DNA of 63,973 nt, the filler included, from Hausera hauseri (taxonomy: Eukaryota), in the NCBI GenBank assembly GCA_046269625.1. It is 10 parts of 10 records of this genome, joined end to end, with 100 filler letters (N's around TTAATTAATTAA, not from the genome) between each part and the next. Parts side by side here need not be neighbours in the genome. Positions count along the whole stretch, not along the records: positions 41,183 to 46,669 come from JBJURY010244627.1; 9 more parts are not named here. The stretch is one strand, 5' to 3'. This document shows positions 1-63,973 of this stretch, one piece after another (positions within the stretch are counted from its first letter, which is position 1; the number at the start of each line of letters is the position of its first letter). The notes beneath the pieces were generated by a model. It did no database searches and had not been told where the DNA came from. It saw only the letters and a list, made by a program, of their open reading frames with translations. A program made the position numbers and the translations under genes.

Positions 1-343
1 ATAGAATTCACGTTGAATGCGACAGTTCAGAAAACAACAGGGAAGAGCCCAGCAGAAATAATATTTGGAAGAACAATGCATAGAGAGAGAGATGGCATAG
101 ACAGAATAAAGCAATCGAATCAACAAAGGGTATTCCAGAAAGGGTACCAGTAAAAAGAGTGCTCCAGGTCGGAGAAAATGTACTAATACAGAGAGAATGA
201 GGAGCAAAAGATAAAGACAAATATGAAGGGCCATACGAAGTCATCGAGAGAAAAAACGATCGATGATATATACTGCAACACGCGGGCGGCGGAATCCTGG
301 AAAGAAATGTGGAAAAACTGTGGAAATTCTTAAAGGAGGAGGA
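1..343 (+). mobile_element. Ty3/Gypsy integrase C-terminal remnant (pseudogene) ending in a polypurine tract
   Basis: Frame 1 reads IEFTLNATVQKTTGKSPAEIIFGR...VGENVLIQRE*...KYEGPYEVIER (GPY/F motif) with in-frame stops. AAAGGAGGAGGA lies directly before TG at 344. Confidence 0.75.
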
Positions 344-465
344 TGTAAGGAGAAATTCAATAAACAGCCAACAGAAAGTAAGAAGATTCAGAAAAGAAGG
401 AAAATAAGACACATACTGAGTGAAGGAGATAAATGTTATATAAACTTTTATAATAAATCTCAACA
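344..465 (+). repeat. Candidate short 3' LTR (TGT...ACA)
   Basis: Starts TGTAAGG right after the polypurine tract, contains AATAAA and ends CAACA. No second copy is available for confirmation. Confidence 0.4.
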
Positions 466-1654
466 GGTAGAAAATGGGAAGTCTGCACCACCCTCCAGGG
501 GTTTGTGCGAATCCATAAAATCAATATGGCACATGTGCCAATCGATAGTGCACATGGAGCACTATCGATCGATAGTGTGCTAGGCGACGGTGCTATTAGA
601 TACCGTTGCTAGGTACATTTTTGCACATTTCACAAATCGATAGCTGCACATTGTGCAATTGGTTGAATTGACCATGACAAACTGCTAATCGATAGTGCAC
701 GTCAAGGCGCATATCGATATGCACTGTGCAGGTGCGCAGCACATGTGCAAGTGTGCAAAAATCAATAACATCGGTTTCCCGATATTGCCAATATTGATGA
801 TTAACACATTGCATCGGGTGAAATCGATTTGAAACACAATGCACTATGTGAATGTGCATTTAGAAGTTAAATCGATCGAGTCGATTTCGAATAATATCGA
901 TCCAAAGTGCAACTGATGCTGACATCTCAGTTTTTTAGGCCCCAAAGAGTCAAAATTCGAAAAATGTTTAAGCGGTAACAGACAGGAAGTGTCACATTGT
1001 AACCTGGATCTTCCATCTCAGATTTGCGAAATTCGGTGAACGATTCGAATAAATATTGGTTTTCACCGAATAGTATCGATTATCTTCACATCCATAATTT
1101 TTTGAGAAATCTGAGAGCGCCAGTCGATTCCCCATGTCTTAATGCATCTGTATAGCACTTTTCAGATGTGTCGTACATTTGCAAGTGTGCTTTAATCATT
1201 AATAACGGTTTTCCAATAAAACTTATAAAGTTGATTTTAGCACACAAGAAAGTGGAAATTGAAAAATGTAAAAGTGTACACACAGAAACTAACATGTGCT
1301 GTATCCGATTATGACGTCAGATATTCGAAAAGAAGCTTAATTAAAAAACTATTTTTTTCGATCGAATTCGAATATTCGTATGGTACCATTGATTCCTCAT
1401 GTCCGAAAACCTTTGTACACCCAAAATTGGGTGTGCAAAGTGTTTGGAACAGTCTGAAAATGAATAAAACATTGAAAATTTCGATAATATTCGGTTAAGC
1501 ATGCATTATTGAAACAATCTGATGACTCCAATAGATTGTATGAAAACCTATTTGGCACCGATGTGCATTTAATTTATTTGATGGATTAAAACAAAGTGTT
1601 CTAGAATGTTCGAAAGTTCAAAATTTAAAAATCCATGAGGCAGTATGCGTTGAT

Positions 1655-4110
1655 ATGGACGTTTCATTATTTTCAAAATCACTTCCACGAATGGTGATAT
1701 TTTTATTTGTGCTCGTCAAATAATTGGCTTATTTTTAGATGTGCAATCTATATAAACAGTGCTTGGCTCAAATCCTTGAGCCTGGAAATTGCACAACGTT
1801 ATGCAGAAATACTTCAGCTATATATACAATAGGGCTGAGTATTATATATGCCCTACATGTGAGGAAGTGTGCCCGATCAAATATGAAAATTTTTACAATG
1901 CTCATACAATACCTGATTTCCTTCACCAAGTCGAAAATACAAATATTCAGTACCAATATGCCAATAATGACTTCCATACATAAGCAAAATCAAAGATGCA
2001 GTTCATACGTGTATTGCACATGTGCAATATACCACCCTCAGAACTGTCATAATGCCATGAAGAACTATTATGGATACAAATTCAATAGGATCCTCTATTA
2101 TATATGCCTAGGATGTGAGACTATGCGGTGCAGATTACATACAGTTCTATTATGATCACAAACATCATTTGAGTCACTTCGCATAAAAGTCAAAGAAGGC
2201 CATCTTTAATGAGCAACATAATTTTGATGCATCTGCTTCTCAGTATGATGCTTCGCAATATTCGGCCTCGTATTATGCTGCTAGATCTAGTGTAGCAACT
2301 GCGAAGCATATTAGAGAATTGAAACGCGCAGCCGCATCATGCGCAGCAGCATCAGGCGAAGCCACATCAGGCACGGTTACATCAGACGCACCGGCTCCAT
2401 CAAAAACCCAAGACAGCGGCCAGTTGATGCGGCAGCATTAAAGAAAAAATGCCGCAGATATGTTATTGAGGCGATTGGTCAAACAATCCTCCAAGATTTT
2501 CTCTTATACACAAAGGACGAGACACAGGGGATTCTTCAGGACAGGGCTGAGCTCAAAGCCATTACGATGAATATGAAACTGGAAGCCACATACATCAATG
2601 TTGATGGCGAAGAATCCAATTGGGCTTTCAAGACCAAAAATAGACCCATATTGCAAAACACCAATATAACAGAATGGATGCAAGAAGCACATAATAAGCT
2701 GATCCGTGAAACCGGGGAGAGCCAGCATAAGAGTGGATGGACTCTGGCAACCATCAAGAGATTGATTGTGTATGATCACAAGTACTCTCTCATGGGGACA
2801 GTTCATATATTCAGCTATCTGATTGGATCGCTAATAAAAAAGCATGTGTCAATGTCCATAATAACGACAACATGAGTTTCATGTATGACGTTCTATCAAA
2901 ACTCATAACGGATCAAAATCATGCTTCACGAGTTTGGCTATATAAGGATGTGCAACACAACTATGACTTCCAATGTATCAAGTTCCCTCCATTTATAGAT
3001 GAAGTTAAAAAATTTGGAAAAGTCAACAACATGTCCACCAATATCTTGGTACTGGATGAGGAGGACAAATTCTATCCCTTGCAGATATGCGATGCTGATT
3101 AGAACATCATAGGGATCTGCTGCTACTAAAAAATGGAGAAAAGAAACATTATGTTTGGATCAAAGACTTTGAGCGCCTAGTCAGATCACAAATTACGAAA
3201 CATCATGGAAAAATCATGGAAACATCATGTATTGAAACTTGCAGAGCACAATATGTACTGCAACAACAATTATTGCACAAGGCCAGAATTTCCATAGGAG
3301 GATTACACTGAATTCAAGGAATTCGAAAAGAAGATCAATGTCCCAATAATTATCTATTGCGACTTTGACACTATTCGGCGTTCAGTTCAGAGTTGCAGTC
3401 CCAGTCCCCAAGAACCTCCCTACATTTGACCTCGTCAAGAGGAAAGACGTATATCCCTATGATCATATAAAATCATGGGAAACACAAGATGAGACATCAT
3501 TGGCGGCCAAGAATTACTTTACAATATCCTCTCTGATTGCGATGTCAGTGATATGGACTACCAGCATGCTCTGAACATCTGACGTGGATTCCAATGACGA
3601 ACGTTAGGAGAATACAGCAATATATACCTCAAGGAGGATGAGCAACTTATGGTAAAGAGCCATGCATTGGATCCGGCTCATTTCTTTACAGCTCCAGAGA
3701 TGAGTTCGGTAGGTATGTTAAGATATACTGGTATTAGGCTGCAGATCACAAAGGATTACGACATGATCCTCATGATTGCGACAGACATTAGAGACTGAAT
3801 GTGCCAGGCCATTCACCGATATAGCGAGGCCGACAAGTATATAGTCCAGTATGATCCATCCAAGGAATCCTCATATATCATACCTGGGTGTCAACAACTT
3901 GTACGGATGGGCAATGAGCGCCCCATTGCCATATGAAGACTTCAAGTTGGTCGAGCATCCCGAAAACATCCATATACTGGACCTGGATTCCACTGGTGAT
4001 ACGGGATACATACTGGAAGTGGATATGGAATATCTGGCTTCTATCCACGCAAGGCATCAACATCTGTCTTTCCTCCCTGAGAGCAGGCCTCCGCCCCATG
4101 GGAAGCAGAG
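1655..4110 (+). pseudogene. Polinton/adintovirus-type protein-primed DNA polymerase B, decayed copy 1 (internally deleted, cut by contig end)
   Basis: Collinear with the copies at 41183-42553 and 55837-59864. Shows the tandem Cys/His domain, QRPVDAAALK, LSDWIANKKACVNV, KKHYVWIKDFERLVRSQ, IIYCDF, RKDVYPYD and YLGVNNLYGWAMS. Many frameshifts and stops. Confidence 0.85.
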
Positions 4111-4210
4111 NNNNNNNNNNNNNNNNNNNNNNNNNNNNNNNNNNNNNNNNNNNNTTAATTAATTAANNNNNNNNNNNNNNNNNNNNNNNNNNNNNNNNNN
4201 NNNNNNNNNN
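4111..4210. other. Artificial contig spacer (44 N + TTAATTAATTAA + 44 N). Repeated at 9387, 13977, 18145, 41083, 46670, 51202, 55369 and 59920
   Basis: Nine identical 100-nt spacers whose core gives stop codons in all six frames. Confidence 0.98.
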
Positions 4211-6453
4211 ACTTAACTCCGCCTTCTGCACGACATTGTTTTCTGCGTTTTAATGAAACTTTGATCACTCTGCCCCATTATACTGCAGGGATTATTATTT
4301 ATTACAGTCATTTGAATACGGTTTTATCGTTGCAATTAATAAGATACTTAAATGAAAAAATTACCCCAAATAAATTTCTGTTGCACTAATTAGTAGTTTA
4401 TAATGTACTTACCAACATTTATAAAAATTACGGATGTTAAAAAAACAGAATGTAAGATATGACAAAAAGAAAACCACCCTATGGTTATTTAATGATACAC
4501 ACACACACACACGAGATTTTTGGGGCTATTATTAAGATATCTAAATTTTGTGTGTGTATGTGGCGGGGGGGGGTGATTGCAAATTTCCCATTTAAATAAG
4601 GTGCTGAACATTGTTATTGAAAATTTTGCAGACATTTTGTGGGGTTTTCAACCATTTTCACATTAAAATTCTATCAAATTTTTATTTTCTATGGAAACAC
4701 AAAATTTCATATCTCGTCAGAAAATGATTCAAATATTGGTAGAAATGACTTTCGAACAAAAAATTAGTTCAGAAATTCTATTGAGATTTTCATTATTTAC
4801 AATTTGTCTCTTATTTTGATTGTCACTGAACGATTTTAACGGAATTCTCATCTAGTGTGTGTATGTGTGTGTGTGTGTGTTAAGGAACGCAAAACGTTGC
4901 AAAATATTTATTGAAACTGAACCAGAATAAAATTCGAGTAAAGGAAATCAAAACTACATAGAAAAATCATTAATAATTTCTCATTTTTGTGAACAAAAAG
5001 ATCCAATGCACAACTGAATGAATTATCTCAAAAGCATTTACAAAAAAAGTTAAGACACCCCCCCCCCAAAAAAACCCTGTAAAAATTCAGATATCTCATT
5101 AGTGTAAAAAATAGCAATAGGACTCTTTTGGAGTAACATATTCAGTTATAAACCATATATACGTTTTTTAGCACAATAATGTTGCAGAATTTGTTCAAAG
5201 TTCTTTATTGCAACGTTCAAATACTTCGATCTTATTAAAATCTTCGTCAGATAATTGACATTTAAACATCAACAACACTAATACAACAAATTGTGTGTGC
5301 GAGATTTAAAAAGATAAGTTGACATTGCTTAATTCATATCGAAATATCTGCCCGACCGATGTTCTCTGACGAATATCTTAATAAAATCGAAATATTAGAA
5401 CGTGACATAAAGAACGTTAAACAAATTCTGCAACATTATTGTCCTCAAAAAGGACACAGCTTTATCAAAAACAACATCCAATCGAAATTGATTAAACAAT
5501 TGATTGCGTCAAAAACGTCTTCATTTCTGAGATTACCTTTCTATTGATAGTTGGGTATCTACATATACTTATACACTCGTTGCAAACTAATAACATACCT
5601 TGATGTTGGCACTGGTAATTTGAAAAGAAATTTACGAGAATTTACGGAAAATCATTTGCAAAATATTAAATTTTTATTAAAAAAGCAGTGGATTGACGGA
5701 TCCAAGACGTCCGGCAGATAAATCTGGTACTTCCTTGTCTGGAATAGCTGTATTTTTATTGGCCCTGAGCCGATGTGTATGGCGCCGTGTATGAATAGGC
5801 CGGAGTAGTTTCCGGGCAGATATTCGGGTTCGGCATTTGAGGACAGCGGCATAGTCTTGCCTTCGTGAAAATGTGAGGCTGGGAGTATCTGGAGGTCAGA
5901 GGAATAGGACTTCAAGGCTTCTTTGTTGGATCTAAATCTAACGCAAATATGGAATCCCGGGATCTAGTGACCAGGATAACCTGGACATCTTGATGCATTT
6001 TACCGAGCAATTTAAGGGGAAAGTATTTTACACAAATATACAAGCCCAAGCAGGAATGCACCGGTAACGAAGATTCGGCTGTGCCATGTTGTGGCGGACC
6101 ACAATCGAACACTGAATTCAGAACAGTCATCCTTATTTGTCAGAGTAGAAGCCCCCGTGGGCAGTAAAGCAGTAACAATGGCAGATAGGGGAGAATTATC
6201 TACCACCTGCTATTTAACCCCATATCTTATGGCTTATATGCAATCAGGATAAAAAGGAATAAAACTCCAAACAAACAAACAAACATGCATACTTGATTTT
6301 GAGTAGGAAACCATACATTCATGATTTTAAGGCGAGTATGATAACGAAAAAAATAAATAAATAAATGGGTATAAAAAGAATATGCAATCTAGTCTAAATT
6401 TTTAATTGAATGGTGGGTGAGGTGGTATACGTATTTATTCTTATCAGTCATAA

Positions 6454-9386
6454 TTAAGAAGTAATTGGGATGATATTGGTGCTGTTCGTATGGGGATCGG
6501 GGTTTTTAGTGGTTTGGTCTATTTTATCAAGTATATTAGTGGAATCTAATGGTTCTGATCTAGTTTTGTTGTGAGTGTTAAAGATAAAGTAACTGGCTTT
6601 TATGAATGCGGCCGACATACGCTCAGCGAGAGGCTTGACTTCGGTTAAGAGGAAACCTAGTTGTTTCAGGATGGAATTATTTTGAGGTAGCTAGCTTCCA
6701 ATGTTGCAGATGACAAATGTGGAGACATGTATGCTTTTATGGTTAAAGCCTAGTTGAGATCGGCACATTGTTTTTAAATGGGTGTATTTGGTGACATTAT
6801 CTTTGGAAACTTGTTGGACGGTTCTGAGACTGTCAAAGGACGATTTTACATCTATGATGAAAAGTTGACCACTTTTCTGTATGACGAAGTCTGGAATGTA
6901 TGTGATGTTACGCCAGGAGTGTTTTTTCTCTCTAACAACATTGAGGCCTTTGCTAGAATAGCTTCTGTGAGAACATCTAGGACTTTGTCGTGACGAGCAG
7001 TAATTAATAGTTCATGGTGTTTACATAAGTTAAGTACATGTGATTCTGATTCTTTATAATTATGGCATAGGCGGCAGTGGCGAGTTATGTATAGTTTATC
7101 CCTAAATACTCGGTGGTTTAGTGGGATTAAATTATTCCTGGCGACATAGGCAAATCTCCACGTATCGGGGTTGAGGATTATAGATGACATAACTAGGTTG
7201 GAGTAACTGTAGAGTGCTAGCATGTCGGCACATTTTCCTTGGACTTTTCTAAGTTGGGCTTTAGATTTGATCAGAGGAGTTAAGGTGATGGATTTGCCTT
7301 CGTGTGTGTCTGGAGTTTGGTTTATTGGTTTACGCCATTTTTCAAAGTAGTACGTGTGAATAAGTTTGTGAAGTTCTTTGCAGCAGTCATCAGCTTTGGT
7401 GGGAAGGATTTCGAAATCTTGGCCCCGTCTGTGGACCATGAGGATTACGTTGTCATTATCATAAAGTTCAAATTTGCACGTTATTTCTTTGCGACGGAGA
7501 TGGAGGACTGAGTCTCGATTTTTTTCCACCAAGTAGTGGTTGAGGCGGCGCTTATCCATCTCAAAGATTCGGAGAGTTCTAGATTGTTGTGGAATCGGTC
7601 ACGAGTGACTCGCAGGAGGTGGCATTTGGCAAAATATCTAATGTTGTGGGCGTCGCTATTAAGGAGTTGGTGAGCTTGGGCAATTCGTTGTATCGCATAT
7701 TCAGCCTTGATGAGCACTAGGCTCAGTGCGCCTCGGTTAGAACCCACAAAGGGGAAGTCTGTACCAACGTCGTTGGTTGGGGGTTTTAGGATTTTGTCTT
7801 TGAGAATGTGCATGAATTTGGCATCAAAGTTTAGGTAGGTGAAATTGCCTGATTTATGAGTGGTGTTACGTCCAAGTGATGTCCAGTTAATTACTCTGTT
7901 GCGGAGGTGGAATAGTGTGGTGGAGAAGATAAAATTTTTTGAACGTGTGGATTTTTTGGGCTGGGTGGAGAACAGAGTCGGTAATGGTGTTCCAGAGTTC
8001 AAGGTTGTGATGTAGTAGATCATCGAGTTGTTCTTTATTTTCGTGGCCAAATGGAACACCGAGGTATTTATAATAGTCATCACCTATTATTGTAGGTACT
8101 ATTTGTTCGTTGATAAGTAGGTCGGGCATATCATCCTTTTTATTTATGCTAAAGTAGCCACATTTGCTAGGATTGAATGTGAGATTGAGCTTAGATGCTA
8201 AGTGTACTATTTTATTGAGGAGTTTTTGAAGGTCAGTGTGAGATTTTGCTAGGTAGACTACATCGTCTGCGTAGGCCAAAGAGCGCAATGGTTTGTCGAA
8301 TGGTGATTGTTTGTTCAGCTTCGGTTAAGAGGAAGTTGGTGACGAGCGAGAAGAGTGTTATGGATAAGGGACAACCTTGTCTAACACCACGCTTGATGTC
8401 TAGAGCAGGTATATGAAGGTTACCATAGGTGTAGCTGGATTGGCAATTTTCGTAGAGTTGTTGAATGAGGAGTCTTGTATGTGGGTTTAGACCCATTTTT
8501 CTAGGGCGTGATTGATGAAGTGGTGTGGGATTGAAGGGAATGCTTCCTTAAGATCAACGAAGCACATATGTACATGTTCTTTGGGATATCGAACTACATG
8601 TTCTTTGAGCGCTATCAACAAAAAATTGTGTTCTGAGCATGCATTGTAGGCTCCGATGACTTTTTGATAGGAGTGGAAAAGGTCTCCAAAGGCTACCCAT
8701 TCCATAAGGCGGCTATGTATAATTTTGGTAAAGATACAGGAAGAGGTATCCAGGACTGCAATGGGACACCATGAGGATATTAGGTATGAATAGTCTTCTT
8801 TACCTGGTTTGGGTATCAGGGTAGTTCTGAATGATTTCTATTGTGCGGGGATGTCCAAGTTTATGAGGATATGGTTGAGTAACGTTTCCAGAGCAGTAAA
8901 ATTGGGGTCTAAGGTTTTCCAATGTGAGTATTCAATCTCGTTTTCACAAGGGCTGCTTTTTCGCATTTCTTGAAAGTCTTTTTGATATCGTCAATGGAGA
9001 TTTGTGAGTTGGTGAAGGTGTCTTTGGCAAGGGAGCATTACATAAAGTATAGTCGATGTCCGGAATGTTTGGAGAGGTTTTAGTATAGTGGCTAATCACC
9101 GCTTGTCTCGAGGGTAGTGAGATGTTGATGGACGGGTGTAAGATTTTATTGTAGACAATTTTTGGGGCCCTTTTGTACTCGAGTCTAAGGAGGAGATCAG
9201 ATTGCTCTGTTTGGCGAGTGTTTGTGATTGGGTATCTGATATGTTTTTCAGGTGTTGGGAAGAGTTCTTCCTTGGCTCTTGCTGCTTCCTTGAGAAAGTA
9301 TGTGGTCCATAGTCCTGATGTGTTTAAATATAATAAGGCTTTCTCAATAAGGGGATGAGTAGTTTTATCTTCTTTTTTCTTGAGTT
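6454..9386 (-). mobile_element. Non-LTR retrotransposon with RT and restriction-like endonuclease (NeSL/R2-group like), decayed and cut by contig end
   Basis: RT motifs EHNFLL, FVDLKEAFPSIPH, GVRQGCPLS, LAYADD, LTFNPSKC and YKYLGV. CCHC knuckle CRLC-x4-ESESHVLNLC, then RHDKVL and PDFVI...IIDVK (PD-D/ExK). Frameshifts present; stop at 6454. Confidence 0.9.
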
Positions 9387-9486
9387 NNNNNNNNNNNNNN
9401 NNNNNNNNNNNNNNNNNNNNNNNNNNNNNNTTAATTAATTAANNNNNNNNNNNNNNNNNNNNNNNNNNNNNNNNNNNNNNNNNNNN

Positions 9487-11582
9487 CTTTTTGGGGTCAC
9501 AACCTACTGGTACTAAGATCCAATCGGCGATGGTATCTCGATCTAAATCGGGAATTTCGCCATCCGTTTGATACTTCTGATACTGTTTTTTCAACAAAGC
9601 TTTCATTTGTTTATCTACTGGCACTGTTAACTTGCCATTTCTTTTCGATTGGAACACTGGCGCAATATACTTTCTTATTTTATGGTTTTCCCATATGTAG
9701 GTGTTTTCGTATACTTCTCGAGCTGGTGTGGTCTTCACGAAAAACATTGCTTCTTTAATTTTCTGGTGACTATAATGCTCGGTAGTTATTATCATCTTTG
9801 GATAATCTTTAGTTGTTGTAAAATGTACATCTTGTTGGGAATTCCTTTTTCTGAGGATATTTATTTCTGAATAGTTGTTGAAATCCAATTTCTGTGTTAT
9901 TATGTTTATACGTCGATTGCTTGGGTTTTTCTGGGATTGTCATTTGGTTATTTGCGGACATCGTTGGGATTTCTCTTGTTATCTCTGAAGTTTCGGTTTC
10001 TTCGTTTGTTTTATCGGTTCGGTCTTTTTGGGCTTGGTTTGAGCTTGTTCCTTTATTTTTCTGTCTAAACATATAATCGTAGAGGGATATTTTTCTTTTA
10101 ATCGGGGAAATTTGTGTTTTAGCTTTCTGCTTTTTCGATGGAATTTTGGACACTTTAAATGTCTCGATTTCTTCTATTTCCTTGATTGTAGATTTCATTT
10201 CTGGAATTGGTTTCACGTGGGAACTATAACTGGTACTAGGCACTTTTGTGCACGATTGATCGGATTTTCGAATAGTTATTTTGATATTATCCTGTCCCAT
10301 GGGTTCCACGACTCTACACGGGGAATACGGACGATACTGCTTCCGATACTTTTTGTTCATAGTTTTCGGGTCGGATGTACTTCGTAAATTTTGTTCTGGA
10401 TTACTGGGTGTCCACTCATGGTCCCATTTTAGAGCTATGTAAATATCTTTCAAGTATTGAGTACGTTGACTTGCGGTTAACAGTTTGCTAATCTTAACAT
10501 ATTCGCTATTCATAGCGTCCATCATTAATTTGAAATAGGCATCCATAACTTTTGGTGCAGGGTAATTTCTCTCTCGCAGTAATTTTTTGCTCTACTAGGC
10601 GACTATTAGATATGATCCTATCTCACGCATTCCCACGATGCTTGAAATAGGTATTTCTAAGAGTTTGACAATGCTGTCGATGCGATATCCAGTTATAATC
10701 CATATAAACAATGTTCTATCTCGTCCTGAACAAATTTGATGTCTCAACCTCTCGATAGTGTCTCTTTACGAATTCCTGTCGTATCATAGTATGTCTCGAG
10801 AACGCGTTTTCGGACTGATAATTGTACAATATACTTCTGTTCCGTTCTTTTCTCGAACTGAAACTTCCATTGGGATCCTTTGTGCGTCATCTCCTTTGCC
10901 ACAATTGATTGCTATGATTCTGGTATTTCTGGCATCTTTCACTAGTCTATACGATTGTAAGAATGTGTCCAAATCCTTTTCTGACGGTTGTTGATAGAAT
11001 TTCAAAGGTGGCAGTTTGATATTGGGGTAATCGTCGTACGTTACTTCGAACATTAATTTTATGGGAAGGGCGGCTACTCTGAATTCTAATTCATAATGCT
11101 GTAAATCCTTGCTACTTAAGCTAAGAGTACTGAATCTGTATTGTCTTCCGTTGTTTGTGTTCCATTCCTGGTCTTTGAACCAATAGTATATCTCACCATC
11201 TGCCAGGTGGATATAAATTTGCCAGTTCTCGTGCGTGATCATCTGTTTGAGTGAATATGCTCGGGCATCTTTGTCTTCTCTCATGGCGTAAAGGTAAACA
11301 ATCCTATTTTCTTCCGTTATGCCCTTCAAAGTGTTAGGAATTTTACTGATCTGATCATACGTCACGAAGGTTTTCTCATGCAATTCGTTATGCATTTCTT
11401 TATATATTGATTTCGAATTTGGGAGGAGGATGGTAGCGTAATTCTGCAAGAACTCGTCAATACTAAGTCGGCGTTTTGGTGATTTATCGATACTACATCG
11501 TTCTCGTTCTTGAATAGATTGTGATCCGTCGATCCTAGGTCGTCTGGTATCCGTTTTCGTATTTCTTTCTTTACTCGTCAGT
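9487..11582 (-). pseudogene. Long unknown reading frame (about 700 codons, interrupted) downstream of Gypsy pol, with a DEDDh-exonuclease-like segment
   Basis: ORFs 11449-10784 and 10546-9809 share a frame that extends up to a TTATTTTTTAG acceptor at 11583. It continues after a frameshift into 9888-9487. Confidence 0.55.
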
Positions 11583-11699
11583 CTAAAAAATAAACAGTAA
11601 GGGTTAATCTTATGACAAAGTGTGGTTTTGAACCAAAACCGATTCTTTATTAGATGACAGAATAACCCGATCTGTAATTGTCAGGTTATTTTATCATAG

Positions 11700-13670
11700 A
11701 CGTATTCTTGGGGTTGTTGTAAATGTTTCTTTAACTGGTATCTTTTGGTATTACGTCTGCTTCAGCGAAATCCATGATTTGTTGGATAACTCGATCTTTC
11801 TTTTTTTCGTTTGAAATTCTGATTGCTCCGTCTGACGCTAAGGTTCGTTGTCGGTCTACTAACTCTTCGAGCTGATTCTTCTTCATTGTCATGATCGCAC
11901 TTGTTTTTGTCTTCAACCTGGACAATGCATCTGCATCCACGTGTTTTGCATCAGGTTTGTATTGGAACTCGATATTATATCTCGAGAACTCTTCAATCCA
12001 TCTATTCAACCTTCACGTAGGGTTGTTTGCTTGTACCTTTTAAGTTGTTACTGCCTTGTGATCGATAACTATTATTATCTTCTGTCCATATACGTAAACG
12101 TTAAAATGCCTTAAGGTTTCTTTTACTGCTAACTTTTCTAGTTTTGTCACTGAATACTTTTTCTATGCTTTCTTCAGAGAGCGTCCTCCATAAGCGATTG
12201 GGTGTTCTAGTTCTTCGTCTTTGCGTTTCTGTGCCAATTCACATCCGATTTCTTCTTTACTTGCGTCTGTTTTAATAATAAACGGTAAGTTAAAGTCAGG
12301 ATATCTTAGTACCTGTTCGCTAGTTGGTATCTTCATTTTGTCGAACGCCTTTTGTTCAACATTGGTCCATCTCTATTTCGTTCCATTTTTTAGTAATCGG
12401 TATAACGGTGCATTAATTTTTGAGTTATCCGGTACATAAGTGGCATAATATCCACATAGACCTAACCAATGTATCAGTTCCTTTTGGTTCTGAGGTTCCA
12501 TACAGTCTGAAATTTTATTCAGTAATGATTTGTCAGGCCTGGATCCTCATTCGCCAACTATATGGCCAAGATAGGACATGACGTTTTGAGCCAATCTACA
12601 TTTCTTTGGGTTCAGTTTTAACCCGGCTTGTTCTGATCTCACAAGAGTGCCTTTGATATCCTTCAGATGCTTCTTTTCGTCTTTTGGTGCAATCATTGCG
12701 TCATCTAAGTACGCAAATGCATGTTCAAGTCCCATTAACATTTTATTCATCATCCTGGTAAATATGGCTGGGCCGGTGGTAATTCCAAATGGCATAACGT
12801 TAAATTCGTATAATCCATCATGAATTTTAAACGCCGTTTTATAACGATTTTCATCCTCAATTTCTACTTGCTAATATATGGATTGTAAATCCAGAGTGGT
12901 GAACCATTTTGCTCCGAAGAGCCTATTCAGAGCCTCTTTCGCAGATGGTAAGGGAAAAGAATCTTTCATCATAAGAGTATTTAACGCTTTATAATCGATA
13001 CAAAATCGATGTTTCGTGGTACCATTCTTTTTTACTATAAGAATAGGTAAATACCATGATCTGAAACCTGGTCGGATTATATCCGCTTTGAGCGTGGCGG
13101 CGGATACCATTTTGGAATTTTCTGCTCTTCGAGATCGATTTCGTGGTTGGAACCGGGCTTTTTCTTAAGCGGTATAGTTAATTTTAATGCATTTGCTTGG
13201 CCAATGTCTTCTTCGTGTTTCGCAGTGATTGATTTATATCTACATAATAATTCGCAAAATTCACAATAATCTTCTGGTGAAAATTTCGTATCGACGTGCG
13301 GTGGAAATTCAGCGTATTTATACGAATTCTCTTCAACCGTTATTGCTGAAACTTTGTAGGTATGCCCCAGAGTAGTGTTAGCATGTAGTCTTTCTGGAAT
13401 TTGAGCATTATTCACTATTCTTACGGGTATTCGATCAGATGCTACTCGGGTCAGTATGTTGCTCAATATTATACTTGGATTTAGCGTTTCTTTCGGCTCA
13501 AAGTATACTGGAAAATTATCGTCGACAGATTTGCGCGAATATCAACAATTCCATTCTAGACGGAATGTTTTCGTCCACCGGAATGCATACTTCTCTGGGT
13601 TATCTTTTTTTATTAATCTTAGTTCCTTTTATCGGTCTGAGCTCGATTAACGACTGTTGAGATTCCTTAA
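11700..13670 (-). mobile_element. Ty3/Gypsy pol remnant (RT and RNase H; integrase absent)
   Basis: RFCIDYKALN, FTTLDLQS, MPFGITTGPAIF, AYLDD, SYLGH, KTDAS, HPIAYGGR and KHVDADALSR. Same family as 48437-51201. Confidence 0.9.
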
Positions 13671-14256
13671 ACAAACATAAACTGTTGACAATATTCATTC
13701 ATTTGACCAATTCGACATTGACAAATTTTGATTGATAGCTGACAATAAATATATTTTGTTTTCTTTCCTCTATATCTTGTTGAACCCCTTCTGATGGATG
13801 TCATTAATGAACCTGACTAATATGTGTTTATTGTGATCCAGGCAGCTAGTACAAGGAAAAGTTTGAAATAAAATCACAGATAACCTTAGAAAATACAAAA
13901 CCTTAGAAAATACAAATTTGTAAATAGTAAAAGTTATAGATAATCTCGGAATGCATTAGCATTTGTGGAATTCATANNNNNNNNNNNNNNNNNNNNNNNN
14001 NNNNNNNNNNNNNNNNNNNNTTAATTAATTAANNNNNNNNNNNNNNNNNNNNNNNNNNNNNNNNNNNNNNNNNNNNGGCAGAGGGCTCCATAATTGCTCT
14101 TTGAAGACGGCATCTGTTGTACCAAAAAGCGGTACTTTTCCGATTAACCACCCTAGAGAAGATGGTGGCTACACTTTCCGGCATTCTGAGATGTTCACAA
14201 ACGGGGATTTCGATGGTGAGGCACATTTTCAAGGGACTGCAGTCCTATCTCTGTCT

Positions 14257-14283
14257 CACACACACACACACACACACACACAC
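14257..14283. repeat. (CA)n microsatellite
   Basis: Read directly. Confidence 0.9.
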
Positions 14284-14928
14284 TTGTCTACTGTCGTTGT
14301 TTCCGTCAACGAGTTTTCCTGGAGTGACCCCCACTACAGAATTGTCTCCAACACTTCCTCCTTTCCCTGGGGGGGTTTTCAATTTTTTGAAATGGATTCT
14401 TATTTTTTATCGACTTGGGTACATAGCACTTGTGGACCCCCTTTATCTTCACTGATGTGAGTGCCCCCACTGGTCCTGTTCAGCCGATTTTCATGTGCTG
14501 CTGGCCGCTACGTTACCTGGTCTTTAAAAAAACTTCCTAAATGCAGTACAATCTCGGAATTTATCTATGTGCCATTTTGCCCAATGTTCCCGTGAAGAAG
14601 CCCCTAAGGTTTTGATAGGTGATGCCATTTTCCTTAGCTCCCATCAACATCCTTCTTCATTTTCGTCCAACTCCCTCCTTCCCAGTAAAGGTCGACCTTT
14701 ACGCTCTTCGTCCAATGCTGCCACTTACAAAGCCTCGTCTTTTTTAAGTCCATTTTCCCTTCGAGTGAGGGGAACTGTGTTCATGTTTCCCTTTTCTTAC
14801 CACGTCCAAATTTCCTGTCCATTATCTCAGTCATCCTCTCCCAGGCTTCTGTTATTGGCCACCCTGGAGATTTGTCTAAATTTTCACGTCTCTGTGTCCA
14901 ATCTCTTATTTCCCCTTCCCCCACTCCA

Positions 14929-14933
<5 letters not shown>

Positions 14934-14974
<41 letters not shown>
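14934..14974. repeat. (CT)n microsatellite
   Basis: Read directly. Confidence 0.9.
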
Positions 14975-14979
<5 letters not shown>

Positions 14980-17900
14980 ATAGTTCCAAATTGATTCTAA
15001 GGTGAAATACTATATCTTTACCTTTAATCGTAAATTGATTGTTTTTCATTTCTTCTCAAATTTATATAATTACCATTTAACGAATGAAATCAAAGTGAGT
15101 GTATGGTACCATAAAGCCTTCGAGTTACTTGTACCAAACACAAGAAGGAAAGGTCTTATGGTGAAGGCAGTTACCGGACTGTTTATTCCTTTTACTGTTT
15201 TTTCTGAAAAAGTCGATTCCTTTTCTTTTTGGATATGACTGTGCTTTGTAGTATCCAATTTTACCTTCACCACACCTGTCAAGTAGGGAAGTTTTGACCG
15301 TTAAGACATAAATGTAAAAGTGAGAAGAGGTCAATTTTGAAATAGGGGAAGGTAGAGACCTAACTTGGGCAATTAACTATAGATAACAACCACTACTTTT
15401 GCACAATTAAATTTAGTGTACTAGTAACTCAGTTATATATAAAGGGAAGGTACTAGTAGTCGTTCTTAACAAATGTCAAGGGATTAATATTTGGACTTTA
15501 TTATTTCAGGGCCAAATTGGAATCAGAAGAGGCTACCCCCCCTCCCCCCAACTCTTCCATGGTTTTGAGCGAGCGGAGCGACCAACCAACCAACCAGAAG
15601 TTGTGGTTGTGAAGACGTGGCTGTGAGCGGGTAAGGATTAACGTCGTTTTCACAGTTTCATTCCACCAATGAAAATAATTTTCGATTTGGCGACGCTGTT
15701 AAACAATACTCGCGAGTACAGACGAGCTAACCGAAGCCTTTATTCATCTTTTCCCTCCCCCATACTTGGGGTATAAATAAAGGACTCGATTACTTTTGTT
15801 CAAAAAAAAAAATAAATAAATGGTAACCTTTAAAATGTTAAAATTGTAGACTAACGAGGCGTAACATTCGTTTATCAAAATGAGTGTGTTGTGGATGCAA
15901 AAGAAAGTCAAACGTGTGACTCTTACTTACTTACTTTCGTATCCACAATAAGTGTGGTTTTGGTAACTGAATTTGGTCTCATTAATTTATACTTTTAATT
16001 CTATTTTAAAGTTCACCATTTATTTGTATTCCTTTTTTGAACAAATGTGATTTAGTACTTTACTTACATCTGAGTACACCGGAGGCAAAAGATATTAATA
16101 AAGTCTTTGGCTCGTTTCTATTCAAGAATATTGTTTAACATCGTCCCAGTAGGGGATTATAGAGGTTGCTTGAAACTGGGAAACGGCGTTAACTGCGTCG
16201 ACTGTTGCTTGGGTCTGCTGCTGCTGCTGCTGCTGAGCCTCCTTTGGAGACCTCCAAACTGCACAGCACAGCACAGCACAGCCAAGCAACAGCACTTGTA
16301 ATGAGTTCCTGCATTGCATCAGGCCTTTGGTGGAATGTGAGGAACGCTAAAATATTTGGAACGGACTAACTTATTTAGTTAAGGGCACCAATTTTAAAAC
16401 CCAAATGCCCCCCATAAATATAAATATATGAAATAAATTTAGTATTTTATTTTTTTTAAAAATTCAAAAATTTCTTTCCTTTTATTTCATTGATATATAT
16501 ATATATACAATAAAATATTGTGTAATTTTATTGATAAATATTACACGTAATAACAATTGTATAAGCTAATTTATTTTTAAATTACATGTAGGATGGTATT
16601 ACATTTTGTACGATGTTCTCAAATTATATGTTGAAGATTTGTAATGTACCAATTTACAAAATAAATTTTCTAAATGTATATTCTTTACTATTTAACCTTG
16701 CATTATTTTCTTGAATGTTCATAACCTGTAAAATGGTATTGCAATTGAAGGTAAAATGAATCATTTAAGTTTGCAGAAATCAGAGTGCTATAACGGACCT
16801 TTCATCAGCCAAGAATAAATATAGTTCCGCATCCCCTATACATGTTTAGGATTCTAGATACCACTTGTAATATAATTATATAATTTTTGGAGATGGTCAT
16901 TTTACAAAAATTCTTCGCCTCTACAAATGAGAGCAGCGTAAGACGGTTCGTATAACCTCAGAACAGTTTATGGCTTCACTAGTACCTTTGAAAATACGTG
17001 ACAAAGAATACAAATGTTTCCTGTNNNNNNNNNNATACATTGATTAAACAATTCGTGAAACAAATTATTCTAATTCGTATATGACAACAAAGTAGGTATT
17101 AACAAATACTGTAAATTATATGCACAATTTTAACATCTGAAAAAGCAACTTCAAAAGTCATCTTCCGATCATTGAAACTCATTTACTCCTGAAGACTTGT
17201 TAATAAAACCGAAACTTTGCAGTGAAATGGTCCTCTGAATTTGTAATATTTCCCATCGCATAGAATAGAGATTTTTCCTATTAAAGATGACATCTGCCCA
17301 TTTGGAATCGACTCTGGAAAAGATTTTACAACACAAAATGAACAAAGAAGACGCATGTTTCGTACTTAAAATAAATTAGCAGAATTAATTTTGAAAGGTG
17401 ATAAGAGGAGACTGAAGAACAAATTTAAGGAAGAGAAGTTGGGATGGAAGAGTTAGGAAGGAAGTTCTTTTAGAAAGCTTCAAGACAATTCCCAAGGGCG
17501 TCTCATTTGTGACCTTTCAAGGTTTACCAACAGACAATAATCATAATTTGCAATTAAATTTACCTTCGTGTCAAATATTCTTGAAGACTGATACCAGCCT
17601 AACTTGTAGATGAAAACGTCGACATCAACCGATGATAATGCTTCTCTGGATTAAAAAAGCCATTCCGACGTCCGGATCTTGACAGGGTCTTCCTCCTATT
17701 CCCGATAACATCTGGAAGAAGATTTCGAACCTCAATTTTGGGTATTAAACCTGAAAAAAAATTTTACATTTGAAACAAACCAATCTTATATTGAATGGAG
17801 CTATCAAATCTTTAAAGTAATTGCAAATACTTTCACACACACATCCATTAATACCAATTTTCTCTTATGAAATTTCTATTATTTTCAAAAAAAAAAAAAA

Positions 17901-18244
17901 AAATTCGTAACGAATATAGTGGTGTAAATTTAGTCAAAAATCATATGTTCAGAATTAAAAAGAATTTTCACGTTCACTGACGGGGCAACCCCCCCCCCCT
18001 AATCAAAACTAACGAATTCATGTGTCAAAGACGTACAAAAGCAGCTTTCTGGATAGTATTTCGAAGGGAGTGTTAAGCTTAAATGGATGCAAATAACTTA
18101 ATTTGCGCGTAAGAATGATTTGAAATTGTTGGTTTTGAATAGATNNNNNNNNNNNNNNNNNNNNNNNNNNNNNNNNNNNNNNNNNNNNTTAATTAATTAA
18201 NNNNNNNNNNNNNNNNNNNNNNNNNNNNNNNNNNNNNNNNNNNN

Positions 18245-18485
18245 CCAGAAGATGAACTCGTTGCGGTAGTAGCGCCGGTGCAGGACCTGGCAGGCGACCG
18301 AGTTGTAGAACGTTTCCGCGCACTCGGGCTGGCGGTGCTCCGGCAGCAGCCCGATGTAGGCGAGCTTGATCGCCGGCCACAGCGACTCGTCGGTCTCGGC
18401 CTGCGGGAATTCGCCGAGCACGGCGACGACCGCCTCGGCGACGCGCCGGTCGTAGGCCTGGATGCGCTCGCGCGCGAGCGCAGCC
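18245..18485 (-). CDS. aceK: Bacterial isocitrate dehydrogenase kinase/phosphatase, internal fragment
   Basis: [13 protein letters not shown]...[46 protein letters not shown] matches the AceK N-terminal signature. High-GC bacterial codon usage. Confidence 0.88.
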
Positions 18486-18736
18486 AGCGCAGGTCGTCGC
18501 TCTCGTGGGTGATGTAGCGCTCGTCCACCCGGGTCTCCAGCGTCCTCAGGTCCAGCCACATCTGGTAGTCCTGGTGAAGGAAACAAACGCACCTTCACCT
18601 GACCGGCTGTGTTTGTTTTTCTGAGGTTTGTCGGCTGAAGTCCTCCTCACCTGTAACCAGGGGTGACTGAGGGTCTTATCCACGCTGTACCTCTTCCTCA
18701 TCTTCACCTGCAGGAGGTTGTTGATCAGGTCGATGG
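18484..18736 (-). CDS. PRKD1: Protein kinase D (PRKD1-like) C-terminal exons 18736-18651 and 18570 to about 18484
   Basis: [29 protein letters not shown] | [29 protein letters not shown], with a GT-AG intron at 18650-18571. KTLSH and DDLRW favour PRKD1 over PRKD2 or PRKD3. Confidence 0.88.
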
Positions 18737-18861
18737 CTGTGAGGCGGGAAACAGACGAGCAGTTAGTGTTTGATGAAGCACTTCCTGTCAGGTTGGATGT
18801 TTGCTCAGGAAGACATCTGTAAATAAAACAATTGCATTTCCTGCAAAAAGGCTAGTGTGAC

Positions 18862-20378
18862 TTAAAACTTTAAACTTAAAGGGGCTCTTTGATGGCGGCG
18901 GGCCGCCGAGTGTGGTCCCGGGGCTGCGGGCGTTCTCGGGGCTTGGAGGGTTGCCGGTGGTGGGGCTGGCTCTTTGTCCCCCCTGGGGCTGCTGGGGGTC
19001 CTGGGGCGGGGCTCCTGGTACCTGCGGGGGGCCCGCTGGCCGGTTTGGCTGCTGGGGCCCGGGGGATGGTTGGCCGGGGGCGCTCGCTTGGCCGTTGGTG
19101 GCGCGGGGGGCTGTGGGGGCCTGGCCTCTCTGCAGCGGGGGGGCCGGTGGGTCGGCTGGTGCACCCCGGTCCGGTCTTCGGCTATCTGCACCTCTCCTCC
19201 CCAGAAGTACTGGGTTTACCCCCTTGGTTTGGGTTTGCCCTGCCTCCTCAGGGGGTGGGTGCGGCTCCTGGACCTGGGGGGTATAGAGTATGAATCGGGT
19301 GTATGAGTGGTTTGTGGCGTCTTTCATGTGTGTCTTTGAGTGAGTGGGTGTGAGAATGAGGGTGGGATGGTGTGAATGAGTGTGTGTTCATCTATGTGGC
19401 AGGCCGGGTTTGGTCCGCTCCCCCCCCCCCGCTGGGGTGTCTGGGGTCCCGCGGTCTTCCTGCCCCCTTGTGGGCCGCTGGCGCGCCGGGGATTCTTGGG
19501 GTCTGGGGCCGGGCTCCGGGGCGTGTGCCGGCCTGGCCTGGTGGGCTGCCCGCTGGGGGTCGGGCCCTCGGGTCCTGTCGGGCTTTGGCCTGGGGGGGCG
19601 CGCCCTGGGGGCCCGGGGCGCTGTGCCCTTGCCTGGATCTGCTCTGGCGTGGCGGTCGCCGGCGGGGCCCATGTATCTGTCGCTGCTGGCCCTGGTGGGT
19701 GGCTGCATGTGGTTGCTGGCCGGAATTCCCCCCGGTTCTGCCTTTGGTCTGATCTGGGGGGGGGGTGTGCGGTCCTTCCCGCGGGGGTGCCTCTGGGGGC
19801 TCTGTCCTTGGGGTTCCTCTTGGTCCCTCGGGCCCTGGTTTCTCCTGTCTCGACCCCGTGGCTTGGGGGTTGGGTTCTGGGTCCTTCACAGTTACTATTA
19901 TATAATCCACTGGAGACATCTTTTGTTCACACGCATGCTCACAATCACTCACAAACTGGTGTTCTGATCCGGGAAGTCTTAACTAGGATTATATACATCT
20001 GTTTGCTTGTAACGCAGCATGCTGGAGGGCAGGTGCGGGACTGCACATGTATGTATATGCATGCATGGGTGTGTGCATATATATAAGTGTGTATGCATGT
20101 ATGGGTATTTGACTCTTCAATCATAATTGTATGTATAAGTTAATGTATGTATGTGTATATAGGTATATGTTTATCTATGTAGGTATATCTGCTTCTATCC
20201 TTGCTTATATAAGAAATCTTACTAATATCCATTGTAGGTGTATATTCAATTTCAGGTGAGCGAACGTAGGTCGGATGTGTGTTTCTTGTTTAATACTTTG
20301 TTTCTTGTTATATATTCTTTGTTTTTTTTTTCTCTTTTCTTTTCTTCCGTTTTTCTCTTTTTCATCTTTAAAAAAAAA
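18862..20378 (+). repeat. G-rich, GC-rich interspersed repeat ending in an A-tract; probably the 3' part of a fish non-LTR retroelement
   Basis: Abrupt GC shift, many G-runs, TATG-rich stretch and terminal A-run. No RT motif and no TSD found. Confidence 0.35.
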
Positions 20379-21207
20379 TCCACTTATCCTGCTTTGTGAA
20401 ACGGGGCTCAGGTGGGATTTATATTTATTTTTTGGCCTTATTCTTAGCAACAACAGAAAAACCTGTTTGCAGCACTGTGGGCGTGTCAGGCCCTGCCCCC
20501 CCACGGTGTGTCCCCACCAACTTTCAGCACAAAGTCACTCCCCTGATTTTGTTCTATTTTACGTGGTCTGGAACGCATCCATTACTTTTCTAAGAGTGCT
20601 TCAAGAATGACACAGAGAATGGATCTGGTGCCATAACAGACCTGAGGATTTATCAAACCAAAGTGTTTTATAAACTGGACTTTAAACTGAAACTTCAGCT
20701 ACAGATTAAATACATTTAAACACATTCAGACAGCTGCAACCTGATGAAGACTTTTGCTCCTGTCTGGTGGGGAAAATGTGACATTACAGCTCATCAGAAC
20801 TTTCTGATGGTTCAAAGCACAAAAACACTGTTGGTTCCCAGCATCACTTTATTTAAGCATGTATCTCTTTTTCATTGTTTCTGTAAGATGTTTTACACAA
20901 GATATGAGAGCAATTTATGAGCTTTGTTTATGAATAAAAAGAATCAAGTAAAAATATGTGAAATATGTAAATAATTCAATAACAGAAATCATCATAGTTC
21001 ATTTGTCTGCAACATATGATTTTTACATTATAACTAAATTCTAATAAAATATAGCATTTTTCTGGCCTCATCACTGTCAGAGCTCTAATAGTTACAGTAA
21101 TTGTTTGATTTTTCTTTTTATAAGTGATTTAAAAGCAGATATTTTATCACTTGAACTCCAAGCTGGGTGAACATTTGATTGTTGGAAAATCAAAAGATTA
21201 CCACAAA

Positions 21208-21570
21208 TTAGAAAATAGATGACAGAAAATCCCGGATTACTTTAGGAAGCCAGTCTATCCGACTTTCAGCTTCCTTTCTGGCTGCTTCCTCATGAAGAAT
21301 GTGCATCTTCTCTGTTTGGGCTTTGATTTCTGCATCTGTCTCCCTGTTTTTCTGAGCCATCATATTCCACAGCATCTTTTCTCTCTCCATACTGTCTCTC
21401 GTCCTCTTTTCAACCTTATCCTTCCACTTCTCTCTCTCAGCCTGGATTTGTTCTTTGATTATTCGTGTCTTTTTTTCATTCAATTTTCAATTTTGGACAA
21501 CTTTTTCTTCAATTTCCTCCTCTCTGATGTCCCTCTCAGCCTCCTGAGACATCTCATTGGTGTAGTGGCT
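21208..21570 (-). pseudogene. GIMAP (AIG1) 3' fragment, coiled-coil tail only
   Basis: SHYTNEMSQEAERDIRE...QIQAEREKWKDKVEKRTRDSMERE parallels 27336-27570 (SHYTNDMFQEAERDIRE...QIQAEREKWKETEEKRTRESMERE). No GTPase domain; one in-frame stop. Confidence 0.8.
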
Positions 21571-22790
21571 ACAGTTTATAGTCTATTTATGGTATTTTAT
21601 AGAGCTATGCACTTTTATTATCATATCATATGTTAATCCTATTTTAATCCAGTATTGTTCTTCACGTACCACTTTAAGCATAAAAGATAGCATTAATTTG
21701 AGAAATTTCTCAAACAGGGGGATGAAGTGGAGTCAAGTTCCTTTACAGTACAGAATTACTCTTTCAGAACAAGTAATTTTCCTTTGTCTTCAATTAGGAA
21801 AGTGTAGCTACCTGATGAAGTAAAAAAAACTATTCCATGTTTGGTCATTTTGTTTGCATTTTTGACATTTTAACATCTTTTTGTCGCAACCTGCAGGTCA
21901 AACTTTTGACCCGCCTCCACATAAGAACTTTATTGTGCAATTGGTCAGAAGTTTGTGGTGAAAGCAGTCACGCTTTGCATTTTTCTTCAATCACACACTT
22001 CTAAATAAATCACATTTTTTCAGAAGTCGACTATTGTACCAGGACACAGTGATTTATGAGGATAGTCAAATGGTCAAAAACTCATGAAAGGAGATAAAAC
22101 AGGCGTCTTACATGGTGGAATCTGACTGATAAAAAATTTAGGACCTTTATCCTGGACCAGTTTGTAGATAAATAATGTCTGGTGATGAGACTGGAATTTT
22201 TTATTCGTATTGTAGACTCCAGGGGGAAGAAACTGCATGCAGTGATGTATGCTGCAGCGGGAGGGGTTTCCCCAGGACCTCTGCACAGATGGATTGTTTC
22301 AAGGAGCTATGAAAAGTGTGTGCGAAAATTAATGCTAAACAACCACATGACGCTCGTCATTCGGTCATTGTTCATGCACATATTGAGCGGGTGACTCTGT
22401 TTACGTCAACTGCAAAAGTAGCTGTATTCCTTCAGGCTACTATCACACCAAGTTAAACTCACTAGCTGCACGGTTGACTAAGTTCTACGTGTCTTTGTCT
22501 TTTCTAATTTCAGTTAGGTGTGTTGCAGTAAAATACTATTTTATTTTATACCTGAGAAACTTGTTTTAGTTTCAGTTTCATTTTGACAACATTTAAATGA
22601 GAAAGTTATTTTTTATCCCACAGAACCTGCAGAGGTGCTGACAGGTCCTAACATGGTGGAACTCCATACATGGGTGGTGTGTTGGATGTAGAAATGTGTG
22701 GATTGAGTTTAGGTTAGGTTTTAATGTTTTAGTTTTATTGTATTATGTTCCTGCCTTGACGTAATAGCGTGTTGTTTGGTTTATGATTCT

Positions 22791-22983
22791 CAATGGTTTT
22801 CAATCCTGCTCCTCATGGAGCCCTATCCATTTTGTTTTAGTTGTTTCCCTGCTCTGCAGTGAGTCTTTAAGTTCTGCAGAAGACTGTCAATCAGTCAATG
22901 ATTTAAATCAGGTGTGCCAAAGCAGGGAAACAACTGAGACATGCAGGACAGGGGTCCTTGAGGACCAGGATTGAGAACCACTG
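22791..22983. mobile_element. hAT-derived MITE
   Basis: 29-bp imperfect TIRs: CAATGGTTTTCAATCCTGCTCCTCATGGA versus reverse complement CAGTGGTTCTCAATCCTGGTCCTCAAGGA. TSD not recognisable. Confidence 0.75.
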
Positions 22984-23126
22984 GACTGTTGTATGAGTAG
23001 GGTTTAGGACTAATGCAGGTATTGAGTTTAGATTACATTTAGGGTTAGTTATGCACCTTTGTGGTTAGGGTTAGGAAAATGAAACTGTAAAAGAACTTAC
23101 TCAATGTGTCTAATCCAATCGTGACC

Positions 23127-23320
23127 AGGGGCCTCGTGCTGAAAAAGAGGCGTACGGTCAAATCCAGAAAATGGCGTGCAAACAAAAATTATGCAGATGT
23201 ATCAAACTGTGCACATGACACACTCCATGCACGTTTCTTTTATACATCCCAATTAATGTGGAACGGAGCGCAGGTGAGACACCTCCCCTGACAAGCTGCA
23301 TTTAAATATGAAAATAATGA
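23127..23320 (+). mobile_element. Non-autonomous DNA transposon end (Harbinger-like); related copy at about 31371-31514 plus 32030-32080
   Basis: Both copies begin with GGGCC(C)TC and share GATGTAT.AAACTG and CATTTAAATATG. Superfamily assignment is tentative. Confidence 0.4.
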
Positions 23321-24258
23321 ATTAAATAGAATGTGACTGATAAAGAGTCTAAAGTAAGTAATAGAGTAAAAATGTGTTTGTTATGGTAAAAAAATGACCG
23401 ATTGTGTGTGTGTGTGTGTGTGAGTGTGTGTGTGTTCTGCCCCCCACCCCCAACCCACACACATCCATTTCTATTATATGTTGGTAATACCAGCATATGT
23501 TACTACAAAAACACATCTAAAAGACAGATATGTATCATTCCATCAAGAAAAATACAATGTAAAGTCGTTTTGTACTGAGCAGAGTATTACCTTTGATAAG
23601 TTATGTAATATTGTTTTGAATTTAACAACCCAACTTTAAATTACTGTTCCAGTGTCAACCTTTATCACCAAGCATCAACACGCACATTAAAGCCCTGTCA
23701 CACTAGGCAACTTGTGAAACAGTTTTTACGTCTAAATTGATAATAAAAGTTATATATTTGATCAATTTCTTAGAATGACGTTATGTACACGCCCAAAGGA
23801 AGTGTCCTGTTGATGTTTTTCAGTTCCATCTTCAATAAAGGAGTCTTTAAATGTTCATAAGTGGGCCTAAATTGTCCAGTGTGACAGTGGCTTTATAAAT
23901 ATAAAAAGATCAATTTATGATCTTTGTTGTAGCTAAAAATACTTGAAAACAGGATTCTGTGTTCAAGTATTTTTAATCCTGTCTTACAGGATTATGTAGC
24001 ATCAGTCTATTAAAATATATAACATGCAGTGAAGTTCTTATTTTTAATTTATTTGGTCCAATGATATACTTCTGCTTTTATTTCTAATTATGTCAGTTTG
24101 AGTCCTCCCCTCACTGCCAAAACTGGAACAAAATTCAACAAAGCAAGGCAGAAGCATTAGCATCTTTCTAGAAATCTGAGCTGATAATATTTCAGAGCTC
24201 CATTATTAATGAGTCATTCTGTAACGTTTCCTGAGGACCAACCCAGTTCAACTGAAAC

Positions 24259-24397
24259 CTTTCATTTTCACTTAGTGAAACCTTTTAGATTCAACATTTT
24301 AATAAAGGATTCCCCTAAATATCATGTTTAGACTTGTTCTGGGTGTGACTTCTATAGAAACAGAAAGATGTATTTCATTGTTGTAAATATATAAAAG
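24259..24397 (+). promoter_or_regulatory. Putative GIMAP promoter: IRF/ISRE element, NF-kB-like site and TATA box
   Basis: AGTGAAAATGAAAG on the minus strand at 24259-24272, GGGGAATCCT on the minus strand at 24306-24315, and TATATAAAAG at 24388-24397, about 70 bp before ATG 24468. Confidence 0.55.
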
Positions 24398-24467
24398 ACA
24401 GGAAACTCCAGGCAGTTTTCACTTCTTCTCTGCAGCTCACAGATCTGATCATCTGTTCTAAAGAAAC

Positions 24468-26092
24468 ATGGCAGAAAACCCGGACGCATCTGTTGAATCA
24501 GACAAATCGAGTAAGTTCTTTTAATTTATTAAATTCCTCTTGGAGGTGATAAGTTGTCATTTAAATTTTATGAATATGTGGGCGTAAACCTGGGATTGTT
24601 TACAGAATCTGCTCTTTTAGACTTCTGTTCTCACATTTTTCCCCTCATGATCTTAGAAAATGACTCCTGGAGTAGATTTTGCTTTTTTGGAGATAATATT
24701 TATATGAATATATGAATCACATGTAGAGTGTTTAGATAACAGAAAAATGAACAAACAAAGAAAAATAAAGAAATTTAAAAAAGACTTTTTCAACATTTTT
24801 ATTTGGATTTTGGCAGCTTTATATTTGCATTTATAGTGCTTAATATCACGGTGACGATATGAGCGATAAATCTCAAAAATATTGAATCATACGTGATAGA
24901 AAAATAATTTATTCATCTTCTCCTTGCGATTCTTCTGATCCTTGTCATCAGGGTTTATGGCTCCACTGTTTCTGTTAGATGAAATGTTTGATGATCAGAA
25001 CGAGACAAGGACAAGGTGTAATCGTTCTTGCTGTAATACTTCATCAAGTGGTTTGCTCTCCTTGGCCCAACACAGGCACCAAGAGGAATGTTACTGTCTG
25101 TTTAACATGCAAATGCCAGAGGTTTATATGGAGGTTTCATGAACTCTTTCGGCACACAAATTTTTCTAACACAGGACTGCACAGTTGTGTGTTACACTTT
25201 GTGTCTTGCAGCTGCATTAAAACTCAGACGACCTATCCACCGAGTACTTTTATTCTTCAACCACGTGTTTCTGTCTTTGTTAAATAAATATTTCTGCAAC
25301 ATTGATATTTTTCTGCTCTGTGTTCAGAGCAAAAAACAATTAATACATAATTTTGATTACAACATGATGGAGTGATTATGATTTGATGTTGATTGTCTGA
25401 TCCATTTTTTTATCAGACTTATGCTGACAAACCACATCAATGTAAACCTTGGGGGCAATCATTTATTGCAACTTATTTATTGTTTTGTGATATACATATC
25501 ACAAAAACTGGTTGTTATCAGAATAACGATAAATTTGTGATTTGTTATGCAGCCCTAGTCTGGATGTAGAAATGATCAGAACTTACAGTAGATGCTGTCG
25601 ATTGATTGATTGATTGATGATGCCTTTATTGTCATTGTCCAGAGCACAATCAAATTACATTTAAGAACACCCATTCAAGAAGACAGAAACACGACAAACA
25701 TGGGGGAACATATGAACAGGTCATGCAGCAACCAGCAGGGGTCGCGCTTTTTACAAAGAAAAACAAACAAAACACACAAGGATGGATGAGGAAAGAAAAC
25801 AATATTGTATTATATCATGAAATATGATTCACTATGGTGTTTATAAAAAAAACCTTTGAGAGCAGAAGCACATTCATTAACCAGAGGAGTGAGTGAGTCT
25901 GAGGAAATAGTATGAAAAACCCTGCTTCTAAAGGAAACCCATATCAGCCAGAGTTCAGTACTGCTGTTCAATTGTTCATACTGAGCAGCTCCGGGTTGAC
26001 CTTCAGGGGATCCGATTAGATGGAGTGAGAGGTGGGGGAGGAGCCACAAGTCGACGTCAATACCCCTGAGAAATTAGATCCACGGCCTTCAC

Positions 26093-26131
<39 letters not shown>

Positions 26132-27742
26132 GGTGGAGTGAATCTGTAGTCAGTTGTTTGGGAACAGAAGAAATGTTTTCGGTCAGCCAGACAATAAATT
26201 TCCATCTGTCTTAATGTCCGCTGGTACATCTCAATGTGGTGAATCCAATCAGACAAATATTGTGGACAATCCCACTGAGTCAAGCTCCCAGTTTCTTTAA
26301 GATCAATCCCATCTCGCCAGCTAAGTCCAGGAACAAAAGTCGGCCCATGACCCTCAGCAGAACCACTTGCAGACCGAGTCTCAGCTTGCTCAGTGCAAAA
26401 GTCTGAGTGCTGAAAGAACAGAAATCCTTCATGTTGGTCAGGCAGCCAGGAAAGGGCCTGAATAGCCACCAACACTGTTTGCAGAACACCAGAAGACCAC
26501 CAAGTCAATCTGAGCAGAACAGAGGTCCCACCTTTGATGTGTCCTCTCATGGAAAAAATTGCTCCAAAAATGTATTAAAAGACCAGGTAACCAAATCCAT
26601 AAAATAGAAATAAAAAATAAAAAAAAATGTTGGTTCAAATAATATAAAACTTTACTGATCCCACAATGGGAAATTTGCATATTACTGCAGCTCAACACAG
26701 TAATTCTATGTGCAACATGATATTTATTTATCTTTGAATATTTTCTTTTGTTTTACCACCGGAATTACTCAGAACAATAATGAAGTGAGGATTGTGATGG
26801 TTGGGAAGACTGGAATTGGAAAAAGTGCCTCTGGAAACACCATTCTGGGAAACGAGATTTCATTCCAAGTGTAGCTCTAAGTCTTTAACTCAGAAATGTT
26901 CTAAAGTCAGTGCAGAGATAGAAGGTCAGAAGGTTTCTGTCATCGACACACCAGGTCTGTTTGACACCAGCTCTGACCACCAGAAAACATCTGAAGATCT
27001 GAGTCAGTGCATCTACTTCGCTGCTCCTGGACCCCACATCTTCCTGGTGGTCATCTCAGTGGGCAGATTCACCCAGGAGGAGAAGGAGACGGTGAAGAAG
27101 ATTCAAGAACTGTTTGGAGAAGCTGCTGACAAATACAGCATGGTTCTCTTTACTCGAGGAGATGATCTTGAAGAAACAATTGAAGAATTCATTGATGAAA
27201 ACCAAGATATAAAAGACCTTGTTGAGCGATGTAACGGTCAGTATCATGTCTTCAACAACAAGCTGAGAGATAAGAAACCTCAAGTCCCTGAGCTGCTGAA
27301 GAAGATCAGACATGTTGTTCAGAAGAATGGAGGAAGCCACTACACCAATGACATGTTTCAGGAGGCTGAGAGAGACATCAGAGAGAAGCAGGAGCTCATC
27401 CTGAAGGAGAGAGAGGAGGAAATACGCAAAGAGAAAGAAGAAATTGAAAAAAAAGTTGCGGAAAAGTACGAAGAAAAGATAGAGAAAGTCAACAAGCAAA
27501 TCCAGGCTGAAAGAGAGAAGTGGAAGGAGACGGAAGAAAAGAGGACAAGAGAAAGTATGGAGAGAGAACAGAAGCTGAAGGATGAAAGAGATTTCCAAAT
27601 CAAACAGAAAGATGCAGAAGTCAAAGCTGAAATAGCCAGGGTCGATTATCTTCAAAGGGAACTAGCCAGAGCGCAAGCTGAACGTAAGCCAAAGAACTGG
27701 TTTCAGAAATTTTGCAATGCAATTTCAGTTCTATTCCGGTGA
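24468..27742 (+). pseudogene. GTPase IMAP family (AIG1) gene, frameshifted. Exon 1 24468-24510; exon 2 about 26762-27742
   Basis: [23 protein letters not shown] (P-loop) is out of frame with VIDTPGLFD, PGPHIFLVV, FTRGD and YHVFNN. Frameshift at about 26850-26858. Exon 1 is inferred from an ATG and a GTAAGT donor. Confidence 0.85.
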
Positions 27743-29289
27743 TGAAAATGGATTTTTGAACTAGGGTTGGGGGGGGGGTTTGGGGGGGGGCAGTTACCAA
27801 GTTATTTTTGTGTAGTATGGGTTCATACATAGAGCTCAAGTAGTTACTTTCGTATTAGTCCATGGTTTAATTAAAATATTGTAGAATTGCTAGAAATGAA
27901 TTATAAACAACAATGAATATTGTTAAATAAACATCTTTTGAATCAACACTAGCAATACATCTTTAAACTGTTGTTTGTTTGGAATAGGAGTCACCGACCA
28001 AAACCTGCCCCTTCAAACTTCCTCAATCCAAAATATAAAAGTAAATGTTTCTGCTGTGGTGCAGTTATTTGTACTCAAACAGCATATTTATATTATTATT
28101 ATTATTATCACCTGCATAATGCTATGTACTGTACCAGCTCTTTAAACTTAATAGGAATACAGTTTGACAATCAACAGAGAGGTACAGAGTTCAGGTGTTG
28201 CTCTGCAGATGTATTGTTTTATACTTTAACATTAAACCAGGATAATCTGAAGCATTGTAATGTGTGTGAAGGACACACTAGTGGGGGTCCTCCCCCAGAA
28301 AGGTTAGAATTTAGTAGATTCAGTTTCCTGCATCCTGGTGAATTTAAAAAAGTTGTTACGTATACTTTTACCCACTTAAACACTTGATTGAATAAATATT
28401 TTAGACATTTTTCATTCAACTAGTAGGATCTGCCTGTTTTTTCACTGCTGGGGCTGTGATCATTAATTAATGTGACAATTTATCACAAAAAGTGACAATA
28501 AAGCATTTGATTTTTATATTGTTTGTTCTTGATTTACTTTTACTTGTAAAACATGTTATTGAGCCAAAAAATGGTGACCCTTAAAATGAGTATTAATAAC
28601 TTTACCCAGTGAATAGAAAAAATACTTGGAAGGTATTTATGATTTAATGACAGGTCCCATCGTAACAAACCGTCATGATATCACACAGCCATCAGAACAT
28701 AAAATAAAACAATGGACACATAATATATATATATTTTTCATTTTTTCCAACTGATGCATGGATGTTTGGAACTGGTTACAAAGTTAATGATGGATGCATT
28801 GACAGAGTTGTTTACTGACTTTTATTTACCCGGGCAAATCCTAATTGTCATTTCTTGAAACTTAAAGTTGTCAATCATTATATCTTTAGATTCACAATTT
28901 CTTTCATGAAGTTCACACAGCTGACTAGAATGTACTCAAAATAAATATTAGTTTCACCAAACATTTTATTTTTCATTCACACCTGCCCATCACCATCATC
29001 ACTCATGTGACTGGACCGTGTCCCTACCTGCTGACTCTGACTCTTCGAGTTCCTACATCAACAGACATGGAGATGGATTACGTACTGGGTTATTTTTACA
29101 GGGGTTTTACTGATACCTGATGTTACATAGCTTCAAAGAACCAAGAAAATACTGTTAAATAACAGATGACTAATTGTCTTTTCCATCATCCTACTCTTAA
29201 AAGTTAGTTCTCTGACCATGAAGCACTCTTTTTAAGCAGAAAATTCTGAACTCCAAATAAAAATGATATTCTTGCAATAAATTACAAGT

Positions 29290-30620
29290 AAACTAGTAAA
29301 ATAAATTCTGAAGAAATTTAAAAGGGGCTTGCCCATGCAATGCATGGGGAGCACCAAAAAACATGAAAACTCTAACAAAATTCTTCACATCTATTCCCAT
29401 CTTCAACTTCATGTGAATTTACTGCACCTGAGTGAAAAGACAAGACTTTGATTGTGGTTTTATGATTTTAGGTGTGACCTTTGTGATATATGTTGTTTAT
29501 TGTAGGCCAAAGGTCAACATTAAATCTGTTAATTTGATACAGCTGTTCTTAAGACATGCCGGGAACCCCTCAAAACCACCAAAAACCATGTGAGGGCGGA
29601 AAACCACCAAAAACTGAAATTCAAAATGGCCGACCTGTCATTTTGCATCTTGCTCCTTGGTTTCACTATCAGTGATCACTAATGACACACAAAATAATTT
29701 GGTGCAGATTGGATAAAGTCTCAGTGAGTTATAATTTTTTATCTATTCTAGGTGGCGCTGTTGAGTGAAAGTCCAATGTTGCATTATTGGATTATTATTG
29801 GATTCTTCTGTTCCAGTTTGAAACAGATGGGATCATGTGTGTGTGATTTAGAACCAAACGTGTGCAAACGGTGAGGCATCATCATCTGCCACTCGGTCAC
29901 GCCCACAAAATCCAGCCAAGAGTTGGTGCTGAGATAAGCCTGCAGCATCAAGTTGTTGTGTCACGACACAAAGGTAGATATCTATGAGTCAGTGTAAAAG
30001 ATAAAGATCCAACAGGTGAATGAGGCACTTCCTGTTATGAGGGGGCGGGGCTAAGGCGATGTCACCACATCATCTCATGCGCGTGATGAGTGCTGGTTCA
30101 GTATGACACCTAGAAATGATCATGCATATGTGACCTTGTATGTATCAATACAGAGCCTGTCTGCAGCCTCACCCAATCAGAAGGCTGGAATCTGGGGCTG
30201 TGACAGGCTGGGTGAGATTTGTTCCAACAGCTCTGGTGTCTGGAAAAACAAGCCGCTGTATAAAAACTTTAAGGTGTATTGAAATAATTCTTGGGCGGTG
30301 AGCGTCAGAAGACTTTGATCTTTACTGAAATTAATTTTCAAGCATGTACATGGCTTGATGGCTGAGATATCGCGAGTTAAAAAGAGTAAACCTTTGACTT
30401 CTGAAGAGTTCAGTCAGCTAAATTTTACATGAGAAAAATAGGAAGAGTGGCTGGACTTTGCTGACTCCTGAAGCACTTTGAGAGAGAACCGTTTGTCCTA
30501 GAGCAAAAGAAGACACATTTTCTGAAAGCAGATAAAAAGTCCTACGTTTTGATTTATAATTTATCTGAGTATCATGAAGATTTTGGCTGTAGTAAGAGTT
30601 TTTATGCAAAAGAACTTTTG
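29290..30620. mobile_element. Non-coding interspersed repeat (possibly Helentron-associated non-autonomous element)
   Basis: AAACTAG start with CAAAATGGCCGAC, AGGTGGCGCTG and CACGCCCAC motifs recalled from fish repeats. Boundaries uncertain. Confidence 0.3.
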
Positions 30621-30653
<33 letters not shown>

Positions 30654-31514
30654 GGTGAGCGAGGAGGTATGACCAGGACTTTTGTTTAAAACGAGAGAAC
30701 GTGACAGCTAGCTTTAATTTGAGAGTCTAACATTCCTGAAAACATTTCTAACTCGTCTAAACTACGGTGGCCCATGATGGTCAACAAAATGCAAAAGCAG
30801 CAAATAATTTTTGTTGACCGCAGAGGCCCTTGAAGGGTTTTCTTGAACAACTTTGAGCTGATCTAATGAAATCTCTCAGCATTCCTCAGCCTGTCTGGCC
30901 AGACCCTCCCATTTTGACCAAAATTATACATCTGGCCATTAGAGCTGGCCAGAGCAGTTGGAGAGAAGTAGGAAACACTGAGCCGGCTTGTCAGCTGTTA
31001 GTAGAGGTTAGCTAAAGCCCCACCATTCAAGTTGAATTAAAAATAATAGGAACCTCTGGACCTTCTGGACACATTTAAGAGACTCTGGCTTCAAGTGTCT
31101 GTTAACTGCAGCTTCTCTACCTGCACAGCCTCACCTGGTGAGTTTAAAACAAACAGACTGGATCATGGTTCTGTAAAATGAGGCATTCAAGGCTTTGTTT
31201 GTGAAAACTAGTAACAAATAATTCAGCTCTGTCAGCAGGTAGATCCTCAGATAAATCAGCTAATTATTCTCTCCATGGTGTCCAAGTTATGTTTGTCTTA
31301 ATCAGCCATTAAAGTTTTAACAGGAATGTTTTTTTAATTAACAGTCAGATTGAATGTTAGACTGATGGTTCAGGGCCCTCATGCATAAACGAGTGCACAG
31401 CTTTCACACCAAAAGTTGGCATAGGTACAAATTTAGAAAGGTGCGCCACACAAAAAAATTGGATGTATAAAACTGAGCAGATGCATGTTTCTACAAACGT
31501 TTCCTTTATATACC

Positions 31515-32029
31515 TGTGAAGATATTTCTAATGTTTTTCTATGCTGCTTTCATATATTTTCATTTTAACAGGCTTTAAATCAGATGTCTTTAAATGTCTC
31601 ATGAAGGATAAAAGGATCTTTATGAATGTGTTTACAAAATGATTACACTCCAGGAAGTTGAATAAATGTATTCATATACTATATAAATCTCTAACTTGGT
31701 GAATAATTAGTTCAACTAAAGAAGTCACATTCCTCAGCTCCAGAAGAAGGAAAGCAGGCTGATGGACTATTGGATGGATCATGACAGTGATAAACTTCAG
31801 AACCAATCAGAGAGATCCATGAGAAACCAGAGGACTTCCCCCTCATGGATTAACCAATCAGATGAATGAAGTGTGAGCTAAGGCAGCTGTAAGATACAGT
31901 CCTCTTGTCTCTTGGTTGAGGGGTCACAGGAGACCCACAGCTGTGAATTCCTTTGTTCAACTTCTCTGTAATAAATTTGTTAACTTTTCTTAAGTGTTAA
32001 TCTGGTCTCTCATGAAAATGAACACAACA
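31515..32029 (+). mobile_element. Solo LTR (ERV- or Gypsy-like), 515 bp
   Basis: TGTG...AACA termini, 4-bp TSD TACC (31511-31514 and 32030-32033), two AACCAATCAG boxes and AATAAA near 31970. It splits another repeat. Confidence 0.75.
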
Positions 32030-32259
32030 TACCTGAGACCCCTCTCCTGACACACCTCCATTTAAATATGTAAAATAGATGTAAATGTCTCCAGCTTGTG
32101 AGATTCTCCTCAGATTGTCCTCTCTGTGAAATCAGAAATGATTTTTAGATGCAGGAAAATTAAACATTAAATGGAGAATGAATGAGAAAACTGTCTAAAT
32201 AAATAAAGGGGTGTAAAAATGTGTTTTCCACATGCAAAGATGTGTGTTGATGTGTACGT

Positions 32260-34260
32260 GTGTGTGAAGCTGTCTTCAGCAGCGTCTCATACCACTTATA
32301 TGCAGATAACGTGCAGTTATACTGCTCCTTTACTGACTCCAATTACCAAAAGATAACTTTTCCCATAATTTTAGTCACTAAAGTTAAAAAGGGGTTGTCT
32401 GACAACTTGCTGCTTCTAAACATTAACAAGACAGAGACCTTGATCCTGGCCCCTGAAAATAAAATCTCTAAGATACAAACCATATTCCAAAAAAGTTGGG
32501 ACACTGAACAAATTGTGGATAAAAACAGAATGCAATGATGTGGAGGTGCCAACATCTAATATTTTATTCAGAACAGAACACAAATCACAGATCAAAAGTT
32601 TAAACTGAGAGAATGTATCATTTTAAGGGAAAAATATGTTGTTTCAAAATTTCATGGCGTCAACAAATCCCAAAAAAGTTGGGACAAGTCCATTTTTACC
32701 ACTGTGTGGCATCCCCCCTTCTTCTTACAACACTCAACAGACGTCTGGGGACAGAGGAGACCAGTTTCTCAAGTTTAGAAATAGGAATGCTCTCCCATTC
32801 ATGTCTAATACAGGCCTCTAACTGTTCAATCAACTTGGGCCTTCTTTGTCGCACGTTCCTCTTCAAGATGCGTCAAATGTTCTCTATAGGTGAAAGATCT
32901 GGACTGCAGGCTGACCATTTCAGTACCCGGATCCTTCTCCTACACACCCATGATGTTGTGATTGCTGCAGAATGTGGTCTGGCATTATCTTGTTGCAAAA
33001 TGCAGGGTCTTCCCTGAAAGAGCTGACATCTAGATGGGAGCATATGTTGTTCTAGAACCTGAACATAGTTCTCTGCATTAATGGGGCCTTTCCAGACAAG
33101 CAAGCTGCCCATGCCGCAAGCACTCATGCAACCCCATACCATCAGTGATGCAGGCTTCTGACCGGAGCATTGATAACAACTTGGATTATCCTTGTCCTCT
33201 CTGGTCCAGATGACATGGTGTCCCAGTGTTCCATGAAGAACTTCAAATGGTGACTCAACAGTCTTCCATTTAGCCACACTCCATTTTAAATGACCCCTGT
33301 GACCCCTGGCCCACTGCAAACGGCTGAGCTTATGGAGCTTGCTTAGAAATGGCTTCCTCTTTGCACTGTGGAGTTTCAGCTGGCAACGGTGGATGGCAGG
33401 GTGGATTGTGTTCTCTGATAATGCTTTCTGGAAGTATTCTTGAGCCCATTCTCTTATTTCCTTGACAGTAGCGTTCCTGTTTGAGGTGCCGTGATGTTTA
33501 AGGGCCCAGAGATCATTAGCATCCAGTAGAGTTTTATGGCCTTGACCCTTATGCACAGCGATTGTTCTAGATTCTCTGAATCTTTTGATGATGTTATGCA
33601 CGGTTGATGATGATAACTTAAAAGTTTTTGCTATTTTTAAGCTTTCTGTGCAACAATGGTGGAATTGGGGATCCTCTTACCATCTTGGCTTCAGAGAGAC
33701 ACTGACACTCTGAGAAGCTCTTTTTATACCCAATCATGTTATCAATTGACCTAATTAGTGTTAAATGGTCTTCCAGCTGTTCGTTATATGCTCAATTTCC
33801 TTTTTCCAGCCACTTATTGCTACTTTTTCCAACTTTTTGGGGATTTGTAGACACTGTGAAATTTTGAATAAACATATTTTTCCATTAAGATGTTACATTT
33901 ACTCAGATTGAACTTTTGATCTGTCATCTATGTTCTATTCTGAATAAAATATTGACATTTGTCATCTCCACATCATTGCATTCACTTTTTATTCACAATT
34001 TCTTAAGTGTCACCAACTTCTTTGGAATCCTGTTTGAAGAAGGACATCTCAGCTCTTTAGGTTCAACTGTGCAGCAGAATGTGTTCTCAACCTGGGAGTA
34101 AATTTAGACTCATATCTTTTTCTAGATAAACACGTAAAGAATTTGGTTTCCACATGCAACTTTCAACTTTGTAATACTTATAAACTTCAACTCCTGCTGT
34201 CCGCTTCAGGCTTGGAAATGGTAATTCACCCCTTCATTATTAAGCACATAGATTGTAGTA
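32260..34260 (+). mobile_element. L2-clade LINE RT fragment interrupted by the Tc1 element
   Basis: SYHLYADNVQLY...LLLNINKTETLI lies before 32475, and NLGVNLDS...DKHVKNLV...LEMVIHPFI follows 34037. Confidence 0.75.
32476..34036 (-). mobile_element. Tc1-family transposon with long TIRs and a decayed transposase (core ORF 33601-32873)
   Basis: TIR CAAACCATATTCCAAAAAAGTTGG versus ...CCAACTTCTTTGGAATCCTGTTTG, preceded by TA. Motifs LMVWGC, QQDNARPH and SPDLSPIENI. The first catalytic Asp region is deleted. Confidence 0.92.
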
Positions 34261-34625
34261 GGGGTGCACGACACTGATGATTGGTGTTCCTGGGACTCAC
34301 ACTCTGCAGCTGTGGCTGATTTGCACTGATGGGCTCCACTGGTATTTAGGACTCAGTCTTACTTCTGATCTTCGCTGGAGCAACATGTCTATTGGGATTT
34401 TTGCCTCTGTTGCCAGTGCCTGCCCCACCCAAGGGATTTATCTAAAAACTCACCTGGAACACTTCCCTTCTCCTGGATTTATGTACCTCCTCCATGTCCA
34501 TCGCTTCATGAAAATCTGTAAGAAAGAAAAAGAACATTATTAGTTCTAAATACCTGTTACTTCCTGGATCTCTACTATTTTTGCCTCTCACCTTGTCCTT
34601 CCCTGCTCTTCCAGATCCCCTAGAT

Positions 34626-37313
34626 CAGGGGTATTCAAGAAAACTGTGAGGAGGTCCAGTTCAAAGAAATTTTCTCAAGCCAGAGGTCCGCAATATTGTC
34701 TATTTGCAGTATGACAATATCGGAATACATGGTGTTAAAAAAATAATAATACAGGTTAAAATAATTTAAAAGAAGTTTATTAGCACTGAAACACAGGATA
34801 ACATTGTGTGGCTGCAGTTTAAATTAAAAATAACGAAATTATGTATTCAAAAATAAAGAAAGTGCTTAAGAAAAAATAGCAGCTTCAGTTTTCTTTTCAT
34901 TGAACAATCTCAATATTTCTGCTCAACAAAACAACTCTCAAAACACCTGAACTATTTCTCTTACAGATTTCTCTTACATCTGTCTTCCCCCAATTTCTCT
35001 TCCTCAGTGTGAGAATTGAGCTTTGGCTTGCCCTGCCAACATTTTAAATCTGGGCTTGAAGGAGGTCAGGGCCATTCTCATGCACATGTGCAGATGCTCA
35101 TCGGTGAGCTTGGAACGATATTTTGTTTTTATTATGTTCATTGTAGAGAACGCTGCCTCACAGCTGTATGTGGAGCCGAACATGGTCAAGATAAACAGGG
35201 CCACTTTTTTCAGATCTGGGAAAGCTGTCTCAGAAACCATCTGGAGCCAGAATGTAGTAGATTCAGTTCTTGCAAATTGCTCCTTCAGGGCCACATCTGC
35301 CTGGAGGTCAATCATTTGCATCTGGAGAGGCCCAGTGTTTGCCCACTTGAAGTGATGTGTGACATCATTTGTGAATGCTCTGACATCAGTGATGAGAAAT
35401 GGATTCTGTATGAAGAGGGTGAGCTCCTCTCCAATGCTGAAGCTATCAAAGCGTTTGCTGAAGTTTTCAATCAACTTGTCAACAAAGTCAACAAAAGAGG
35501 AGACATCTCTATGGTCCTGCACCTGTTCTTTCACTTTTGGGAAGTGTGTGTAGTCTCCTTGCAGATCTTCTTTATACACCTGAAGTTTTCGTTGAAATGA
35601 GCGGACAGCTGTCATCAGATCACAAATGGAATTGTTCTTTCCCTGCAGCTGCAAATTAAGCCCATTCAGGTGTGACATGATATCAGCCAAAAAAGCTACG
35701 ATACCCATGTTTTTCTTGTCATTTAGAAAGACAGAAAAGTTGGCTGCTTTCTGACTTTCCAGTTGTTCCAAGAAAGCTGTTACTTCATGTCTAATTGACC
35801 AAAATCGCTCTAGCACCCTGCCTTTGCTGAGCCATCTAACATTATTGTGTAGCAAAAGATCATCAGAGTTTGCATCAACCTCTTTGAGAAATTCCTTGAG
35901 CATGCGATGCTGACAAGAAGAAGATGCCCTGAGAAAGTTTATGATTTTCATCATTGTCTTCATCACCTCAGCATACTCATCTGACAGGGTGGAGCAAAGG
36001 ACAGCCTGATGAATAATGCAGTGGTAAGAGATCAGGTCAGCGTTGTCTTCTTTCAACCTTGCCACAGCTCCCTTTTCTCTCCCTATCATGGCAGGGGCTC
36101 CATCAGTGGTTATTGATATCACTTTTTTTGGCTTTATTCCTCGCTTTGCTAGCATTTCCTTAATGGCCAGGTAGATGTCTTCTCCTTTGGTAGTGGTCTG
36201 CAGGGGAGTCACACCTAAGAGGTCTTCACAGAACTGATTTTTCTCCCTGTTTAAGAATCTTATGTAAACCAATAGCTGAGCATTGTCAGACACATCAGTA
36301 GATTCGTCCACAGCCAGGCCAACACACGGTGCCTTACAAATAGCTTCTTCCAGCTGGGACAGTGAATCTTGAGCTAGTATCTCACTTCTCCTTGTGGCTG
36401 TGCAGGCTGACAGGGGTATTTTCTCTATTTTGTCACAGAGCTCATCTTTTTCTTTACCATCAAGTAACGCCTCTGCTATTTCAGTCATGCACTCTTTGAC
36501 TATACTTGCATCTGTAAAGGGCTTTTTGTGTTTCCCTAAAACCCAAGCAACACGGAGGGAACATTCATTAGCACGTTGTTGTGCGCTGAAAGCACGGCTT
36601 AATACCCTGGTGGACTGATCATATTGGGCAGTGAGACTTCGAATTTTCTGCGTCCGGAGTTCAGATTTAGGGGGGTATGATTGGTCAAATGCTTTGTGCT
36701 TAGTTTCATAGTGACGCTTGACATTGGCACTTTTAATAAGTGCCACGGTTTCGGAGCATATGAGGCACACTGGTTTCGTGCTCGCGGGTGGAAGAATGAA
36801 CATGTATGCATCAGTCCATTCCGTGTTGAACGCTCGATTTTCGGCATCTACTTTTCTCTTTTTAGAAAGCGCCATAGTGTTTGCACCTCTTCTTACTGTA
36901 ATTCACGCTCTGTCTTCCTATATCACCTCCCTGGGTTTCTCGCTTCAATCGCTTTTCGCTCGCCTTTCTCCTCCTCTTCCTTATATCACACTGTGTGGAT
37001 GTCTGTGCCTAGCTACAAACCTCTGCTTCGGTTTGCTCATACAACTCGCTCTGAGTTCAAGCTGGCGATTTGATTTGCTAGTTGAACCACGTGGTTAGTA
37101 TGACTCGCACGCGATTGGTTTGTAACTTCCAATCCTTGCTCAATGCAGTGCTGGTAAAAGCACTTGTTTCAGATAGGGAAAAAAATAAATGCTCCGGTTT
37201 AAAATTAATTCTCCCGTCAAAATTAACAAATATTTTAACAATTTATTCCGGGTCCGGATGGGATGGCATATGGGTCCGTATCCGGACCGAGGTCCGTTGG
37301 TTGCGGACCACGG
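34626..37313 (-). mobile_element. Full-length hAT (Buster/Charlie-type) transposon
   Basis: Perfect 8-bp TSD CCCTAGAT (34618-34625 and 37314-37321) with central TA. Ends CAGGGGTATTCAA and CCGTGGTCCGCAA. Confidence 0.92.
35004..36875 (-). CDS. Intact hAT Buster-type transposase, 623 aa (GTF2IRD2/Charlie-like)
   Basis: BED finger CLIC...RHYETKH, DESTD, TDGAPAM, HCIIH, VRWLS and FGSTYSCEAAFS. No interruptions. Confidence 0.95.
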   Translation of the reverse strand: MALSKKRKVDAENRAFNTEWTDAYMFILPPASTKPVCLICSETVALIKSANVKRHYETKHKAFDQSYPPKSELRTQKIRSLTAQYDQSTRVLSRAFSAQQRANECSLRVAWVLGKHKKPFTDASIVKECMTEIAEALLDGKEKDELCDKIEKIPLSACTATRRSEILAQDSLSQLEEAICKAPCVGLAVDESTDVSDNAQLLVYIRFLNREKNQFCEDLLGVTPLQTTTKGEDIYLAIKEMLAKRGIKPKKVISITTDGAPAMIGREKGAVARLKEDNADLISYHCIIHQAVLCSTLSDEYAEVMKTMMKIINFLRASSSCQHRMLKEFLKEVDANSDDLLLHNNVRWLSKGRVLERFWSIRHEVTAFLEQLESQKAANFSVFLNDKKNMGIVAFLADIMSHLNGLNLQLQGKNNSICDLMTAVRSFQRKLQVYKEDLQGDYTHFPKVKEQVQDHRDVSSFVDFVDKLIENFSKRFDSFSIGEELTLFIQNPFLITDVRAFTNDVTHHFKWANTGPLQMQMIDLQADVALKEQFARTESTTFWLQMVSETAFPDLKKVALFILTMFGSTYSCEAAFSTMNIIKTKYRSKLTDEHLHMCMRMALTSFKPRFKMLAGQAKAQFSH

Positions 37314-40300
37314 CCCTAGATTTTCTCCCAAAACACTCACTTGTAAACAAATAAAATCATTTACCTTTTATTCTGCCTCAGTCTGGTTTCTGGTTTGCTC
37401 ATTGGACACTTCCTGGTTCATGTCAGTTTGTTCCAGCCAAGAAGTAGTGTCTAGAGCAACCCAGAACCTGATCACCTTTCTCCCCATTAAAAACTTCTAT
37501 TTCTTGTTTTATAGTTATTTTCCTGTCGTGGATTCTGTATGTGGGTCAGAAAACTCACAGAGGGCATGGACTTATCATCTGACCACCCGGCTCTTGCGGA
37601 GTCCGCTGCTTCCCAGCTGGATCGACACGAAACCATTTTAAGATCTCTGGTTGATCAGCAGACTACTATGGAAGTGATCAAGTCTCAGATTTTAAATTAA
37701 AATGGATTAATAGAAATCCTTTTTCATTTTCAACAAAGACCTGCATTTTTGACTAGTAAATAAAATCATAAATTATCCAGTCTTCATTTTCATTTTCTAT
37801 TTCAAGACTGCTCACTGTGTGACACAACTACAGAGACAAAGAAGAGGAAACTGCTTTTTCTTCTCACCCCGCCTCGCAAAAACTGTTCCAAAATCCTTTT
37901 GAGTTGGCAATCGAACCTGCAGGACTTCTACAACCACTACCTATTCCCAGACGACTTTGGTCGCATGTAGCCTTTGATTTCGTTACCGGATTTTCACCTT
38001 CTCAAGGTAACACGGTCATCTTGACCATCATCGATCGGTTCTCAAAGTCTGCACACTTTGTCCTCTGCCTAAACTCCCCTCTGACTTTGAAATAGCTCAA
38101 ATCGTGGTTCAACATGTTTTCAGAATACACGTTATCCCTGTAGGTATTGTTTCAGATCGGGGGCCTCAGTTCGTTTCCCAAGTGTAAAAATCCTTTTCTG
38201 ATGCCCTAGAAGCCACAGTCAGCCTTTCATCTGGATACCACCCGCAGTCCATCAGCCAGATTGAGTATGCCCACAACACACACACTTCATCTGCTACCGG
38301 TTTTGCACCATTTGAAGCCTCCCTGGGTTACAATCCTCCTCTGTTCCCCTGTTTTGAGTCAGAGATTGCTGTCCCGTCTGTCCAGGCTCATCTCCGCAGG
38401 TGTCGGAGAATTTGGAGGCAAGCCAAGAGGGCATTAATGAGGACAGCAGAACGGAACAAGAAGAATGCGGACCAACATCGCACCCCTGCTCCCACATATC
38501 AAGTTGGGGACAAGGTATGGCTGTCTACTGAAGACATACAGTTAAAGGACACCCCCAAGAAGCTGGCTCCTCGGTTTATTGGTCCTTTTTCTGTTGTACG
38601 GATCATTAACCCCTCGTCTGTCCGTCTCTCCCTCCCTTCCTCTATGCATATTCATCCCACATTCCATGTTTCTCAGTTAAAGCCTGTAGTAGAAAGTTCT
38701 CTTAGTCCCCCTGCCATCCCCCCCTCAACCCCATATCATTGATGACCACCCAGCATTTTCAGTCAATCCCATACTGGACGTCAGACTTTGTGGAAGAGGC
38801 TTCCAATACCTCGTGAACTGGGAGGGTTACGGACCGGAAGAGCGCTCTTAGATCCCCAGATCCTTTATCCTCAACCCCTCCCTTATTTCTGATTTCTACA
38901 GGTCACATCCAGACAAGCGTATGAGATCGCCAGGAGGCGATGGTTGAGGGAGAGGTACTGTGATGATTGGTCTTCCTGGGACTCACTCTCTGCAGCTGTG
39001 GCTGATTTACACTGATGGGCTCCGCTGGTATTTAAGACTCAGTCTTAATTCTGATCTTCGCTGGAGCAACAAAGCCTATTTGGTTGGACTCTACAGCCCT
39101 TAGTCTTTGTAAAAATCTCATTGTAGTACTTAGCCTTGTCTTGCCTTCTTTTTGCCTCAGGATTTTTGCCTCTGTTGCCAGTGCCTGCCCCACCCAAAGG
39201 ATTTATGTAAAAACTCACCTGGAACACTTCTCATGGATTTCTGGACCCCTCCTCTCCCATACAACCTGGTTCTTTTCTGTACCTCTTCCATGTCCATCGC
39301 CTCCTGGGAATCTGTAAGAAAAACAACAATCATTATTAGTTCTAAATATCTGTTGCTTCCTGGATCTCTACCATTTGGCCACTCACCTTGTCCTTCCCTG
39401 CTCTTGCAGATCCCCTGGATTTTCTCCCAATAAAGTGTAAATAAAATCACTTTTTATTATCCCAGTCTGGTTTTGCTCGTTAGACACTTTCTGGTTTGTG
39501 TCAGTTAATTTATGCATAAACAACACTTATTAATAATAAAGTGTTTACAGATTCATTAAAAAACCTCTATAATCTATAAACTCTATAATTTATCAACTCC
39601 ATGAAAGTCATCTATAAGGGGAGCCTTATTGTAAAGTGGTACCCTTTAAAAAATGACATGACAAATGTTTGAACATGTATGACTGGTTAAATGTATACAC
39701 CTTAACAAAACTGGGGATTTGAATGAAAGGATCTAAAACTAGAAACCGCATAGCGGTAACATGATGACCCCGGACACACCAAAGCTCCAGAACTCATAAG
39801 TCTCTATTCCTACCAAATCCCATGCTGTTAGGTGCATTGTAAAATGGGGTGGGGGTGTTTTTTTTCTTTTTCACTAGAAAATTGTGCTGTTGTCATGTTT
39901 GTTGGTGTGTAGAACTGAAGTACAAACCCAGAATTCAAACACTCAAAGATAAAATGATTCAGATTACTTACATATGGTTTCAGCTTATGTAGCTAATCAT
40001 TTAATACTATTTATTCTTCATATTTGACCATTTATTGAATTACATTTATCACAGAGAAGTTCAGTCACAATAACTATGCAGCCACCAGGTCTCTGGTTTC
40101 TGGCTAAACTTCTTCTCAAAATGACTCTTGCAACTAATTTTACATTTCTCCTTTTGCTCCAAAATGTTAAATTAAGCTTACATAGTTGCATGGACGTTTA
40201 AAAGAGGACAAGTGTCCATGAACTGGTAACCTAAGAGTCCCTGCTGAGCTAAGAGTTTCCAGTTTGACCTGGCAAAAAAATCAATGACAGCTTCTTGACA

Positions 40301-41182
40301 CTGGAGACCAATCAATGACTTCAGAACACTGATGGCATACTTGATACTTCAACACACAACTGTGCATACACACACCCACACGGACTCTGTCCTGTCATTA
40401 TTTTCCCATTGGGCTTTGACTGACCCCTGCCTGATGGAGTGCAGGTGGAGTGACCAAGTGTTTACCAGAGAACACTAAATCAATGCCCTACAAGTCACAG
40501 ACACACAACGCTGCAACACTATGGAAACAAATGCTCTTTTTTCCCCTCTTTATTTTTGACTTAGACCAAAGAAGAAACTGCATCTTTCATCAGAATGTTT
40601 AAGAGAGCTGCCTTTCCATTTCATTGCTGTACTGTAGTTTAACTAAGTTTAACAATCGTCAGTATTGTAATGAAAAATCCACTTTGCTTTTACAGGTTTA
40701 TATTTCCATCGTTTTTTTTATAAAATATTTTCAATCAAGGAAGCTATAGCAAGTAGAAGGGAGATTCTTCTGTGTGGGGCTTTGATCTCAAGCCTTCTGA
40801 TGTGTCAACAAACTTACCTGTGACTGAAACTTGTGCTCCTGTTCCTAACAGCAGTGAACTTGTATATCGACTTGCTGTTTTTTCCCCATCTCCACGCCCA
40901 CAGTATTGATATATCAATAGACAAGGCTCAAGGTTGAAAAGTTCACCCATATCTCCTCTGGGGCCTAATTGGAGCTGAAGGTCAGAAGACGTGTATTTTT
41001 CTATTGGTTTATTGCCTTTATGGATCCAACGACGGTGGTAAATGTGTATGTGCTCAAAACCATAAGACATTTTTTTCTCTTTNNNNNNNNNNNNNNNNNN
41101 NNNNNNNNNNNNNNNNNNNNNNNNNNTTAATTAATTAANNNNNNNNNNNNNNNNNNNNNNNNNNNNNNNNNNNNNNNNNNNN

Positions 41183-42553
41183 GATCTGACTAGACCCTTA
41201 AAGTTCTTTATCCAAACATAATGTTTCTTTTTTCCATCATCTACTAGGAGCAGATCTTTATGATTTTCCAATTCATTATCATATATTTGCAAGGGATACC
41301 ATTTGTCCTCCTCATCCAATCCAAAGAATTAGGTTGATACGTTGTTTATTTGACTGAACTACTTAGTTTCATCTAAGGATGGAAGAAGTGTGATACATTG
41401 GAAAGCATAGTTGTGCTGCACATCCTTATATTGCCAAATTCATGAAGCATTATGTTGATCAGGCACGAGATTTGATAGAATGACATACATGAAACACATG
41501 TTGTTATAATTATGGACATTGATGCATGCTTTTTTATTAGCGATCCAATCAGGGAGTTTAATATATGGACTACCTCGCAATGAGGAGAATCTGTGCAAAT
41601 ACACAAGCAATCTCTTGATGGTTGCCGGAGTCCATCCGCTCTTCTTACTCTAGCTCTCATCAGTTTTGCGGATCAACTTTGCATGCTCTTAATGCAGCCA
41701 TTCTACTATATTGGAGGCTTAAAAATGGATCTATTTCTGGTCTTGAAGGCCCTTTTGGACTATTTGCCATCAAAATTGACGTATGTGGCGTCAAGTTTCA
41801 TATTAACCTTAATTACCTTGAGCTCAGTATGTTGTCCTGGAGAATTCTTACTGTTTCTTTCTCTGTGTACTCCAGGAAGGCTTTGATGGTTGTTTGCCCA
41901 ATTACGTCAATGACATATTTGCCGCATTTCCTCTTTAATGCTGCAGCATCAACTGGCCTTTGTCTTTGACTTTTTGATGGAGCCGTTACGCCTGATACAT
42001 CTGATGCGCGTTTTAGTTCTGCATCTGGCTGCAATGTAGGCTATGGTACTGAAGGCTGTGCAACTGGCTTATGTTCACTAAAGATGATTTTCGTTGACTC
42101 TGATGCGAAGTCAGTCAAATGATGTTTGTCATCTTTATAAAACTGTATGTATTCTCCACCACATACAGCCTGACATCCTGGGCAGATATAATAGATGATC
42201 CTATTGAATTTGTGTCCATAATAGCTCCTCATGGTACTGTAAAAATTCTGAGGGTTGTGTATTGCACATGTGCAATACACATATAAACTGCATCTTTGAT
42301 TTTCCTTTGGCATGAAAGTCGTTATCGGCATATTGGTACTGAATATTTCTTTTTTCGCCTTGGTGAAGGAAATCAAGTGCTTTTTATGGACATTGTAAAA
42401 GTCTTCATAATTGGTTTGGCACACTACCTCACATGTAAGGCATATATAATACTGAACCCTGTTGTATAGATGGCTAAAGTACTTTTTCATAATACTGTGG
42501 CAATTTTCAGGCTCATGGATTTGAGCCAAGCATTCTCTGTAAAGTTTGCACAT
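41183..42553 (-). pseudogene. pPolB family copy 2, N-terminal half (tandem Cys/His domain to OTU-like region), cut by contig end
   Basis: 170-aa two-repeat ORF, one stop, then same-frame SKSQRQRPVDAAALK. Further on, GSPYIKLPDWIANKKACINVHNYNNMCFMY and KKHYVWIKNFKGLVR. Confidence 0.85.
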
Positions 42554-43900
42554 CTAAAAATGAACAATTTCCGTACCATACGGAAATCCGAATAGGATCG
42601 GTACGGAGCTTGTCGTTTCGACGGACGTAAGAGATCGACGTAGGACTTTCATATTCGCTTGACTCTCACGGAGTTAAGCGGAATCTCATAGAATTGTTGG
42701 GGAAGGATTTTCCCTCAGCATTTGTATCGGCGGGATGAAATTTGTTCGGTGAGAGCAGTGGGATGTGATATCTCAACTCTATGGTAGTCCTGTTCTTGTG
42801 ATCGATTCACCTGGGCGGTGACCGTCGCCTCCGGAAGTCTTCGGTTTCTGCTGAGCTGATGCTGCTTTTCGTACGGCGTCGATTATTTGCTGCATGATGT
42901 GATTTTGAAAATGTGTTGATTCTTTTGTTTTTGTAAATTTAAACAATTGATATTTTATTACTATTAATTATGCCAAAACCAATTTGTATTTTTTAATTGA
43001 GTGAATCGGTTATTTAAGTGTTTTAATATTCTTGAATAGGACGAATCCGTGCTTTAATTGTAACGTAAAACCTTAAATAATGGATGACATATTTGCGAGG
43101 ATATAATCGAGAACTGAAATCCTAAAATTAAATTTAAAGCATTTTTAAATTTTAAAATTTGACAATAAATTTAAAATGAAAAATATACAAAAATTGATGT
43201 ATATCTCAAGAATTGAACGAAATATACTTCATATGTAATTTCCACTAATTACTAAATATTCAATATTGCAATCGACTGTACTAAATCAGAATTATTGTTA
43301 TTATTAACAATACTGACTATCAACAAAATTTCATTTTGTAACAATTTTAATCGGCAAAAATCATTCGTCTATAATTGCAGATTTATTGATTGATTTCTTT
43401 AATGTCAAATTAAATTGGATTTAGTTTTTTTTTACATTGCAATGTTTCAATTTTCATTTTACTTGCAATAAGTCCATTGATTACTTTTGTCGCCAGCGTT
43501 AAGTACAATAAAGACGAAAAGGCAAATTATCTAACATCAGTCCATTCAGCAAAGTTTTGTGTGTGATAAATTGATTTCTCGTTGAAAGACGTTGTCATAA
43601 TTGATCATAGGACGAACGTTTTTGCTTATCGTTTAAATGTCATCGAAAGAAAAACTGCAGTTTGTCCTTGTGTTAAATACGTTCGGTAGAAAACTAAATG
43701 TCAAATCAGTGCCTGGTCAGCGCATCTGCACACAATATGTTTTGGGTTTTTTGTACACGTGTTGTACCGTATAAAATAGCCTGCATTTATCAAGTAGTTC
43801 AATCTCTATTTCTTGTTGTTTAAACAGGTTAACTATTTGACTATAGTATATCTTATTGCTGATATTTGCAGTCTCTTTCGATTAGAAACTTTGAATCTTC

Positions 43901-46382
43901 ATGGATCCGAATGATCCCGATTTTTTGTACTTGGGTGTTGATAGAAAAGCCCTGCTGAAAGAATTCGGTACCGAGCAGTTTGACAGTAGAAAAAACGTAT
44001 GGATACCAGATGAGAAAGAGGGCTTCATAAAAGCCGTGATTGAAGAAACATCTGGAGATAAAGTAACGGTAAAAACGGATAAAGGAGAAGTAATTATTGA
44101 TGTTATTCAAACAGTTTAAATTGGTGTTATCTAGGCAAAGACGGTAAAAGTCGATGATACTCAACAAATGAATCCACCGAAATTTATGATGATTGAGGAT
44201 ATGGCAAATTTAACTTTTCTTAACGATGCTAGTGTTTACGATAACTTGAAAACGCGTTACTTGAAAAGCTTGATTTATGTAATATTTTTAACGATAGAAT
44301 TCACGTGACTTTAATGGTGTTTCCAGACTTACTCCGGATTGTTCTGTGTAACGATAAATCCATACAAAAGGTTTCCGATTTACACATCGAGTGTAGTCCA
44401 GAAATATAAGGGTAAAAGGAGAGGTGAAATGCCACCGCATATATTTTCAGTATCTGACAATGCATATTCGAACATGCTAACGGGTTAAATTATTCGTAAG
44501 AGTTTATTTAATATCGATTATTCAGAACATGAAAATCAGTCAATTCTGATTACGTAAGATGGGATAAAGTTGTTATAAGATTTTTAATGTTTGTAATGCA
44601 GTGGTGAAAGTGGAGCTGGAAAGACAGAAAACACGAAGAAAGTCATAACATACTTTGCCCAAGTTGCTGCAGCGAGTTCAAAGAAAGACGATGACGATGC
44701 TTCAAAGAAAAAGGGAACACTAGAAGACCAAATCGTACAAGCTAATCCTGTACTGGAAGCTTACGGCAACGCAAAAACAACAAGAAATAACAATTCATCT
44801 CGCTTCGTAGGTTGAATTTGAAGGCTTTTGCAAACGATGGCGTAGCAAGGAAGGCCAATTATTGGACATAAAACCAGGCGCGTCAAAGTGTTCTTTTCTC
44901 GGTTAAAAATGTTCTAAAAGTCACCTATGGGCATGTACAATATGAAAAAGGAGGTGGAAGGAATGGGTAAGAGGGTACGGGAGGTATGCCATTATCAAAC
45001 GCACACACTGCGGTTTGCTACGCTACTGATTGCAAAACAAAAGAATACAAACAAAAAAAAAACTAAAATATTTTTCCCAGGGAAAATTTATTCGAATTCA
45101 TTTCGGAACTAGTGGAAAGATCGCCGGAGCAGATATCGAATTTTGTAACATTTTGATTGTAAAATGTTCGAAATTTGAATAAATTATTTTAGATCTACTG
45201 GAAAAGTCACGAGTCATTTCTCAGCAGAAAGGAGAACGAAACTACCACATATTTTATCAATTACTCTCCGATGGAGGAAAATCCTTTCATGGTAAAAAGA
45301 GGTGAATAAAAAAATGGAATGAAATTGTTATAGAGAAATTGCTGGTAACACCTGATCCTGGTCTGTACTCAAATATTAACCAAGGAGAATTGACAATTGA
45401 CGGCGTTGATGACGTAGAAGAAATGAATATCACCAATGTATTTATTGTATTAATGATTTTTGAATATCGACTCTGTAGGATGCCTTCAACGTTCTGGGAT
45501 TTACAGAGGAAGAAAAAATGAGTTTGTTTAAATGTACCGCTTCAATACTCAATATGGGAGAAATGAAATTCAAACAACGGCCAAGAGAAGAACAAGCTGA
45601 AGCTGATGGAACAACTGAAGTTGAAAAGGTTGCGTTCCTGTTGGGTGTAAATTCCAAAGACCTCTTAACGTCAATTCTAAAACCGAAAGTAAAAGTGGGA
45701 AATGAATATGTTACTAAAGGACAGAGCAAAGATCAAGTATTAATCTTTTACAGACCATTTAAAACATTTCGTTTGATATTAAGGTTTTGTATTCAGTAGG
45801 GGCATTGTCAAAATCTTTATACAACAGAATGTTTGCTTGGTTGGTTCAAAGAGTCAACAAAACGTTGGATACGAAAACCAAACGACAATTTTTCATTGGT
45901 GTCTTGGATATTGCCGGATTTGAAATTTTCGACGTAAAATTATTGAAAAAAAAAAGAACATAAAATTGTACTTTGTCATAATTTGTAGTTTAACGGTTTT
46001 GAACAAATTTGCATTAACTACACGAATGAACGGTTACAACAATTCTTTAATCATCACATGTTTGTTCTGGAACAAGAAGAATACAAAAAGGAACAAATCG
46101 ATTGGGAATTTATCGATTTCGGTATGGACTTGGCTGCTTGTATTGAGCTGATTGAAAAGGTTGATCCAATAGATAAATGACATTATTAATAAAATATTCC
46201 AGCCCATGGGTATTCTGTCCATTCTTGAAGAAGAGTGCATGTTCCCTAAGGCAACAGATCAAACATTCAAGTCGAAATTGTACGACAACCATCTTGGAAA
46301 GAGTCCGAATTTTAGTAAGCCAAAACCGCCGAAACCGGGACAAGCTGAAGCTCATTTCGAATTGCACCATTATGCTGGAACG
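43901..46382 (+). CDS. Mhc: Muscle myosin II heavy chain, 5' part (12 exons: 43901-44089, 44135-44278, 44327-44483, 44526-44553, 44602-44806, 45081-45144, 45193-45291, 45334-45437, 45479-45736, 45784-45933, 45989-46159, 46203-46382), cut by contig end
   Basis: MNPPKF...[63 protein letters not shown] and [10 protein letters not shown]. All introns are GT-AG. Confidence 0.95.
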
Positions 46383-48436
46383 GTATATTTTTGAAACATC
46401 AGACTGCATATGAAAGTCAATATTATTGAACATAAGAATGTGAAATAAATGATATTTCAGCATAAGTTAGTAGTCCGTTAGTAGTTTATGAAGTTATGGC
46501 AAATGCTAAACTGCTCAGCAAAATATTAGTTCTGCTATTCGCGAGGTAGCGGAACTGTTCCCACCGCTGAACTGTAATAAAATGCTTAGAGAACTGGACT
46601 GTTGCTGTGTGTAAAGGGGTGGTTATGTTTTAATTTAATAAAAATGGAAAACCCTTAGCTCTGACAGATNNNNNNNNNNNNNNNNNNNNNNNNNNNNNNN
46701 NNNNNNNNNNNNNTTAATTAATTAANNNNNNNNNNNNNNNNNNNNNNNNNNNNNNNNNNNNNNNNNNNNATTTAATATTTATGACTGGTTAAGATGGAAT
46801 CCGTTACAAATTTGCAACTTCAGCATGGAACCCCTTTTTGATTTGTGATAAATAATCAACATGATGAGTACCATGTTACTTCTTTAGTTAGTTACATCCA
46901 TTTGCTGTGAAAGGGTTAATAAAACACGAGAAAATTCTAGAAAAGGTGCCATATAATGAATTGTATATACTACATAATTGTACAGTACAAAAGTTTGCAC
47001 ATCCAGATACCTAATTTCTAGTCATTCTTACTCGAGTAAAAGTGAAGAGTATTTCTGCTGTTCCCAAAAAATGGATAATTGTGCAACACAACAAAATGTT
47101 GCATTAAAAAAAATCAATGGTCATAAATAATATCTTCTTCTCTTTTCATAGTAAAAGTGTTACGAAAACCTACAGAGAAATTAAAACCGTTTCCACCCAT
47201 ATGTAATAGTTTTCTTCAATAATTATTCTATCATACTAAACCCGAAGCAGGTATTAGGCTATTGCAACACATTAGGCAATTGCTAGCTCCCATGTTGAGA
47301 GAGAAATGAATAAAACGCATCATTTTATTGTCAGTAGTAATTCGACATATAGTGGGAGTACATAGGGTGCGCGTATATCCATATCTTCTAATTTGTTATC
47401 ACGGATAGTGGTGTATTTGGGTATAATTTATTTTTCTTATTTTCGATAAAATTCAGTAATTTTCTTCGTGTTCAAAAACAGAATATTTCAACACTTGCCA
47501 TGAGACAAATTTCTTGTATTTCTTAATTAAAACATCGAAACATGCTTTGTAAATAGTTTGCGAATTTAAACAAAAATTAACTGAAATTAAAATCGGAAAG
47601 CGTTTTGAAATTGTATGCCATTAGTATGTCGTGGGGCATAACGATTTCATTAACACAGTTGTACAAATAATTTGAGCTACTTTATCAATTTAGATACTGC
47701 GTTAAGGATATATCTTTGCATTGATTTTTTGAAAATTCAAATTATTTCAAATATTTATTTCAAACGTGGTTAAATCAGCTATTTATGGACGAACGTGCTT
47801 TATAAAGTTGTTTCGCACAACTTCAAGGAACTTCAGTTATTTAGCTACTGTGACTAACAGAAAGAGTGACTATTAATAGACTACCTTTATTGTTACGCAC
47901 AGTATTATTACCTGTTCCAAATTTAGAGTCTGATTAAAAGCAAGGCAGTCAATTGACTTAAGTATGAAGCCGGAAACAATTGACTGCTTGGTAATTGACA
48001 TACGAATTGGAGATAATCTATCTAGTACCATTATTGAGTTATAGACGAGCTATGCTTTCCGAAGGTGCTTGTAAATATGTTTATGTTCTTGTTGGGTAAA
48101 CTGCTATTGGAGACAGTTTCACTATTGAATGTTGATATAATCGAATTACACCCCTGAACATATTTTGAGATTCGACAAAATTATCGATTTTCTTTTTAGA
48201 AAAGCGTATCTTGATAATTATTGTAAAGTTTAGATGAATTTTCGTACTAATGTAAAAATTCAAAGTTCCCATTCACAGCATTACCAAAGTGAAAATCGAT
48301 ATGCATACAAATAATTGTCGGTCACAGCAATTTTTGTAGAAAGATGTATTTTAACAGTGTTTTCACATGAAACAAAGAAAAAACCGCCTATATTATTTGG
48401 GTGTTGTTTTTGAAATTTATATATATTTGAATAATT

Positions 48437-60334: not shown

Positions 60335-62216
60335 TCCTTATTATAACTGAAACAAACATTTCTAAATTCAATTTCCCCGTTTCGGACAAACAATAGCGGA
60401 TCATCCGGGTCATCTCGAATATCCTGCGGAATTTCAAGCAAATCAAACATATTCTCCATGTCAATGAAATTCTGCTGCATCATTCTACAGACCCAGTTAC
60501 TTGCCAACTACATCAAACCAACCTGTAGTAAGTACCGAAGAAATTCAACGGAGTATTTAACTGGATGATATACGTGCAATAAAGAACAAAATCCCCAACT
60601 GTAAATTCGATACCCTCCACAACGTAATACGCACAAAGCAACGCTCCACCAAAAAACCCGAAGTTTATGCTGAGATTCTGAACGAAATTCAATAGATTCA
60701 ATGTTGTCTGTGACAACCAATCAGCCTGTTGATATTCTACAATTGCATCTCGATATCGTTTGACTTCATACTCTTCAGCACCGTAATATTTCACCGTTTC
60801 AAAATTCAACAACGAATCGACAGCCTTTGCGCTCTTAGCATTGTCTAATAGATTCATGTTTCGTCGATATTTACTACGCCATTCCGTAATCCATACCGTA
60901 CCACCCAAATACACGACCATCGTTACAAAAACGATCAATGCAAAATACACATTAAACGCCGCCAGAAAATATATAATGCCAATCAGAATATCGACCAACG
61001 TCGGTGCAATATTGAACAGGAAATAGTTCAATAAATTCTGCATGGAATCCGTACCGCGATCCATGATTCGTAACACTTCACCGGTCTTTTTTGATAGATG
61101 CCAACTCAACGACAAACCATGGAGTTGAGCAAACAACTGAACTGCAATACGCCGGGCACTATACTGCTGAACACGAATCCACAATTGAGTCCGAATACCA
61201 TTCAGAATACCGGTACTGCCGAGTCCGGTACCTTGGAAAATCCGCAACATACCAAAAATCAAAATCAAATCCCAACGGAGTTTCAGTCCGTTGGATTCGT
61301 TGAATAATTTCGCACTGGGATTGACGAAATATTCCATCAGCACACGATGAGAATAACCCGAATATTGTGAGTGGGTCTTGTTAAATACTGGTGTGAGACT
61401 GTCAACAACGTATTTGTACGTCAATGGTATGTATAGATTCAACACTCGACCGACAATAAGAATTCCAATGCAAATAAAAACGTAAAATTGTAGGACATAG
61501 CTATCTTTTGGCCACGATGCGTCGACAACCAAAAGTAATTCCCGTTTAATTCGGGTCCATCGACTATTAGATTCTGTCGATCTAATAACATCCAAATCAT
61601 CGGTATTAATTGACGAATACCGATGAAATATATCAGATGGTCGATGCAATCCTGGTGCATTAAAGCCCAACAAAATATTGAAAAAGACAAAAAAATACCG
61701 CAACACCCACAAAGAAAACTCTACTTTATCAGAATAATTAGCAAATCTCCACCAATATTGCCCATCGACACTGTTCAAACTAACCAGCGGCAAATTCTCA
61801 CTGGCAAATGATAACAACCAAAATCCATGTAATGCAATTCCATGTCGTTGGGATAACTCATATCGACTTTCAAAATGTACCAAATAAGTAACAAATAAAT
61901 ATCCCACTGTCGATAGAATAAAATTGACCACCATATAACCGTAAATTGTTTTGCTGTACAACAATCTTCCTTGTAAAATCAACCGTAATGTCGATAAAAC
62001 TGGCATTAGTAACAAAAATGTCATCTGAATTCCATAGAAAATTGATTTGGATCTTCGTTGGGTATTTATACATTTCGATAAAATTAATTTTGGAATTCCA
62101 AATAGAAATATGAAACCAAAACAAATCGATTGAGATATGGTTTGAGTAAAACACTGGTGCAATCCATTGGAAATCCAGGGATTTGATAAGGAAATATTTA
62201 ATGGGCAATAATACAT
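60335..62216 (-). CDS. ABCB6: ABCB6/HMT1-type ABC half-transporter. Exon 1 62216-60523; exon 2 60484-60335. NBD lies beyond the contig end
   Basis: N-terminal TMD0 (CF...GFNAPGL), LHGLSLSWHLSKKTGEVLRIMDRGT, AVDSLLNFETVKYYGAE, PLNFFGTYYR|MMQQNFIDMENMFDLL and GEIEFRNVCFSY. 38-nt GT-AG intron. Confidence 0.92.
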
Positions 62217-63973
62217 TTCCTTTAAATGTCAATTTTATATATTGAATGATTTCATAAAATTTGTTGAAAAGCAGTTGATCAATCAAAATTAAATCAAAAA
62301 ATGTACAAAGAAGTCTACAGGTAAAGTGAATATATTGATTAACTAAAACAAATCAGAACTCAGAAAAGGTATAAATTAGTCCTTTAAACTATGGTTAATT
62401 GAATATGGAAAACACTCATTGAATGTAACACCTTTCAAAAGCGACACTACATATCCCAAAATCTGATACATTAAGTTAGTAATATAATATGATACACCAT
62501 TTGTTAATAGACAGTAGATATATTGTAACCCATTTGTTTGTTTATAAGTTATCAAGTATAACACTAAATATTCACTAAATAAAATTTCACAAATTATTAC
62601 TGAATCCATTCTTTATTGTCGTTTGATACAGTTCATTCATTATCTATTTCATCAAAATCAACATATTTATAAAAATCTAGTCTGAAAAGGTATTGATGTA
62701 CAAAGTAATTGCTACTGTTACACAAATTTTAAACAAAACTTGATTAGTGAATTACCATAATGACTAAATGTGCAATGCATAAATATGGAAAAGGAATTTT
62801 GTAAATATAGATAAATAATAAAACATCAATATTCTTTAGTTTCTGCTGTTCATTTGCACTGTTTATTACGTGTAAATATCAGAAATTACTAAAAGAAATT
62901 TATGATGAGAGAATAAAGAATAAATAAAGTACAAAATTGGATAGTCATTTATTTCAAGCCGCAATGTTATTCGTAACAATTGTAAAATCTGGTAAGATTA
63001 GCTAAGAAGCTTTGAAATGTAACTCATTAAGACCATTATAACAGAATATAATATTTGATTCTGTTAAATGCTCCCAGCCGATTCAGAAGCAATTGGTAAG
63101 CAAGTCTTTTAAAACCATGACCCAAGGATTAAAACATTACATTCTATTACAATGGCCTTATTTGATTTTATTCAAACTTTCATACTTGGAACAACTATAC
63201 ATCCTCTTCCTTAACCCGGCCAGACTTTTCAGTTTTTATAAATAATGTTGTTTGAAGTAAATATTTATCCTATTTTGATTTTATTTATTCTTAATCCTTT
63301 CAGCATAATTTTTTATTAATTTATGACAATTTACCCATAATAAACAATGCAAATAATCAGCAAAACTAAACAAAATTAATGTTTTATTATTCACCTACGC
63401 TTAAAAAATTCCTTCGCCATATTCAAACATAGCATATTTAGCCAGGCACATTGAGAGATAGGACGAGGTCCGGGGAAAAACTATTAAAGAGTCCCCAGAA
63501 TGTGATATTGGAATTTTACTTAATGCCGTTTGCATGTACTATAAATTACGGTACAGAGGTGGGGGAAGGGGGAAGCTTCCCTGGGCCCTATAGTCTCAAA
63601 GGGGCCTCGTTGTCCAAGAAAATAAAATAATTTTACCACTTAGAACTGTTCATGGGCCCAATAAGAACTAGTAATATTGATTTAGTCTCATTAGATTTTA
63701 TCTCTATTTAATTTTTTTTACCGTAACTGTTTAAAATTAATTTATAGCTCTAATGAAGCAGTACCACAGGTGTAATTTAGTACTAATAAGAAATGTACCC
63801 ACAAAATTTTGGTCCTGGTCATCTGTAAAATTTTATTTTTCATTCAAATAATTATGAGATTTTTGCAGATCCATATGTTTTGTGTCGATCAGAAGGGGAA
63901 AAGATAAGAACAATAATTAGAACCCTGTGTTTCCTGTTGGTGTGTTCACATGTGCTGCAGTCTGCAACCCAGA

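Follow-up and report, generated by a model that had tools for sequence, protein, structure and literature searches.

An uncatalogued, duplicated Cys/His domain of predicted two-zinc type leads the polymerase polyprotein of an abundant Polinton in the Hausera hauseri assembly

The protein-primed polymerases (pPolB) of Polinton/Maverick elements (adintoviruses) are polyproteins for which the published accounts give the order TP-vOTU-EXO-PALM (10.1101/2024.03.18.585575; PMC8502044). In the published model, the vOTU cuts between TP and vOTU; the word "zinc" is absent from the main text of that paper (10.1101/2024.03.18.585575), and in the text of PMC8502044 it refers to Oncoid proteins, not to PolB. 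The pPolB2 of nematode and oomycete Polintons is described with an HNH insert, and neither "N-terminal" nor "C2H2" occurs in the main text concerned (10.1101/2023.08.22.554363). Adenovirus pTP is reported to be cut by AVP at G-G type sites, one of which has Gln at P4 (PMC4246237), and vertebrate Mavericks are given a median of 8 copies, with 287 as the highest number named, and intronless core genes (PMC8097293). The initial annotation of the DNA studied here had placed an undescribed metal-binding module at the front of such a polyprotein. In the main texts of the openly accessible papers searched, we find neither a description of this module nor a function for the sequence ahead of TP in Polinton polymerases.

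The window, the whole stretch of 63,973 nucleotides from H. hauseri (GCA_046269625.1), is a pack of ten joined stretches and carries three copies of the module. The 170-aa frame at 42553-42041 (-) reads as annotated and consists of two related units (42% identity over 69 aa, E 1e-20); the tandem pair is present, but the repeat recurs every 86 aa, not every 72 aa or so as annotated, and the core of each unit spans about 62 aa. Unit 1 (42365-42550, -) keeps all eight predicted zinc ligands, and unit 2 (42107-42292, -) has lost predicted ligands 18 and 56, keeping six of eight. A basic tail and an Ala/Ser/Pro/Gln-rich linker follow (41940-42106, -), with a TAG at 42043-42041, then a TP-like domain with an SGW motif (41590-41940, -; assigned from motif and position only) and a vOTU-like domain (41183-41560, -), cut by the contig end, that shows candidate motifs for the catalytic Cys and His. 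The frame had been described as continuing into the polymerase with one stop; this holds across the TAG into the start of the TP-like domain, where two frameshifts (about 41815 and about 41720) and further stops come next, and the contig ends at 41183.

Ahead of unit 1, the first copy retains the remnant of a predicted intron acceptor (42554-42563, -), and upstream of about 42563 an unrelated repeat stands in place of the element's start exon and left end. This repeat (42563-43000) has 40 genome matches at 67-92%, with similarity ending exactly at the truncated-Polinton junction. Because none of the 11 repeat loci examined continues into the Cys/His module, we regard the start exon and left end as lost from this copy. 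The pair was found again, each time with frameshifts, at the two other annotated places, 1739-2210 (+) and 59817-59350 (-). The second copy comprises a left terminal region (465-900, +) with an ATCGAT-rich palindromic stretch at 521-900, a predicted start-codon exon (1691-1693) with a 45-nt phase-0 intron (1691-1738, +), the frameshifted pair (1739-2213, +) and a broken pPolB with an internal deletion (2411-4105, +). In the third copy, a predicted start codon, an intron with a mutated acceptor and a pair with a frameshifted unit 2 (59350-59864, -) are followed by the linker, TP-like and vOTU-like domains, exonuclease with EndoVII/HNH insert and polymerase (55837-59349, -), interrupted by stops and frameshifts.

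The three copies counted in the initial annotation fall far short of the genome's content. In searches of the same assembly (869 Mb, 909,086 contigs), the module pair brought up 10,959 first-look candidates and the C-terminus of PolB 21,869; a RING gene, a capsid piece and a minor-capsid-like piece gave 4,393, 4,192 and 1,395, respectively. About 150 candidates were scored per search, all being significant (for the module pair 150/150 at E<1e-77); the first-look counts are not copy numbers, and point to likely thousands of mostly decayed copies. In L044, L046, L049, and L050, the left end opens with AGTAG and lies some 1.5-2 kb ahead of the module. Many copies are internally deleted and have an inverted end near PolB, as in L084 and L123, which are closed by the inverted AGTAG end.

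In-frame fusion of the module to PolB is demonstrated by other copies, not by the first window copy. Locus L031 reads without a stop through 448 aa, from unit 1 into the vOTU-like domain, and in L081 a frame of 1271 codons runs unbroken from unit 2 to where the polymerase ends; it contains SGW at 270, candidate vOTU Cys 318 and His 409, and exonuclease, EndoVII and polymerase motifs. Unit 2 is in frame with the TP anchor in 24 of the 40 loci holding both (46 examined; p 5e-4), six being stop-free, and the 16 out-of-frame loci represent decay. Linker length behind the module varies among copies. The outside homologue P0045, a complete PolB of 1286 aa, carries two units at its front, the first half of which lies ahead of the called start. 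The contrary case considered in the initial annotation, a separate unlinked ORF, is not borne out by these loci.

The order of the TP and vOTU motifs in L081, both assigned from motif and position, equals the published order (10.1101/2024.03.18.585575). A TP-vOTU polyprotein is expected to have a Ser/Tyr linking residue beside Gly/Pro in TP and a catalytic Cys and His in vOTU, and the L081 motifs are candidates for these. As far as the published accounts describe them, Polinton and adintovirus pPolBs resemble the window family in a TP-like domain with a Ser-Gly motif and vOTU-like Cys/His motifs that share one frame with those of exonuclease and polymerase, next to neighbouring capsid and protease-like genes and AG-starting inverted ends; to these the window family adds one to three Cys/His units ahead of TP and predicted introns. 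The L179 PolB matches DNA_pol_B_2 at E 4e-35, and the L081 frame aligns to it at 33% over 1066 aa; the L081 frame itself has no match to DNA_pol_B_2 in Pfam, and a piece of the window reaches E 5e-4. With all exonuclease and polymerase motifs present in L081, we class the polymerase, by sequence, as a protein-primed PolB of Polinton/Maverick type. Its frame contains Pfam Endonuclease_7 (E 2e-7 in L081), and an endonuclease domain inside the polymerase is also what is described for pPolB2 (10.1101/2023.08.22.554363).

The gene neighbourhood agrees with this classification. A RING gene lies behind PolB in one subfamily (L081:175-465, -; zf-RING_2 E 2.5e-9) and is absent at the corresponding place in the third window copy. 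Convergent to PolB/RING are an ORF which we take to be exonuclease-like and an adenain-like protease ORF, which reaches Peptidase_C5 at E 0.019, below the cut-off, and matches at E 2e-8 an ORF of the canonical Polinton in L149, presumably a protease. A convergent 442-aa capsid ORF (L176) has no direct Pfam or PDB match and shows 21% over 390 aa to a PF21738-positive MCP (E 1.7e-6), which qualifies it as a putative double jelly-roll major capsid protein of the element; it is linked to PolB/RING in L098, L176, and L178. An integrase homologue turned up next to a more distant MCP subfamily (L186) and nowhere else, and neither a packaging ATPase of the module-bearing element nor a 6-bp target-site duplication was found among the loci examined, whose contigs are short and never span both ends of one element. 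The minor-capsid-like gene occurs as two or three tandem paralogues in L216, L222, and L223. L149 and L100 (G000:C45553) represent a second, canonical Polinton with MCP and an 865-aa repeat/collagen-like ORF, presumably the fibre, besides ORFs which we take to be integrase-, ATPase- and protease-like. L179:141-9398 is a distant Polinton that has capsid and protease genes; its first PolB lacks a called module, and behind it lies a second, broken PolB with a module remnant at its front.

The gene structure suggests that the module is a spliced exon. Of 41 loci, 35 have AG ahead of unit 1 and 27 have a GTRAG donor upstream; all but one of these 27 donors are at 42-49 nt, mostly directly after an ATG. 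A second subfamily (L249-L256, L258, and L260) has the same ATG-intron-unit 1 layout and, where the contig reaches, a second predicted phase-0 intron between the units, again after ATG; the window family is without this second intron, both units and PolB sharing one exon. From DNA alone, an ATG exon is thus predicted to be spliced onto the module through phase-0 introns, and we infer a symmetric exon whose tandem pair likely arose by duplication of intron plus module exon. The initial annotation mentions neither these predicted introns nor the very high number of copies nor the outside family.

The outside family emerged from a profile search of the repeats, which the initial annotation had proposed together with estimates of selection and structure prediction. 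The profile built from 43 units matches 36 outside proteins among 1.84 billion protein representatives (E<=0.001), none of the 10 looked up having an informative name. Eight ligands are conserved (C2 in 24/25, C8 in 26/28, H13 in 29/30, C18 in 28/31, C38, C41, and H56 in 36/36, and H59 in 35/36), and all eight are kept in 24/24 units having the first Cys. This eight-ligand pattern replaces the annotated one, whose "VC" Cys occurs in 0/36 outside homologues. Among 38 proteins counted, 32 have one unit, five have two and one has three, and an SGW-like motif follows the module in nine; a basic residue follows the unit in 35/35 homologues.

Pairwise dN/dS is 0.26-0.49 in stop-free, top-scoring copies, a selection that biases the value low, and the coding comparisons show purifying selection on the module. 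Between unit 1 and unit 2, dN is 0.53 and dS about 2, with 109/462 pairs saturated, and the duplication is therefore old. In a TP-vOTU tree of 16 rows (L149, lacking the region, was omitted), there are module-bearers on either side of a 100/97 split, module-less calls being interspersed, and the module label does not cluster significantly (49/500 shuffles), so the module is old or has been swapped. No module is called in the close PolB relatives P0005-P0008 or in the first L179 PolB, upstream exons possibly having been missed, and the module may be dispensable; by eye, the related PolB P0006 has another finger type in the module's slot.

The AlphaFold2 model of unit 1 of the first copy (pLDDT 88) predicts a helix, a beta-meander and a helix with one CCHC and one C2H2-like zinc site, the second half having a C2H2-like beta-beta-alpha layout. 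Together with the eight conserved Cys/His residues, this confident model indicates that the module is probably metal binding. The initial annotation had set it apart from standard C2H2, BED, RING and THAP fingers, and no Pfam match exceeds the cut-off: BED, RING, THAP, B-box, ZZ, and PHD gave none for the 43 units and outside homologues (PHD best, E 0.05), nor did zf-C2H2 (best E 0.59). Classical C2H2 fingers have the spacing C-x2-4-C-x12-H-x3-5-H. Like the module, those of Kaiso and CTCF have C-x2-C and then a helix bearing two His; the module differs in its x14 spacing and H-x2-H (2/14/2 in 23/24 units). The zinc-finger domain of SERRATE/ARS2 (PDB IDs 3ax1, 7qy5, and 6f7j), which likewise runs from a helix through beta-strands to a C2H2-like helix, fills the top three VIA rows with 51 residues aligned; this likeness, like those from Foldseek, is below any trusted threshold. 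The annotated reading, a metal-binding module at the front of a Polinton pPolB, is probable, its fusion being established and no family or structure match having been found.

What the module does can be approached through the TP to which it is joined. The suggestion of the initial annotation that the OTU-like protease releases it finds no support; in the published model, the cut falls between TP and vOTU and would leave the module on TP (10.1101/2024.03.18.585575). Because the vOTU would cut behind TP, the module would stay on the DNA-linked protein, which favours a docking role. Our leading interpretation, held with about even confidence, is that the duplicated, predicted two-zinc domain, carried by TP at the DNA ends, docks a host or element protein or single-stranded nucleic acid. 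A docking module is likelier than a classical base-reading finger, since the residue pattern of the finger helix, acidic and aromatic at its start, argues against base reading of the classical kind. The same residues weigh on the idea that the tandem module specifically binds palindromic terminal-repeat motifs and recruits the polymerase to the origin, which we consider unlikely. The stretch 521-900 contains 18 six-mer palindromes, eight of them ATCGAT, above all 500 shuffles (mean 6.4, maximum 16), the weak matches from Foldseek consist of DNA-binding C2H2 proteins, and the C2H2-like second half and conserved basic tail also favour such binding, whereas the near-neutral charge of the unit, the x14/x2 spacing unlike classical fingers and a TM-score of 0.29 over 35 columns do not. 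ATCGAT resembles DRE, the motif to which DREF binds in insects. The basic residue after the unit fits nucleic-acid binding and counts against the docking reading.

It is doubtful, to much the same degree, that the module is a leader removed by the element's adenain-type protease, either as a free host-factor decoy or with a pre-maturation role like the pTP part. QxGG/QxGxG motifs, the only candidate cut sites there, stand behind the module in 5/20 linkers (0.67 expected), AVP takes Gln at P4 and cuts pTP (PMC4246237), and the element encodes an adenain-like protease, but P0004, the tested window-family copy, and 14 other linkers have no such motif, and four of the hits fall in one Gly-rich linker where shuffles match half the time. 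In the relatives with these linkers, the module may be cut off. As described, pTP is likewise a priming protein linked to the genome whose additional N-terminal sequence is trimmed by adenain, but it is a separate gene (PMC4246237), and the likeness of the N-terminal parts drawn here is one of position. We give little credence to a module that is mainly a short separate product of alternative splicing or intron retention, with the fusion secondary: gene calls give many outside homologues a length of 70-140 aa, with the end soon after the unit, and one subfamily has a predicted intron with an in-frame stop directly behind unit 1, but units and PolB share one exon in the window family, and short calls are what prokaryote-style gene calling would be expected to yield on spliced genes. 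That the repeat is a Cys/His-rich remnant arisen by chance, or host DNA that was captured, and has no role, as the three broken window copies and the missing database name might suggest, is scarcely credible and is refuted by the conservation pattern, namely 36 outside homologues with invariant ligands, dN/dS below 0.5 and a confident fold.

The docking mechanism we propose builds on the conserved Cys/His residues, the purifying selection, the in-frame fusion and the Polinton gene context, and on the predicted fold with its two zinc sites. With the module kept on the genome-linked TP, the avidity of one to three units would target the TP-capped genome for nuclear retention or to a replication or integration site, by analogy with the extra part of adenovirus pTP, which is thought to affect localisation.

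Other parts of the window bear on the genome rather than on the module. Host muscle myosin heavy chain exons (43895-46669, +) lie head to head with the first module copy, and their best PDB matches are striated muscle myosin entries, presumably molluscan-type; because the gene scores best against these, the host is probably a spiralian invertebrate. A 22.8-kb contig (18245-41082) carries a Tc1 transposase, a Spin-doc hAT transposase and a GIMAP/AIG1 gene (26798-27742) which we take to be teleost-like, and the assembly may therefore mix fish host and invertebrate parasite. A 571-codon single open frame (60513-62228, -) encodes an ABCB6-like transporter (MTABC_N, ABC_membrane). Decayed retroelements at 6400-9386, 9487-13976, and 46770-51201 comprise a zf-RVT-bearing non-LTR element and a pair of related elements of LTR type (73% identity over 1.35 kb; rve integrase in one).

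Polyproteins of this kind are known; what is new is the leader, a real, conserved, uncatalogued domain of predicted two-zinc type on an abundant, probably spliced Polinton. Predicted phase-0 introns in core genes and an unusually large expansion (1,395 to 21,869 first-look candidates per gene) both set the family apart from vertebrate Mavericks as described (PMC8097293). A small, well-folding, widespread domain ahead of TP offers a handle on the nuclear placement of protein-capped genomes. On a more far-reaching reading, which we think improbable, a new two-zinc fold on a symmetric phase-0 exon, duplicated and swapped among distant polymerase lineages, would make the terminal protein a host-targeting device for chromatin or germ-line docking and lie partly behind the thousands of copies; if so, the module would be part of the reason for the family's copy number in one animal genome.
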